From assembly GCA_964632315.1 (NCBI GenBank), contig CAZWEM010000030.1:1-55434 (forward strand): 55,434 bases of DNA. Direction: 5' to 3'. Origin of the DNA: an uncultured archaeon. GTDB taxonomy: Archaea > Asgardarchaeota > Lokiarchaeia > Sigyniarchaeales > SOKP01. Positions 1 to 55,434 of the stretch are shown piece by piece. Numbering within the stretch: position 1 is the first letter of the stretch; every line of letters starts with the position of its first letter. The translations under genes were made by a program, and so were the position numbers. The notes beneath the pieces are model-generated. The model was not told the DNA's origin and did no database searches. It worked only from the letters and a program-made list of their open reading frames with translations.

Positions 1-1
1 G

Positions 2-451
2 TTAAGTTTAGAATTAATGGGATCATCTAAAGCAGCATACTTGACGACAATCGACCTTGAAGGTTATCCTATAACGAGAGCCATGTTTAATTTAAGAAAT
101 AAAGAACAATTCCCAGAATTTATGGGATTTTTCGAGAGATTAGAAAACAAATTTGAGATTTTTATTTCTACTAATACTTCATCTTCAAAAATAGAGCACA
201 TAAAGAAGAATGCCAAAATTTCGGTATATTATTGTGAGCCTGAAGATTTTAAGGGAGTCATGTTTAATGGTGACGTGGAAATTATTGATGATTTGGAGAT
301 AAAAAAGCAGATCTGGCTAGACTGGTGGACTAAATATTATCACGAGGGATTGGAGGACCCAGATTACACTTTGCTCCGTTTGGAGCCAAAAGTGGCAAAC
401 TTTTATTATAAGCTCCAGAAAGCCATATTTAACCCTGGTGAAGAAAAATAG
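2..451 (+). CDS. Pyridoxamine 5'-phosphate oxidase-like / general stress protein 26 family (probably 5'-partial)
   Basis: YLTTID.EGYPITRAM, ISTNTSSSKIEHIKKN.KIS and DPDYTLL motifs. The frame is open upstream of ATG17 to the window edge (LSLEL-M). Confidence 0.8.
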   Translation, partial: LSLELMGSSKAAYLTTIDLEGYPITRAMFNLRNKEQFPEFMGFFERLENKFEIFISTNTSSSKIEHIKKNAKISVYYCEPEDFKGVMFNGDVEIIDDLEIKKQIWLDWWTKYYHEGLEDPDYTLLRLEPKVANFYYKLQKAIFNPGEEK

Positions 452-885
452 AAAATTTAAGAGAAGGAGGTTTCCTTATCTCAAAAATTCATCAACTTTC
501 ACAAAGGATTTTTTCAAATTTGATGAGAGAAAGTAATCTTGATGAATTCACTCCTTCACAAGGTCGCATAATCTTTCTTTTATTGCAGAAAGATGACATA
601 CCAATGCATGATCTCGTTGATAAAGCAGATTTAAGTAAGTCAACTCTCAGTTCCCATTTAGACAACTTGGAAGGTAAGGGATTTGTGGAAAAAATCCCCT
701 CAAACGAAGATAGAAGGGAAATCTTCATTAAATTAACAGAAAAAGCTAGTAGGTTAAGAAAAGATTATCTAAAAATTTCACGAGAGATGATAGAGTTGTT
801 CTACGAAGGTTTTAATGTTGAGGATATTGATAAATTTGAAAATTATTTGCATTTATGCCTTCAAAATCTCAAATCACATCAATAA
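448..885 (+). CDS. MarR family transcriptional regulator (probable ATA start at 448; ORF track starts at 520)
   Basis: wHTH motifs LSKSTLSSHLDNLEGKGFV and EDRREIFIKLT. The in-frame upstream segment ENLREGGFLISKIHQLSQRIF is a MarR-type first helix. GGTGA at 437-441. Confidence 0.85.
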   Translation: MENLREGGFLISKIHQLSQRIFSNLMRESNLDEFTPSQGRIIFLLLQKDDIPMHDLVDKADLSKSTLSSHLDNLEGKGFVEKIPSNEDRREIFIKLTEKASRLRKDYLKISREMIELFYEGFNVEDIDKFENYLHLCLQNLKSHQ

Positions 886-1019
886 GCGTGTTAAATTTAA
901 AAAAGTAAGATTTTTAGAATTTCTTTTTTAATTAAAATCTAATTTTGATCTAACAAGTTTTTTTAATTTATTTCGGATCTTCTTAAAGTAAGAAATAACT
1001 CAATTAACATGAGAATAAA

Positions 1020-1985
1020 ATGGATTTTTTAATTAGAGAATTCGATAAGTCGAAAGATTCTGATAATTTTCTCAGATTAAGTTTTGAAACACTAGTATCA
1101 ATTAAAGGAACTCCTCCAAGAACATCTCATCAGGAATTCTTTGAATGGGCTAAAGTTTGGGTACAGGATTATATCGAGGAACTTGAATTGAATAAAATTT
1201 TCGTTGCAGAAGATAATCTTGGAAATTATATCGGGCATATTTGGCTCTCTCTACAAGATGAAATGAAACCGTGGGAAGTTGAGAAATATTTTTGGATTCA
1301 AAATATAACCGTTGAAAAAGAATTTAGAAGACAGGGAATTGGCACAGCTCTAATGAGTCATGCGGAAAATTACATTAAAACTTTAAAGGGTAATAACTTG
1401 GGATTGCATGTAAATTCGGAGAGCCAAGATGCATTAAGATTATATAAAACACTTGGTTACAGTGTGTATATGATGCAATTTTTCAAAAAACTAAGACCTT
1501 CACATGAAGTAAATGTTTCTAATGCAGAATACAAAATTGAGGAAATGATATTTGATCAAGGATTAATATCCCTTAAAGATCTCATTTTCAAATCATTTGA
1601 ACTAAAGTTAAGGAATGCGACCCCCGAAGATGTTATTCGAAAAAAATTCAGTGTTTATCTCGACACACTTATTAAAAATCAAGATAAAAATCACATTTTT
1701 AGCATTTGTAATAAAATAGGTGACGCTTTTGGTTTTCTGATACTAGAAATGTCAGAATTGAAATATGAAAAAAGCGTGTGGATCAAAGATATAGGTTTCC
1801 TTGATGACTTAGAAATAAGGCAAATTTTTTCAGATGCGTATGCTTTTATTAAAAATTGGGCTCAAAATCATGAAATAGCACTGGTTGAAATTGTACTTCC
1901 AAAAAATCAAAAAAGTCTTATCGATTCATATAATGAATATGGATTTGAAATTTTTGGTTACTTCATGCAGAAAAAATTAATTTAA
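1020..1985 (+). CDS. GNAT family N-acetyltransferase, tandem GNAT domains
   Basis: Acetyl-CoA motif VEKEFRRQGIGTALM and ALRLYKTLGY; a degenerate second GNAT domain ends YNEYGFE. Confidence 0.8.
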   Translation: MDFLIREFDKSKDSDNFLRLSFETLVSIKGTPPRTSHQEFFEWAKVWVQDYIEELELNKIFVAEDNLGNYIGHIWLSLQDEMKPWEVEKYFWIQNITVEKEFRRQGIGTALMSHAENYIKTLKGNNLGLHVNSESQDALRLYKTLGYSVYMMQFFKKLRPSHEVNVSNAEYKIEEMIFDQGLISLKDLIFKSFELKLRNATPEDVIRKKFSVYLDTLIKNQDKNHIFSICNKIGDAFGFLILEMSELKYEKSVWIKDIGFLDDLEIRQIFSDAYAFIKNWAQNHEIALVEIVLPKNQKSLIDSYNEYGFEIFGYFMQKKLI

Positions 1986-2010
1986 ACAAGGGAAAAAAAT
2001 TTTTTAAAAT

Positions 2011-3294
2011 TTAATCCCATTTTGGCTTTTTAACTGAATTATCATCGTCTTCGGTGTGTATTCTCTTTAGGTCAATATCAGAATACCCTGGAATGATGTT
2101 CAACAACCTACGCATAGCATTTTCGACATCTTTCGAAGAGGTTATAAATCTTCCTATTATTAGGATATCTGCTTGCATATCTAAGGCGTATTTTGCAGTT
2201 TCTGGCTCTATTCCTCCTGCAACCGCAACTAATACTCGATCTCTTCCTGAAGCAAATTTTTGATCTTTATAAAGCTCCTTAATTTTTGGTATTGCTGCCC
2301 ATCTCGCTTTTTGCGCAGCATCTGAAGATTGACTACCTGCACCTTGTTCAACATCAATAGCACGATGTAAAATAACGACATCAGGTACTTCTTTCAGCTT
2401 GCTTAATTTTGCAATAGGATCCTCAACTTCCATGGTATCTACAAATCCATACATGCCTACACGGTGGGCTTCTAAAAGAAATTTATCAATTGAAGAGGGT
2501 GATGCTAAGCCACTTGCAACTGCTGCGTCAGCAGTAGCATCAAAAGCAAAATCAACCTCTAATTTCCCCACATCCAAAGTTTTTAAATCTGCAACAATGA
2601 ATTTCTGAGGAGCTATCTCCCTAATTTTTTTAATTGCATCCATTCCATAACGCTTTAAAAAAGGAGTTCCAATCTCTAGTATGATCCTATCACTCTTGGG
2701 AAGTTGTTTCACTACTTTTAAGTGATGATCAATACTAGGATGATCCATCGCTACTTGAATATAAGGAGGTCTCCATAATCTTGGAACTCTAATTCCTGCT
2801 ACGGGATGTTTAGCTCGATCCTTATCATAGAAAATTTTCTCGATCGAAGGATAACTCTTCAAAGCCCTTTGAATAGCTAATTTTGTGGCTCCATAATTAT
2901 ACTGGTAAATTTTTCTATAATCTTTTGCATCAGGATGAATGAATACACTTACAATAATAACCCATTCATCAAGTTTAGACATTGGAATGAGGTTTTCTTC
3001 CACTGCATCGGCGATTGCCTTTGCGACAGCAGCTTGGGCAGGTCCAAAAATCTTGTTCGCATCTTCCATTTTAGAAACAGTAACTTTAGGGACAATGAGA
3101 CTAACTGGTTTTGATAATAAATTCGGACGGATGCAAGCTAATAATGCACCATGTCCCATTGAGGGACTACCAAGAGCATTCGCAAATGATACCCCGACGG
3201 GACCGTCTTTAGATCCAATGATTAAGTCTACATGGGCTAGATTTTCTTCAGCACCAAGAAGAGCTTCGCCAATGAAATATTCTGGTTTAGCCAA
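2011..3294 (-). CDS. fae-hps: Bifunctional formaldehyde-activating enzyme / 3-hexulose-6-phosphate synthase
   Basis: N-terminal Fae domain (GEAL.G...AHVDLIIG.K.GPVG, FGPAQAAVAKA, YNYGATK); C-terminal HPS barrel (ADLKTLDVG, VAVAGGI). Confidence 0.92.
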   Translation of the reverse strand: MAKPEYFIGEALLGAEENLAHVDLIIGSKDGPVGVSFANALGSPSMGHGALLACIRPNLLSKPVSLIVPKVTVSKMEDANKIFGPAQAAVAKAIADAVEENLIPMSKLDEWVIIVSVFIHPDAKDYRKIYQYNYGATKLAIQRALKSYPSIEKIFYDKDRAKHPVAGIRVPRLWRPPYIQVAMDHPSIDHHLKVVKQLPKSDRIILEIGTPFLKRYGMDAIKKIREIAPQKFIVADLKTLDVGKLEVDFAFDATADAAVASGLASPSSIDKFLLEAHRVGMYGFVDTMEVEDPIAKLSKLKEVPDVVILHRAIDVEQGAGSQSSDAAQKARWAAIPKIKELYKDQKFASGRDRVLVAVAGGIEPETAKYALDMQADILIIGRFITSSKDVENAMRRLLNIIPGYSDIDLKRIHTEDDDNSVKKPKWD

Positions 3295-3477
3295 TAGTCT
3301 TTCTTCTCTTGCTTTATGATATATTATCTAATAAATATATTAATTACAGTAATTCTTTTTTATTTAAAATTTCATATGTTTTGGATAATATAATAAATAA
3401 ATTAATTACACTAAATTAGAGTTAATTCTCTATTATTAAAATTTCCTAGTCATCTTGCCATCTTTTCCAAAAAATTT

Positions 3478-4827
3478 TCAGATTTGAGATACATTTGGTT
3501 GGGTGTTAATCTCCATCTCAATTCGTTTTACCAACTGGAACAAATGATCTAACTGAGGTTTTGTAAGGTTATCTGTAGCAAATATTACGTGCTCGCAATC
3601 ATATTTGGAAAAATCATTTTCTTTAATTTTTATTCCAAATTCATTACTTTTTTTCCATAAGCGTGATCCTGGATATGGAGTTGCAGCAAAAAAGTTTATT
3701 TGATCATCAGATTCAAATGGAATACTCTTTATATATTCAATAGTTTCACTTACCGATTCTTCAGACTCACCCGGTAAGCCTAAAACAAAGTATGCTTGAA
3801 TTGGAATATGTTCTTCTTTAAGATGGATTATGCCCTGCTGAACTCGTTTAGGATCTTGAAATTTGAAATTTCTCCTTAAGACTTCCACATTTGCAGATTC
3901 TATACCGGTTGCGACAAGCTTACAGCCCGATTTTTTTAATAATTTCGCTTCATCTGATGTGATGGAATCAACTCTCAGTTCACAGCCCCAAGGAATATTA
4001 ATTTTATTGTTTATGAACATTTCACAGAATTCCTTGAAAAATCTGGAGTTAATGTTGATGTTGTCATAGAAATTAATATACTCATAATTCTGTAATGAGA
4101 GTATATCTTCGATTTCAGATAAGATAGATTTTATTGATCTTATTCGTGGTTTCCTAAACAGATTCTGTCTAGAGCAAAAAGAACATTGATTTGGACAACC
4201 TCTGTTAATAATAACATTTGCAACACGGTAAAAATAATTTTCTTGCTCAAGCTTATATCTTGCGGGGAGTGGTAAGTCGTCAATATTTGTTGGATCAGGA
4301 TAGCCCGTGAATTTAACATCATTATCTTTTACTCTATAAGCTATTCCTTTGATTTGATTAATCTGAGATTCGAAATTTACATTAGAAATTTCATTATTTA
4401 ATTCCTTTTTTAATAAACTAATTAATAGTGGGAAGGAGTTTTCTGATTCTCCAACGCATATGTAATCAATTGAATAGTTTTTTCTTAGAATTTCTTCGCA
4501 TAAAAAAGATACATGAGGGCCTCCTAATATGATTTTGGAATGGGGTTTAAGCGATTTAATAATTTGAATGATTTCTTCTGTTAAAGCATAATTATTTGTT
4601 AATGAAGTTAATCCAAATATGCTATATGGTTCGATTTTTGTTTTGATCAAGGATTCTAAGTCAAAATTTTCTAAATATGCAAATTGTTCCAAATCCAAAA
4701 TATCAACATAAAAACTAAATTGGTCAAGAATTGCTGCGAGATACAATAATCCTAAATTAGGTTCTCTAAAGTATTGAGTTTGTACTTCTTTTGACTTAGT
4801 TGTTTTAGGATTAATTAATAGGATCAT
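3478..4827 (-). CDS. B12-binding domain radical SAM protein (class B methyltransferase-like)
   Basis: PNLGLLYLAA and ILGGPHVS cobalamin domain; RGCPNQCSFC CxxxCxxC motif; GIES, LGLPGE, TPYPGS. Confidence 0.9.
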   Translation of the reverse strand: MILLINPKTTKSKEVQTQYFREPNLGLLYLAAILDQFSFYVDILDLEQFAYLENFDLESLIKTKIEPYSIFGLTSLTNNYALTEEIIQIIKSLKPHSKIILGGPHVSFLCEEILRKNYSIDYICVGESENSFPLLISLLKKELNNEISNVNFESQINQIKGIAYRVKDNDVKFTGYPDPTNIDDLPLPARYKLEQENYFYRVANVIINRGCPNQCSFCSRQNLFRKPRIRSIKSILSEIEDILSLQNYEYINFYDNININSRFFKEFCEMFINNKINIPWGCELRVDSITSDEAKLLKKSGCKLVATGIESANVEVLRRNFKFQDPKRVQQGIIHLKEEHIPIQAYFVLGLPGESEESVSETIEYIKSIPFESDDQINFFAATPYPGSRLWKKSNEFGIKIKENDFSKYDCEHVIFATDNLTKPQLDHLFQLVKRIEMEINTQPNVSQI

Positions 4828-4831
4828 TATA

Positions 4832-5671
4832 TCATTGATCTAAATCTTTTATTTCATGAATAATAACTTCTTCATCGACATTCGTCTCAGGTATTTTGAA
4901 TGCTTTAACTAAGGAATTCATATCTCCTGTTCTACTATATTTTACTTCCTTAATAACGGAAGTTTTTAATTTTACTAAAGGGATTTCCTCATGCTTTGGA
5001 ACAAATAATTCCAAACCTTGAATTTCATTATGTTTTACGATAAATCTTACTGAATAATTGCGATCGTTGAAAAAATTAAACCCGTTGTTTAATTGACCTA
5101 ATTTTACTTCTTTCTTAGCAGTCTTTCTCTCAGTTAAAATAGATTCAACTATTTCTTCTTCTGTATAAATTGTATTACGAATTAATAGAAAAATCCTGTC
5201 ATAATCTGAAGGGATTGGGTATTGATTTATTTCTTCTAATGCTTGATTCATTTTCGGGGTTTTTATACTGATTTGATTTTCATTTATAAATTCAGGTTGA
5301 GAAGGAAAATCATCTTTTTCAATCGTGGTTGCTCTACCTTCACCTATTGGTTTATTTAAGATTTCAACAAACTCATTGTCTTCTGGAGTATATCGATTCA
5401 AGGAGTGTATGCGATAAAAACCTCTTAATTGCTTTCTTAACATTCCTGCTAAAATTCCGCCAAAAATTTGTAACTTTAAGGAACTTTTTGGACCACTATA
5501 AGTCCAAATTCGTTTTGTATCGTGGTCAACCAATAAAAAGACTTTATGAGAATTAGTGTAATTTACGATATCTTTGACTAATTCGCCATCTGAGGCCTCT
5601 ATAGTTAAGAAGTATGGATACTCTCTAATTTCGATGGCTTCAAATACTTGTACGGAATATGATATACTCAT
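4832..5671 (-). CDS. Putative Asgard gelsolin-like domain protein with C-terminal extra domain
   Basis: VFLLVDHDTKRIWTYSGPKSS resembles the gelsolin-repeat core (ILD...IYVWxG..S), followed by a separate C-terminal domain. Confidence 0.5.
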   Translation of the reverse strand: MSISYSVQVFEAIEIREYPYFLTIEASDGELVKDIVNYTNSHKVFLLVDHDTKRIWTYSGPKSSLKLQIFGGILAGMLRKQLRGFYRIHSLNRYTPEDNEFVEILNKPIGEGRATTIEKDDFPSQPEFINENQISIKTPKMNQALEEINQYPIPSDYDRIFLLIRNTIYTEEEIVESILTERKTAKKEVKLGQLNNGFNFFNDRNYSVRFIVKHNEIQGLELFVPKHEEIPLVKLKTSVIKEVKYSRTGDMNSLVKAFKIPETNVDEEVIIHEIKDLDQ

Positions 5672-5874
5672 AATATTGTCATGATTTGGTTGATTCCAAA
5701 CTTTATTCTATAATTTTAATTATAACTAATATGTTACTATACAAGTTAAAATATCTTTTTTTTCTTTGGATTCACAAAATCAAAAGAATAGGAAAAGGAA
5801 CCTCGATTTCAATAAAATTTTTATATTTTGGGACATTTTTCTTGTTAATTTTCCTTAATTTAATTTGATTTGTC

Positions 5875-6279
5875 ATGAGTTCAGAGAAGAGAATCTATAA
5901 ATTGAACATTTCTGGCGGTAGCGAAGGTCCTGGGAAGGGATTGTCCAAGCTAATTGAAATTGATGAGAAGCGCTTTAGATTCGAAAATATGAAGATAGGA
6001 GAGACCATAAAGGGTGGTTTAATTGGGTTCCCGAATTATGAGTTTCAAATAACAGGGGGATCCGATGCGAGTGGTTTTCCCATGAGAAGGGATGTTCATG
6101 GACCCGTTAAAAAGAAGATTTTAGTCTCTAAACGTGGAATTGGTTATAACCCGCTCAGAAAAGGTCAAAAAAAGAGAAAAACAGTCCGAGGAAACGAAGT
6201 TACATCTGATATGACTTTAATAAATTTAAAGATAATAAAATATGGAGAATCTGAACTCTTTAAGTCTGAAGGAGAATAA
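5875..6279 (+). CDS. rps6e: 30S ribosomal protein S6e
   Basis: FQITGGSDASGFPMRRDVHG and RKGQKKRKTVRGN. Confidence 0.97.
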   Translation: MSSEKRIYKLNISGGSEGPGKGLSKLIEIDEKRFRFENMKIGETIKGGLIGFPNYEFQITGGSDASGFPMRRDVHGPVKKKILVSKRGIGYNPLRKGQKKRKTVRGNEVTSDMTLINLKIIKYGESELFKSEGE

Positions 6280-6301
6280 TGAAATATAAGGTGAGCAGAT
6301 C

Positions 6302-6484
6302 ATCGTAAAAGTTAAGAAATGCAGTTTTTGTCTTCATGATATTGATATCGGGAGAGGACACATGTACATTAAGAGAGATGGAACGATTCTCAATTTCTGT
6401 AGCCAGAAATGTAGAAAAGCTATGCTAAATTATAAGAAAAATCCAAGAAAGACTCGATGGACTGCTGCTTATGGAAAACAATAA
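6302..6484 (+). CDS. rpl24e: 50S ribosomal protein L24e (missed by ORF track; ATC start)
   Basis: Manual translation (M)VKVKKCSFCLHDIDIGRGHMYIKRDGTILNFCSQKCRKAMLNYKKNPRKTRWTAAYGKQ has the L24e CxxC...FCSxKC...PRK..WT signature; SD AGGTGA at 6289-6294. Confidence 0.95.
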   Translation: MVKVKKCSFCLHDIDIGRGHMYIKRDGTILNFCSQKCRKAMLNYKKNPRKTRWTAAYGKQ

Positions 6485-6576
6485 GTTTTTTTCTAAAAAC
6501 TAATTTCTATAGAAATTAGAAAGATATTGATTTCTTTTGAATATAAAATCAATTAGATATCTAGATTATTTGCTTT

Positions 6577-6777
6577 TTATTGAAGTCTCGGGAATTTCAA
6601 GAGATCATCTATCAAATCCACATGAGAAACAATCATTCTACGACAACAGAAGCGCTCGATTCCAAGTTGCTTAAAAGCATCATCCGAACTCTCTCCTTTC
6701 TCAAGGAGTTCTAAATACGGTTTATAGACATGGGCAATCAGTTTACCACAACTAAAACATCGAATGGGAATAATCAT
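6577..6777 (-). CDS. rpoN: DNA-directed RNA polymerase subunit N (Rpo10)
   Basis: MIIPIRCFSCGK...RFCCRRMIVSHVD. Confidence 0.97.
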   Translation of the reverse strand: MIIPIRCFSCGKLIAHVYKPYLELLEKGESSDDAFKQLGIERFCCRRMIVSHVDLIDDLLKFPRLQ

Positions 6778-6984
6778 AATGAGTACACGTAAAATTTAAT
6801 TATTATTTTTAAAAATGTATCCTCAAACAAAAAGTTTACTAATCCTTCTCCTCGATAATGCTTCCATTTAATAGAATTTCCTTTTTAAACCAAAAATTTT
6901 ATTTTAAATCGCATACTTCCTATTCTAATAATAATCGATGAGTAATGATAATATATAATCAATATATATTGGAAGGAGAAAAAA

Positions 6985-7353
6985 ATGAGTTATGTAAAAA
7001 TTAAGGTTCCTGATGATTTAAAAAACGATATTAAGACTGCTTTGAACAAAATTGCTGAATCTCGAGACTCAAAAATAAGGAAAGGAATGAATGAGGTTAC
7101 TAAGTCAATAGAGAGAAGTTTAGCTAAATTGGTAGTCATGGCCGAAGATGTGAATCCCCCTGAAATATTATTTCATGTTCCTTTATTGTGTAAAGAAAAA
7201 GGAGTCCCATATGGATATGTTTCTACAAAGAAAGAATTAGGAAACGCAGTTCGAATAAATGTTTCCTCCTCGGCTATCGCGGTTGAGAATGTCGGAACTG
7301 GAAATGATAACATTTTAAGTGATATTTTAAAGAAACTTGATGCTTTAAAATAA
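6985..7353 (+). CDS. rpl7ae: 50S ribosomal protein L7Ae
   Basis: [35 protein letters not shown]; SD GGAG upstream. Confidence 0.96.
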
Positions 7354-7366
7354 AGGTGAGTGTTTT

Positions 7367-7612
7367 TTGGCTAAAAAAGATGACAAGTCTAAAAGATCAC
7401 CAGATGATTTTTCCATTCCAGCAGAAGTGATACAAATTGTTGGAAGAACAGGTTTAACTGGTGAAATCTCACAGATTAAAGTGCGAATTTTAGAAGGACC
7501 AGATAAAAATAGGATCCTCACTCGAAATGTAAAGGGTCCAATTAGGGTAAGTGATATAGTCCTTCTTAGAGAAGTTGAAAGGGAAGCGCGAAAAATAAGG
7601 AGAAGAAGATAA
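7367..7612 (+). CDS. rps28e: 30S ribosomal protein S28e
   Basis: [24 protein letters not shown]...[21 protein letters not shown]; TTG start after GGTGA. Confidence 0.96.
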
Positions 7613-7623
7613 CGAAATTAAAA

Positions 7624-7863
7624 TTATGGTTCTATCTTTAAATTTTCTCCATTAAAACCAAGCAATCGTAAATTTACTGATTCTTTTTGTAAATATTCTC
7701 TTAAAGCAATTCGAATGGCTTCAGATCGATTTGACAAAAGTTTCATTTCTATTAATTTTTGAATGTTAGTATCGTAAATATCTGGGATATTTATCGTTAT
7801 ATTTACCATTTTTTTTTTCTTTTTTTCATCGTTGGGCAATGCTTCTAACTCCAATTTTATCAA
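7624..7863 (-). CDS. Ribbon-helix-helix (CopG/Arc/MetJ) DNA-binding protein
   Basis: NITINIP...NRSEAIRIALREYL. Confidence 0.8.
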   Translation of the reverse strand: MIKLELEALPNDEKKKKKMVNITINIPDIYDTNIQKLIEMKLLSNRSEAIRIALREYLQKESVNLRLLGFNGENLKIEP

Positions 7864-8104
7864 AGATTAAAATATTAGAAGATAATATAAAATAAATGTT
7901 AAATGAGATGCGGAAATATTCTTATCGCAAAACATTCTACAGTTTTTTGATATTAAATTATAAGCATACCTTCTATATAAAACTATGTCTCCAACTGCCC
8001 AGTATTTAAAATTTACTATATCAAATGTAAATTATTTTGTCAAATTAATTAAGATATTAAACAGTTTTTTATCAAATAATATAGGATAGATGAAAAAGTT
8101 TTAT

Positions 8105-8785
8105 TTATTTTCTATCTACTTGTTTGATGTATCTTCCTCGACTCTCTATAACTTTTATGTTTTGAATTATTGGATTATATTGATTTGAACTATTCTTGAG
8201 ATATTCTGACCTATATCCATTTAAGAAAGAGTTAAAACATTCATCAAAATATTTCCCATGAGAAGAAATTAATACTCGCTTGAATAAGTGAAGATCCATA
8301 CTTTTGTCTTCAATAGTATCAGAATATTCGTGCAAACCAAAATCGATGAGAAATATATCCTCGTTGGAGGTAACTATAATGTTGCTAGTTGTGATATCTC
8401 CATGGACATGACCATTTTGGTGCAATCTTGATATGAAAACTCCAATTTGAAAAAAGTGACGTGTTCTCATTACTTGATCCAAATCTGAAATTACATCTTT
8501 TAACTTTTCTCCATTAACATATTTCATTATAATCGTTGATGAATCCACATCAATCTCAAAAACCTGGGGAACATTAATACCGTAGGTTTTTACCTTTATC
8601 AATGCACGTGCCTCGTTTAAAGTTCGTGAAAGTCTTAATTGGCTATCAATTTGTTCAATTCGATATGTCTTAGGAATTCTTTGTTTGAAGATTGCTTCTT
8701 TTCCAAACCAATGTCCAAAAAATAGAGATGCTTCTGCCCCCTTATGCAAAAGTCGCTCTATTTTAATGGTAGATTTACTCATCAA
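8105..8785 (-). CDS. bud32: KEOPS complex kinase Bud32
   Basis: KGAEA, KQRIPKTYR, HGDITTSNII, LIDFGL, DKSMDLHLF, C-terminal SRGRY; adjacent to kae1. Confidence 0.95.
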   Translation of the reverse strand: MMSKSTIKIERLLHKGAEASLFFGHWFGKEAIFKQRIPKTYRIEQIDSQLRLSRTLNEARALIKVKTYGINVPQVFEIDVDSSTIIMKYVNGEKLKDVISDLDQVMRTRHFFQIGVFISRLHQNGHVHGDITTSNIIVTSNEDIFLIDFGLHEYSDTIEDKSMDLHLFKRVLISSHGKYFDECFNSFLNGYRSEYLKNSSNQYNPIIQNIKVIESRGRYIKQVDRK

Positions 8786-8786
8786 T

Positions 8787-9800
8787 TTAGTCCCTCCATG
8801 GAATGGTTATATTATCCATGCGCTGTTTTGGATTAATCTTGGTTTCTGAGATTTTATGGGCCCCCTCTGAAAGGAAACGTAAGATCCCGGTCCATGCAAT
8901 CATAGCGCCATTATCACCAGCATATCTTAATGGTACAACTTCAAATCTTGAGTTGTGATCCTCACTGATTTTTTTTATCATTTCTTGCAATCGTTTATTT
9001 GCTGCTACTCCTCCGGTTAATAGTACTTCTTCCTTCCTTGTATGAGCTAGTGCTCTTTCGGTTACTTCCGTAAGCATTGAAAAAGAGGTTTCCTGTAAAG
9101 AATATGCGATATCCTCTAGGAAGTATTCTTTATTCAATTTATTTGATTGTAATAAACGTTTTGCGGAAGAATATAAGCCAGAGAATGAGAGATCCATCCC
9201 CTTGACTATATAAGGCAATTCGAGATAATTAGAAGATTTAAGTGCTAACCTTTCAATCTTAGGACCACCAGGATGAGGGAGTCCCGCATCTCTTGCAAAT
9301 GAATCAATCATATTTCCAATAGGAATATCAAGAGTTTCCCCGAAAATCTGATATCTTTCGGACTCGTAGGCACTCACAATCGTGTTTCCTCCCGAAACGT
9401 ATAAAGTTAAGGGATCATCAATTTTACATTGAAATCTTCCAATTTCTATGTGCGCAATGCAATGATTAACCCCAACAAGGGGGATTGATAATAATTGACT
9501 CAACATTCGAGCAACTTGTGCTCCAATTTTAAGGATAGGTCCTAAACCAGGACTTTGACTAAAAGCGACTAAATCTATATCTTTTATCGAGCAGTCTGCT
9601 TCATTAAGACACTGTTTAATAATTTTTTTAAAGTTAGAAGTGTGTTGCTCCCTCACTAAGGCAGGATGAATTCCTCCCTTATCAGGATTGTAGGAATCAC
9701 TTACCAAGCCAATTACATTCCCTAGAAAATCAACAATCCCAACACTCCACGTATGGGCTGTAGATTCAATCCCTAGACATAAATTTCCGTTTTTTTTCAT
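8787..9800 (-). CDS. kae1: tRNA N6-adenosine threonylcarbamoyltransferase Kae1
   Basis: LGIESTAHT, VNHCIAHIEIG, LYVSGGNT, GETLDI, DNGAMIAW. Confidence 0.97.
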   Translation of the reverse strand: MKKNGNLCLGIESTAHTWSVGIVDFLGNVIGLVSDSYNPDKGGIHPALVREQHTSNFKKIIKQCLNEADCSIKDIDLVAFSQSPGLGPILKIGAQVARMLSQLLSIPLVGVNHCIAHIEIGRFQCKIDDPLTLYVSGGNTIVSAYESERYQIFGETLDIPIGNMIDSFARDAGLPHPGGPKIERLALKSSNYLELPYIVKGMDLSFSGLYSSAKRLLQSNKLNKEYFLEDIAYSLQETSFSMLTEVTERALAHTRKEEVLLTGGVAANKRLQEMIKKISEDHNSRFEVVPLRYAGDNGAMIAWTGILRFLSEGAHKISETKINPKQRMDNITIPWRD

Positions 9801-9880
9801 AAAATCAAGTTAGGAATTATGAGTTATTGGAAATTATAATGAGAAGTGGTGTGAAATATAAAAGTTTTATAATCAAATAA

Positions 9881-10102
9881 TTATTTGTTTTTAACCCGTC
9901 TACGAGGACTCCTTCTTCCTCCCGTTCTACTTTGAGTTGAAGGCTTTCCCTTCCTCTTGAATATGGTATTTCCACAATTTCCACAACTCCATCTGTCATA
10001 ATGGGATGCTAAAAAGTAGGATGGTCCACACTTGGGACACGTTCTATTGGTTCGGACAAGTTTATCTCCATCAATTTCATAATATTTTGATTGATTTGTC
10101 AT
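9881..10102 (-). CDS. rps27ae: 30S ribosomal protein S27ae
   Basis: [25 protein letters not shown] zinc ribbon; syntenic with rps24e and kae1. Confidence 0.95.
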
Positions 10103-10127
10103 TTCTTAATCACTCTCATTTATTATT

Positions 10128-10487
10128 TTAATCATAGTTAAACAAATGTTTGTAAGGCTCTTTTTTTGCTTTTAATTGATATATTTCAGTCCTCGTTTCT
10201 AAAGGTAAATTTCGTACTTGAATGTGAAATGGTTCGAAATACTGAAGATCCTTCTTTGTCTCATAGATATTCGCACTTCCAATATCATCTGTCATCCCAA
10301 AATGGGTCTTAACATTTCGAATAATAGTCAATTTTTCATTTGCATTTTTCAAGGCGGCTATCTTTTTCTTAATTTCCAATCTATTTGGAGTTCCATCTCC
10401 AAAGTGTTGGACTCTGAACTTAATTTCAGTTCGATCTATTAAGGGGTTCTTTTTTTCTTCCAATATTTCAATTTCGAATGGCATCAT
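10128..10487 (-). CDS. rps24e: 30S ribosomal protein S24e
   Basis: KKNPLIDRTEI.F...H.G.GTPNR; THFG. Confidence 0.93.
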   Translation of the reverse strand: MMPFEIEILEEKKNPLIDRTEIKFRVQHFGDGTPNRLEIKKKIAALKNANEKLTIIRNVKTHFGMTDDIGSANIYETKKDLQYFEPFHIQVRNLPLETRTEIYQLKAKKEPYKHLFNYD

Positions 10488-10602
10488 AAACCGTTAATAT
10501 TGTTGCTAAAAAGATTAATCAATTATTTTAAAGATTAATCCAACTTATTAATGACTAAAGAAGGATAAAAAATAAAATTTTGTAATTGTATTAAAAAAGA
10601 TC

Positions 10603-10818
10603 ATGCAGAAATTTCAGAAAAAACAACGAGTTCTTAGATTTTTGACTTGGATTGAAATTGTTTCATTATTTATCATAAGTTTTTGCATTTTTTGGTTAAG
10701 AAACGTGTTAGTAGGAGGTTATTATCTAATCCTTGTTTTTAGTATCATATTATGGTTAGTTTTGTTTGTAATGACAAAAATCGTGGATGAAAGGATTACA
10801 TACCAAGAAAATATTTGA
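10603..10818 (+). CDS. Small two-TM membrane protein, hypothetical
   Basis: ATG ORF with two hydrophobic segments filling the gap between DUF359 and rps24e. Confidence 0.55.
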   Translation: MQKFQKKQRVLRFLTWIEIVSLFIISFCIFWLRNVLVGGYYLILVFSIILWLVLFVMTKIVDERITYQENI

Positions 10819-10820
10819 TC

Positions 10821-11405
10821 TTAACATCTCATTAGTGCTAAAAAACGTTTCACAATCTTTTTAATTGATTTATTCACTTTTACCATGACGATTCCTTCAG
10901 GGATGGGGGATTTTGAGTCTGTAATGGGAGGTTGCCCGTAAAACACGAAATCTTCAACAAATTTATCGAGTGGGATTGCTAAAACCAATGGAAGCACTAA
11001 TAGATCCTCTTCTCCTTGAGTGACTTTGATGAGTGATTTTTCATGCGATTCAATTAGAGATTTAAAAATTTTGAAACTCTCAGGATTGATACCGCTCTCT
11101 GGATTTTCCATCTCAACAATGTTATCAAAAAATGAACCCATTTCCAATTCTGTGGGAGCTCTTTTAGTTTTTTCATCGATTATACAGACTTTTACCATCG
11201 AACGTAAAAATGGATTATTTAAAAAATCTTGGGTAACAATATCTCCCACTAAATAACAGTTAATTAATCGATTTGTATCCTTTATTTTTTTCAGAAAGTC
11301 AATTACTTGTAAAATTGTTTCTTCTCTACTTCCAGAAATCAACTTTCCTAAAGGTTGAGAGAATTTATGTCTTAGATCCTCGGGTATTTTTAAATCATTT
11401 CCCAT
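10821..11405 (-). CDS. GTP-dependent dephospho-CoA kinase (DUF359 family)
   Basis: VGDIVT, IDEKTKR, GEEDLLVLP, FYGQP motifs; conserved position after spt4. Confidence 0.9.
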   Translation of the reverse strand: MGNDLKIPEDLRHKFSQPLGKLISGSREETILQVIDFLKKIKDTNRLINCYLVGDIVTQDFLNNPFLRSMVKVCIIDEKTKRAPTELEMGSFFDNIVEMENPESGINPESFKIFKSLIESHEKSLIKVTQGEEDLLVLPLVLAIPLDKFVEDFVFYGQPPITDSKSPIPEGIVMVKVNKSIKKIVKRFLALMRC

Positions 11406-11446
11406 TCAAAATACCTCTTATAGATTCTAGTGATTTTTAAATTAGT

Positions 11447-11635
11447 TTATCTCACTCTCAGAGCATATTTACCGGGAAAATGGATCTTCAAGTATTCTGC
11501 AAATTTAGATTCTGAAGGTTTTATTACAATTACCTCTCCAGTATAATCTTCACTTAAAGTATGGGTTTTGCATTTTGGACAAATAGTTTCATTTTTCGTG
11601 ATTAAATGGCAATTCTTACACGCCTTTTCTTTCAT
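11447..11635 (-). CDS. spt4: Transcription elongation factor Spt4 (RpoE'')
   Basis: KACKNCH...CPKC...G.YALRVR. Confidence 0.95.
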   Translation of the reverse strand: MKEKACKNCHLITKNETICPKCKTHTLSEDYTGEVIVIKPSESKFAEYLKIHFPGKYALRVR

Positions 11636-12213
11636 TTTTCATCACTTTCCTCAGGTTCATTCTCACTAAATTCATCTTCAATATCTGCTTCTATCCATTC
11701 GGGCTTTCCCAAGAATTTTTGGCGCATTGTCAATCCTAATTTTCCGCTTCTTCCGGTTCCTAAAGATACTGCGATTATTTTTGCTCGTACTAGATCATTT
11801 ACCTCTAAAATTTTCCCCGTTTCTTTTCCAATAAATCGATTACCTACTTGTTCATATGAAATATAATCATCACATATTTGAGACACGTGTACTAACCCAT
11901 CAAGGGGACCTAATCGTATAAAAGAGCCAAAATCGACAATCTCGACAACCTCTCCCTCTACAACCTCTGAAATCATGGGCTTGAATGACAAGATACTGAA
12001 TTCGACCTCATGAAAGGTATTTGCATTTCCAGGAATGATTATGCCAGGACCTACATCAATGACATCGACGATGGCTATTATAAATCCGTAATCTCGAGTG
12101 ATAATCCCTTCATAATCTTCGGAAAGAATTATTCTTGCACTGACCTCTTTCGGTTGGTCAAATAGAAACGGAGGTATCTCACATTTTGCTGTTAGTGTGT
12201 ACAGTTTAAACAT
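11632..12213 (-). CDS. rpoE1: DNA-directed RNA polymerase subunit E' (Rpo7)
   Basis: EVVEGEV.EIVDFGSFIRLGPLDGLVHVSQI S1 domain; GLTMRQ..LGKPEWI. Confidence 0.97.
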   Translation of the reverse strand: MFKLYTLTAKCEIPPFLFDQPKEVSARIILSEDYEGIITRDYGFIIAIVDVIDVGPGIIIPGNANTFHEVEFSILSFKPMISEVVEGEVVEIVDFGSFIRLGPLDGLVHVSQICDDYISYEQVGNRFIGKETGKILEVNDLVRAKIIAVSLGTGRSGKLGLTMRQKFLGKPEWIEADIEDEFSENEPEESDEK

Positions 12214-12366
12214 TTTATAACGCTTCTAAAGAAGATGAGTATTAATATCCTTTAAAATGAACTATAGAATTAATAATTTGTGATTTTAACTCTTACTAAT
12301 GAGAAACAGACAAAGATAAATCATTACGATTTTCAGAAAAAATATATCGTATCTTCGCTAAGATTT

Positions 12367-13665
12367 TTATTTCATTTCAATTTCGTTATTTTGAGTTTTT
12401 AATTTATCAAGTTCTTCTTTTATTTCGTGATAGAGAGAGAAAAACCCAGCAGTGCTACTCTCTGGAGATCTAAATATCTCTGCCTTTATGAATTCAAAAT
12501 CATTCCGCTCGGGAACTATTTTTTTTAGATCCTTTTCCACCGTGTATGGTAACTCTAAAAGCCTTTCTGTTAATAAAAGAGGATGAGTTTTACTAGGAAT
12601 AAGTCTCGAGGGAAAGTTTGAGAAATGCTTTTCAATTAATTCATGAGCACTCTCATATTCCTTCATATCACGACATCTCTCCTTTAGCTGTTTTTGAAAT
12701 TTACTCTCAAAATCAAAAGTAAATTTGGTAACTGAATCGCGTAATAATTTTGAAGCTTTAGATGCTGCTAAACCGACGGTGATATATTCTGACTCGTGCA
12801 AGATTAAAATCCCATCTTTCACATTAACGTCAAGTAAACCCCCCATTTTAATGAGTTCCTCACTCATGAGTTGTACGGCATTAATAAAGCCAGTAAACAT
12901 GCTCTCGCTTACTTGTGATTTTGACCAATCATAATCAAATAAGGGGTATCCTTGGTTGTCTTTTACTACGATGCGATATATCGTGAATGGTAAGATATAT
13001 AGTAATTTGGGTTCAATTGTTATCGCTAAAGTAAAAATGAAAAGCCCTATTATCGCGATTGACGTAGAAACCAAGATGAAAACACTTGTGAATTCATATA
13101 AAATATAAAATACTATACTAGTCAGACTATAAAGTGTGATTCCAATGAAAAATAAAATAGCTTCCTTTTTTATTAGAAAAGGCGCATTTCTTACAGTTTT
13201 AATGCCCCAGTAAAATATATAGCCCATAATTATCATATATAAAATTGTAGTTAATAAGCTAAATAATCCAATCCAAGGAATTCTAAAATATCCCTCTTGA
13301 AATTGTACTTCTGCGGCACCTGGCTGAAATCCTACGTAGAGTAATAAAATCCCTAATCCAAAGGTCACAATAAACCCGAATGAATTGTAATTTTCTTTTA
13401 ACACATAATTGACACCGATAATCAAGGATAACGCTATAGGAAAATTTAAAAATCCTTCAATTATGCTTAGAGGTATGTTTAAAATAAGGAGCGAAATTCC
13501 ATCTAATAACATACTTATACCCCCAATAAAAATTGCAATTCTTATAAAATGCAATGAATGGATTTTTCTAGTATTCGGTTTAATTAAAGTAATTATACCT
13601 GAAATAAATGCGACTAATGCGAAAGCAAAATCAAGAATAACTTCAGCATTCATATTTAAAGCCAT
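12367..13665 (-). CDS. Seven-TM membrane protein with cytoplasmic longin-like C-terminal domain
   Basis: Seven hydrophobic helices in residues ~6-217, then IVVKDNQGYPLFDYDW...MFTGFINAVQLMSEEL...FTFDFESKF (longin-like pattern). Confidence 0.6.
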   Translation of the reverse strand: MALNMNAEVILDFAFALVAFISGIITLIKPNTRKIHSLHFIRIAIFIGGISMLLDGISLLILNIPLSIIEGFLNFPIALSLIIGVNYVLKENYNSFGFIVTFGLGILLLYVGFQPGAAEVQFQEGYFRIPWIGLFSLLTTILYMIIMGYIFYWGIKTVRNAPFLIKKEAILFFIGITLYSLTSIVFYILYEFTSVFILVSTSIAIIGLFIFTLAITIEPKLLYILPFTIYRIVVKDNQGYPLFDYDWSKSQVSESMFTGFINAVQLMSEELIKMGGLLDVNVKDGILILHESEYITVGLAASKASKLLRDSVTKFTFDFESKFQKQLKERCRDMKEYESAHELIEKHFSNFPSRLIPSKTHPLLLTERLLELPYTVEKDLKKIVPERNDFEFIKAEIFRSPESSTAGFFSLYHEIKEELDKLKTQNNEIEMK

Positions 13666-13677
13666 TATTCTCCCTCT

Positions 13678-14382
13678 TTATGATTTTCTTAAAGCATTTT
13701 TAAGAATTTTATTCATTTTAGGATTAATCATTACACATTTATTATCTACGTTTTTTTGGAGAAGAATTTCTATTTCAATTAAATTATTTACTCTATAATA
13801 AACCAATTCTCTTTTTTCTTCTATTTCTTTATAAATGTCTGCAACCTTAATTAAATTTGAATCAAGTAACTTATTAATTATTTTGTAATTTATCTCATCT
13901 CTTAGGATAAAATGAATAATCCCTTCATCAGCACTGACTTCAGAAGGGAGAAATAACGTATAATTTTTAATTTTTACTTTTTTAATGAAATCGAACTTTA
14001 ACAACATTTCCAAATGCCAGATGAGTCTTCCAGGACTTATATTTTTTTCTTTACTATTAATATCTAGTTCGCTTTTTATAAGTGAAAAATGCGTTCCTAG
14101 ATTCTTCTTTATAAATTCATAAAGAATTCTCCTAAAGCGGTTATTCATTACAGTATCTTTAGTATATTTGGAACCCTCCACTAAAATTTTACGATTTAAG
14201 AGTGTCTGAATAATCGATAATAAACCTCTTCGGGGTATTCCAAGTTTCTTTTTCGCAGTATTGTATAATAATTCTGTATTTAATGTCTTATGCTGATAAA
14301 TTAATTCTTTTGCGATTTCAAGCACACTTTGAACACTTGGATGTTCCATCACTTCTGAAGCTTGAATTATATCATATGGCAT
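13678..14382 (-). CDS. Winged helix-turn-helix transcriptional regulator (multi-wHTH)
   Basis: RRILYEFIKKNLGTHFSLI...ISPGRLIWHLEMLLKFDFI and RELVYYRVNNLIE wHTH motifs. Confidence 0.75.
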   Translation of the reverse strand: MPYDIIQASEVMEHPSVQSVLEIAKELIYQHKTLNTELLYNTAKKKLGIPRRGLLSIIQTLLNRKILVEGSKYTKDTVMNNRFRRILYEFIKKNLGTHFSLIKSELDINSKEKNISPGRLIWHLEMLLKFDFIKKVKIKNYTLFLPSEVSADEGIIHFILRDEINYKIINKLLDSNLIKVADIYKEIEEKRELVYYRVNNLIEIEILLQKNVDNKCVMINPKMNKILKNALRKS

Positions 14383-14411
14383 TTTGAGTTATAAGAAGAG
14401 TAGTATGTATG

Positions 14412-14447
14412 AAAATCGACAAATCTTAGCTAAAATTATCCGATTTT
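14412..14447. promoter_or_regulatory. Imperfect 36-bp palindrome upstream of the wHTH gene (candidate operator)
   Basis: AAAATCGACAAATCTTAG|CTAAAATTATCCGATTTT, 14 of 18 positions symmetric, between a TATA-like box and the ATG. Confidence 0.4.
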
Positions 14448-14720
14448 TCTCTATTTTATGATTTAGATGTTAGTATTTATATTAATTTCCTTTTTTTTTT
14501 TTATTGAATTATAATTTTTCCTAAAATTCATAAAAATTATTTTGTAAAAAATCAGTCCTTATTCATTTAAATAGGAATAAGCAATAATAATCCATGCGTG
14601 ATTTCCCTTCTGATCATGGTTTGATTGTGAGGAGAGAATTAAAATAGAGGGCATCCAATTTAATTTTAACACGTGGCTTAAAGGTTAAAAGTCAAAATTC
14701 AATTAATAATTGGGCAAATC

Positions 14721-15716
14721 TCATCTCGATATATCACGTCTTCTAAAGATGAAATAACCTAAAAGCATTATTCCTAAAGCTATTGCGAATAGAAGAATCA
14801 AGGATCCTAACGGGGAATAGTAATCATTTCGTGTAAAAATGGATTCCCATGTATCTTCATTATAACTTTGAGTATATATTCCCATTATGGCAAAGAAAAA
14901 CATCATGTTTTCAGGTACCTTAACTGAAGTAATTTCCATTATTCCAATATAGACATTGAATAAATGATATCCTAAATCATAATGATATAATTGAAATTGA
15001 ACATAGATAGGATCTTCACTATTACCCAATTGCATATATAAGAATAATGGTCGAAATGTCATTAAGACAAAAAATGTAATAATTATTAGCAACAAGGGGA
15101 ATAAGAGGGCATTCCGAGTTTTTCTCACTAAAGATGAGAAACCAATAGCAAGTGTTTGAAAGAAAAATTGCACTACAAGTGAAAATAAAAAGTTTACGAT
15201 AAAAAATTCACCAATTCCTTCAAAAGGATATTTCCATAAAGCAGTTAAGGTTATTAGAGATAAAGAAGTGAAATTAATTACTAACCCAAAACAAGTGAGT
15301 GCTAAATATTTTGTAACTAGAATTTCACCCCTCGAAATTGGTTTACTTATAAGTGTTAACATTGTTCTAGATTTTAATTCTTCTGCAATGAGAGGGGCAC
15401 CAATTACCGTGAGAATAATTGGAAACATTATACAAGGAGTGTATTCAACATATGTGATCCCTATAAAATTGAGCAGTGTTTCATCCTCTAATATGAAACT
15501 TGAAGGAACCATTAGAATGGCCAAGAGAGGCAAAAAAATCATAAGAATTATTGATATACTTACTTTTGGAATCGTAAATATGTCCTTAAATAACGTTTTT
15601 TTAAAAAGAACTATCGAGGGGGTATTTAATCCCTTGAATAACCCTGATTCTTTACTCTTGATAATTTTATCTTTACTTAAGAATGCGGACACATCAAAAT
15701 TTTCTTTAGGGGGCAT
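14721..15716 (-). CDS. ABC-2 type transporter permease
   Basis: LIAEELKSRTM..LISKPISRGEILVTKY motif; multiple TMs; overlaps the ATPase stop. Confidence 0.88.
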   Translation of the reverse strand: MPPKENFDVSAFLSKDKIIKSKESGLFKGLNTPSIVLFKKTLFKDIFTIPKVSISIILMIFLPLLAILMVPSSFILEDETLLNFIGITYVEYTPCIMFPIILTVIGAPLIAEELKSRTMLTLISKPISRGEILVTKYLALTCFGLVINFTSLSLITLTALWKYPFEGIGEFFIVNFLFSLVVQFFFQTLAIGFSSLVRKTRNALLFPLLLIIITFFVLMTFRPLFLYMQLGNSEDPIYVQFQLYHYDLGYHLFNVYIGIMEITSVKVPENMMFFFAIMGIYTQSYNEDTWESIFTRNDYYSPLGSLILLFAIALGIMLLGYFIFRRRDISR

Positions 15717-16704
15717 TTTCCTTATCATCCTCATCATTTATAACTTCTAAAAAGACATCTTGAAGTGTAGATTCGGGTTGGTAAAATGATTTTAAAGTCA
15801 AACCCTTCTCAACAACTAGCTTAGGTATTTCTTTTTGAAACTGGTCAATATCACTAGTATTAATATAAATCTCATGCTCTTTTTCATCAATCCACGCGTT
15901 AGTAATTAGTTCTAATTCTTTTAAGATAGGTAATAAAGTTTCATTTGAATTTGTATTTATTACATAAAGATTTGTTGATTTAGAAAACCAATTCTTAACA
16001 TTTCGGACCGTGTCCGTTAGGACGATTTTCCCCTTGTTGATTATGGTCACTCGATCACACATTTGTTCGACTTCAGAAAGCACATGACTCGAAATAAATA
16101 TACTCATTTCCGAGGATAATTTCCTAACATAATCAATGATCTTTTTTCTTACGAGAGGATCTAAATTACTCGTAGGTTCATCTAATATCAGAAGTTCAGG
16201 ATTGTGAATCAGGCCTGCTGCGATTCCAATTTTCTGTTTCATGCCCATAGAGTAAGTCTTGATTTTTCTGTCCTTATCTCCATTCATATCAAAAAATTCT
16301 AATAAATTTAATGCTCTTTGTTTTGCCACTTCTTTAGAAATTGAATTTAACCTTGCTAAATAGACAAGATATTCAATTCCTGTCATTTTTTCATAGAATG
16401 CCGGATCTTGAGGGAGAAATCCGATGAATTTTCGAGCTTCTTTCGTACCCGCTTTTTCACCTTTTAAATATGCAACCCCTTCAGTGATTGAAATGGCTCC
16501 AATTAACATGTTAATCGTGGAGGTCTTTCCCGCTCCATTCGGACCTAAAAATCCATGAACTCCAGGAGTCATTATGAGGTCTATTCCATTGACTGCTACA
16601 GTTTTCTTTTTACCATTTCCGTAGATCTTTGTGAGATTTTCAGTCCAAATATACGCATCTCTAAAATTATCTGGTTGACTTAGTGTCAAATTTAAATTGT
16701 CCAT
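15706..16704 (-). CDS. ABC transporter ATP-binding protein
   Basis: Walker A GPNGAGKTS, signature YSMGMKQK, Walker B LILDEPT, ISSH switch. Confidence 0.95.
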   Translation of the reverse strand: MDNLNLTLSQPDNFRDAYIWTENLTKIYGNGKKKTVAVNGIDLIMTPGVHGFLGPNGAGKTSTINMLIGAISITEGVAYLKGEKAGTKEARKFIGFLPQDPAFYEKMTGIEYLVYLARLNSISKEVAKQRALNLLEFFDMNGDKDRKIKTYSMGMKQKIGIAAGLIHNPELLILDEPTSNLDPLVRKKIIDYVRKLSSEMSIFISSHVLSEVEQMCDRVTIINKGKIVLTDTVRNVKNWFSKSTNLYVINTNSNETLLPILKELELITNAWIDEKEHEIYINTSDIDQFQKEIPKLVVEKGLTLKSFYQPESTLQDVFLEVINDEDDKENAP

Positions 16705-16836
16705 TGGATATTTGAAACTTAATCATATATAGGACACTTTTCTATATAAAGATTTTTTTGTTTTAAATATCATGTTCTGAAATTGTGAGATTTATTAGAA
16801 GAAATAAAAATCTAAAAGAATCGGATTATCATTTTA

Positions 16837-17238
16837 TTAAAACATAACATGAGGGATAAACATAAAGGGGAAAATTATGAGACAACAGCAACAACAAATT
16901 CCTAATATTCCTAATACATACCCAATATTCGCTAACGATGGATCTGCATCTTTCTTCTTACCCAAGTTTCCAAAAATTATCGCTATAATGGCTCCTATAA
17001 GAGGGAGAGCAAACAATCCAAGAATCCCAAAGATCAGGGAAACTATTCCATTTACATTTGATTTATCTCTAGAGGAGTACAAATCTTGCGAATAGTTATA
17101 ATGAGGCTGGTGAGAATATTGGATAGGTGCTGGTCTTTTTAAAACCGAATTCCCTCCTTCTATAACACGTGTACCACAATTTGGACAATTTTTCCACTCT
17201 GTTTCTAATTTAGTTCCACATTCAGGACAATACTTCAT
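16837..17238 (-). CDS. Zinc-ribbon / DUF4190-like membrane protein with a Cys5 string
   Basis: YCPECG...NCPNCG zinc ribbon; GIVSLIFGILG..AIIFG...A.IGYVLGILG TM pair; CCCCC. Confidence 0.75.
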   Translation of the reverse strand: MKYCPECGTKLETEWKNCPNCGTRVIEGGNSVLKRPAPIQYSHQPHYNYSQDLYSSRDKSNVNGIVSLIFGILGLFALPLIGAIIAIIFGNLGKKKDADPSLANIGYVLGILGICCCCCLIIFPFMFIPHVMF

Positions 17239-17511
17239 TATAAGTCACGATCAATTTTAATTGAAAATGGATTTTTCATGCAAAAAGAGGAAACATTCAT
17301 ATAAAAATATAGTAGTTGTGACCTGGTTTGAAAATTATACGGATAATAAAAAGTGATGCTTTTTTTAGTGAATAAAATATAACTTTTCTACATCCTACTA
17401 TTAATTTTTGAAATAGATTTACATGATCTTGTGAAAAACCATTATAAATCTCTTTAAATAAGAAAATTTGCTAGTAGATTAGACAAATATCAAACAAAGA
17501 AGGTGTATTTT

Positions 17512-18411
17512 ATGACTTATGTACGACCAATATTTGTATTAGTAACTGGTGCTACTGGTAAACAAGGTGGATCCGTGGTGAAAGCTCTTTTGGATTACGG
17601 CCACCGAGTGAGAGGGTTAACCCGCGATCCAGATTCTGAAAAAGCTAGATTGCTTGAAGAAGAAGGGGTAGAAATTGTCAAAGGGGATTTTAATGATCCG
17701 GAAAGTATTAGAAAAGCAATGAAGAATGTCGATGCCGTTTTTTTAATGGGTACATCATTTGAAGAAGGAGTAGAAGGAGAAATTAAACATGGAATAACGG
17801 TTGCTGATATAGCTAAAGAAGAGGGTATCAAACATTTAGTATATACATCGGTATCAAGCGCTAATAAAAATACAGGAGTTCCTCATTTCGATAGTAAATT
17901 TAAAATCGAAGAACATATTAGAAAAATTGGGATTCCTTACACGATAATTCGTCCCGTGTCCTTCATGGAAAATAATTTAGCCCCTTGGACTTTATCCAAG
18001 CTCAAGGAAGGCATAATTGAAGGTCCCATAGCTCCTGATAAGAAGTCTCAACTAATAGCTGTTAGGGATATTGGAAGGTTTGCAATGCATGTCTTTGAAA
18101 ATCGTGAACGATTTTTAGGAAAAGCAATTGATATTGCCTCGGATGAACTATCAGGAAATGAGATAAGTGAAATATTCAGTCATGCTCTAGGTTATACAGT
18201 TAGTTACCACCAACTAGATACGGAAGCTCTCAAAACCAGAGGTGAAGAGTTTCTTAAAATGTATCAATGGGTGAGAGACGTTGGATATGATGTAAACATC
18301 GAGAAATTACGTAGCGATTTTCCGAAAGTTGGATGGACTCGATTTAAAGACTGGATAAATGAACAAGATTGGAAAGCACTCACCAAACCAGTAGAACAAG
18401 CAATAACCTAA
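17512..18411 (+). CDS. NmrA/HSCARG family NAD(P)-binding protein
   Basis: LVTGATGKQGGSV, PHFDSKFKIE, IIRPVSFMEN. Confidence 0.92.
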   Translation: MTYVRPIFVLVTGATGKQGGSVVKALLDYGHRVRGLTRDPDSEKARLLEEEGVEIVKGDFNDPESIRKAMKNVDAVFLMGTSFEEGVEGEIKHGITVADIAKEEGIKHLVYTSVSSANKNTGVPHFDSKFKIEEHIRKIGIPYTIIRPVSFMENNLAPWTLSKLKEGIIEGPIAPDKKSQLIAVRDIGRFAMHVFENRERFLGKAIDIASDELSGNEISEIFSHALGYTVSYHQLDTEALKTRGEEFLKMYQWVRDVGYDVNIEKLRSDFPKVGWTRFKDWINEQDWKALTKPVEQAIT

Positions 18412-18647
18412 TTTTTTATTTTTTTCTTAATTTAGTAATTTAATCAAAAATTTTCATTTTTATAATTTTTTTTCACAAAACTTCGAAAAAGTCAGAAATA
18501 AAGCTGGACGAAATCTCCCTTACTTAATTTAAAATTGAACGGAAATATAATAAATTAGAGAATTCTTAAAATGTTAGAAATTTAATTATTGTGAGAAGAA
18601 AGAGAATAGAAGACTGAAGCTTTAAAATAGTTTAATTACTTATCGTT

Positions 18648-19022
18648 CTAAATTAACTGAGCAATCTTTTCGCAAGTTCTTCGACAGTCAAGTAAGATTA
18701 AACCGAGTCGCACTTCCGAAGAGGTTGAAACAGTGAGAACAGCGTTCGGGCCCGCTTGTAGGATGAGGAGATAGCCATCCGAGCCTTTAACATAAAGTTG
18801 GTCGAAATCACCTTTTCCCATCTCGATTATCGCTCTCTCAGACAATGATAGCAGTGCTGCGGTCATTGCTGCAATACGTGTTTCGTCGACACCTTGAGGA
18901 AGAGCAGAAGCAATTGGTAATCCTTCCGCAGAAACAATCGCGGCAGCTTTAACTTCAGGGATTGCCCCTAAAAGCTTTTTTAAAAGATCGTCTAGGGATT
19001 CTGGGGTATTAGGGTCTATCAT
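18648..19022 (-). CDS. Roadblock/LC7 (MglB-like) domain protein
   Basis: AAIVSAEGLPIASALP..VDETRIAAMTAALLSLSERA...GDFDQLYVKG..GY. Confidence 0.93.
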   Translation of the reverse strand: MIDPNTPESLDDLLKKLLGAIPEVKAAAIVSAEGLPIASALPQGVDETRIAAMTAALLSLSERAIIEMGKGDFDQLYVKGSDGYLLILQAGPNAVLTVSTSSEVRLGLILLDCRRTCEKIAQLI

Positions 19023-19222
19023 TATTCTCGCGACATGAAATAATTTATTAGATAAATATGAGAAAAAACTACTTATTATTAATGTAGTTTCCAGATATTT
19101 ATTTTTATTTATTCGTGGGTGATATAAAAATATAGTTTATTACATATTTATTAAATTTTGTAATATCTGAATAGGAAGGATCTATTTCTTTGATGTAATG
19201 TAATTTTAATTCGTCTAACAAA

Positions 19223-20815
19223 TTAATTGAAGTATTTAAGTATGAGTTTGCTTGCATCTTGGAATGGGTTAATTTTTCCTCGAAATGTTACAAGTTCTTT
19301 TTCAAATTTCTTTTCAAAAGCTTTAGTAAAGAGTTCTAATTTCTTGAATAAAATAGGTAAGTTTTTTGTCGCAATTAACGCAATGATAATGGATTTTCCA
19401 TATGAAAAGTAAATTTTTACACCCTGTTTATCGATTATGCGAAGATTTTTTTGCTCGTTTGTTATTTCTGAGAGTAAACTTAATATCCCTGAAAATCCTC
19501 CTGCGATTAGATCTTCGCTTAGAACGCTAGAGCCTTCAGATTCTGGTCCGAATTTCAAGGAATATAAACAAACCGAAGCAGTATTGAAAACATAAATATT
19601 TTTTAATGAGTTTTTCCAATCAGATTCTCTGGCAGTCAGAATCTCTGGCAGGGGTATGATCCAAACAAGTAAAAGGATAAGTAAGAATGGTTTTAATCCT
19701 TCTAGAAATGCGGGAACCCAAAAGAAGAGGGTCGGGCTCCTCAAATATAAGTGAGTAAAGGAATAATTTGCTAGTAGACCAAAAATGAAACCTCCTAGTA
19801 ATGCAATTAAGAACAAACTAAGTAATCGTCCTCGGTAACGGATGCTATGTCTTTCTGTAGAAAAATCACCCGTGAATGTAAAAATGATCATGAATAATGT
19901 AGGAACAGTCACCCCAAAGAAGATAGAAATATAGATTTCATGATTATTTATCATTTTAGCAAAAAGTATAATTGCTGAAATAATGAGCACGGATGCAGCA
20001 AAGGTCCACTTCCTTCCCAAGTTATCCATAGAAATTCCAGAGATTAAGAACGAGCCAATAAATAGAATTACGAAGAGTGGAGTGATGATATTTAATCCGA
20101 ATTCTAAATTATATGAATTTCCAATTACGAACGCGAGAGTTAGAACAGCAAAGAAGTACCCAGTAATATGTAAAGAACCGAATATTTCATTAAACTTCAC
20201 ACTATTCTTTAATCTCTCTTTAGTTTCAATGTACTTGTATCCTCTCGCGATCCCAAAGAAAATGGTGGTTAGAGCTAGTTGCACTAAAAAAATGATAAAT
20301 ACGTAATTAATCGTGAATGTGATGAATAAATGAGAAATTATGAATGAAAGAAAGAAGGAATACCCAAGCAATCTTCCTCGATTGAGAATATTAGACTCAT
20401 GGAAGAGAATAACAATAAGATCTATTAGGAAAATTCCTGTAAAAAAAGTGACTAAAGCAAGGCCAATCAACATAAAGATTTCATCAAATAAGCAAAAGAA
20501 CATGCCTATTAAAGCACCCAATGAAGAGAATACAATCAGCTTGACTCGATTTTTTGTGAAATCTATTAAAAAACCTCCAAATAGAACAGAAAATAATATC
20601 ATGAAAATGATGGTAGCGTATATTGTTTCTACATTTAGGCTCCCGGAATAACTTAAAATTGAAGCTATGATGAAATTAATTGAAATAGCAGAAAAAATAA
20701 ATGATATTAGAAAATATAAGAATCCTCTGGCCGTTATAGCCATATCTCTGAGAAATAACTGTTTAAAATTGAGCCTTTTAGAATATTCGGATAAGATCTC
20801 CTCTAAATCCATCAT
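19223..20815 (-). CDS. MFS-like multi-TM protein fused to C-terminal longin-like domain
   Basis: About 12 TMs with MFS-like loops (GFLIDFTKNR, SMDNLGRK, RGR); C-terminal NIYVFN.ASVCLYS.KF...DLIAGGFSGI...FTKAFEKKF...F. Confidence 0.65.
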   Translation of the reverse strand: MMDLEEILSEYSKRLNFKQLFLRDMAITARGFLYFLISFIFSAISINFIIASILSYSGSLNVETIYATIIFMILFSVLFGGFLIDFTKNRVKLIVFSSLGALIGMFFCLFDEIFMLIGLALVTFFTGIFLIDLIVILFHESNILNRGRLLGYSFFLSFIISHLFITFTINYVFIIFLVQLALTTIFFGIARGYKYIETKERLKNSVKFNEIFGSLHITGYFFAVLTLAFVIGNSYNLEFGLNIITPLFVILFIGSFLISGISMDNLGRKWTFAASVLIISAIILFAKMINNHEIYISIFFGVTVPTLFMIIFTFTGDFSTERHSIRYRGRLLSLFLIALLGGFIFGLLANYSFTHLYLRSPTLFFWVPAFLEGLKPFLLILLLVWIIPLPEILTARESDWKNSLKNIYVFNTASVCLYSLKFGPESEGSSVLSEDLIAGGFSGILSLLSEITNEQKNLRIIDKQGVKIYFSYGKSIIIALIATKNLPILFKKLELFTKAFEKKFEKELVTFRGKINPFQDASKLILKYFN

Positions 20816-20996
20816 ATCACCCTGAGATTATCGTTACTTAACTTTTTTTTCATTATAACTGACAAGTGTTTACATACTTCCACAAGTATTAAGAGTTTAT
20901 TTAAGGTTAAATAAGAACAACCATGTATAATTAAATAATAGCAAATAATTGATATATTTATTTAAAGATAATTTATCATTTTAATCCAAAAATCGA

Positions 20997-22145
20997 ATGA
21001 TTTTACAAAATTTAGAATTCTGGGAATTTGTAGCTGAACTTTATAACACAACTCTATCTCTATTTTTCTTTATTCTTGCGCTTGTTTTTTTCTACATTGC
21101 TACTAAAGGGATGAGAGCAAAAAATAAGTATGGTGCAATTTCCACGGCAGTATGTGGTGGGGCGTTCATAGTTTTTGGTTATTATAATTCCGTATTTTCA
21201 TTCTTTCCTCATCCTTATAGTGGATTCATGGTTTGGTGGATAGGATTTAATTTGGCGTTAAACCTCATTTTTGCATATGCTGTTAGGCGTGACATCAGGT
21301 TAATGAGAGATGAGGGGGTTCCTCTAAGTAAGAATCGGACCAGATTGATAAATTACATCTTAAGAATGACTCGGACCGACCCATATAGTAAGGATATATC
21401 GATGAGGATGGAAGTCATTAGAAAGTCATTCCATTTATCTGGATTATTAATTTTGATTGCTTATTACGGTTTTTTCTTTATACCTCCCGTAACTCAACTG
21501 ATTAATGAAGGATTACTCATTGCATTACCTCAAATTGAGCCCGCATATAATGCTCTATGGGGACCTCTTTCGTTGTATCCCTATACATTTAGCTCTCATC
21601 AAGCAGTGGTAGATCTTACCATGATGGCATTAATAGGGTCTTTAGTTTTTGCAATCACTTCAGATATTCTGCGCATATTATGGGGTCCTGAATATTCAAT
21701 TTTTAATTTCATTACTCATTCAATGATTCGGCCAAAAGAGATAAATGCCGCGGGACCACAGATTTATATAATGGTAGGGTTCATCTTTTCTTACATGCTT
21801 TATTTGCTGGGATTTATAGCCATACGCGCTTATTTTGCGGGGATACTTATCGCTACTTTATCGGATGCAGCCGCAGCCTTGGTAGGTCGTGGTTTAGGGA
21901 AGCATAAAGTGAAATGTCCCAATTCTTCAGAAAAAACGATCGAAGGATTCATCGCGGGGGTGGTTCTTTCATACATTATCGGCTTAATCTTTGTAGGACC
22001 GATTTACGCCATCATTGGAGCAATAATTTTCTTCTTGACTGATTATTTTCCCACTGTCACTGCGGATAACATATTAAATCCAGTCTTTATCCCAATTGGC
22101 ATACAAGTATTTATTCTTATCCTTGGATTACCAATTGGATGGTAA
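20997..22145 (+). CDS. Dolichol/phytol kinase-like membrane protein (CTP_transf_1)
   Basis: EVIRKSFH, SDAAAALVGRGLGKH, KTIEGFIAG, DNILNP. Confidence 0.85.
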   Translation: MILQNLEFWEFVAELYNTTLSLFFFILALVFFYIATKGMRAKNKYGAISTAVCGGAFIVFGYYNSVFSFFPHPYSGFMVWWIGFNLALNLIFAYAVRRDIRLMRDEGVPLSKNRTRLINYILRMTRTDPYSKDISMRMEVIRKSFHLSGLLILIAYYGFFFIPPVTQLINEGLLIALPQIEPAYNALWGPLSLYPYTFSSHQAVVDLTMMALIGSLVFAITSDILRILWGPEYSIFNFITHSMIRPKEINAAGPQIYIMVGFIFSYMLYLLGFIAIRAYFAGILIATLSDAAAALVGRGLGKHKVKCPNSSEKTIEGFIAGVVLSYIIGLIFVGPIYAIIGAIIFFLTDYFPTVTADNILNPVFIPIGIQVFILILGLPIGW

Positions 22146-22179
22146 ATAACTATTATCAAACCTTTTGAGGAAATAAATC

Positions 22180-23010
22180 ATGCCAAAATTGATACAAGAA
22201 TTAGATAATATCAAACTTGCTATATTCGATCTTGATGGGGTTATTTATCGAGGAAATAGTTTAATAAAGGGAGTAAAGCAGGTAGTTAAGGATCTTAAGG
22301 ATCTATCGATTAAAGTTGTATACAATTCCAATAATTCTACTGCAACGAGAAGAAATTATGTTGATCGTTTGGAAGGGTTTGATATCGAGTGTTCTATAGA
22401 GGATTTTTACACTAGTGCTTCAATAGCATCTGTTGAACTAACAAAATTAAAGTCCAACTCTAAAATATACATTATTGGTGAGACTGGACTGCAAAAAGAA
22501 CTTGAAGCACGAGGACATGAGATTATTACTGAGGAATCACGTTATTTAGAAGTTGATTTCGTGGTGGTTGGACTGGATAGAAATTTCACATATCAAAAAT
22601 TAGCTGTCGCTCAACGTTGCTTGCTCCAGGGAAAAGCTAAATTTTATGCTACGAATGCGGATGCTACATTACCCGCTTCGACGGGTTTATTGCCGGGGGC
22701 AGGAGTAATGGTGAATGCTGTTCAAACTTGTACGAATATAAATCCAGAGAAAGTGTTTGGAAAACCTAATCCAGAGGGAATTGAAACTATCTTGCGAGAA
22801 CAAAATGTTGCTAAAGAGCAAGCTGTTATCTTTGGCGATCGTTTAGATACCGATATAGTCGCGGGTAATCGGGCAAATATATTCACCGTCATGATTTTAA
22901 CTGGAGTAACAACAGAAGAAATGGTAATAAATCTAAAAGGAGATTCAAAAGCGAATTCAAATCTCATTCCAGGATTGATTTTAAATTCCTTAAAAGAGAT
23001 CTTTATTTAA
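22180..23010 (+). CDS. HAD-IIA family hydrolase (NagD-like phosphatase)
   Basis: FDLDGVIY, SNNS, GKPNP, FGDRLDTDI. Confidence 0.93.
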   Translation: MPKLIQELDNIKLAIFDLDGVIYRGNSLIKGVKQVVKDLKDLSIKVVYNSNNSTATRRNYVDRLEGFDIECSIEDFYTSASIASVELTKLKSNSKIYIIGETGLQKELEARGHEIITEESRYLEVDFVVVGLDRNFTYQKLAVAQRCLLQGKAKFYATNADATLPASTGLLPGAGVMVNAVQTCTNINPEKVFGKPNPEGIETILREQNVAKEQAVIFGDRLDTDIVAGNRANIFTVMILTGVTTEEMVINLKGDSKANSNLIPGLILNSLKEIFI

Positions 23011-23086
23011 TATTTTAATTGTATCAACGCAACGAATTTCGAGTGCATAACTTTTTTTTATAATTCAATTTTTTTACTAAGAATAC

Positions 23087-23404
23087 ATGGAAAAGTTGGA
23101 TAATTTGAAAAGTTTAGATTGCATTGGAGAGATCGAGATAGTTTTGGAAGAAGAAAATATTAATTTTGTAAAAGAATTGTCCACTGAAATCATCAAGGCA
23201 AAGGGACAAAAAAAGAAAATCGAATATTATTCTGAAAAAGTAATTATTTTCTCATCTAAATATGATGCAAATATTGGTGAAGAACTTCAAGTCCTCGAAG
23301 TTTACTACCGTAAAACTAAGAATAAAGAATACTATTATATTCCAAATAGAACTTTAAACGCTTCATATTTACTATATCTTATAAATAAAGGAGAAAACGA
23401 ATAG
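23087..23404 (+). CDS. Hypothetical protein
   Basis: ATG ORF of 105 aa filling an intergenic gap; no recognisable motif. Confidence 0.6.
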   Translation: MEKLDNLKSLDCIGEIEIVLEEENINFVKELSTEIIKAKGQKKKIEYYSEKVIIFSSKYDANIGEELQVLEVYYRKTKNKEYYYIPNRTLNASYLLYLINKGENE

Positions 23405-23409
23405 ATATC

Positions 23410-23949
23410 TCATTGACTTGTCCTGTTAATCATCATTTTAGCAGTTTCATAAAAAATATCTCTTACATTTCGACCATCTTTAGATGAACATTCTACAAAT
23501 CCATAAAGATTATGCTTTCGTGCAATATCAAATGCTTCTTTGCTCGAGACCGCCCTTTTAAACTGAAGATCTAATTTTCCTCCAACCATGATTACGGGTA
23601 ACTGCTTGTTCTCATCCTTGCCTATATATCCATTTTTAAAAATTTCAATCCACTCATCGAAATTTTTTAAGCTAGAATATCGAGTAATGTCATACATGAA
23701 TATTCCTGCTGAAGCTCCCACTACATATCTTGGTAATAGAAATCTGAATCGTTCCTCCCCAGCAAAATCCCAAATTTGTAGAGAAACCCTTTTTCCGTTA
23801 ACATCTATTTTTTTAACGTGAAAGTCAACACCGATTGTAATTTGAGAATCAGTTTTAAATACTCCCGTTAAATATCTATTAAGAAGAGTAGTTTTCCCTA
23901 CACCTCCATCCCCGAATAAACAAATTTTATACATTAAATCATCAGACAT
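23410..23949 (-). CDS. Rab-like small GTPase (Ras superfamily)
   Basis: G1 GDGGVGKT, G2 TIGVDF, G3 WDFAGEERF, G4 GKLD, G5 ECSSK; SD AGGAGG. Confidence 0.93.
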   Translation of the reverse strand: MSDDLMYKICLFGDGGVGKTTLLNRYLTGVFKTDSQITIGVDFHVKKIDVNGKRVSLQIWDFAGEERFRFLLPRYVVGASAGIFMYDITRYSSLKNFDEWIEIFKNGYIGKDENKQLPVIMVGGKLDLQFKRAVSSKEAFDIARKHNLYGFVECSSKDGRNVRDIFYETAKMMINRTSQ

Positions 23950-24184
23950 CTCTTGCCCTCCTTCTAATCATTGTTATGTATGAAGATTAACTTTGTATTA
24001 TTATAATAGTTATTTAAATTATAAGACTCGGTTTTTAAAAATGAATCGAAAAGAATAAAGTATTGATCATTGATCATAAATTAGAGAAGAGAATTATAAG
24101 AAATTAATTAAATGAAGATTTACAAAATTACTTAGAATTGAACTTATTTCAATTTTGAACAATTTACAATAAATTGGGGATCTT

Positions 24185-25348
24185 ATGTCTACTAAAATAA
24201 GTATTGTGAACATTAATGATTTTGTTTCTGTACAAGAAGCAATTATTAAAGCACTTGAATTGATCGACTCAGATTTTAATTTTAACTTATTAAATTCAAA
24301 AGATATTTTGTTAAAACCAAATTTGTTAAGAGCAACTGAAGAAGCTTGTACTCAAGCAACATTTGTTGATGGAGTGCTTTCATATCTTAAGAAAAAAGGA
24401 GTTAATATGGAAAATGTTCGAATAGGTGATTCACCAGGTCAGATAAGGACAACGGCATCTAAAATTGCTCAGGAAGTAGGCATATTTCAAGTAGCAGAAA
24501 AGATGGGCGTACAATTTGTTGATTTTGAAAGTGATACACCATTTCATGAAATAGTGGAAGATGCACTTCACTTAAAAGATTATTACGTCTCAAAAGCGGT
24601 TAAAGAGTGCGATGTTTTAATAAATCTACCGAAGTTAAAGACCCATGGGGAAGCAACAATTACGGGAGCGATTAAAAATTATTGGGGGATAATCCCGGGT
24701 GGATTAAAAGCAAAATATCATCTCTTGGGGAAAAATCCAGAAAAATTTGGGGAAACGTTAGCAGATAACTATGCGTGGGTAGTTAAGAATAAGCCCAACA
24801 GGATTACTGTCTATGATTTGGAACGCGTCATGTATGGTACAATGGGTCCCGTTTCCGGACCAATGAAAGAATGGGGTTTAATTTTAGCTGGAACTGACGA
24901 ATTAGCCTTAGATCTTATTGCATTAGAGATCGGAAAATTTAAGGGTTTAAATTTCGTACCTCATTTAAAAAATGCAAGTGAGAGGGAATTAGGTATTCAT
25001 AATATCGATCAAATTGAGATTGTGGGGATCTCTCTCCAAGAGGCTAAAAATATAGCTCCCAAATTTAAAACACCAGGAAAATCCATGACTAGATTTGCTA
25101 GCATGATAACTGGAAAGATTGTATATAAGGTTACGAAAAAAATTCCCAAATTAAATAAAACCCTATGCAAAAAATGTGGTAATTGTAACGAAGTATGTCC
25201 AGCACAAGCAATTGAATTTGAAACAGGTGAATATCCCAGATTTCAAAGAGCTAAATGCATATCGTGTCTCTGTTGCATGGAAATGTGTCCACATCAAGCA
25301 ATTGAAACCAAAGCACGTGGTTTATCTGGACTATTTCATTCATATTAA
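24185..25348 (+). CDS. DUF362 domain protein with C-terminal 2x[4Fe-4S] ferredoxin
   Basis: LLKPNL, INLPKLKTH..TGAIKN.WG; CKKCGNCNEVCP and CISCLCCMEMCP. Confidence 0.9.
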   Translation: MSTKISIVNINDFVSVQEAIIKALELIDSDFNFNLLNSKDILLKPNLLRATEEACTQATFVDGVLSYLKKKGVNMENVRIGDSPGQIRTTASKIAQEVGIFQVAEKMGVQFVDFESDTPFHEIVEDALHLKDYYVSKAVKECDVLINLPKLKTHGEATITGAIKNYWGIIPGGLKAKYHLLGKNPEKFGETLADNYAWVVKNKPNRITVYDLERVMYGTMGPVSGPMKEWGLILAGTDELALDLIALEIGKFKGLNFVPHLKNASERELGIHNIDQIEIVGISLQEAKNIAPKFKTPGKSMTRFASMITGKIVYKVTKKIPKLNKTLCKKCGNCNEVCPAQAIEFETGEYPRFQRAKCISCLCCMEMCPHQAIETKARGLSGLFHSY

Positions 25349-25403
25349 ATTCACGTATGTTAAAAATTGGTTCTTATATCAATTAGAATATTTATTGATC
25401 TGA

Positions 25404-25796
25404 GTGAAGATTACTATGAGTAAAGATGTAATAACAGAGAAGTTGAAAGGTATAATTGATGAGATTAAAAATGTAGGGTCTCTTATTGGAGTTTTACTTT
25501 CAGATCGAGAGGGAACCCTCATCTTAGATAATGTAAGCATTGATTTTGACAAACCTAATTGCTCTTCAATGTGTGCTTCCGTACTTGAAAGTGCCTTAAC
25601 GTTAGGAAGGATTTCGGGAGATCAAAAAGTCGTAAAAGTTATTACAGAAGTAGAAGAAACCTCGATTATTATTTTAGAATGTGATGATAAACGATTTTTG
25701 ACGTTATTTGCAAATTATGAATCAAAAATCAATGTTTTACTTGGAGAGATTAAAGATTATATAAAAAAAATAGTATTGATATATGAATATGACTAA
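25404..25796 (+). CDS. Roadblock/LC7 domain protein (divergent)
   Basis: GVLLSDREGTLI...SSMCASVLESA pattern; about 125 aa. Confidence 0.7.
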   Translation: MKITMSKDVITEKLKGIIDEIKNVGSLIGVLLSDREGTLILDNVSIDFDKPNCSSMCASVLESALTLGRISGDQKVVKVITEVEETSIIILECDDKRFLTLFANYESKINVLLGEIKDYIKKIVLIYEYD

Positions 25797-25799
25797 AAA

Positions 25800-27062
25800 T
25801 TACTCTATATCAATTCTCTTCAGATATTTAATACATAATTCTAACATTTGACCTAATGCTTCTTTTTCAACAACTTCAGGGGTATCATTTCGGGTGTGAT
25901 AGAATGGAGCCAACTCAGAAACGAGGTCTAATCCTCCTAAGGATGCTACAGGAAGATTTTTTTTGCTAAATGCGGCAGCATCCGTAGCGCCAAAAGGAAG
26001 TGGTGCCAATTTCGTATTTGGATTCATGCTTTTTGCGATTTCATAGATTGGTTGATAGATTTTAGGATCATGTGTTGCTCCTATACCTGATTCTTTATCC
26101 AGAATAACTAAAGTATCTTTCTTTGCAATTCCATCCATATTAACTAGGATAGTTCCCGTTTGTTTTAATTCTTCATAATGCCTTTCAACATACCTTTTAG
26201 CACCTCTTAATCCAGATTCTTCACCAGCAAAAGAAATAAGTAGTACTTTCGTTTTCTTTGGAAAGTTTTCATCAGTTTTATGGTCATTGAGGTATTTACC
26301 TATCCCTAATACTATGGAAACCCCTGATAAGTTATCAAAAGCACCTAATACTGGGTTGTAGCTATGAAATAAGATGTAGATCAGAATTATCGGAGTAAAG
26401 CAAATAAATATAATTCCAAAGATAAGAAACAGAACAGGCAAATTGAAATTCAACAAATCAAAAACAAACTTCAACACAATTCCAATTAAAACAATTCCAA
26501 CTGCTAAATACCCAATATTAATAATGATTTGCCCAAATCGTTTCAAATAATAAAAAGTATTAAATTCAAACGCAGAATCATGATGGGCTGAAAAAATAAT
26601 GGTCTTCTCCGGTTTTTCCGAAGGATTTATTGTTCCAATGATATTTTTAGATTTCTTTTTTGGGAAAAGAAAATCAAATGCCTCATAATATTTCATCACT
26701 TCAAGAATGAAATAGCTAACGGTTAAGATAATAAGAGCTATTGAAAAAATTAAGAATAAAAAACCAAAACTTCTATTTAAAGGAATTATGTTCAGGTCAA
26801 TTAAGAAACTCATCCAGTATAAAACGATTGCGGCAAACACTAAGAAAGCACCATATCGAATTCCACCTAAAAATGCATGGGGACTACTGATATATTCTTC
26901 TTGGTGAGTTTCATCACAGAACTTTTTCATTTCGGATTCAATTTCATTACCAGCGAGTATTTCCTCTTCTGTACCTGATTCCCTTGGGCCAATCTCCTTG
27001 CATATCTTCTCAATAAATCCATGCATGTAATTATTTAAATTTTCACTTATCAAAATTTTCAC
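25800..27062 (-). CDS. M28 family membrane metallopeptidase
   Basis: SAHHDS, GAFDNLSGV, GEESGLRGA, VNMD, ATDAAAF, YHT..D; inserted TM helices. Confidence 0.9.
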   Translation of the reverse strand: MKILISENLNNYMHGFIEKICKEIGPRESGTEEEILAGNEIESEMKKFCDETHQEEYISSPHAFLGGIRYGAFLVFAAIVLYWMSFLIDLNIIPLNRSFGFLFLIFSIALIILTVSYFILEVMKYYEAFDFLFPKKKSKNIIGTINPSEKPEKTIIFSAHHDSAFEFNTFYYLKRFGQIIINIGYLAVGIVLIGIVLKFVFDLLNFNLPVLFLIFGIIFICFTPIILIYILFHSYNPVLGAFDNLSGVSIVLGIGKYLNDHKTDENFPKKTKVLLISFAGEESGLRGAKRYVERHYEELKQTGTILVNMDGIAKKDTLVILDKESGIGATHDPKIYQPIYEIAKSMNPNTKLAPLPFGATDAAAFSKKNLPVASLGGLDLVSELAPFYHTRNDTPEVVEKEALGQMLELCIKYLKRIDIE

Positions 27063-27127
27063 TAATAAAAGAATGTGTTAATTTTTGTTTAAAAAATAAT
27101 GAAGAAAATTTAAATATTGTTTTAAAA

Positions 27128-27244
27128 TCAGATCAGACTCATCCAATCAGGATTTATAACATCTAACTTTAATTTCCCACTTTCTAAAATTCTCTTCTTT
27201 TCTCTTTGATATTTTAATAATAGGTAATTTTCATTAAGCGTCAA
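27128..27244 (-). CDS. Putative 38-aa small protein (not in ORF track)
   Basis: TTG start 5 nt after AAGGTG; MTLNENYLLLKYQREKKRILESGKLKLDVINPDWMSLI. Confidence 0.4.
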   Translation of the reverse strand: MTLNENYLLLKYQREKKRILESGKLKLDVINPDWMSLI

Positions 27245-27336
27245 AAAGGCACCTTAAACCGGTTAGATAAATACTTGTAAACTCGAAAAAATAGTAAAAA
27301 TAAAATTATTTATCTTTAATGTTTCAAATAATGATT

Positions 27337-27861
27337 TTATTTCTTCGAAAAGAACAATAGTTTTTCTGCTTCCCTATTAAACTTAAAAAAATTCGATGAT
27401 GTAATTTTTGATATTAATTCTTCCTTAGTCGAATGATGATCATCTGCGATAAATAAACCATCTGTTTTAAGTAATCTATGGAATTCTGATAAATGTTTGG
27501 ATAAGTTAACCAAGTCGTGAATCACATCAAAACAATATATCTTATCGAGAGAGTTATCTGATAACGGGAGTTCTAAAGAAGTTATGAATGTTTCAATGTT
27601 AGATATTTGATCCTTCTTTATTTCTTTTTCTAAATCTTCAATTGCATATGGGCTTATATCCGCAGCATATATTTTTCCTTCATTTCCAACATGTTTTGAC
27701 GCTTCAATTGAATAACTTCCTGGTCCGCAACCGTAATCTAAAACTTTCTCTCCTTTCTTAAGATCAAGTAAATCTATCTTTTTACTAGGATGAGAAAAAA
27801 AGTCTCGAACCTTAAACGTAAGTGCCATCATTTTGTAGCCAAACTTATTTTCATGGGCCAT
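27337..27861 (-). CDS. Class I SAM-dependent methyltransferase (UbiE-like)
   Basis: VLDYGCGPG, YAADIS, LPLSDNSLD, EFHRLLK..G. Start reassigned to ATG 27861 to avoid overlap with the divergent gene. Confidence 0.88.
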   Translation of the reverse strand: MAHENKFGYKMMALTFKVRDFFSHPSKKIDLLDLKKGEKVLDYGCGPGSYSIEASKHVGNEGKIYAADISPYAIEDLEKEIKKDQISNIETFITSLELPLSDNSLDKIYCFDVIHDLVNLSKHLSEFHRLLKTDGLFIADDHHSTKEELISKITSSNFFKFNREAEKLLFFSKK

Positions 27862-27974
27862 AAAATCAACAAGATTAGTAAGTGGACTGATATTAAATTT
27901 AGGCGTGCCTAATTTATTAAGATTTTCATATTCACGTGAAAAACCTAATAATTCATGGTAATTTAGACTTTGAT

Positions 27975-28415
27975 ATGTCCCGAATTGAAAAAGCACTTTC
28001 ACAATTCGCAACAGGTTGTAATTGCTGTCAATCAATCACGACCGCTTTTGACCCAGATTATAATTTAGACAGTCAAAAAGCATTAAAGATTGGTGCAGCA
28101 TTTGGAGGAGGCATGTCTAGGCTAGGAAATACGTGTGGGGCTGTTTCTGGGGCTTTAATGATTATAGGAATGGCCTTTAGGAATGATGATCCAGAAGATT
28201 CGGATAATAAAGAACAAGTGTATGTGATCAGTCAAAGATTTTTAAATCAATTTATGGAAATCCATGGAACAGTGATGTGTAGAGACTTAATCGGGATCAA
28301 CTTGAATGATGAACAAGATTTAGAAAAAGCAAGGGAAGCTGGGATTTTTGAAGAAAAATGTCCAAACTTTGTTAAAACTGCGGCTCAGTTGCTTGAAGAT
28401 ATTTTAGAACAATAA
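27975..28415 (+). CDS. C_GCAxxG_C_C family putative redox protein
   Basis: GCNCCQS, FGGGM...TCGAVSG, C.DL.G, KCPNFV. Confidence 0.9.
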   Translation: MSRIEKALSQFATGCNCCQSITTAFDPDYNLDSQKALKIGAAFGGGMSRLGNTCGAVSGALMIIGMAFRNDDPEDSDNKEQVYVISQRFLNQFMEIHGTVMCRDLIGINLNDEQDLEKAREAGIFEEKCPNFVKTAAQLLEDILEQ

Positions 28416-28477
28416 ATTGAAATAGTAGCTTTAATTCTTTTTTTCACTTACTAACTATTAACATTTAAAGTTAAATC

Positions 28478-30010
28478 ATGAAAAAAGTAATCATAATAGG
28501 CTCTGGAATGGCTGGTCTCACAGCAGGTGCATATCTGAGTCGTGAAGGGTTTGACGTGACAATCTTTGAGCAATTCGAAACCATTGGTGGAGTGACCGCT
28601 ACAATTCATAAAGATGGATATTCTTGGGATATCGGTCCCTTATTATTAGAGGGTTTTGCACCCCATGAAAAGTTAGGAAAGATATTAAAGGAACTTGGAA
28701 TAATTGACCAAGTCAAGGTTATCAAGGAAGATCGCGGAATTTGGTTCCCAGATTTTGAGATATGGCATCCTGATGAGTATCAAGGTCCTTATTGGAGAAG
28801 AGAATATCTAAAAAAACTATTTCCAGAAGACAGCGTTGGTTTAGACGAATATTATAAATTTTATGATAAAATGTTGAAAGTAGCATATCTCAATAATTTA
28901 CTACCCTTTACTGAAGGAATAAAAGCACTATTTACTAAATTGAGATTACTTTTTGCCTTCCTTAAAGTAAAAAAGTATGAAAACTGGAGTGCCTCTCAAA
29001 TTACTGATCATTTCTTTTCTAACCAAAAATTGAAAGCAATATATTTAGGAATTTTAGCGGATTTGGTCGTTAAACCAAGCGAATTTTTTGGTTTGGGCGT
29101 TCCTTTATACAACATTGAAACCGCATTTGAAAAACGAATCCCAATCAGATTCAAGGGTCGTAAAAATCCCGTATATCATTATATAAAGAACGGATGTGAA
29201 GAGCTGGTAAATGCGTTTGCAAATCTCATACGAAATAATGGAGGGATTATAAAAACAAATTCCAAAGTGGAAAAGATCATTATAAAAGATGGAAAAGCAA
29301 CAGGCGTAAGATTAAAATCAGGAGAGATTCTAAATGCAGATTTAGTTATCTCAAGTGGAGGAATGTTCGGTGTTTTTTATAACTTGGTTGGAAAAGAACA
29401 TTTATCAGATGATTTTATTAAATCCATTGAAAAGATAACTCTCATGGAGTCAGTATTCATGGTTCACATTGGTATTGACTTTGATCCCACTCCATATCAA
29501 AGAGCAGCATTGTGCTATTATTACCAGACATATGATATTGAAGGAGCTATAGATGTGATGAGAAAAGGAAAATATCATGAAGGACGCGATGGATACTTGA
29601 TCTATATTCCTTCAATGCATTCCCCTAAAATGGCTCCATCAGGCAAACATTCAATGACTATTTATACCGTGGCGCCTCATAAGTTAAAAGAGGGAAATTG
29701 GGAAAATGAACGGGAAGAGCTTGCTGATAAATTATTAATGGAGGCAGAAAAAGTTATTCCAGGACTAAGAGAGCATTCCCAAGTAAGAATCATCATGACC
29801 CCCGATGATTTTTTGAAAAGAATCAATGTCATCAGGCATAGTTTTGGTGGAACTGCCCCTAAATTGGGGCAAAAAAATCCCTTACATAAAACACCAATTA
29901 AAAATTTATGGTATATTGGAGCTTATAGTGAATCTGGTGGAGGAATTATGGGTGTGGTTGATGGTACAAGAAGTGCTATCAAGAATCTGTTAGAAGAAAC
30001 TAAGGAATAA
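28478..30010 (+). CDS. Phytoene desaturase-like FAD-dependent oxidoreductase
   Basis: IIIGSGMAGLTAG Rossmann motif, TPDDF, TPIKNLWY.G....GGG. Confidence 0.85.
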   Translation: MKKVIIIGSGMAGLTAGAYLSREGFDVTIFEQFETIGGVTATIHKDGYSWDIGPLLLEGFAPHEKLGKILKELGIIDQVKVIKEDRGIWFPDFEIWHPDEYQGPYWRREYLKKLFPEDSVGLDEYYKFYDKMLKVAYLNNLLPFTEGIKALFTKLRLLFAFLKVKKYENWSASQITDHFFSNQKLKAIYLGILADLVVKPSEFFGLGVPLYNIETAFEKRIPIRFKGRKNPVYHYIKNGCEELVNAFANLIRNNGGIIKTNSKVEKIIIKDGKATGVRLKSGEILNADLVISSGGMFGVFYNLVGKEHLSDDFIKSIEKITLMESVFMVHIGIDFDPTPYQRAALCYYYQTYDIEGAIDVMRKGKYHEGRDGYLIYIPSMHSPKMAPSGKHSMTIYTVAPHKLKEGNWENEREELADKLLMEAEKVIPGLREHSQVRIIMTPDDFLKRINVIRHSFGGTAPKLGQKNPLHKTPIKNLWYIGAYSESGGGIMGVVDGTRSAIKNLLEETKE

Positions 30011-30048
30011 AAATTTAAGAATCTAAAAACCTACTTTACAATGAAAAA

Positions 30049-32100
30049 TTGATAAATGTGAAAAATAATTTACTTGCAGATAAAGAATGGCGTTTCCTGA
30101 AGGATGATATTAAAGATGCATATAAGAGAGACTTCAAGGATGATGAATGGGAAAGTATTTTACTTCCACATACGTGGAATTCCCAAGATGTCCAAGAAGG
30201 GAAAGGAAAGGTTAGTGGATTGTTTAGGCATAAAAAGCAGGGTTATTACAGGGGAATTGGATGGTATAGAATTAAATTCCCCATCTCAGAAGAACAAAAA
30301 AATAAACGGATATTTATACGATTCCAAGCTGCGGGTAGCGTCGCTGAAGTATATTTAAATGAACATCTCATTGGAACACATTACGGAGCCTTTTCTGCAT
30401 TCTGCTTCGAACTTACTGAATATATTAATTATGATGAAGATAATGTTCTTGCCGTAAAAGTAAATAATGCTTGGAGAGATGATTTACCTCCTTTAAGTGG
30501 GGATTTTCCAGTTATGGGAGGTTTGTATAGACTAGTCGAGGTATTTTTAAAAGAAAAGCTGTGCATTTCACCACTTGATCATGCTACTTCAGGTGTTTAC
30601 ACATCTCAACGTGACGTGACGGAAAAAAGAGCAAAACTAGAGTTTAAAATCCAAGTTTCAAGTACCGAAGATGTAAAAAATGTGAATTTAAATATCAAAA
30701 TCATTAATCAGGATGGATCAATTAATCAAGAGAAAAAAAGAACCTTTAATCTTGAAAAAGGGGATACGTCAATTTCTCAAAAAGTAGAAATATTGAATCC
30801 TCATCTATGGAATGGCAAATTAGATCCCTATCTTTATCAAGTTAAAACAGAATTAATCCACGATGAAGGAATCATGGATGAAGTATCTCAATCGATTGGT
30901 ATTAGATACTTTCAAATCGATCCTGAAAATGGTTTTTTTCTAAACGGAAGGAAATATGCCATAAATGGAGTTAGCCGACATCAAGATCGATGGAATAAAG
31001 GTTGGGCATTATCTAAAGCTGATCAAGATGAAGATTTAAGGATAATGTTGGAAATGGGAGTAACGGCTGTTCGATTGGCTCATTATCAGCATTCAGAATA
31101 CTTTTATAGCCAATGCGATAAACTTGGGATCTTGGTATGGGCGGAACTCGCAATAGTGAATAGAGTCAAGTTTTCAAATAAATTTTTCGAAAATAGTAAG
31201 AGCATGTTATTGGAATTGATCAAACAAAACTATAATCACGCATCTATTTTCACTTGGAGCTTGGCAAATGAATTAGGCTTTTTTCAACTTCGAACTCCAG
31301 TAAAAATCGTTAAAAAACTTAATGACATCGCACATGAAGAGGATGAAACCAGACCAACCATTCTAGCAGCAATTTCTTTAGCTTTTTTTAGAAAAAAGTT
31401 GCACAGGATCACTGATCTAATTGGTTGGAATCATTATCCCGGGTGGTATTACTTTAAGGCTAAAAACATGGGATCTCACTTGAAAAAATTTAATAAAGTG
31501 GGAAATTTTCGAGGTCTTTGTGTGAGTGAATATGGAGCAGGCGCCAGCATTCAGCATCATGAACCCAATTTAACGCACGATGATAAAATAAAAGCTTCGG
31601 GAAAATTTCATCCCGAAGAAAAGCAAAATTTGGTTCATGAGGAGAATTATCGACAAATGAAGAGCCTATCATTCGTATGGGGAACTTTTGTATGGAACAT
31701 GTTTGATTTTGCGGTTTCGACCAGGGATGAGGGAGATACACCAGGGAGAAACGATAAGGGATTAGTAACCTATGATCGCAAAGTAAAGAAAGATGCGTAT
31801 TTTTTCTACAAAGCAAATTGGTCCAATGAGCCCGTAGTATATATCACTAGTCGAAGAGCTGTTGAAAGGAAAGATAAAGTCACAAGCATCAAGGTTTATT
31901 CTAACTGTGAAAAGGTAGAATTAAGAATTAATGATAAAGTGTTGGGGACGATGTCTAAAGAGTATTTATGCATCTTTCGATTTTCAAATTGTGTTTTATC
32001 TGAAGGACAAAATAAGATAGAAATAAAAGGATTCATTGAGAGTCAAGAATTCCTAGACTCATGTACTTGGAATTATTCTGAGATCTCTTCTGGTAATTAA
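30049..32100 (+). CDS. Glycoside hydrolase family 2 (beta-galactosidase/glucuronidase-like)
   Basis: LPHTWN, GVSRHQD, VRLAHY, WSLANE (acid/base), VSEYGAG (nucleophile), WNMFDF, NDKGLVT. Confidence 0.93.
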   Translation: MINVKNNLLADKEWRFLKDDIKDAYKRDFKDDEWESILLPHTWNSQDVQEGKGKVSGLFRHKKQGYYRGIGWYRIKFPISEEQKNKRIFIRFQAAGSVAEVYLNEHLIGTHYGAFSAFCFELTEYINYDEDNVLAVKVNNAWRDDLPPLSGDFPVMGGLYRLVEVFLKEKLCISPLDHATSGVYTSQRDVTEKRAKLEFKIQVSSTEDVKNVNLNIKIINQDGSINQEKKRTFNLEKGDTSISQKVEILNPHLWNGKLDPYLYQVKTELIHDEGIMDEVSQSIGIRYFQIDPENGFFLNGRKYAINGVSRHQDRWNKGWALSKADQDEDLRIMLEMGVTAVRLAHYQHSEYFYSQCDKLGILVWAELAIVNRVKFSNKFFENSKSMLLELIKQNYNHASIFTWSLANELGFFQLRTPVKIVKKLNDIAHEEDETRPTILAAISLAFFRKKLHRITDLIGWNHYPGWYYFKAKNMGSHLKKFNKVGNFRGLCVSEYGAGASIQHHEPNLTHDDKIKASGKFHPEEKQNLVHEENYRQMKSLSFVWGTFVWNMFDFAVSTRDEGDTPGRNDKGLVTYDRKVKKDAYFFYKANWSNEPVVYITSRRAVERKDKVTSIKVYSNCEKVELRINDKVLGTMSKEYLCIFRFSNCVLSEGQNKIEIKGFIESQEFLDSCTWNYSEISSGN

Positions 32101-32208
32101 TTTTAATAACTTTATCGTTAATAATATTTTACAAAAAAGTACTATCAAATCAAACAAAATACTACTTGTAAAATAAATGCTAAGTGGTAAAATATTAAAA
32201 TAAAATAT

Positions 32209-33987
32209 TTATCTTGCTTTCTTTTTGACCATTATTATGAATCTATCAACGTAATTCTTATATTGAGAGGGTATGAATTTTTGTACGAATTCAGCTAAGA
32301 AATCCTCATCAATTTCTTTTTGATTTTCCTTCTTGATTTTATCTTCTAAAGTTTTAATGAAGCTTGCGTGGAAATTTCGTGGAAATACTCCAAGAAACAA
32401 GGAGTACATGCTTTTACCCTTATTACGCCAGATTATTTTTGTATCACCGATATAGTCAGCAATTCCTTCTCGTATTTCTCGAGCACGGAAATGTTTTTCA
32501 TTCACTTTCCCGTCTAACGGGAGCCCTAATCGTTTAAATTGTTCTAATGGCGCATCACTTTCTTTCATTAGTTTTACTAATTGTTCTATCATTTTTCTTT
32601 CCAAATCTTCATCTTCAATTGGATGTTCTTGATATGGATCGTTGGTTAAATCAAACAAGAGAGTACCATAAATGGTCGATATACTTGAAATGATATCTGG
32701 TTCTTCCAGTTTCATTGTCCTACATCCCTTTGTAAAGGAAAAAGGTTCAGCAATTTCAGCTGTTTTGAAAGAGTCTAATGAGAAAAATCCTTTCATATGA
32801 GTAGGCATTACAGTATATTCGAAAAGCGGCTTGTTTTTTATATCATAGCTTCCTCTCATGTATACATGCTTACCATCCGTGATGTTCACGTGTGCCCCAT
32901 GAGTTCCAAAGAGGGCAAAATCTCTGATCATTTTGTCGTTTTCGATGGTTTCCTTCAATGGTTTTCCTTGCATCGTTTTAGGACGTTTAATATTGAAATA
33001 CTCCAAGAAAGTAGGAGCAATGTCAATAGCTTGTACAAGTGAATTTCTTCTTTGATCCGTTTTTTGTATTCGAGGATCCCATATGAAGAGTGGAATGTGG
33101 GCAATTTCATTATAGACTGGTGGAACCATTTTTCCCCAATATCCCTTCTCACCTAATAAGAAGCCATGATCCGTGGTAACTATTAACATCGTATCTTTCC
33201 ATAAATCTTTTTCATCCATCATATCTAATAACTTGCCCAGTGAATTATCACACATGCTCACAGATGCAGCATACTGCTTGCGGATATGCTCTACTTGTTC
33301 AGGGGTTTCAGTAACAATACTATAATCGGGCCAATCAAAATGAGGACCATCATAGGGATCATCATAAAGATCTTTGAATTTTTGAGGAACAAAGAATGGT
33401 TCGTGGGGATCAAAAGTCTCGATTTGTAGAAACCAATTGTCTTCCTCCCAGTTTTTTTCGATGAATTCCAATCCAAGTTTGAAAGTTCTTGCTTGATGCA
33501 TGTCTTCCTCTTTTTGCATGTACTTCCGGTTAATCCAATCATGGCGCCAATTCTGGGTCCCTTCTTTAGCCGAGATTACGTGTTCAGGAAGTTCAGGCTG
33601 TTTTACTTCTCCTTTCCATAAATCTCCTTCATGTCCACGCACGAGTTCATAGCTTTCATATCGATTATGATAAGTAGCACCTCCATCTTCCCAATAATGG
33701 TAATGATCGCTTACCAGATGGGTATAAATTCCTTTTTTATTTAAAAATGTAGGCAGTGATTCATCAAAGGGTTCTAAAGGACCCCAACTTCTATGAAGGA
33801 AGTTATACCTTCCAGTATGATGCTCCCTTCTTGCTGGCATACAAGGTAAGCTCCCAGAATAGCAATTATCAAAAATAACAGTTTTTTCTGCCAAACGCTT
33901 GAAATTCGGGGCGTGAACCCAATCATTACCATATGGAGGTAAAAACCGGCGATTTAATGTATCAAATAATACAAATATGGCTTTCAT
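32209..33987 (-). CDS. Sulfatase (Cys-type, formylglycine-dependent) with C-terminal extra domain
   Basis: FDTL, CMPARR (CxPxR), FDPHEP, TTDHG. Confidence 0.92.
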   Translation of the reverse strand: MKAIFVLFDTLNRRFLPPYGNDWVHAPNFKRLAEKTVIFDNCYSGSLPCMPARREHHTGRYNFLHRSWGPLEPFDESLPTFLNKKGIYTHLVSDHYHYWEDGGATYHNRYESYELVRGHEGDLWKGEVKQPELPEHVISAKEGTQNWRHDWINRKYMQKEEDMHQARTFKLGLEFIEKNWEEDNWFLQIETFDPHEPFFVPQKFKDLYDDPYDGPHFDWPDYSIVTETPEQVEHIRKQYAASVSMCDNSLGKLLDMMDEKDLWKDTMLIVTTDHGFLLGEKGYWGKMVPPVYNEIAHIPLFIWDPRIQKTDQRRNSLVQAIDIAPTFLEYFNIKRPKTMQGKPLKETIENDKMIRDFALFGTHGAHVNITDGKHVYMRGSYDIKNKPLFEYTVMPTHMKGFFSLDSFKTAEIAEPFSFTKGCRTMKLEEPDIISSISTIYGTLLFDLTNDPYQEHPIEDEDLERKMIEQLVKLMKESDAPLEQFKRLGLPLDGKVNEKHFRAREIREGIADYIGDTKIIWRNKGKSMYSLFLGVFPRNFHASFIKTLEDKIKKENQKEIDEDFLAEFVQKFIPSQYKNYVDRFIIMVKKKAR

Positions 33988-34158
33988 AATTTAACACACT
34001 TATGAAAATATTCTTTTTATTATAAGATTACCCTCCAATCTTCTTATATAATTTGATTTACTCAGTAATATACAATAATTGATTTTTTTGCATGCATTTT
34101 TTTGGTATAAAACTTTAGCATATCTTGAATATTATTTAACTTTAAAAAGGTCAATATA

Positions 34159-34470
34159 ATGGAAGATAGCTCTTTTGAAAAGCGAGTAGTGAGGATGGCT
34201 CAAGTGTATGCTGTTGGGGGAACTTTTGAAGATCCTTCCGATTTTACAAAGGCAATTAATAAAAATCTCGTTATTCTTCAAGATAGCGATAAATATTGCA
34301 AAATAAAGGATATCGATTATACCATTTTTACGGATCCACGCTATGTGAATGCCCCACCAATGTACCTAGCATTCATAACTGCTGAAGTAGATGTTGACGT
34401 GACCCCCGAACCTGAGCCTAAATCGAAAAGAAAACGCAGACGTAAAAATAAGAAGAAAAAAAGAAGGTAA
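34159..34470 (+). CDS. Hypothetical protein with polybasic C-terminal tail
   Basis: 103-aa ORF ending KSKRKRRRKNKKKKRR. Confidence 0.7.
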   Translation: MEDSSFEKRVVRMAQVYAVGGTFEDPSDFTKAINKNLVILQDSDKYCKIKDIDYTIFTDPRYVNAPPMYLAFITAEVDVDVTPEPEPKSKRKRRRKNKKKKRR

Positions 34471-34482
34471 AAAAATCATTAA

Positions 34483-35028
34483 ATGAGAGCTCTTATATTA
34501 AGGGGAAGTCCTAGAAAGAACGGCAATTCTGCTACTTTAACTAACTATTTCTTAAAAGGATTAACGAAGTCTAAATCTCATCACATTGATGATTACTTCA
34601 TAAATGATTTGAACATTTCTCCCTGTCAAGGGTGCTTATATTGTGCTACCTCCGAAAATCATAAATGCAAGATTAAGGATGGAATGAAGGACATTTATTC
34701 AGCATATCGCGATGCTAATTTAATTGTGTACGCAACTCCAATGTATTGGGGATATATGACTGCACAATTAAAGATTGTTATGGATAGAATGGAAGCTTTA
34801 GCGTGGGAGTATTTTTATGACAAAACACTAGTAATAATCATAACATATAGACATCATTTTGAATCAACGGTTGGTTTTTTCGAGAGAATTGCCCCCTATT
34901 TTCGACTTAAGCTAAACATCTTGATATGTTGTACCTATGATGAGCAATAGAAAAAGGATATCCCTATATCGAGTTTAAAAGAAAAATTAGAAGAAGCTTA
35001 TCAATTGGGATTATCAATTGGAAAGTAA
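34483..35028 (+). CDS. Iron-sulfur flavoprotein / flavodoxin-like protein interrupted by in-frame TAG at 34948-34950 (readthrough or pseudogene)
   Basis: GSPRKNGNS, PCQGCLYC...CKIKD, TPMYWG. The frame continues after TAG with KKDIPISSLKEKLEEAYQLGLSIGK*, the family's typical final helix. Confidence 0.75.
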
Positions 35029-35101
35029 ATTTAACTCCAATTTAATAATCAAGGTTTTAACTTGGTGTTGTTTTTAAATACTTTCATGAAAATTAAACTG
35101 C

Positions 35102-35374
35102 ATGATAGAATCATTTTTTGATGTAGATGAGGATTTGCACCAAAAGATCTCATTTTTAGATCAAGACCATAAATACAAAATTAGGAATGAAAATGATGAT
35201 AATTATCTTGCAGTAGACCCAACGGGCGTCGAAAGTTTGTTTAATATTGTTCTCGTAAACAATGAAACGCATATCTATCTATCAAAACCAATTATAAAGG
35301 ATTATATTAGCAGGATCGCTTATTATTTAGGTTTCAAATTTGAAAATTGTACTTTAGACATTATTCCAATTTGA
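35102..35374 (+). CDS. Hypothetical protein
   Basis: ATG ORF of 90 aa, no motif recognised. Confidence 0.6.
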   Translation: MIESFFDVDEDLHQKISFLDQDHKYKIRNENDDNYLAVDPTGVESLFNIVLVNNETHIYLSKPIIKDYISRIAYYLGFKFENCTLDIIPI

Positions 35375-35575
35375 TTTATTGTGATCTTTTAATGAGATTA
35401 TATTGGTGGATCTGTAAATAAGGTTAGATTCTTAAATTTTTTTTAGTTAACAAGAAGATTTTCTCATTTCTTGCCATTTTGAATCTTAAAAAGCCTTATA
35501 AAAATGAAATTTAATCATAAAATTAATATTCTTGCTGCAAATTTCCTAATTAATTTAAAACATCGTGAAATGAAT

Positions 35576-36811
35576 ATGAAATATCGAAGGATGGGCTCAT
35601 TAGGATGGGAAGTTTCCGCTTTAGGATTCGGTGCAATGCGTTTACCCGTTGATGATCAAAGTCATTTGAATGAAAATGAAGCAATCAAAATGATTCGTTA
35701 TGCGATTGATAATGGTGTAAATTACGTTGATACTGCTTATCCTTATCATGGAGGACAGAGTGAGGTAATAGTAGGAAAAGCATTAGAAAATGGATATCGA
35801 GAAAAAATCCATCTCACAACTAAATTACCAATTTGGATGGTAAGAAAGAAAAACCATTTTGAACGGTATTTTGATCGACAAGTCAAGAGATTACAATCTA
35901 GCCCAGATATATATCTCTTTCACGGTTTGAATAAACAACGCTTCGAGAAAGTAAAAGAATTAAATCTTCTTGAAAACATGGAAAATGCTCGAGATCAAGG
36001 AAAAATTAAACATGTAGGTTTCTCTTTTCATGATACCTTCGAAGTATTCAAAGAGATTATTGATAGTTATTCTTGGGATTGTGCTCAAATCCAGCTTAAT
36101 TATTTGGATGTAAATTATCAAGCAGGTTTGAAAGGGTTGAAATATGCTGCTAAAAAAGGAATTGCTGTCATAATTATGGAACCAATTCGAGGAGGCAAAT
36201 TAGCAATATCAAGGGATGTACTTAACACACGCCCTGAAATAAAGAAAGTTCTAGAAAATGCTCCCAAAAATCGAACTATGCCAGATTGGGCACTCCAATT
36301 TCTATGGAACCGCCCGGAAGTGTCTGTTGTTTTAAGCGGCATGAGCACAATGCAACAAGTGATCGAAAATGTGGAATCCGCTAAAAATTCTGGAATAGGA
36401 TCACTTACTGAAGAAGAATTACAAGCAGTTAGAAATTTAAGAACTGCCTATAAGAGTTATGATCTCGTACCATGTACCAACTGTGGATATTGTATACCTT
36501 GTCCTAATGGAGTTTCAATCCCTACTATTATGAATATCGTAAATGAGATGGGTTATTGGGGCGATAAACAGAAACATCGATATGAAATGGCATATAATCG
36601 AATGGTAAAAACTCCTGAAGATTTAAAAGCGAGACTAGAATCAGGAGATGAAGCGGAAGGAGCCGCTTCGCTTTGCACTCAATGCAGTGAATGTTTAGAA
36701 AAATGTCCCCAACAAATCAACATCCCTCGAGTTATGGATGTGGTGAACGGTATTTTCAATGAAGAACTCCAAATATCAGAAATCAAAAGCTTAAATAAAG
36801 AAGTCAGTTAA
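35576..36811 (+). CDS. Aldo/keto reductase with C-terminal 4Fe-4S dicluster domain
   Basis: MKYRRMG..VSALGFGAMRLP, DTAYPYH, TKLP, IMEPIRGG, VLSGMS; CTNCGYC.PCP and CTQCSEC..KCPQ. Confidence 0.93.
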   Translation: MKYRRMGSLGWEVSALGFGAMRLPVDDQSHLNENEAIKMIRYAIDNGVNYVDTAYPYHGGQSEVIVGKALENGYREKIHLTTKLPIWMVRKKNHFERYFDRQVKRLQSSPDIYLFHGLNKQRFEKVKELNLLENMENARDQGKIKHVGFSFHDTFEVFKEIIDSYSWDCAQIQLNYLDVNYQAGLKGLKYAAKKGIAVIIMEPIRGGKLAISRDVLNTRPEIKKVLENAPKNRTMPDWALQFLWNRPEVSVVLSGMSTMQQVIENVESAKNSGIGSLTEEELQAVRNLRTAYKSYDLVPCTNCGYCIPCPNGVSIPTIMNIVNEMGYWGDKQKHRYEMAYNRMVKTPEDLKARLESGDEAEGAASLCTQCSECLEKCPQQINIPRVMDVVNGIFNEELQISEIKSLNKEVS

Positions 36812-36864
36812 GCAGGAGTAATATTGATAATGACTCAGAACTAATTCAACAATTACAAGTCAAA

Positions 36865-37275
36865 ATGAATTACTATGAGAATCAAATAACTTCCGGAATC
36901 TTCTTTAAATTAGAATTGGGTAAGGGTCCTTCTGAAATTTTAGGAGTTTTGGATTTTTTAAAATATAAATTTAAGAAATGGCAAAGAACAAGTATTTTTA
37001 GTTATAATGGAGATTTATTTTCAGGAGTTAATATCCTTATTGTTGGAACTGAAAACATAGATGAAGCAAGAAAAATCCTTCACTTTGTATATTTTAAAGA
37101 ATTGATAGGATCTGAGGATCAGCTTTTAGAGCTGAAAGTACATTCAGTAGAACAATTAGACCTGTATTTAGAAAAAGAGTTTATTAAAAACCTGAAAGTT
37201 GGATATCCAGCTAATAAGGAATTGGAGAAAGAAATTCAGACTCACCTAATTAGCCTTATTAATGAAAAAGCATAG
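36865..37275 (+). CDS. Hypothetical protein
   Basis: 136-aa ATG ORF, no motif recognised. Confidence 0.65.
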   Translation: MNYYENQITSGIFFKLELGKGPSEILGVLDFLKYKFKKWQRTSIFSYNGDLFSGVNILIVGTENIDEARKILHFVYFKELIGSEDQLLELKVHSVEQLDLYLEKEFIKNLKVGYPANKELEKEIQTHLISLINEKA

Positions 37276-37325
37276 AAACCGATCTCACGCAAAAATATAT
37301 ATTTTCAACTTTCATAATATTCTCC

Positions 37326-37619
37326 ATGCCAGTTTTTATTCTTGTAACTAAATTGAGTAGCCTAGAATTAGTGGAAAAAAGGAAAGAGACGGGAGAAAAA
37401 TGGTTAAACGCGATGAAAGAAAAACTACCCGATGTGAAGTTTATTGCACATTATGCGATACTCGGACCATATGATTTTCTTGACATTTTTGAGGCTAAAA
37501 ATGAACATGAAGCCGCAAAAGTTTCATTGCTCTCCCGTGCAAGAGGTGCTGTTTTTGCAGAGAGCTGGACAGCCATACCCTATAAGGATTATCTTTCTTT
37601 GGTTGAAGAGCTCGATTAG
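37326..37619 (+). CDS. GYD domain protein
   Basis: YAILGPYDFLDIFEA.....AAKVSL signature. Confidence 0.88.
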   Translation: MPVFILVTKLSSLELVEKRKETGEKWLNAMKEKLPDVKFIAHYAILGPYDFLDIFEAKNEHEAAKVSLLSRARGAVFAESWTAIPYKDYLSLVEELD

Positions 37620-37903
37620 TATCATCATTTAGGTTTTATGCTAGTTGAAAAAGTTGTCTTCCAAGAGATTCCTACTACCCCCACGACAAAAATTTAAAAC
37701 TATGCATTAGGGTATAATACAATTCAAATTTTAAGGTTTTAACCCTCTCCATAATTAATTTTTAATTTTTTAATGTATCAGATTTTAAAATGTGTAAAAA
37801 AAAATCAAAAAAAAAAGATTCTTTCAATAATGAGTTAAAAAATGTTTTCAGATAATAATCGCTTATTATAATTTTTTTATGCAGATTTATGTGAGAAAAG
37901 AAC

Positions 37904-38194
37904 TTAATAACGAGAATGGCTCCTTTTTTGAGAACCACGTTTTCCTCCGCGACTTCCACCCTTATTTGGGCTATATTGCCGAGGAGCTTTTTGTGTGACG
38001 ACAACGTTGCTAGCTTGCTGTCCTTTTTCTCCTTCTACAACATCAAACTCAACCTTGTCGTTTTCATTTAATGTTTTATATGAATCATCTTCACCCGATA
38101 ATGCAGAAAAGTGAACAAATACATCCGTTCCATCTTCTGAACTAATAAACCCATAGCCTTTGCGGCCATTAAACCATTTTACTGTTCCGTTCAA
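37904..38194 (-). CDS. Cold-shock domain protein with Gly/Arg-rich tail
   Basis: GTVKWFN..KGYGFI (RNP1), DVFVHFSAL (RNP2), G.KGQQASNV. Confidence 0.95.
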
Positions 38195-38464
38195 ACTTCA
38201 AACCGTTTTTTGCTTTTTTTTGAATTCTTTTATATTTCTAAAAGAATTATGAAAATAAATCATCGGGGTCTAAAAAGTTTTAGCTTTTTTAGGAGAGCTA
38301 ACAAAAATTATCAAATGCTTATTTTCTGAATAAAGCCAAATCTCAGGTTTTGGAAAATGAACAAGCCAATACAACTGTTATATGGGGTAGAGATCCATAA
38401 TCAAGACGAGAGCTAGAATCTTCCCATTTATTTTATATAATTTTATTGAAAAATTGAAAAAGAA

Positions 38465-39937
38465 GTGAACATAAGAAATAGTTATATGAGTATCTCTACC
38501 AAGCAAAAAATTATGGATAAGATGCGAAGAGGATATACCCCCGTAGAACTAAGTCCAAAAGCGGATTTAACATCGACCTACAAAAACTTATTCAAACCAC
38601 TAGTGAATCGAAAAGATTTCAATTTCTTGTTTGAGCTTTTTGATACTAATGAAGTGATCCTGCGAGCATGGAGTTTTTTAGGGTTACATCATATTCTGGA
38701 GGAATATTCTGTCTATCAAGAAGAAAGAATAAAAAAAATTCAAGAGATAATTCTTGAAGTCTTGAAAGATGAAAGAGAAATTATTTATTATGGTGGTTCT
38801 AATGAACTCCGAACCTCATTACGTGAACATCATGTTAGGAGAATTTGCGAATTAGATAAAAAATTATGCCTTGAACCTGCTCTTGAATATTCTACCTCAT
38901 TTGAAAGAATAACTGACAGTGTAGTTACTGATTTGGTTGAGAATGTGATCTCTAAATATGCAGAATCTGATGTTGAACCACTAATATTAGAACTTGCTGG
39001 TAACACGAGTATTAAAGATTTCCATTTGAAGGATCAAATGGTTAAGGCTTTTGAGAACTTATCAAAAGTAACTGAAATGAAAAAAAAAGACGAAATCACG
39101 ACTCTTTTTAAAGAATACTTAAAACAAATTAAAGAAAATAAGATCTCTGACCAAGATTTCTTGAAAAATGTTAAATCTCTTCAAGAAAACATTTTTAGAG
39201 TTGCTGCAATATTAGGGTTAGATCTTGAAGAAGAAACATTAGAATTCATAAACTCTTTAATGTATCCATATGGTTCACTAGATGTTATAGCAAAAAGATA
39301 TAAGTCTAATGAAAAGTTTATATCAATAATTTCTAAAAAGCTAAAAGAAAGCAATAATCCACACTTCATATCTGAAATTTTAAAAGCAGTTTTAGTCATA
39401 AAAGATAAAATAGATAACTGGCAAAAATTGATCTTAGATAAAGTGAAAGAATTTCACATAGTAGATGCTAATCTTATTGACGACATGCAAAAATCAGAAC
39501 TTATCGACCAAAGTTTAATCTTAAAACTATTAGAAGAAGGAAATGAATGGTCATTAGGGTTTATAAGAGAATTTTTCATTGATAATCCAAAAATTCTTGA
39601 AAAATGGCAAAATGTTAAACAAGAGTTCATAAAAATACTTAAAATGACTAAAGAGGGGTCAGAAGATTTTAACACGATTATAAGTAAGAAGGAACTCGTT
39701 TTTAAATTGATTATAGACTTAGAGGAACAAGATTTAGTCAATTACTGCCTAAATAACTTTAATATCTTGAACGATGATAATTTGAAGAAAATGGCAATTT
39801 TCCCAATACTCAAATTTGGCAAAGAAAGTCTCATGTTAGAGCTGAAAGAACAGATGAAACAAGATGCGAAAATGGCTAATTTTGTCTTGAATTTTATCGA
39901 GAGTTTGGATCGAAATGATTGGAAATTCTTTTATTGA
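38465..39937 (+). CDS. Hypothetical alpha-helical (HEAT/ARM-like) protein
   Basis: 490-aa ORF rich in amphipathic L/I/E/K helices; no catalytic motif. Confidence 0.7.
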   Translation: MNIRNSYMSISTKQKIMDKMRRGYTPVELSPKADLTSTYKNLFKPLVNRKDFNFLFELFDTNEVILRAWSFLGLHHILEEYSVYQEERIKKIQEIILEVLKDEREIIYYGGSNELRTSLREHHVRRICELDKKLCLEPALEYSTSFERITDSVVTDLVENVISKYAESDVEPLILELAGNTSIKDFHLKDQMVKAFENLSKVTEMKKKDEITTLFKEYLKQIKENKISDQDFLKNVKSLQENIFRVAAILGLDLEEETLEFINSLMYPYGSLDVIAKRYKSNEKFISIISKKLKESNNPHFISEILKAVLVIKDKIDNWQKLILDKVKEFHIVDANLIDDMQKSELIDQSLILKLLEEGNEWSLGFIREFFIDNPKILEKWQNVKQEFIKILKMTKEGSEDFNTIISKKELVFKLIIDLEEQDLVNYCLNNFNILNDDNLKKMAIFPILKFGKESLMLELKEQMKQDAKMANFVLNFIESLDRNDWKFFY

Positions 39938-39950
39938 AATTTAATTTCAT

Positions 39951-41513
39951 ATGCATATGATTCCGATAATCCCATTGCCAGTAAAATGGGCTCAAGCTGA
40001 AGGTAGTTTCACTTTCTCTTCTGAAGTGAAAATCCTTATTACTGACCAACTTAGCGACTTAGTAGAATATGTAAACGAGTGGATCTCGACTATATTAGGC
40101 TTTAAATTAGAACAAATTAATTCAGAAAGTTCTATAAAAAGAATTGAATTTAAGCTTGATTCTTCCTTAAATAGGCTAGGAGACGAGGGATATCGGTTAG
40201 AAATTGCATCTAATATTATTTCAATTCAAGGACACACGCTTCATGGAATTTTTTATGGAATTCAATCATTCTTACAATTACTCGTGTCAGCTAGGGAATC
40301 AAATGAAATTAAGTTACCCTTGATTTTCATAGAGGATTATCCTCGTTTCGAATGGCGTGGATTCATGCTAGATGTAAGTAGGCATTATCATCCAGTAGAA
40401 ACTATAAAAAAGATACTACAAATAATGGCACTCCTAAAAATGAATCGATTTCACTGGCATATTAATGATGATCAGGGCTGGAGACTCGAAATTCCAGATT
40501 ATCCTCTACTTACTGAGATCGGATCCAAGCGTAAAGACACCCAAATTGGAGGATTTTTATCAAAAAAATATCGCGGCGAATCTCATCAAGGATTTTATAC
40601 AAAAGAGGATGTAAAAGAAATCATTCAATTTGCTCAAAAAAGATACATTCAAGTTATCCCTGAATTGGAACTACCTGGACACTGCTCGGCTGTTATTGCT
40701 TCTTATCCAGAATTAAGCTGTAGGGGTAAACAAATTGAAGTGAAAACTAAATCGGGAATTTTTAAAGATGTCTATTGCCCCGGAAAAGAAAAAACTTTCA
40801 CTTTTTTAGAAAATATATTAAATATACTGATTGAATTGTTCCCAAGCGATACGATTCACATAGGAGGGGATGAAACTCCAAAAGGAAGATGGAAAGAATG
40901 TATCGCTTGCCAATCTCGCATTAAAAATGAAAACTTAAAGAATGAAGAAGTTTTGTATGACTATTTTATTAACAGAATCGTTGTTCTTCTAAAATCAAAG
41001 GGAAGAAAATGTATTGGGTGGAACCAAATTCTCAGTCCCTCCTTGGATAAATCTGTAATCATTCAATGGTGGATGGGGAAAAAGAGAGATTTAACCAAGA
41101 GCCTAAAACAAGGAAGAAAGATTGTCAGATCAAGTATATCTCATAGCTATTTAGATTACAACTATTTACTATTTCCAATGCATCGATTCTATAATTATGA
41201 ACCAATTCCAAAAAAATTGGAACGAGAATATCATGCTAACGTTTTGGGAATAGAAGCAGCATTATGGACCGAATGGGTTCCAAACTTGGAAAGATTAGGA
41301 TGGCAGGCTTTTCCACGCTTGATTGCTTCGGCTGAAGTTGGTTGGACGCAAAGAAATCTTAAAAATTATAAAGACTTTAAGCGACGAGTATCAATTATAG
41401 TCGAATTCTTAAAACTCTTGAAGATCTCTTATGGTGAAATCAAAGAAGTGGATCCGCCCTTCTTAAAAAGAATGTTCCAGTTTTATAAGTGGTTTAAATG
41501 GCCAAAAGTTTAG
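39951..41513 (+). CDS. Beta-N-acetylhexosaminidase (GH20)
   Basis: DYPRFEWRGFMLDVSRH, FHWHINDDQGWR, HIGGDE catalytic motif, LWTE. Confidence 0.95.
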   Translation: MHMIPIIPLPVKWAQAEGSFTFSSEVKILITDQLSDLVEYVNEWISTILGFKLEQINSESSIKRIEFKLDSSLNRLGDEGYRLEIASNIISIQGHTLHGIFYGIQSFLQLLVSARESNEIKLPLIFIEDYPRFEWRGFMLDVSRHYHPVETIKKILQIMALLKMNRFHWHINDDQGWRLEIPDYPLLTEIGSKRKDTQIGGFLSKKYRGESHQGFYTKEDVKEIIQFAQKRYIQVIPELELPGHCSAVIASYPELSCRGKQIEVKTKSGIFKDVYCPGKEKTFTFLENILNILIELFPSDTIHIGGDETPKGRWKECIACQSRIKNENLKNEEVLYDYFINRIVVLLKSKGRKCIGWNQILSPSLDKSVIIQWWMGKKRDLTKSLKQGRKIVRSSISHSYLDYNYLLFPMHRFYNYEPIPKKLEREYHANVLGIEAALWTEWVPNLERLGWQAFPRLIASAEVGWTQRNLKNYKDFKRRVSIIVEFLKLLKISYGEIKEVDPPFLKRMFQFYKWFKWPKV

Positions 41514-41783
41514 CTCTTTAAGCAAATTCAATTGAAAACTAAAGATAACTTATTGAAACATGGATTGAATAAGATAATCCAAAATATTGTGATGATTTGG
41601 CTTTTAAATCTTGAATTACATTGAATTCTTAATGTTAAGCATATAATTGACTTGCTATTTAAATATATATCACTCAAGGTTCTTTTTTTCATTTTGGTTA
41701 TTCTATCCTTAATATATCTGAGGTTAATGGATTCTAGTAATTTGGATAAATATAGGAACATTTTCATTTGAATTTAATATGGC

Positions 41784-42227
41784 TCAATAATGAAATAATT
41801 TAAAGTTGAAAGTGAGCAATTCAGAGTCATTTTTTCCCATTTTCAGCTCAGCGATTAATGTTTGAGGATCCTTACGAGTATAAGAAAGACGCATGTAATT
41901 CTGAGAATCATCGTGAATGAAAAGTGCATAAGTGTTCTCAATTCCTTTCAATTTGAAAGAGATAAATTCTTCTTTATCCTCATGGGAATAGAAATTTTGG
42001 TCAAAATGCCTTAAATTTAAAAAAATCTTATCTCCCTTTTGATTAATGGACACGAATTCCAATATTGAGGGAACTTCACCTTTAAACCATCGAAACATGC
42101 CCATCATTGATTTTCCATAAACACTGCTCCATATTTCTTCGACGAAATCCCCATCAATTGAACCCTGCCAATGGCCAGATAACCAATTCAAATCTGTTAT
42201 TTTCATATTGAAATCTATTGTTTTCAA
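41784..42227 (-). CDS. DUF6265-like beta-barrel protein
   Basis: DLNWLSGHWQG....EEIWS...G.SMMGMFR, LRHF. Confidence 0.75.
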   Translation of the reverse strand: MKTIDFNMKITDLNWLSGHWQGSIDGDFVEEIWSSVYGKSMMGMFRWFKGEVPSILEFVSINQKGDKIFLNLRHFDQNFYSHEDKEEFISFKLKGIENTYALFIHDDSQNYMRLSYTRKDPQTLIAELKMGKNDSELLTFNFKLFHY

Positions 42228-42554
42228 TCTTAATATTTATTATGTTTTCATTTGAAATCTGGAAAAATTATCCATACTAACTATACATCAGTTCAATCTC
42301 TTTGGTTATTGGTTTTAATTTATTTAGTTTGAGATAAATTTATCTTATCAATTCGACTAATTTCTCTTCAGACAATTGATGCAGTTTTTTATCTGAATAT
42401 TACTTCAACATTTCCTCATAGAGAGTATTATAATTAGTAATTTCTAATTGCAAAAGCAATTTTCTTATCGTTGGTCTGTTAAAAAAACAAGGCATTTTAT
42501 CTTAACCTCAATATAATTTGTATAAGGTATTATCATTAAATATTATGAAACTAT

Positions 42555-43640
42555 TTAATCTATATTTATGGGATAATGTCCATATTTTTCAATTGCATTC
42601 GGAATTGCTAAGATATTTGGCATGGAGACACCCCATGGAAGGCTGCAAACTGGGCAGCAGATATACCTTCCTCCAGGAGCTAAATTTATGATGTTTTCTT
42701 TTACCTTTTCTTCAACATCTGCAGGAGTTCCGGTGAGCATTTCGCGACTCACATCGATATTAGCACCGATAATCGCTATTTTTGGATGGTTTTTTTTAAA
42801 ATTAATCCAATATTCAATATCTAATGGATGACTCCCATTCACGGCAATAAAATCAATTTCTTTAACAACTTCAGTGAAATATGGTGCAGTTCCACAGTTA
42901 TGAAGCATGAAAGGAACCTTTATTTTATCCATCATTCTCTTAATAAACTGACCTTCATAGCGCATGGCATCTTGGAAACTCATCATGTGGCGGTTAAATG
43001 AGTATCCTGCGATAAAAACATTAGGAGGCATGCCAACAATTTCAAGCCAATTCTCGTAAAGATCCATTTGAGATTCATAAACCTTTTCGCACAGTTTTAG
43101 CAGCAAATCCGGATTTCTGCGCATGTCCTTATAAGCTTCTATGCCTCGTAACTCGTGTACAACAGACCAAATGCTTAAGCTAATTACTTGAGGAAACTTA
43201 GTTTTTTCATTAATTAGTTTTGCTGTTGTGAGAGAATTTTTCCACAAGTTGTTTTTACCATGGTCTGGAATCTCCAGATTATCGATATCCTCTTCATTTT
43301 TACAGATATCTCCTTGTTTGCACATTAAAGGCTGATAATCAAACCATTTAATCGCATCTAACTTATTATTTGCTTCCGCAAATGCTAAAGCTTCACTTGG
43401 CCCTGCATAAGCGTTTGGAACATTTATGGAATCAGCATTCAAAAATTCAAAGGTGGATATAATAGCGTTTGCATACATCTTTGGGGAACTATATAACTCT
43501 TTCACTGTTTTTCCAGTCACTCGACAAATCATTTGCTCTCCAGCAAAGGCAAGAAATGGAACTTTATCCACTCTTTTTGATCCTGATATTGTTCTAAATA
43601 TTCTATTTACAGAAGCGGCCCAATCTTTAACCAAGTTCAT
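42555..43640 (-). CDS. Uroporphyrinogen decarboxylase family / MtaA-like methylcobamide methyltransferase (MT2)
   Basis: D.VP, LRG...KDM..NP, LHNCG (HxC), GTPADVEE, PGGRYICCPVC; overlaps the corrinoid gene. Confidence 0.85.
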   Translation of the reverse strand: MNLVKDWAASVNRIFRTISGSKRVDKVPFLAFAGEQMICRVTGKTVKELYSSPKMYANAIISTFEFLNADSINVPNAYAGPSEALAFAEANNKLDAIKWFDYQPLMCKQGDICKNEEDIDNLEIPDHGKNNLWKNSLTTAKLINEKTKFPQVISLSIWSVVHELRGIEAYKDMRRNPDLLLKLCEKVYESQMDLYENWLEIVGMPPNVFIAGYSFNRHMMSFQDAMRYEGQFIKRMMDKIKVPFMLHNCGTAPYFTEVVKEIDFIAVNGSHPLDIEYWINFKKNHPKIAIIGANIDVSREMLTGTPADVEEKVKENIINLAPGGRYICCPVCSLPWGVSMPNILAIPNAIEKYGHYPINID

Positions 43641-44290
43641 TCCCCTCCAGAATTTAAAAGTAGGTTATTTATTTTTTTGACTCCTTCCCAGCCATCTTTA
43701 GCATAGTCATCTGCCCCTACCATCTCACAAGATTCTCTTGATAATATTCCACCACCAATGATAATTCGAGACGTGATGTTCTCACTCTTTAGTAATTGTA
43801 CTGTTTCTACCATTTTAGAGATGCTCATCGTCATTAACCCGCTTAAACCAATTAAAATAGGATTAATTTCTTTAGCCTTTTCAAGAAACACCTGTGGAGG
43901 GACATCCGAACCCAGATCAACAACATTAAAGCCTTGTCCTTGCAAAAGTGAAACTACTAAGCACTTTCCTATGTCATGGACGTCTCCCTCTACTGTGCCA
44001 ATTAATATGGTCCCTTTTGATTCTATTTCAGATTTTTTGTTTAATGATTTCTTTAATAGTTCAGTAGCAGCATTAATGGCATCTCCCGTCATGAGTAGAT
44101 CGGGAAGAAAGTACTCATCCTCTTCATATAATTTTCCAGCTTCTTCAGCACCTTTGAGTATTGCTCCATTTAAAATTTCCTTGGCTTGTATCCCCATTTT
44201 GATTGATTCTTTAACCAATTCAATAGCTTTATTTGTATCCCCTATTAAAATTGCTCCCTTTAATTTTTCTAACGATTCTTTTTCTTTCAT
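43637..44290 (-). CDS. Corrinoid (B12-binding) methyltransferase protein, MtaC/MttC-like
   Basis: YFLPDLL cap domain; GTVEGDVHDIGK (DxHxxG), DLGSDVP, SGLMT, IIGGG, GADDY. Confidence 0.93.
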   Translation of the reverse strand: MKEKESLEKLKGAILIGDTNKAIELVKESIKMGIQAKEILNGAILKGAEEAGKLYEEDEYFLPDLLMTGDAINAATELLKKSLNKKSEIESKGTILIGTVEGDVHDIGKCLVVSLLQGQGFNVVDLGSDVPPQVFLEKAKEINPILIGLSGLMTMSISKMVETVQLLKSENITSRIIIGGGILSRESCEMVGADDYAKDGWEGVKKINNLLLNSGGE

Positions 44291-44329
44291 AATCAACGCA
44301 ATATAATTTTTAATCTTTTAATTGAAAAT

Positions 44330-45088
44330 TTAATATATCTTAGGTATTAATTTGTATTTCACCTTTTCCCTATATTCCTTGTAGCCTGCAAGACCATTGA
44401 TAAGCATTTTTTCCTCAAATATGATTCTGATTGCAAGAAAAATGATAGCCAGAATAGCAGGAATAAGGGCATACCATGAACCTAACCCTAAAACAACAGA
44501 AAGCATCATGAGAGCAAACCCAGAATACATGGGATGCCGAACAATTTCATATGGTCCCGTATCAATAACTTTCTGACCTGAATCCTCGCGAATATCTAAT
44601 ACTTTAGAAGCAAATGCGTTTTCAAGCATTACACGATAAATAATATAAAAAGAGAGAGGAAGTAATGCAAAACCAATGATTTCTGACCAGATCCAAGGTA
44701 TTGACCAGTGAAATCTCTTATCGAAAGCGGGTACAATAAATACTAGTAAGAAAAGAATGCTAAAAAGGGGGAATATAATTTTATCGGTTGCTGATGCTTT
44801 TTTAACTTCTTTTTTATCTTCACTCATCTCATTTTCTTTTTTGCGGAAGGCTTGCTTTTTCATTTTCATGCGATTAATTAGGATTTCAGGATTTTTATTA
44901 TTGAGTGAAATGAAGATGAAACAAAACGAAACAAAAAAAATAGCAAGGTACACCCATCCTTCCACCCAGAAAAACGTTCCAGCGGGCCAAAATAATAAAG
45001 GCATTTGAATAACAGTCGCAAATATGATTGCAACCACTAAAAGTGGAGTATTGAACTTTTTTTCTGATTGATTCTCTTTCTCAGACGT
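44330..45088 (-). CDS. Isoprenylcysteine carboxylmethyltransferase/PEMT family membrane methyltransferase (probable ACG or ATC start)
   Basis: ENAFAS...QKVIDTGPY..VRHPMYSG, EEKML...GY.EY..KV.YKLIP. The frame is open to 45094 with GGTGA at 45099-45095. Confidence 0.88.
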   Translation of the reverse strand, partial: TSEKENQSEKKFNTPLLVVAIIFATVIQMPLLFWPAGTFFWVEGWVYLAIFFVSFCFIFISLNNKNPEILINRMKMKKQAFRKKENEMSEDKKEVKKASATDKIIFPLFSILFLLVFIVPAFDKRFHWSIPWIWSEIIGFALLPLSFYIIYRVMLENAFASKVLDIREDSGQKVIDTGPYEIVRHPMYSGFALMMLSVVLGLGSWYALIPAILAIIFLAIRIIFEEKMLINGLAGYKEYREKVKYKLIPKIY

Positions 45089-45254
45089 TTGGATTCACCG
45101 AATATTAGTAATAATTTATTTTAATTTAGTATACTTTCAAATTTGTTGGCTTAATTTATTAATCTTTTTAAAGTATAGATTCTAAAGATATTCCTCAAAA
45201 TGCTAATGAGTAATGAAATTAATTGAAATACTATTCTCTTTACTCTTTAGAAAT

Positions 45255-45815
45255 TTAGTCTGAAGTTTGGGTACTTTTTTTTGGCATTCCTAAATATCTT
45301 GGGGTATTTTGTAGGTATTCTTTATATGAATCCCCATACTTTTTAAGTAGAAATTTTTCCTCAAGTAAAACTGTCCAGTGAAAATAAGGAATTGTTATGA
45401 TGAAATAAATGAGAAATATGATGCTCCAGACGGATTCAGTCCAACCCATTAGAGTCAAACCTAAATACATGATTGTTGTACCAACATAAATAGGATTTCG
45501 AGAATAATGATGAATTCTAGAGGTTGTAAGTCCTTTATGATATGCAAATGAAAACAATGCAAGCTCTCCAATAACTAAACCTACAATAAATATTGGAAAT
45601 CCAATAAAAAATAATAGTCCAAAATTAACGGGAACAAAAATGCTTATTGCTAACCCTCCAAATAACCAGACCATTGCAATAACCACAATTTTTTTATCCG
45701 CAAATAAAAACTCGGGATCATCAAAAGGCTCTCCTCGTTTATGATTTGCCCATACTTGTGTAGAGTATGCAATTACATAGCTAATTCCATAAAAAATCCA
45801 TAAGTTAATAGCCAT
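45255..45815 (-). CDS. ICMT/PEMT family membrane methyltransferase
   Basis: YSRNPIYVG, EEKFL.KKYGDSYKEY..NTPRY. Confidence 0.85.
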   Translation of the reverse strand: MAINLWIFYGISYVIAYSTQVWANHKRGEPFDDPEFLFADKKIVVIAMVWLFGGLAISIFVPVNFGLLFFIGFPIFIVGLVIGELALFSFAYHKGLTTSRIHHYSRNPIYVGTTIMYLGLTLMGWTESVWSIIFLIYFIITIPYFHWTVLLEEKFLLKKYGDSYKEYLQNTPRYLGMPKKSTQTSD

Positions 45816-45864
45816 ATCATAACATCTTTCAATCGAATAAATTATTTTTTATATTAATGAAACT

Positions 45865-47289
45865 TTAATCCGTTATAGGTTTTTTTCCTCTCATAAATGA
45901 GAGTACCGCCCCAACTAGGCAAATTATTGCAGAGACAATTAATAAAACCTGCATTCCCATTGTAAATTCCGTTATTGCTGTTGGATCTGTTATTACTGTT
46001 TGATTTCCTAAAATTAGGTTTAACAGTGAAAGAGGAATGAAGAATGTCAATATAACACTTAATAAAGCCACGCTTGTTGATTGTCCTACCACACGCATGG
46101 TTGAAAGTGTTCCTGCAGCAATCCCGTGATCCCTGGGCTCTACAGAATTCATGATGGCAGAATTATTAGGGGATGAAAACAATCCAATTCCTACTCCGAC
46201 TATAAACTGAGCTATTATAATATAAATTAAGGGTAGAAATTGCAGATCAACACTTAAAATAATGAAACCAATTGCCATGATAATCAAGCCAAGTGTCGTC
46301 AAGATCCTCGTGCCCACCCTATCAGAAAGGCGTCCACTCAATGGGGCCACACTCGCCATCGTTATTGTAGTTGGTAATAAATATAAAGCTGTAATGGCTG
46401 GGGCGATTCCTAAAACTGATTGAAGATAGATAGAAAGCAAAAAACTAACTCCAGATACGGCAGTATAATTCAGTAACGCTGCAAAATTAGCAAAAGCGAA
46501 TATCTTATTTACTCTAAATAAGCTTAGTTTAAATAATGGATATCGTGTCTTACCTTCGATATAAATAAATATGATAATACTGGAAACTGATATAATGAGT
46601 AAAAGGATAACTTGAATAGAGCCCCATCCAACTTGATTAGCAATAGTCAGTGCTAAAAGTAAGGTAGCTAAAAAAGCTCCAAAAAGCAGTGTTCCTTTGA
46701 TATCAAATCTTTCTTCTTTTATTCCAGGATTTACCTTTTTTAACTTAAACCATCCCACGATTATGACAATGATTCCTATTGGTACATTTATGAAAAAAAT
46801 AAGCCTCCAAGTGAAGAATTGCACAATAAACCCTCCCAAAACTGGTCCTATAACTAAACCTAAATAGATAGTTGCCACATTAATTCCTAATGCTTTACCA
46901 GTCTCCTCTCGGGGAAAAACATCGGTTATCATTGAAGGAGCATTTGCACCAATAAATGAACTCCCAATGCCTTGCACGGCTCTAAAAATTACCAGAGTGA
47001 TTTCAAAGGTCACAAAAGTAGACAAAAAACTCGCAACGGTAAAAAGGGCGATACCGAACAAAAAAAAGGATTTCCTTCCTTTTAAATCGGATAACCTCCC
47101 AAAACTTACAAGGGTAACTGCTTGAACTAATAAATAAATTATCGGAACCCATTGAACTAATTGAAAGGAAGACCCCACTAAATCCCTTGAAAGAGCGGGA
47201 ATCGCAATGTTTACAATACTACCATCTAAAGAGGACATGAATACCCCGATGGTCGTTATTATTAAAACAACCCATTTATACCTTGCCAT
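45865..47289 (-). CDS. MFS transporter, DHA2 (EmrB/QacA-like) 14-TM
   Basis: LDGSIVNIAIP, GRLSDLKGRK, GPVLGG, WRLIFFINVPIG. Confidence 0.92.
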   Translation of the reverse strand: MARYKWVVLIITTIGVFMSSLDGSIVNIAIPALSRDLVGSSFQLVQWVPIIYLLVQAVTLVSFGRLSDLKGRKSFFLFGIALFTVASFLSTFVTFEITLVIFRAVQGIGSSFIGANAPSMITDVFPREETGKALGINVATIYLGLVIGPVLGGFIVQFFTWRLIFFINVPIGIIVIIVGWFKLKKVNPGIKEERFDIKGTLLFGAFLATLLLALTIANQVGWGSIQVILLLIISVSSIIIFIYIEGKTRYPLFKLSLFRVNKIFAFANFAALLNYTAVSGVSFLLSIYLQSVLGIAPAITALYLLPTTITMASVAPLSGRLSDRVGTRILTTLGLIIMAIGFIILSVDLQFLPLIYIIIAQFIVGVGIGLFSSPNNSAIMNSVEPRDHGIAAGTLSTMRVVGQSTSVALLSVILTFFIPLSLLNLILGNQTVITDPTAITEFTMGMQVLLIVSAIICLVGAVLSFMRGKKPITD

Positions 47290-47477
47290 TTTACTTAAAT
47301 TCTTTTTTTGGAGTTATGGTAGTAAAAATCGAGTTAATTAAAAATATTCTTCTCATGAAATATGCGTTTGAGAAATGTATCCTTATCCTAATAAAGGCAA
47401 TCTTATTATTAGGAAATAAATCAATAAAATACGGATAATTAAAAATAATAAAAGAAAAAGGAACTAAAGAGATTTAA

Positions 47478-50333
47478 TCAATTTTTTATTTCTAAAGAAA
47501 CTTCAACTGTGTTATCGTCTATTTTAAATATTTGGGTCTCCATTTGGTCAGTAATTCTTTTTATTATATTATCTGCTTGAATTGATTTTTTAATTTTATT
47601 TTCGTATAAGTCTAGAGCCTCTAGAATTTGTTCATTATTAGATGAAATGTAGAGATTTATTCTATTGCTTGGAGAGAGCTTCTTCTTTTTCCTACAATTA
47701 TTTAAATTTCTGATCAAGTTTCTAGTTATTCCTTCCAATTTCAACTCCGGAGTAATAACTGTATCTAAATTTATCGAGAGCTCTTCGACCGGGCTATTAT
47801 CAACAACCACTTCCCTTACATTTAAAGTTTGTGAAATGAGATCTAAATATTCTTGCTTGAGATCGACTCCCTTAATGGTGACTTTCTGCAGTACTTGTCT
47901 TACAGGAATTTTTGCATTTTCCCTTAACTCAAACGTTCGCTTTACGATTTCTTTAGTTAACTCCATCTTTTGTTGAAGATCTTGATTGATTAATTCTTCC
48001 TCATAACTTGGCCAAGATTCTAAATGAACCGATTCGAGATTAGTTATATTATTCTCCTTTAGCTTTTGATAAATCATTTCTGAAATGAAAGGCGTGAGGG
48101 GTGCTGATAGTTTTGCTAGATTTAAAAGCACGTATGAAAGAGTGTTCATCGCATTCAGTCTTTTGGATTCTAATTCACTTTTAAACCGATTTCTACTGTT
48201 TTTAAGATACCACGTTGAGAGATCCTCCACAAAACTAAATACCAACCGACAAACTTCAGAGGTATCGAAATCATCCATTCTTAGGGTCACTTCCCCGATT
48301 AATTCGTTAAGTGTGCTAATGATCCATTTATCCATGATATTGCGAGAATCGGCTAAATTTATAGTTGAGTTATTGATATCAACCATCGAATAAAACCTTA
48401 AAACATTTATCAATAATAAATTAAATCTTCGATAGACTTGTTTTACAATTTCCTCTTTGAAGTTTAAATCTTGGGCTCTCATGAGTTGTGAGGACATTAA
48501 ATAAATCCGTAAAGCGTCTGCTCCGTATTTCTCTATGATTTGGTTTGGATCGGGAAAATTTCTCTTTGATTTTGACATCTTGGTTCCATCCTCCGCGAGA
48601 ATATTTCCATTTACTACTACATTTCTAAACGGGATCTCATCAAATAATAGAATTGAAATCACGTGCATGTAATAAAACCACGCTCTCACTTGTCCTATAT
48701 ATTCTGATACAAAATCACTGGGAAAGTTTGTCTTGAACCATTCCACATTTTCAAATGGGTAATGTTTTGCTGCGTAAGGCATTGAACCAGATTCTAGCCA
48801 GCAATCAAAAACTTCAGGAATTCGATTCATCACCTTTCCACAATTTTGACATCTCAAATGAATCTCATCTACGATATGTCTATGGAGATCAACGTCATCC
48901 GGAACCCCCTCTACTGCATTTTCTTGTAACTCTTTAATCGAGCCAATCACTTTAACCGCATGACAGCCTTCACATTCCCAGATCGGTATAGCGGTGGCCC
49001 AAAAGCGATTTCTAGATATACACCAGTCTGGAGCTGTTTCCACTATATTTTGATATCGTTTTGCTATCTCTTTAGGATACCAGTTGATCATTTCATTTGT
49101 TTTTAGTAATTTTACTTTTATCTGCTGGATATCAATGAACCATGCATCGAGAGCATTATAAATTAAAGGAGTTTCACATCTATAGCAAAATGGATAAGAA
49201 TGGGTGTAATTTTCTGAACTGTACAGGAGATTTTTTTGTATCAAATCCTCCAATACTACTTCATCCAAGTCTTTGAACCAAAGTCCAATCCACTCTGGGG
49301 GTCCAAGCGCTAACTTCCCTTGTTCATCAACATGCTGAATTTGAGGTAGATCATATTTCTTAATCATTTCGTAATCAAATTCTCCATACAATGCCACGTG
49401 AATTATTCCCGTTCCTTCATCTGATAAGACTTCCTCCCCTCCATCGATGACGTAGTACCCTTTTTCATCAGCGTCATTCGAAATTCGATATAAGGGTTCA
49501 TATTTCTTGTTTAATAATTTTGATCCTGGAAATTCCTCAATGACTTCATAATTTTCTTTAACGATATTCAACTGATCCTTAATCAAAATGAAGAATTCAT
49601 CGCCTATCTTTACCTTGACATAGATAGCTTTGCTATTTATTGCTAAAGTTACATTTCCGATTAGAGTCCATGGAGTGGTTGTCCATGCTAAGAGGAAAGT
49701 GCTGGGATCATTCTTTAGTTTAAACTTAGATATGACTGATTGTTCAGTGACATCTTTATAGCTATTATCCATTGATATCTCGGAATTTGAGAGTGGAGTC
49801 TCGCATCGTGGACAGTAATACAATACTTTTTTACCCCGGTATACCAGCCCTTCCGTATATATTTTTTTAAAGATATACCACACCGTTTCCATGAAGCTGT
49901 TATCCATGGTTTTATAAGAGTTATCAAACTCAATCCACTTACCCATGCGCTCAACTGTCTCTTTCCATTCGTTAGTATACCAAAGAACCTTCGAACGACA
50001 GAATTCATTGAAGTTCTTTAGACCCATCTCAAATATCTCATTCTTCTGCCTAATATCAAGCGTTCTTTCGCAAATACTCTCTATAGGGAGTCCATGACAA
50101 TCCCAACCCCAGCGTCTTTCGCAACGGTATCCCTTCATCGTCCAATATCTAGGAAAGACGTCTTTGGTTACAAAAGAAAGAATATGTCCATAATGAGGTA
50201 ATCCAGTTGCAAAAGGAGGTCCATCATAGAACACGTATGGATTCCTTTTCGGCCTTTGTTCGATGCTCTTTTCGAAGATGTGATTATCTTTCCAAAATTT
50301 AATGATTTTCAGTTCTTTTTCGTTATAAGACAT
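47478..50333 (-). CDS. ileS: Isoleucine--tRNA ligase (archaeal/eukaryote-type)
   Basis: DGPPFATGLPHYGH (HIGH), GWDCHGLP, WTTTPWTL, DWCISRNRFW, KMSKS; SD AGGAG at 50343-50339. Confidence 0.97.
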   Translation of the reverse strand: MSYNEKELKIIKFWKDNHIFEKSIEQRPKRNPYVFYDGPPFATGLPHYGHILSFVTKDVFPRYWTMKGYRCERRWGWDCHGLPIESICERTLDIRQKNEIFEMGLKNFNEFCRSKVLWYTNEWKETVERMGKWIEFDNSYKTMDNSFMETVWYIFKKIYTEGLVYRGKKVLYYCPRCETPLSNSEISMDNSYKDVTEQSVISKFKLKNDPSTFLLAWTTTPWTLIGNVTLAINSKAIYVKVKIGDEFFILIKDQLNIVKENYEVIEEFPGSKLLNKKYEPLYRISNDADEKGYYVIDGGEEVLSDEGTGIIHVALYGEFDYEMIKKYDLPQIQHVDEQGKLALGPPEWIGLWFKDLDEVVLEDLIQKNLLYSSENYTHSYPFCYRCETPLIYNALDAWFIDIQQIKVKLLKTNEMINWYPKEIAKRYQNIVETAPDWCISRNRFWATAIPIWECEGCHAVKVIGSIKELQENAVEGVPDDVDLHRHIVDEIHLRCQNCGKVMNRIPEVFDCWLESGSMPYAAKHYPFENVEWFKTNFPSDFVSEYIGQVRAWFYYMHVISILLFDEIPFRNVVVNGNILAEDGTKMSKSKRNFPDPNQIIEKYGADALRIYLMSSQLMRAQDLNFKEEIVKQVYRRFNLLLINVLRFYSMVDINNSTINLADSRNIMDKWIISTLNELIGEVTLRMDDFDTSEVCRLVFSFVEDLSTWYLKNSRNRFKSELESKRLNAMNTLSYVLLNLAKLSAPLTPFISEMIYQKLKENNITNLESVHLESWPSYEEELINQDLQQKMELTKEIVKRTFELRENAKIPVRQVLQKVTIKGVDLKQEYLDLISQTLNVREVVVDNSPVEELSINLDTVITPELKLEGITRNLIRNLNNCRKKKKLSPSNRINLYISSNNEQILEALDLYENKIKKSIQADNIIKRITDQMETQIFKIDDNTVEVSLEIKN

Positions 50334-50374
50334 TATATCTCCTACTTTTTATTTAATTATTCAAGTTTCTAAAT

Positions 50375-50382
50375 AAAAAAAA
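50375..50382 (-). terminator. U8 tract in the ileS leader (candidate conditional archaeal terminator)
   Basis: A8 on plus = U8 on the ileS mRNA, between the leader helices and the ileS SD. Confidence 0.35.
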
Positions 50383-50420
50383 TTAAATAGTTAAGATTTT
50401 GGAATTTAACTTATAATTCA

Positions 50421-50571
50421 ATGCATTCATGAAGCGGGATGTGGTATGAAGTTTATAAAAATTCACTTCATGAAGAAAAGAATTCAGCCAATAATAATCG
50501 TGGATGCACTAATAATGAAACTGCATATCAAAATTGAGAAATTAGTACTTTCTTTCATAATAACCACATCC
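50421..50571 (-). promoter_or_regulatory. Putative ileS attenuator RNA with alternative helices
   Basis: Complementary segment pairs 50464-74/50426-36, 50563-71/50437-45, 50515-26/50421-30 and 50465-71/50446-52. Confidence 0.6.
50484..50558 (-). CDS. Putative Ile-rich ileS leader peptide (24 aa)
   Basis: ATG...TGA encoding MKESTNFSILICSFIISASTIIIG: 7 Ile including II and III runs; ends 150 nt before ileS on the same strand. Confidence 0.7.
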   Translation of the reverse strand: MKESTNFSILICSFIISASTIIIG

Positions 50572-50736
50572 ACTAATTACAAATAAGGGAACTAAATTTT
50601 TAAAATTTGTTGATGATTTATCCAAAATGGGAACTCGTTCCCTCAAATAAAAAAATATTTATTTTATTTATCCCGTTTCTGTGTTGATGATTATCGAATG
50701 GTTAAATTGAGGAAGATTTCAATAAAATTTTATTAT

Positions 50737-50952
50737 TCACGTTTTTAATTTGCTTAAAGATTGATTTTTACTAAACTCTTCAATGATTATCAATGGCTCC
50801 AATTTTTCACGTTTATAATTGGTTGGTGTTGATATTCGATATTCTTTAATACAATCATTAGAACATGACTCAAACATCTTATTACATACTTTACAATAAA
50901 GTCTTCTTTGTTTAGGAATTAATAAATTTTCACAATACGGACAAAATCTCAT
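50737..50952 (-). CDS. TFS/RpoM (RPB9/RPA12/RPC11-like) N-terminal zinc-ribbon-only protein
   Basis: MRFCPYCENLLIP....LYCKVC; SD AGGTGA; no C-terminal ribbon. Confidence 0.65.
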   Translation of the reverse strand: MRFCPYCENLLIPKQRRLYCKVCNKMFESCSNDCIKEYRISTPTNYKREKLEPLIIIEEFSKNQSLSKLKT

Positions 50953-50996
50953 TTTAATTCACCTTTTATTTTTTTCACAAAAAACGAAATTAGCTA

Positions 50997-51188
50997 CTAA
51001 TATGTAAGCAAGTAAACATTACTTGCAAAAGAGAGCTGTTCTGTTTGAATATCATTTTTTTCGTCTTTTTTTCCAGTGAGGGGAATCTTAATAATTAATT
51101 GAAAATCATCGAAATAAAAATTGTTATAGAATTTACCATCTTCTTTATTGTAATCAATGAATTTTTTGATAAAGCCCTCCCTCATCAA
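50997..51188 (-). CDS. Hypothetical small protein
   Basis: 63-aa ORF preceded by GTGA, directly upstream of the TFS-like gene. Confidence 0.4.
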   Translation of the reverse strand: MMREGFIKKFIDYNKEDGKFYNNFYFDDFQLIIKIPLTGKKDEKNDIQTEQLSFASNVYLLTY

Positions 51189-51473
51189 TGATTCACTTTT
51201 AATTATAATTATTCATCTCTTTTTCTTTTTTGAATACCTATTCAAATTAACATTCAAAATTCATACTTATTCTACCCTATTTATTAATTCGGATAATATT
51301 ATATAAGAAAAAAGTATGATCCAATTATAGTGTATAATTATTATTTTTAAAAATTAAATTGGAAATTGGCATTTGGAGAATTTTCCATTGTTTAAGCAAT
51401 TTTGCATCCTTCTTAGACGCATTTTGTTCTAACACATTGATATTCATTAATAGAAAAAAAAAAGAGAAAAAAT

Positions 51474-51686
51474 TTGGGTAATTTTACTCCGAGAAATACA
51501 TTTTGGATTGGTGTTGCACTATTATTGCTTTCCTTTATTCTTGGATCGTTAGGTTGGTTCCTTGCACCTAATACTTCTGGAATTTGGTTTACACCCAACA
51601 TAGGTTTTAGTGCTACTGGATCTATACTAGGCATTTTAGGTATATTTTTCATTGTGCTGGGTATATTCCTCAGTAGGAAAAATTGA
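51474..51686 (+). CDS. Small two-TM membrane protein
   Basis: Two strongly hydrophobic segments; TTG start. Confidence 0.6.
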   Translation: MGNFTPRNTFWIGVALLLLSFILGSLGWFLAPNTSGIWFTPNIGFSATGSILGILGIFFIVLGIFLSRKN

Positions 51687-51875
51687 CTAAATCATTTAAC
51701 AAAAAAGTGAAGATCAATAACTAAAAACTGGAGTTTTATAATCCTTAGTGCGATATCCAACTTCGAAGTATAGTTTATTATTAAATCTATTGCATGTTCC
51801 TATTCGATTATGAGTAGAAAACATAATACTTAAAAATTCAGAGATTAAATAATGCATATTCATTAAGATACATGA

Positions 51876-53567
51876 GTGTTGATAATGTCTTGGGAAGAAT
51901 TTAAAACAGCTCCTCATACAATAAATGGAGTTATTGATAAATGGGCTAAAGAAACACCGAATAAAGTTGGTTTTATTTTTTATGATACCGAAAAAAAGTA
52001 CACGTTCAAAGAGTTTCGCGATGCAATAACTGTCATGGCATTTAAACTCTACAATCTAGGATTTAGAAAAGGGGATATCATCGCAACTTCTTTACCGTTT
52101 CTTTACGAACATATCGTACTTGGGTATGCCTGCGCGAAATTAGGAGTAATGTGGTGTCCCATGGATTTACGATTAAAACCTCCAGAAATCATGAGAAACC
52201 TAAGTTTACTGCAGGAAAAATGTAAGATGTATTGTCATTTAGGTAAAACTTCTGCTGCTAATTTTGGCATGATCGGGGCGGCAGTCATGAAAAACAATCC
52301 GTGGCTAGAATATGTCGTTCAATTTAGTACTCCAGACGATAAATATCGCAAGGGGGTTATTCCAGCATTTCAGATAATGCAAGAAGCTCAAAAAGAATTT
52401 CAGGAAGCTCAAAATGATTCCGAAAAAATGAACGCCTTTTTAGCAGAATGTGACAAAGTTGGAGAGGATGACCCCATATTAATCATATTCACGACTGGAT
52501 CAACAGGTTATCCAAAACCGGCAATGCTAACTAACAAAGGTATCACCTGCCAAAACATGTGTTTAGCAAAAGGACTTCATTCGGGTGTTGACGACATAAT
52601 GCTGGTCAATTTGCCACCATCACATGTAGGTGGGACGACTGAACAATTCATGACCCCCATTTTTAACGGAGGGGGCGTGGTCGTGCTCCATATTTTTGAT
52701 CCCGCTAAGAGTCTTGATGCGATTCAGAAATATAAGGTTACTGTCATGGGACAAATTCCCGCTTTGTTCGTAATGGAATGGAGGCTTCCTAACTTTGAGG
52801 AATATGATCTGAGTTCATTAAAGTATGCAATTGCGGCGGGTCAACCAGTCGATAAGCCATTCTTGGATAGATTGGCAACTATGGCCCCAAATTTGTTTAC
52901 GGGGCTGGGTTTGACGGAAACTTCAGGTTTTTGTTCTTATACGCCCACGGACCTTTCTTTAGATGAATTTACAGGCACTTTAGGCTATGATTTTCCTATT
53001 TACCCTATGTCGATTCGCAAACCCATGAATGAAGATGGAAGCACAGGAGATGAATTGGTAAGAGGAGAAATTGGAGAAATATGTTATAAGGGACCTCAAA
53101 CGTTTTTAGGGTATTTTGGAAATGAGGAGGCGACTCGGAAGACCTTATCCACCGATGGATTTTTGTACACCGGAGATATGGGATATGTTGATGATAAAGG
53201 GCTCCATCTTGAAGGTAGACGGAAGTTCTTAATCAAGCCGAAGGGTTATCAAGTATTTCCTCCCGAAGTAGAGGCTTACATCGCAGAGTTGCCTCAAATT
53301 GAATTCGTGGGAGTAATTGGAGCTAAGCATGAGGTCTTTACTGAGGGGGTCGCCGCGTATATAAAGTTGAAAGAAGGTGAAACACTCACGGAGCTAGAAG
53401 TACTGGAACATTGCAAGGGAATGGCATCCTATAAAAGACCTTCAATGGTCATATTCGTTGATGAGTTTCCTCTTAATCGTGTGGCAAAAACGGATTACGT
53501 GGCATTGCAATCTCGAGTTGATGATGATATCAAAGAAGCAAGAAGTCATGGTGGTTGGGATACCTAA
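51876..53567 (+). CDS. Long-chain acyl-CoA synthetase (AMP-binding enzyme)
   Basis: IFTTGSTGYPK (A3), GLGLTET (A5), GEICYKG, LYTGDMG, GRRKFLIK..G.QVFPPEVE. Confidence 0.93.
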   Translation: MLIMSWEEFKTAPHTINGVIDKWAKETPNKVGFIFYDTEKKYTFKEFRDAITVMAFKLYNLGFRKGDIIATSLPFLYEHIVLGYACAKLGVMWCPMDLRLKPPEIMRNLSLLQEKCKMYCHLGKTSAANFGMIGAAVMKNNPWLEYVVQFSTPDDKYRKGVIPAFQIMQEAQKEFQEAQNDSEKMNAFLAECDKVGEDDPILIIFTTGSTGYPKPAMLTNKGITCQNMCLAKGLHSGVDDIMLVNLPPSHVGGTTEQFMTPIFNGGGVVVLHIFDPAKSLDAIQKYKVTVMGQIPALFVMEWRLPNFEEYDLSSLKYAIAAGQPVDKPFLDRLATMAPNLFTGLGLTETSGFCSYTPTDLSLDEFTGTLGYDFPIYPMSIRKPMNEDGSTGDELVRGEIGEICYKGPQTFLGYFGNEEATRKTLSTDGFLYTGDMGYVDDKGLHLEGRRKFLIKPKGYQVFPPEVEAYIAELPQIEFVGVIGAKHEVFTEGVAAYIKLKEGETLTELEVLEHCKGMASYKRPSMVIFVDEFPLNRVAKTDYVALQSRVDDDIKEARSHGGWDT

Positions 53568-53666
53568 ATCTATTTGATTAAAATTAATTATACTTTACTT
53601 TTTTTTATAAAGCTGAATGATATTTATTTTTCTATTATTTATGCTATTATAACCTGATTTTTATAG

Positions 53667-53716
53667 AAATCGTTAATATCAAATTGGAACAAGCTCTTAT
53701 TTTTAGTTATTTTAAA
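53667..53716 (+). repeat. 50-bp direct repeat copy 1 (upstream of TA module 1)
   Basis: 41/50 identical, ungapped, to 54623-54672. Confidence 0.75.
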
Positions 53717-53735
53717 TAGAGTATAGAAAAATATT

Positions 53736-53756
53736 TAAGTATGTAATACATACTTA
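53736..53756. promoter_or_regulatory. Perfect palindrome, candidate antitoxin operator
   Basis: TAAGTATGTA-A-TACATACTTA ending 5 nt before the antitoxin ATG. Confidence 0.65.
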
Positions 53757-53761
53757 CATAT

Positions 53762-53992
53762 ATGAGAACCAATATTATAATCGATGACGAGTTGAAAGAT
53801 AAGTGGTGGGAGATTAAAAGAGAAGCAGATCAACTTAATATGAAAATCGGAGAGTATATAATTTTTTGTCATGATCTCAGAATGAAAACACTTAATAAAG
53901 ATAAGATTCTCGAGATTTTAGAGAAGCCTTTGACGGATGGATTGAAGAATATTGATGTCATAAAAGCTAGTAAGAGCATGTGGAAAACTTGA
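53762..53992 (+). CDS. Putative VapB-type antitoxin
   Basis: MRTNIIIDDEL N-terminus typical of VapB RHH-type antitoxins; overlaps the PIN gene. Confidence 0.75.
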   Translation: MRTNIIIDDELKDKWWEIKREADQLNMKIGEYIIFCHDLRMKTLNKDKILEILEKPLTDGLKNIDVIKASKSMWKT

Positions 53993-54402
53993 GAGGGATC
54001 GACTCCAATATTCTTGTTTATGCATTAAATAAGGATCTCACAGAACATCTCCCTTGTAAGGAACTTTTAATCGATGTTGTAAATGGAAAGCAACTTGTAG
54101 GTATCCCTTCAATCGTCTTCATGGAAAGCTTTCATGCCTTAGTAAAAGCATTTAAATATAAAGAGAGTGAAGTAAAGAAACGGTTAATCGCCTTAATTGA
54201 TTCAAAAAATATAGACGTGCTGGATGTTTCTGTATCTTCAATTTTATTAGCATTCGAGATCGCTGATAAGTACAAAACTGGAGGGAGAGATTCCTTAATT
54301 GCAGCAAGTTTACTCGAAAATAATATTCAAGAGATCTATTCTCATGACTCTGATTTTGATAAAATTAAACTTATAAAGCGAATCGATCCTATTAAGATAT
54401 GA
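53980..54402 (+). CDS. vapC: VapC family PIN-domain toxin
   Basis: IDSNILVYA, E, GRDSLIAAS, YSHDSDF acidic PIN residues. Confidence 0.9.
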   Translation: MENLRGIDSNILVYALNKDLTEHLPCKELLIDVVNGKQLVGIPSIVFMESFHALVKAFKYKESEVKKRLIALIDSKNIDVLDVSVSSILLAFEIADKYKTGGRDSLIAASLLENNIQEIYSHDSDFDKIKLIKRIDPIKI

Positions 54403-54428
54403 TTATATAATATTTTTTGGGTGATTTA

Positions 54429-54563
54429 GTGGTAAAAAATCGAAAACATAAACCAACGAAGGAAGAAATCTTTAAAAATCTATTTGGCTGTATTAATTCA
54501 TCTATTAAAGAGGAAAAAAAGTTTAAAAGTGTCTGGAAATCTGGGATACAAAATAAAGAGTAG
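54429..54563 (+). CDS. 44-aa stand-alone homologue of the AbrB antitoxin C-terminal region (not in ORF track)
   Basis: GTG start after GGTGA; KPTKEEIFKNLFGCI...KSVWK aligns with SPTKEQIFKELVGCI...KSIWK of 54718-54996. Confidence 0.6.
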   Translation: MVKNRKHKPTKEEIFKNLFGCINSSIKEEKKFKSVWKSGIQNKE

Positions 54564-54622
54564 AAGAACAAATATTAACCTTAAGATTTTATTCTCATAA
54601 TTCTTTAACTTGGGTTTTGTCA

Positions 54623-54672
54623 AAATCGTTATAAAAGAATTGGTTCAAGCTCTTATTTATAGCTATTTTAAA
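54623..54672 (+). repeat. 50-bp direct repeat copy 2 (upstream of TA module 2)
   Basis: 41/50 identical to 53667-53716. Confidence 0.75.
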
Positions 54673-54717
54673 AAAAAGAAAAATTAGGATTTAATTCTTA
54701 GAAAAAGTATAAATAAT

Positions 54718-54996
54718 ATGGGTCATTCTATGGGTATGGGTAAGTTTATGGGAAAAGTTGAAATAGATGAACGTGGTAGATTAACCCTCCCCTCAAAAAT
54801 TAGAGAGAGATTGTTAATAAAATCTGGTGATAAGTTATCGGTTAAAGTCAATAAGGATAATTCTATTACGATCAAGAAGAGCCCTACAAAAGAGCAAATT
54901 TTTAAGGAACTGGTAGGTTGTATTACTACTCCGATGGAAGAAGAAGGAAAAGTTACGCCGGAGATGATTAAAAGCATATGGAAACAAAATCCATAG
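54718..54996 (+). CDS. AbrB/MazE/SpoVT family antitoxin (true start may be ATG 54748)
   Basis: VEIDERGRLTLPSKIRERL.IKSGD swapped-hairpin motif; overlaps the PIN gene. Confidence 0.9.
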   Translation: MGHSMGMGKFMGKVEIDERGRLTLPSKIRERLLIKSGDKLSVKVNKDNSITIKKSPTKEQIFKELVGCITTPMEEEGKVTPEMIKSIWKQNP

Positions 54997-55415
54997 TATT
55001 TATTGACTCTAATTATTGGATATATCTTCTTGATAAAACATGCGATGAACATGAGCATGTCATCAACCACTTTAACGATTTATATGACAATTCTTCCTTA
55101 GCCATAAATACTATCGTCATGGTTGAAGTAATGCATTACTTGGTTAAACGATTAGGAACCACAATCGCTAAACAAAAATGGCAATTGTTTTCTTCGATTG
55201 ATTTTATAGTCGGAAATTTAGAGTTTGAAGAATTAGATAGAGTTTTTGAGGTTTTATCTAAATTCTCCCATACGGGGATCGGAGGAAGAGATGCCACCAT
55301 CCTGAGTTTCATGGAAGACAATAATATAACAAAGCTATGTACTCATGATAAAGCTTTTAAGCAAATTCCGGAGATTGAAATTATTGATCCAATCCCCAAT
55401 CAGATAGGAAATTAA
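54978..55415 (+). CDS. vapC: VapC family PIN-domain toxin
   Basis: FIDSNYWIY, E.MH, GGRDATIL, CTHDKAF. Confidence 0.9.
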   Translation: METKSIVFIDSNYWIYLLDKTCDEHEHVINHFNDLYDNSSLAINTIVMVEVMHYLVKRLGTTIAKQKWQLFSSIDFIVGNLEFEELDRVFEVLSKFSHTGIGGRDATILSFMEDNNITKLCTHDKAFKQIPEIEIIDPIPNQIGN

Positions 55416-55434
55416 TTTGGAAAAAGAAAAAAAT

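Follow-up and report, generated by a model that had tools for sequence, protein, structure and literature searches.

The leader of ileS2, an isoleucyl-tRNA synthetase gene of an Asgard archaeon, is probably a gauge of charged tRNA-Ile that is read by the ribosome. Comparison of orthologous leaders shows a short upstream open reading frame (uORF), an invariant run of Ile codons near its end, three predicted helices (E, B and A), covariation within these helices and near-equal predicted energies of the alternative folds, and on this comparative basis an Ile-tRNA sensor appears well supported. With somewhat less confidence we favour the fuller reading of an archaeal leader-peptide sensor, in which a ribosome paused on the Ile codons picks the fold of the ileS2 leader and the output is produced by termination dependent on a U tract and aCPSF1 or by a pseudoknot-dependent step, not by a bacterial hairpin terminator. 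The analysis started from a 55,434 nucleotide stretch of DNA, which will be called the window. The features discussed below, all encoded on the minus strand, are the following, in the order of transcription.

50594..50608, minus strand: TATA-like box of the putative leader promoter, within a block conserved 5' of S1 in all orthologs.
50564..50573, minus strand: S1, GUGGAUGUGG, 5' arm of helix E; also resembles a Shine-Dalgarno site for the uORF, with 5 nt between it and the AUG.
50484..50558, minus strand: uORF encoding the putative leader peptide MKESTNFSILICSFIISASTIIIG, with stop codon; 24 codons, 7 of them Ile, stop codon at 50486-50484.
50500..50509, minus strand: S2, 3' arm of helix E in the RNAalifold consensus, inside the uORF and ending 1 nt before the Ile run.
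50490..50498, minus strand: AUU AUU AUU, the Ile codon run and presumed stalling site, invariant columns in alignment A1 (see below).
50464..50474, minus strand: S3, 5' arm of helix A, starting 9 nt after the uORF stop codon.
50459..50485, minus strand: possible hairpin F, formed by GAAUUC, which overlaps the stop codon, and GAAUUU, which overlaps the 3' end of S3.
50437..50445, minus strand: S4, ACCACAUCC, 3' arm of helix B, located in the loop of hairpin A and adjoining the 3' arm of A.
50426..50436, minus strand: S5, 3' arm of helix A, pairing with S3 over 11 bp.
50375..50382, minus strand: U8 tract, candidate archaeal terminator signal, its position kept in most long-form leaders.
50339..50343, minus strand: AGGAG, Shine-Dalgarno site of ileS2, complementary to the 16S rRNA 3' end of the same genus.
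47478..50333, minus strand: ileS2, encoding a 951-aa isoleucine--tRNA ligase of the DPANN/CPR-like type (TIGR00392, 821 bits).

The ATG of ileS2 is at 50333, and the leader 5' of it is approximately 240 nt long. The encoded enzyme is 32-35% identical to the native-type IleRS of the genus (about 1050 aa, the usual enzyme), and its nearest relatives beyond the Asgard archaea belong to DPANN archaea and CPR bacteria (45-61% identity). Judged by these identities, ileS2 is a DPANN/CPR-like xenolog and not the usual enzyme of the lineage. All sequences compared derive from metagenome bins, and the named relatives are bins of Promethearchaeota (Asgard). In a sister genus, five complete genomes carry both ileS2 and the native IleRS gene. 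In the genus of the window, a native-enzyme query matched the ileS2 locus alone in five genomes, two of which are 99-100% complete; judged by this query, ileS2 seems to be the sole IleRS gene there. Besides ileS2, the genome of the window contains fragments of a native-type IleRS gene on two other contigs (C95 and C81), and with an estimated contamination of 8.6% the presence of both types in this genome is not certain.

Several local features of these loci were recorded. The position of the ileS2 ATG is occupied by ATT, ATA, GTT or TTA in L037, L040-L044, L048-L053, L058, L087, L089, L093, L117-L128 and L136. In most of these orthologs there is an in-frame GTG 9 nt upstream, within a GGTG that otherwise resembles a Shine-Dalgarno site, which makes the start ambiguous, and the idea of a non-AUG (ATT/ATA/GTT) start was dropped; in L049, L059 and L127 the upstream GTG is followed by an in-frame stop codon. 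A second class-I synthetase-like match (23-26% identity) lies about 700 nt 3' of ileS2 in L038, L039, L051 and L117; an intein or insertion in these four genes was considered and rejected, the second match being merely a weak one further downstream. Directly 3' of ileS2 in the window lies a gene for a DHA2-family MFS efflux protein (45865-47289, minus strand), found there in this genome only and unlinked in 33 other Asgard loci. On the 5' side of the leader, a 71-aa ORF (50737-50952, minus strand) weakly resembles archaeal transcription factor S, with a match below threshold (TIGR01384, 23.6 bits). A resistance island composed of ileS2 and the MFS pump was also rejected, as neither the MFS gene nor the 71-aa ORF neighbours ileS2 in the 33 other loci.

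The leader was present at 56 of the 56 related loci found, which include every Asgard ortholog found (at least 67% identity). Counted by source, it accompanied 7/7 orthologs in relatives, 33/33 loci in Asgard genomes and 23/23 metagenome loci (at least 68% identity). At all of these loci GAUGUGG is located at -213 to -266 and followed by a uORF of 20-25 codons; nearly all have CCACAUC about 126 nt after GAUGUGG. No leader was found at any of the DPANN and CPR loci examined (the relatives at 45-61% identity). When 400 genomes of the Asgard phylum were searched for the S1...S4 pattern, 33 other genomes, all from a single family, had it once each and always at ileS2, and no copy was found before other genes; matches in other families were discarded as GC-rich coding look-alikes devoid of the Ile run. 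The orientation of the leader is constant and its distance to ileS2 about constant, and the surrounding genes are not conserved across loci; leader and ileS2 therefore form a self-contained unit. Rfam gave no match in the window at the gathering score, including the T-box covariance model, and none in 50300-50700 at E values up to 1. Full-text literature searches uncovered neither a leader-peptide sensor in archaea nor any mention of this ileS2 or its leader element. The sequencing runs that match the stretch are DNA runs only, mostly labelled as salt-marsh or marsh metagenomes, with no RNA run listed.

The upstream sequences of the 55 orthologous leaders compared share a TATA-like consensus, TACCGTAATATTTTTTAGA in orthologs other than the window, about 30-48 nt 5' of S1, and the conserved block containing it is presumably the leader promoter. 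Within S1, GAUGUGG is invariant in the 55 leaders. S1 complements the 16S 3' end GGAUCACCUCCU as GGA-x-GUGG (this end was taken from a genome of the same genus, the 16S rRNA gene not being assembled in the genome of the window), and shifted by 2 nt (50571-50563) it constitutes the 5' arm of helix B. An ATG-started uORF was found in 53 of the 55 leaders, with 24 codons in 46 of these. It ends with 3-5 Ile codons, 0-1 further codon and a stop codon, which varies between TAA, TGA and TAG. Indels inside the uORF are 12, 3, 3 and 3 nt long, that is, multiples of three, and a 1-nt insertion right behind the Ile run leads to an immediate stop. By these features the uORF looks like a translated frame. 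Conservation of the peptide is poor in its N-terminal half, and AUUAUUAUU is invariant; residues are kept only where the Ile run or RNA pairing imposes a constraint. That the nucleotides encoding AUUAUUAUU do not vary could be due to a further constraint on the RNA. One metagenome contig (SDBU01004089.1, L126) has ATT at the uORF start, and its ileS2 match begins at residue 10; this may be a decaying copy or a near-cognate start.

The first 180 nt of the 55 leaders, 53 of them distinct, were aligned (alignment A1). Run on A1 unaided, RNAalifold predicted two helices, E (S1:S2) and A. The segments quoted for helices A, B, C and D and for the U8 tract in the original prediction all lie where they had been placed and pair as described, and a covariation check had been proposed for them; in the 55 leaders this check came out in favour of A and B, and of E, which had not been listed, all three being conserved with compensatory changes, and against C and D. 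In helix A (50474-50464 : 50436-50426, 11 bp with one G-U pair) 97.2% of the cells are paired and both-sided changes occur at 5 of the 11 pairs; its loop of 27 nt is conserved. In a short-form leader from the same genus (L011; short-form leaders are described below) helix A has a change that by eye seems compensated (GUGAAAC : GUUUCAC). Helix E is 95.6% paired, with 3 pairs changed on both sides. Taken together, E and A are 96.5% paired and have 8 double-changed pairs; neither this pairing nor the covariation score was reached by any of 500 shuffles, a significance that is overstated as the leaders are related. When the pairing partners were slid by 1-3 columns, pairing dropped to 31-50%.

Helix B is a perfect 9-bp helix in the window (50571-50563 : 50445-50437). 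It is 99.0% paired in the 55 leaders and mostly invariant, and two of its pairs show double changes, so that the covariation of B rests on two lineages. Column 12 of S1 is changed from G to A in L058 and L136, and the change is compensated by C to U both at column 81 (in S2, for helix E) and at column 153 (in S4, for helix B). Such a three-way compensation is the pattern that a strand alternating between two partners should show. Covariation private to one helix was also seen, at 11-82 for E and at 20-144 for B, the latter in the window. The S1:S4 duplex has predicted energies of -12 to -21 kcal/mol across the orthologs, and the near-invariance of S1 and S4 exceeds what pairing alone would need. 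G-U pairs are frequent (for example, in 39, 51 and 37 sequences at three pairs); they would be mismatches on the other strand or in duplex DNA, and therefore the structure appears to be one of the ileS2 sense-strand RNA and not of DNA.

Other predicted pairings fared less well. Helices C and D, proposed as competitors of A, are 48.6% and 67.8% paired in the 55 leaders and are not conserved; they are by-products of a palindrome, UUCAUGAA, and it is this palindrome that accounts for their presence in the genome of the window. Helix B had been suggested to mask the initiation site of the uORF. This holds for the helix itself, an arm of which is the Shine-Dalgarno-like site. Its extension over the uORF AUG (AUGAA : UUCAU) is 74.8% paired and not above shuffles. 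Hairpin F is 85.1% paired with weak covariation; it is compatible with B, excludes A and is part of the minimum free energy (MFE) structure of the window core. Folded alone, the 163-nt core of the window is not stable beyond chance (z = -1.56; 13 of 200 shuffles fold as well), and the case therefore rests on the comparison with other sequences.

When the leaders were forced into the E+A or the B state, the predicted energies differed by 2.6 +/- 4.2 kcal/mol, B being lower in 39 of the 55 leaders, and in almost every leader the unconstrained MFE structure is one of these constrained states. E and B share S1 and both covary, and S2 lies within the footprint of a ribosome decoding the Ile run. 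Going by the geometry of the sequence, S2 would be in or just behind the E and P sites of a ribosome on any of the AUU codons, so that stalling would leave S1 free. Helices A and B cross (B5 < A5 < B3 < A3, with zero nt between B3 and A3), and a pseudoknot of A and B with loops of about 93 and 19 nt appears sterically possible; for this reason the exclusivity of A and B, which was part of the claim of mutually exclusive helices, was not accepted. The exclusive pair that the alignment supports is E versus B, which share S1. The proposed switch set by ribosome position on the Ile codons finds strong comparative support, with E and B as the competitors instead of A and C or D.

Taking these observations together, the following mechanism can be envisaged. 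Transcription would start a few nt 5' of S1. S1 would serve as the Shine-Dalgarno-like site of the uORF and, at the same time, as a strand with two possible partners, S2 (helix E) or S4, about 125 nt downstream (helix B). If no ribosome is stalled, the local hairpins E and A would form first, directly upon their transcription. Under a shortage of Ile-tRNA, the leading ribosome would presumably stall on the AUU run and its footprint would cover S2. S1, kept free in this way, could capture S4 as the latter emerges. The resulting B fold, slightly the more stable of the two, could include A in a pseudoknot or have hairpin F in the place of A. The choice of fold would then set the amount of ileS2 product made. 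That stalling leads to more IleRS would be the logical direction, and the assignment of the 'on' state to one of the folds is presumptive. In long-form leaders, our best guess for the output is that transcription ends conditionally at the U tract, some 44 nt past hairpin A, by the U-tract/aCPSF1 (FttA) route; in short-form leaders there may be another read-out (translation, mRNA stability), or most of the control may have been lost. For the window itself, conditional termination at U8, gated by the choice between E and B, is a tentative reading, and control of translation or of mRNA stability in place of it appears about as likely.

The output step was approached through the region downstream of hairpin A. 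Among the 42 long-form leaders, that of the window included, most have a run of five to ten T, often accompanied by a second run of four or five, at a constant position 50-65 nt beyond the point where the 3' arm of A begins; this position is conserved in 5 long-form lineages. No T run is found there in the 13 short-form leaders (one has a T6 elsewhere), yet they have kept E, B and A; since their helices are intact and still covary, the U tract cannot be the universal output. Several short-form leaders come from genomes where ileS2 is the only IleRS gene found, and one short-form genome (G008) has both; that the terminator was lost once ileS2 had become indispensable is suggestive only. In the genome of the window, T runs of at least 7 are enriched 4-8 times in the first 40 nt past stop codons, and no peak is seen 5' of start codons. 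This distribution favours a terminator signal rather than a TATA box as the reading of U8, and it would fit with U-tract terminators being the rule in this organism. According to a review, aCPSF1 works with U tracts, and an aCPSF1 from Lokiarchaeota can replace the Methanococcus maripaludis enzyme (PMC13675443); this review, which dates from 2026 and covers termination signals in the different domains, does not once mention 'attenuation' (PMC13675443).

As the original prediction had stated, no hairpin-plus-U terminator of the bacterial type is present: the sequence right after hairpin A is A-rich and has no direct U run, so hairpin A is no intrinsic terminator. Between hairpin A and the ileS2 start RNAalifold found no conserved structure (energy 0) in the long-form set or in any of its sub-clades, and in the short-form leaders a small hairpin at the start region was the only structure that it returned downstream of A; a conserved terminator, anti-terminator or ribosome-binding-site helix in this region was accordingly rejected. 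Duplexes between S4 and the ileS2 ribosome-binding site are typically around -5 kcal/mol (-2 to -11) and mostly not better than those of shuffles; in about half of the short-form leaders they are somewhat better. As these duplexes are weak and in most leaders not better than shuffles, S4 appears unlikely to act as an anti-Shine-Dalgarno sequence for ileS2. A second uORF ending beside the ileS2 start, which would allow termination-reinitiation, was found in few orthologs only, and this reading was rejected.

Alternatively, the leader could be a separate small gene that has a promoter of its own and ends at the T tract as its terminator; its product would be a hydrophobic peptide of 24 residues or else a structured small RNA. 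Transcription of ileS2 would then start from a second promoter, located within the T-rich stretch, and the linkage of ileS2 to the element would be genomic, not cis-regulatory. There is a promoter-like block upstream of S1, the T-rich stretch resembles the TATA-like box in this block and a similar ATATTTTTT motif is found at the T tract, T runs seem to act as terminators in this genome, and no conserved RNA structure joins the element to the ileS2 start. However, the element is found only before ileS2, in the same orientation and at a similar distance, with a wider neighbourhood that is not conserved; its peptide is free to vary outside the constraints of RNA pairing and the Ile run; the short-form leaders have no T tract that could end the transcript; T runs have no positional peak upstream of start codons genome-wide; and Ile codons preceding an Ile-specific synthetase gene would have to be a coincidence. 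Taking all this into account, we regard a separate gene as improbable.

Still less probable is a folded RNA bound by a protein or ligand (IleRS2, a ribosomal protein or isoleucine), to which the uORF would be secondary. E. coli ThrRS binds its own operator; folds like that of the leader, a hairpin with a conserved 27-nt loop that pairs with a distant strand, occur in such systems; and the near-invariance of S1 and S4 beyond the needs of pairing could be due to a bound partner. Against this, 53 of the 55 leaders have preserved the uORF in its frame, start, length and terminal Ile run, with frame-preserving indels, S2 occupies the very place that would be masked by a ribosome on the Ile run, no tRNA-Ile-like motif was seen, and Rfam returned nothing even at E values up to 1. 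Finally, that the complementary segments are DNA-level inverted repeats (operators) or chance pairings in AT-rich sequence, as the fold of the single sequence (no better than shuffles) and the several pairings (C, D) offered by the palindrome might suggest, is very improbable and largely refuted by the compensatory changes that 53 distinct sequences show in E, A and B, by the common G-U pairs, which are mismatches in duplex DNA, and by the collapse of pairing in the slid controls.

The preferred reading, a leader-peptide sensor of Ile-tRNA charging, gains a parallel from a second synthetase leader in the genome of the window. On another contig (C37, about 1208-1419; L237/L238) a 27-codon uORF ending in ...LLALLLLL and a stop codon (five Leu) is located 131 nt before leuS. 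Three nt past the uORF stop there is a 10-bp hairpin (GGACAAAUCC : GGAUUUGUCC), and for a CUCUUU motif in its loop there is a complement, AAAGAG, in the downstream sequence. Both uORF and hairpin are kept in 7 relatives (L239-L245), with changes that look compensated by eye; a T tract is not kept in the leuS leaders of these 7 relatives. Like the ileS2 leader, the leuS leader has a uORF with a run of cognate codons and a stop codon, then a covarying hairpin of about 10 bp within a few nt, and a hairpin loop complementary to a distant segment. The two differ in sequence; in the leuS leader the loop partner lies downstream, not upstream, and no Shine-Dalgarno-like strand was seen before the uORF. 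By this comparison, at least two synthetase leaders of this archaeal family are built on the same plan. When the genome of the window was scanned for uORFs with amino-acid runs using a Shine-Dalgarno filter, only non-cognate cases were found (before genes for a decarboxylase, a Ras GTPase and thiolases); the scan missed the leuS leader because there is no Shine-Dalgarno-like site in it.

If the proposed mechanism is true, the archaeal relatives of eukaryotes share with bacteria, or have evolved independently, the use of a leader peptide for reading tRNA charging, and the sensor would sit in the Asgard lineage closest to eukaryotes. It would also mean that transcription, translation and RNA folding are kinetically coupled in Asgard archaea and, if the leuS leader is considered as well, that genes outside Bacteria are controlled by coupling translation to the folding of nascent RNA. 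ileS2 would be a horizontally acquired synthetase gene that replaced the native one in some genomes and whose control was either brought along or acquired. With its approximately 170 nt the element is compact and could be moved into a tractable archaeon for studying how archaeal termination or translation reads RNA structure.

Several known systems resemble the ileS2 leader in part. In Bacillus, an inducible second, divergent IleRS gene (ileS2) is under T-box control. T-box leaders of ileS genes, like the leader described here, tie expression of the synthetase to the charging of its own tRNA; T-boxes, however, bind uncharged tRNA directly and have no uORF, whereas the ileS2 leader has a uORF and no T-box match in Rfam. 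In ermC, stalling in the leader peptide remodels a chain of hairpins, the last of which hides the ribosome-binding site of the resistance gene. Remodelling of hairpins by leader-peptide stalling, as in ermC and cat, would be shared by the ileS2 leader, and a stalled ribosome could also stabilise the mRNA; in contrast to ermC, the best duplex that S4 can form with the ribosome-binding site of ileS2 is typically as weak as about -5 kcal/mol.

In the Salmonella mgtL-mgtA system, a uORF with proline codons controls Rho-dependent termination, the position of the ribosome selecting the RNA fold. To our knowledge archaea have no Rho, and the RNA polymerase of an Asgard archaeon does not need a hairpin to terminate. 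With folds that are read by a termination factor and not by an intrinsic terminator, mgtL-mgtA would be the likeliest analogy should aCPSF1/FttA act on the U tract of the ileS2 leader. The factor here would be a CPSF73-type nuclease acting with U tracts (PMC13675443). As a further difference from mgtL-mgtA, no loading site differing between the two folds of the ileS2 leader was identified.

The leaders of pheM-pheST, ilvL, ivbL, leuL and trpL in E. coli encode leader peptides containing codons for the regulating amino acid and form alternative RNA pairings, one strand of which can be masked by the ribosome. Among these bacterial leader-peptide attenuators pheM-pheST is the nearest, as there, too, the regulated gene itself encodes a synthetase. 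With this class the ileS2 leader shares the run of cognate codons and the alternative pairings, one strand of which would be masked by a stalled ribosome. It differs in that there is no G+C-rich hairpin with an immediate U run, the U tract following only about 44 nt later; in that the toggling strand lies 5' of the uORF and doubles as its ribosome-binding site; and in that its host is an Asgard archaeon, an attenuator of this kind not having been described before in archaea in the literature searched. Judged by these likenesses and differences, the ileS2 leader would work like the bacterial leader-peptide attenuators but without their defining terminator feature.

Follow-up and report, generated by a model that had tools for sequence, protein, structure and literature searches.

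A conserved isoleucine-run leader ORF upstream of an Asgard archaeal isoleucyl-tRNA synthetase gene: a likely sensor of tRNA charging

Results

The ileS2 locus and its leader ORF

The window analysed here, by which we mean the whole stretch of 55,434 nucleotides, carries on its minus strand a gene for an isoleucine--tRNA ligase, ileS2, preceded by a short ORF that ends in a run of isoleucine codons. The features of the locus, in the order in which they are met on the minus strand, are as follows:

50597..50605, minus strand: TATA-like box TTTTAAAAA; the stretch immediately before it is purine-rich and BRE-like (sequence and ortholog conservation)
50564..50571, minus strand: e1, GGATGTGG, 5' arm of the predicted switch (invariant in 31/31 aligned leaders)
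50484..50558, minus strand: leader ORF, 24 codons plus TGA (read from the sequence; conserved in orthologs)
50501..50508, minus strand: e2, partner of e1 within the ORF, codons 17-20 (RNAalifold helix, columns 6-13 with 70-77)
50490..50498, minus strand: putative regulatory codons ATT ATT ATT (Ile 21-23), followed by GGC and TGA (ATTATTATT the same in 31/31 aligned leaders)
50464..50473, minus strand: e4, which forms the 5' arm of P2 and begins about 10-12 nt past the stop codon (RNAalifold)
50437..50444, minus strand: e3, CCACATCC, downstream partner of e1, lying in the P2 loop and adjoining e5 (pair counts)
50427..50436, minus strand: e5, 3' arm of helix P2, contiguous with e3 (RNAalifold and pair counts)
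50375..50382, minus strand: U8 tract, a candidate for U-tract termination of the archaeal kind or for part of a proximal promoter (sequence; function not shown)
50339..50344, minus strand: TAGGAG, Shine-Dalgarno-like site of ileS2 (sequence)
47478..50333, minus strand: ileS2, 951-aa isoleucine--tRNA ligase of a DPANN-like type (TIGR00392)

The leader ORF runs from an ATG at 50558-50556 to a TGA at 50486-50484, and its end lies exactly 150 nt from the ileS2 ATG (50333). It contains seven isoleucine residues, at codons 9, 11, 15, 16, 21, 22 and 23, and the C-terminus of the encoded peptide (III-G-stop) is hydrophobic. A first-pass annotation of the window had described a 24-residue ORF with seven isoleucines 150 nt before ileS, and this held in every detail against the minus-strand sequence. 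Its TATA-like box TTTTAAAAA, put at ~50604-50597, also held and is placed here at 50605-50597. The further claim that this box would set the transcript start just upstream of the ORF fits with the conservation, across 31 orthologs, of a CCGTAAT-ATTTTTTAGA-type BRE/TATA-like box ~25-30 nt upstream of e1. Archaeal promoters have a usual TATA-to-start spacing, and on that basis the leader transcript is likely to begin ~3 nt before e1; the start site is unmapped and this position remains an inference. Finally, the Asgard origin that had been suggested for the DNA agrees with the organisms named as sources of close homologs.

A 71-aa ORF (window 50737-50952, minus strand) lies directly upstream of the leader; its sole match, which falls below curated cut-offs, is to the N-terminal zinc ribbon of transcription factor S / RPB9. 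In the two orthologous loci that were read upstream of the leader, the neighbour on that side is not this ORF.

ileS2 encodes a DPANN-like isoleucyl-tRNA synthetase

The product of ileS2, IleRS2, scores 821.5 bits against TIGR00392 (cut-off 621.4) and has Pfam matches to tRNA-synt_1, Anticodon_1 and DUF5915. The same genome contains the N-terminal part of another IleRS (C95:3171-4985; TIGR00392, 650 bits for that part), which is 35% identical to IleRS2, as well as a further ileS-like C-terminal match (C81:154-1173). Both pieces sit at the ends of short contigs; the sequence upstream of this other IleRS gene is fully available, but the integrity of the gene cannot be judged. The other type of IleRS, of about 1048-1060 aa, is 77-87% conserved across the family, and the ~1050-aa enzymes of relatives are 32-35% identical to IleRS2. 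Of 54 genomes of the larger genus, 46 have it, mostly alongside the window's type. No match to it at E<=1e-150 was obtained in seven genomes of the window's own genus, though ileS2 is present in them; ileS2 has therefore not been shown to be accessory everywhere. An Ile-run ORF was absent upstream of the ~1050-aa type in all 9 loci read.

The nearest non-Asgard relatives of IleRS2 are those of DPANN archaea (Micr-, Woese-, Nano- and Iainarchaeota; 52-63% identity), followed by CPR bacteria (45-48%). Since the closest enzymes outside the Asgard archaea belong to these groups and the other IleRS type is so much more distant, we infer from sequence similarity that ileS2 is likely to be a second, laterally acquired IleRS gene. 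This point had been missed by the first-pass annotation, in which the gene downstream of the leader was not recognised as a second, DPANN-type paralog distinct from the ~1050-aa type of relatives.

Two peculiarities of the orthologous genes may be recorded here. In ~14 of them (L029, L030, L034, L036-L041, L043, L044, L047, L049 and L053), ATT or ATA stands at the position of the ileS2 ATG, and AAGGTG lies 6 nt before it; in L038 and L041 the sole upstream in-frame GTG is followed by TAA. It seems, as an inference from sequence alone, that ileS2 of these orthologs uses a non-AUG (Ile-codon) start, which may be a further control point. In four others (L137, L138, L150 and L186) the IleRS2 match spans 1.0-1.4 kb more DNA than at other loci, and this span suggests an insertion inside ileS2 (an intein, intron or mobile element).

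The leader ORF is conserved across Asgard ileS2 loci

Judged within one genome alone, the leader ORF is unremarkable: genome GC is about 32%, and 53/9032 short upstream ORFs of this genome (ATG ORFs upstream of long ORFs) have III within their last 7 codons. It is conservation that decides. A protein search with ileS2 identified orthologs, 68-78% identical, in 38/134 other genomes of the same family, belonging to two main genera, and 31 upstream regions of ileS2 orthologs were aligned. An ATG start occurs at the equivalent place in 30/31 of these leaders, and the ORF is exactly 24 codons long in 28/31. All end in an uninterrupted isoleucine run (III in 12, IIII in 19) located 0-1 codon before the stop. 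The length changes among the 31 are confined to -3 and -12 nt and a single 1-nt insertion, the last of which brings a stop directly behind the Ile run.

The run itself, ATTATTATT, is invariant in every aligned leader, synonymous sites included, where the neighbouring protein is only about 70% identical. Of 112 codons in the terminal Ile runs, 93 are ATT, 18 ATC and 1 ATA. Outside the run the peptide is poorly conserved, and third codon positions show no excess variation (column entropy over codons 2-16 of 0.79, 0.86 and 0.95 at positions 1, 2 and 3; 31 leaders). Low conservation of the peptide together with a kept run suggests, again by inference from the sequence, a leader that is likely to be read rather than used. 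A comparison of orthologous leaders had been proposed as a check on the original idea; it was clearly positive, with start, frame, length, stop and terminal Ile run all kept.

A wider scan, using one genome per species, yielded 80 loci with the window's IleRS type, comprising 33 from Asgard archaea (67-78% identity) and 47 from DPANN, CPR or other organisms (45-63%). The leader ORF was present in 33/33 of the former and in 0/47 of the latter, several of which have a GC content of 24-30%. The caveat originally attached to the ORF, that ATT is common in an AT-rich genome, is met by this distribution, because equally AT-rich relatives outside the Asgard archaea lack it. Upstream neighbours vary from one ileS2 locus to another. 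A JGI metagenome contig encoding a 65%-identical IleRS has the leader, and two GC-rich relatives (57-59% identity) do not. The e1...e3 pattern occurs in about 35/135 genomes of the family, once per genome and adjoining ileS2 wherever coordinates were compared; a whole-genome search revealed no second copy in this genome. The few matches that lie elsewhere look like chance, and a reversed control gave 2 matches. Because the sequences are related by descent, counts of orthologs overstate their independence.

Two alternative helices are predicted to share the same 5' segment

Element e1 ends 5 nt before the leader ATG and might possibly double as a Shine-Dalgarno-like site for the ORF, on grounds of resemblance alone; the 3' end of the 16S rRNA is missing from the assembly. 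In the RNAalifold consensus of the 31 leaders, e1 pairs with e2, which ends 2 nt before the Ile run, and e4 pairs with e5 to give P2, while the ATT run remains unpaired. The e1:e2 helix is paired in 98.8% of cells, with one compensatory pair (UA 17, CG 6, UG 6), and P2 has 10 pairs, 97.1% of cells paired and 3 compensatory pairs in 15 cells. Element e1 can also pair with e3, through 9 pairs with 99.6% of cells paired and 3 G-U changes, and a flanking pair is T:A in the window and A:T in other leaders. Sliding the 3' partners by 1-3 columns, as a control, left only 23-59% paired. In L157, the most divergent leader, the first G of e1 is replaced by A, with a matching C>T change in both e2 and e3, and the distance from e1 to e3 is held at 127-129 nt in 27/31 leaders. 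We conclude that e1 is likely to have two conserved and mutually exclusive partners, e2 and e3, as predicted by these models. The e1:e3 helix is nearly invariant, so that its covariation support rests on few substitutions.

Two further structural proposals did not survive. The claim that e1:e3 and e4:e5 exclude each other sterically was dropped, because a coaxially stacked pseudoknot is possible and ViennaRNA cannot model one. A hairpin after the stop codon (H1, AAATTC...GAATTT) is paired in 87% of cells, lacks convincing covariation and is at most a minor element.

The 31 orthologous leaders were then folded with ViennaRNA, either free or with the footprint of a ribosome on the Ile run masked from P-12 to P+15. 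Mean pairing probabilities in the free RNA were 0.43 for e1:e2, 0.36 for e1:e3 and 0.37 for e4:e5 (n=31); with the footprint masked they became 0, 0.82 and 0.04, respectively (n=31). The model thus predicts that the free leader is nearly balanced between two folds, and that a ribosome on the Ile run would tip the balance to e1:e3.

The spacer before ileS2 and the output step

Between the leader and ileS lie 115-285 nt. The sequence directly after P2 is A-rich, and the U tract follows ~45 nt beyond P2 in the window and ~55 nt beyond it in L157. Runs of T5-T8 occupy the equivalent place in the larger clade, L009, L086 and L157; no T run of >=5 is present in five short-spacer leaders (L010, L048 and L050-L052). 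The alternative folds of the leaders include no intrinsic terminator (a hairpin with a direct U run), and no conserved structure was detected between e5 and ileS (RNAalifold, 21 orthologs, energy 0.0). All clades have a TATA-like, AT-rich element 50-70 nt before ileS. This could possibly be a proximal ileS promoter, in which case the leader would be a separate transcript.

Two candidate outputs were tried and rejected. Sequestration of the ileS Shine-Dalgarno site received no support, since constrained folding of 31 orthologs gave about equal unpaired probabilities for the ribosome-binding site in the free, stalled and stop states, within the limits of a purely thermodynamic model. Pairings of e3 or e4 with the ileS start region were short and AU-rich and lacked conservation from clade to clade.

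In archaea, transcription terminates at U tracts with the aid of aCPSF1/FttA (PMC8716108, PMC7515710, PMC11616081), and for this reason regulated premature termination of the U-tract/aCPSF1 type is our first guess for the output, albeit one that we think a little more apt to prove wrong than right. Translational or re-initiation control is possible, as are an effect on mRNA stability and some other route. No RNA data bear on any of these: the 14 sequencing runs found to contain this DNA, mostly from salt-marsh and marsh metagenomes, are all DNA runs, with no RNA run among them, and no cultured organism that has the leader was identified.

Leader ORFs with leucine runs precede leuS and leuA

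A scan of this genome for upstream ORFs that end in homopolymer runs gave two further cases, leuS and leuA. The leuS gene encodes an archaeal LeuRS (TIGR00395, 840 bits) and is preceded in 28/30 family loci by an ORF of 26-30 codons with a terminal Leu run. In this genome (C37, L007:1205-1420, plus strand) the ORF has 27 codons, including five terminal Leu codons, and a 10-bp hairpin starts 4 nt past its stop; across leuS leaders a conserved hairpin begins at or within a few nt of the stop codon. From the TATA position we infer that the leuS leader ORF is likely to be leaderless. Two genomes of a neighbouring family, whose leuS is 49% identical, have no Leu-run ORF in front of it. We also observed, ~25 nt downstream of the leuS hairpin, a conserved purine-rich box to which the loop of the hairpin (CUCUUUUUC-like) is complementary.

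The leuA gene encodes 2-isopropylmalate synthase (NF002085, 578 bits). Here 29/30 loci, with matches drawn from 11/13 genera, have an ORF, mostly of 31-40 codons, that ends in a Leu run of up to 8 Leu in the last 8 codons, and a covarying hairpin follows its stop. The copy in this genome (C2, L087:420-660, plus strand) is a 36-codon ORF with a terminal Leu run and then the hairpin; no U tract lies between hairpin and leuA at this locus (L087). As a separate observation, leuA has in most orthologs an in-frame N-terminal extension of ~13 codons, with its ATG behind an AGGT box. In this genome (L087:600-660, plus strand) the extension ATG is out of frame by 1 nt, beside an A run, which may be a real difference or a homopolymer assembly error.

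No cognate-run ORFs were found in this genome before ValRS-like genes, class II aminoacyl-tRNA synthetases, Trp/TyrRS, PheRS or ilvB/C/D; MetRS, ArgRS, CysRS, GluRS and AlaRS fell outside the check. A scan of other synthetase and biosynthesis genes had been proposed together with the ileS leader, and its result is that Leu-run leaders occur at leuS and leuA and that most other synthetase genes and the ilv genes of this genome are without such leaders. In three unrelated leader families, the residue of the run matches the amino acid of the downstream gene, and it is this match that argues most strongly for tRNA charging as the signal.

Discussion

A model for control of ileS2 by its leader

The results presented above make it likely that the leader is a peptide sensor of the supply of Ile-tRNA(Ile) that controls ileS2. 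There are no transcript or ribosome data; that the ORF is translated is an inference, and the same holds for the transcript start, for the direction of control and for the output step. In the model, transcription would begin a few nt before e1 and a ribosome would translate the 24-codon ORF. When charged tRNA-Ile is plentiful, the ribosome would pass the ATT codons, terminate and leave, after which e1 would pair with e2 inside the ORF and the e3-e5 strand would fold alone. Scarcity of charged tRNA-Ile, or inhibition of the other IleRS, would make the ribosome stall on the ATT run. Its footprint of ~28 nt would cover e2 on the 5' side, and the stop codon and the first nucleotides after it on the 3' side. 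Masking of e2 would leave e1 to pair with e3, and the abutting e4:e5 helix would be remodelled. The two folds would then be read out as more or less ileS2 expression. By analogy with T-box-controlled synthetases, and as an inference from physiology, the most probable direction is induction of ileS2 on stalling.

The first-pass annotation had proposed an attenuator in which stalling at Ile codons raises IleRS expression. The attenuator reading is supported by the conserved ORF, the cognate run, the alternative covarying helices and the Leu-run leaders; direction and output are still inference.

Alternative explanations

The first alternative retains the sensor and changes its sign, such that stalling lowers ileS2 expression, or changes its trigger to ribosome-targeting drugs or general translation stress, as in erm/cat-type leaders. 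No result here determines the direction. Moreover, if the ribosome stalls at a long distance behind the polymerase, nascent RNA could become accessible to a termination factor, as may be inferred from the need of aCPSF1/FttA for free U-rich RNA (PMC8716108, PMC11616081). However, the cognate-codon runs of three families point to tRNA charging as the signal, and for the cell there would be little sense in repressing a synthetase when its charged tRNA is scarce. The opposite direction is also seen in bacterial T-box control and in the inducible second IleRS of Bacilli (bioRxiv 10.1101/2022.02.09.479832). We therefore regard this alternative as very unlikely.

A second possibility is that the leader acts as a structured RNA switch responding not to the ribosome but to some other signal, such as a tRNA, a small molecule or a protein, IleRS2 itself included, and that the ORF is incidental. 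In its favour, e1, e3 and the ATT run show the nucleotide-level conservation that RNA elements should have, the helices covary, and Shine-Dalgarno use is sparse in this genome. Against this, ATG, frame, length and stop are kept in 30-31/31 copies with indels only in multiples of 3 (the insertion behind the Ile run noted above apart), the ATT run is unpaired in the consensus fold, and the residue of the run agrees with the downstream gene at ileS2, leuS and leuA alike. Nor is there any Rfam match, T-box included. We give such a switch very little credence.

Third, the ORF might encode a functional small hydrophobic peptide on its own transcript, ending at the U tract, with ileS2 expressed from a proximal promoter and the adjacency of the two not regulatory. 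The AT-rich element shortly before ileS in all clades, the U8 tract downstream of the leader and the hydrophobic C-terminus are compatible with this idea. It is nevertheless highly improbable, given that the sequence outside the Ile run is poorly conserved without excess variation at third codon positions, and that the e1...e3 pattern lies beside ileS2 wherever coordinates were compared, with few, chance-like matches elsewhere. The Leu-run ORFs before leuS and leuA would also require the same coincidence three times, and an RNA switch overlapping the ORF would be left unexplained.

Lastly, a chance ORF in AT-rich intergenic DNA, for which the commonness of ATT at 32% GC and the 53/9032 short upstream ORFs with III near their end might be cited, is all but excluded by its presence in 33/33 Asgard loci versus 0/47 other relatives despite differing upstream neighbours, and by leader length and spacing that are fixed across orthologs.

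Implications

Leader-peptide attenuation, familiar from textbooks as a bacterial mechanism, requires that ribosomes keep close behind RNA polymerase. The full-text literature that we searched describes no archaeal leader-peptide or attenuation system, and Rfam 15 holds no equivalent; archaeal Ribo-seq papers mention uORFs only in general terms. The first-pass annotation had described the mechanism as barely documented in archaea. The leader bears on the open question of whether archaea use transcription-translation coupling for gene-specific regulation and, since it has no terminator hairpin, its output should inform on the regulation of archaeal termination or translation initiation. Asgard archaea are the closest known prokaryotic relatives of eukaryotes, in which uORF-based sensing of tRNA charging is central.

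A bolder reading, towards which we lean without holding it firmly, is that one Asgard family (NCBI gives its genomes names such as Promethearchaeota) has a small regulon of ribosome-read leaders for branched-chain amino acids, with Ile leaders for a laterally acquired second IleRS and Leu leaders for LeuRS and isopropylmalate synthase. Archaea would then have their first described case of leader-peptide attenuation, with its own switch architecture and an output that cannot be a bacterial-type terminator. If correct, it may reveal regulated archaeal termination or coupling-dependent control, and ileS2 may be an inducible back-up against starvation of the main IleRS or its poisoning by a natural inhibitor. 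The locus would then present a horizontally acquired synthetase gene that carries a charging sensor, both parts of which are inferred. The case rests on about 33 ileS2 loci and two further gene families, and it offers defined nucleotides to mutate.

Comparison with known systems

The U8 tract at 50382-50375 resembles the known signal for archaeal U-tract/aCPSF1 (FttA) termination (PMC8716108, PMC7515710, PMC11616081). However, regulation by leader translation is not known for that system in the literature searched, and the U tract is not found in all leaders.

T-box elements precede aminoacyl-tRNA synthetase genes in Firmicutes and Actinobacteria, including ileS1/ileS2 of Priestia megaterium, and in Bacilli a second, inducible IleRS stands beside a constitutive one (bioRxiv 10.1101/2022.02.09.479832). 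The proposed induction at poor tRNA charging is shared with these systems. In contrast, the leader has no T-box structure or specifier loop, and charging is proposed to be read through codons by a ribosome rather than by direct binding of tRNA. Searches with Rfam 15 returned nothing at gathering score in the window, and only noise up to E=10 in the ileS2, leuS and leuA leaders; with no covariance-model match at either level, the element is not a T-box riboswitch. Translational attenuation of the erm/cat type is likewise unsupported, as the predicted access to the ileS ribosome-binding site is unchanged between states (31 orthologs; thermodynamic model).

Closer in form are the leaderless poly-Cys short ORFs of mycobacteria and the ilvB uORF of Corynebacterium (bioRxiv 10.1101/834739; PMC10272879), which are likewise cognate-run ORFs and represent amino-acid-responsive attenuation outside the classical enterobacterial model. 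The leuS leader shares its apparent leaderless state with the mycobacterial poly-Cys ORFs. Those systems are, however, bacterial, and they differ in structural logic and in targets.

The closest parallel is with the bacterial leader-peptide attenuators (ilvL, leuL, thrL, hisL and trpL, and pheM before pheST). In common with these, a short ORF has a cognate codon run near its stop, the peptide is otherwise unconserved, and mutually exclusive helices overlap the ORF such that the position of the ribosome would pick the fold; the kinds of target, synthetase and biosynthetic enzyme, are shared as well. Unlike them, the leader belongs to an archaeal host and lacks a hairpin-plus-U-run terminator, a single 5' segment just ahead of the start codon has two alternative partners, of which one would be covered by the stalled ribosome and the other lies in the loop of a downstream helix, and a long, unstructured spacer of 115-285 nt leads to the gene. 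The leader thus meets four defining features of leader-peptide attenuators and fails the terminator feature, with the proviso that helix switching is predicted by a model and the response to Ile or charged tRNA is inferred. While its output step is unresolved, it is likely to represent a known principle in a new domain of life, implemented by a new switch design.
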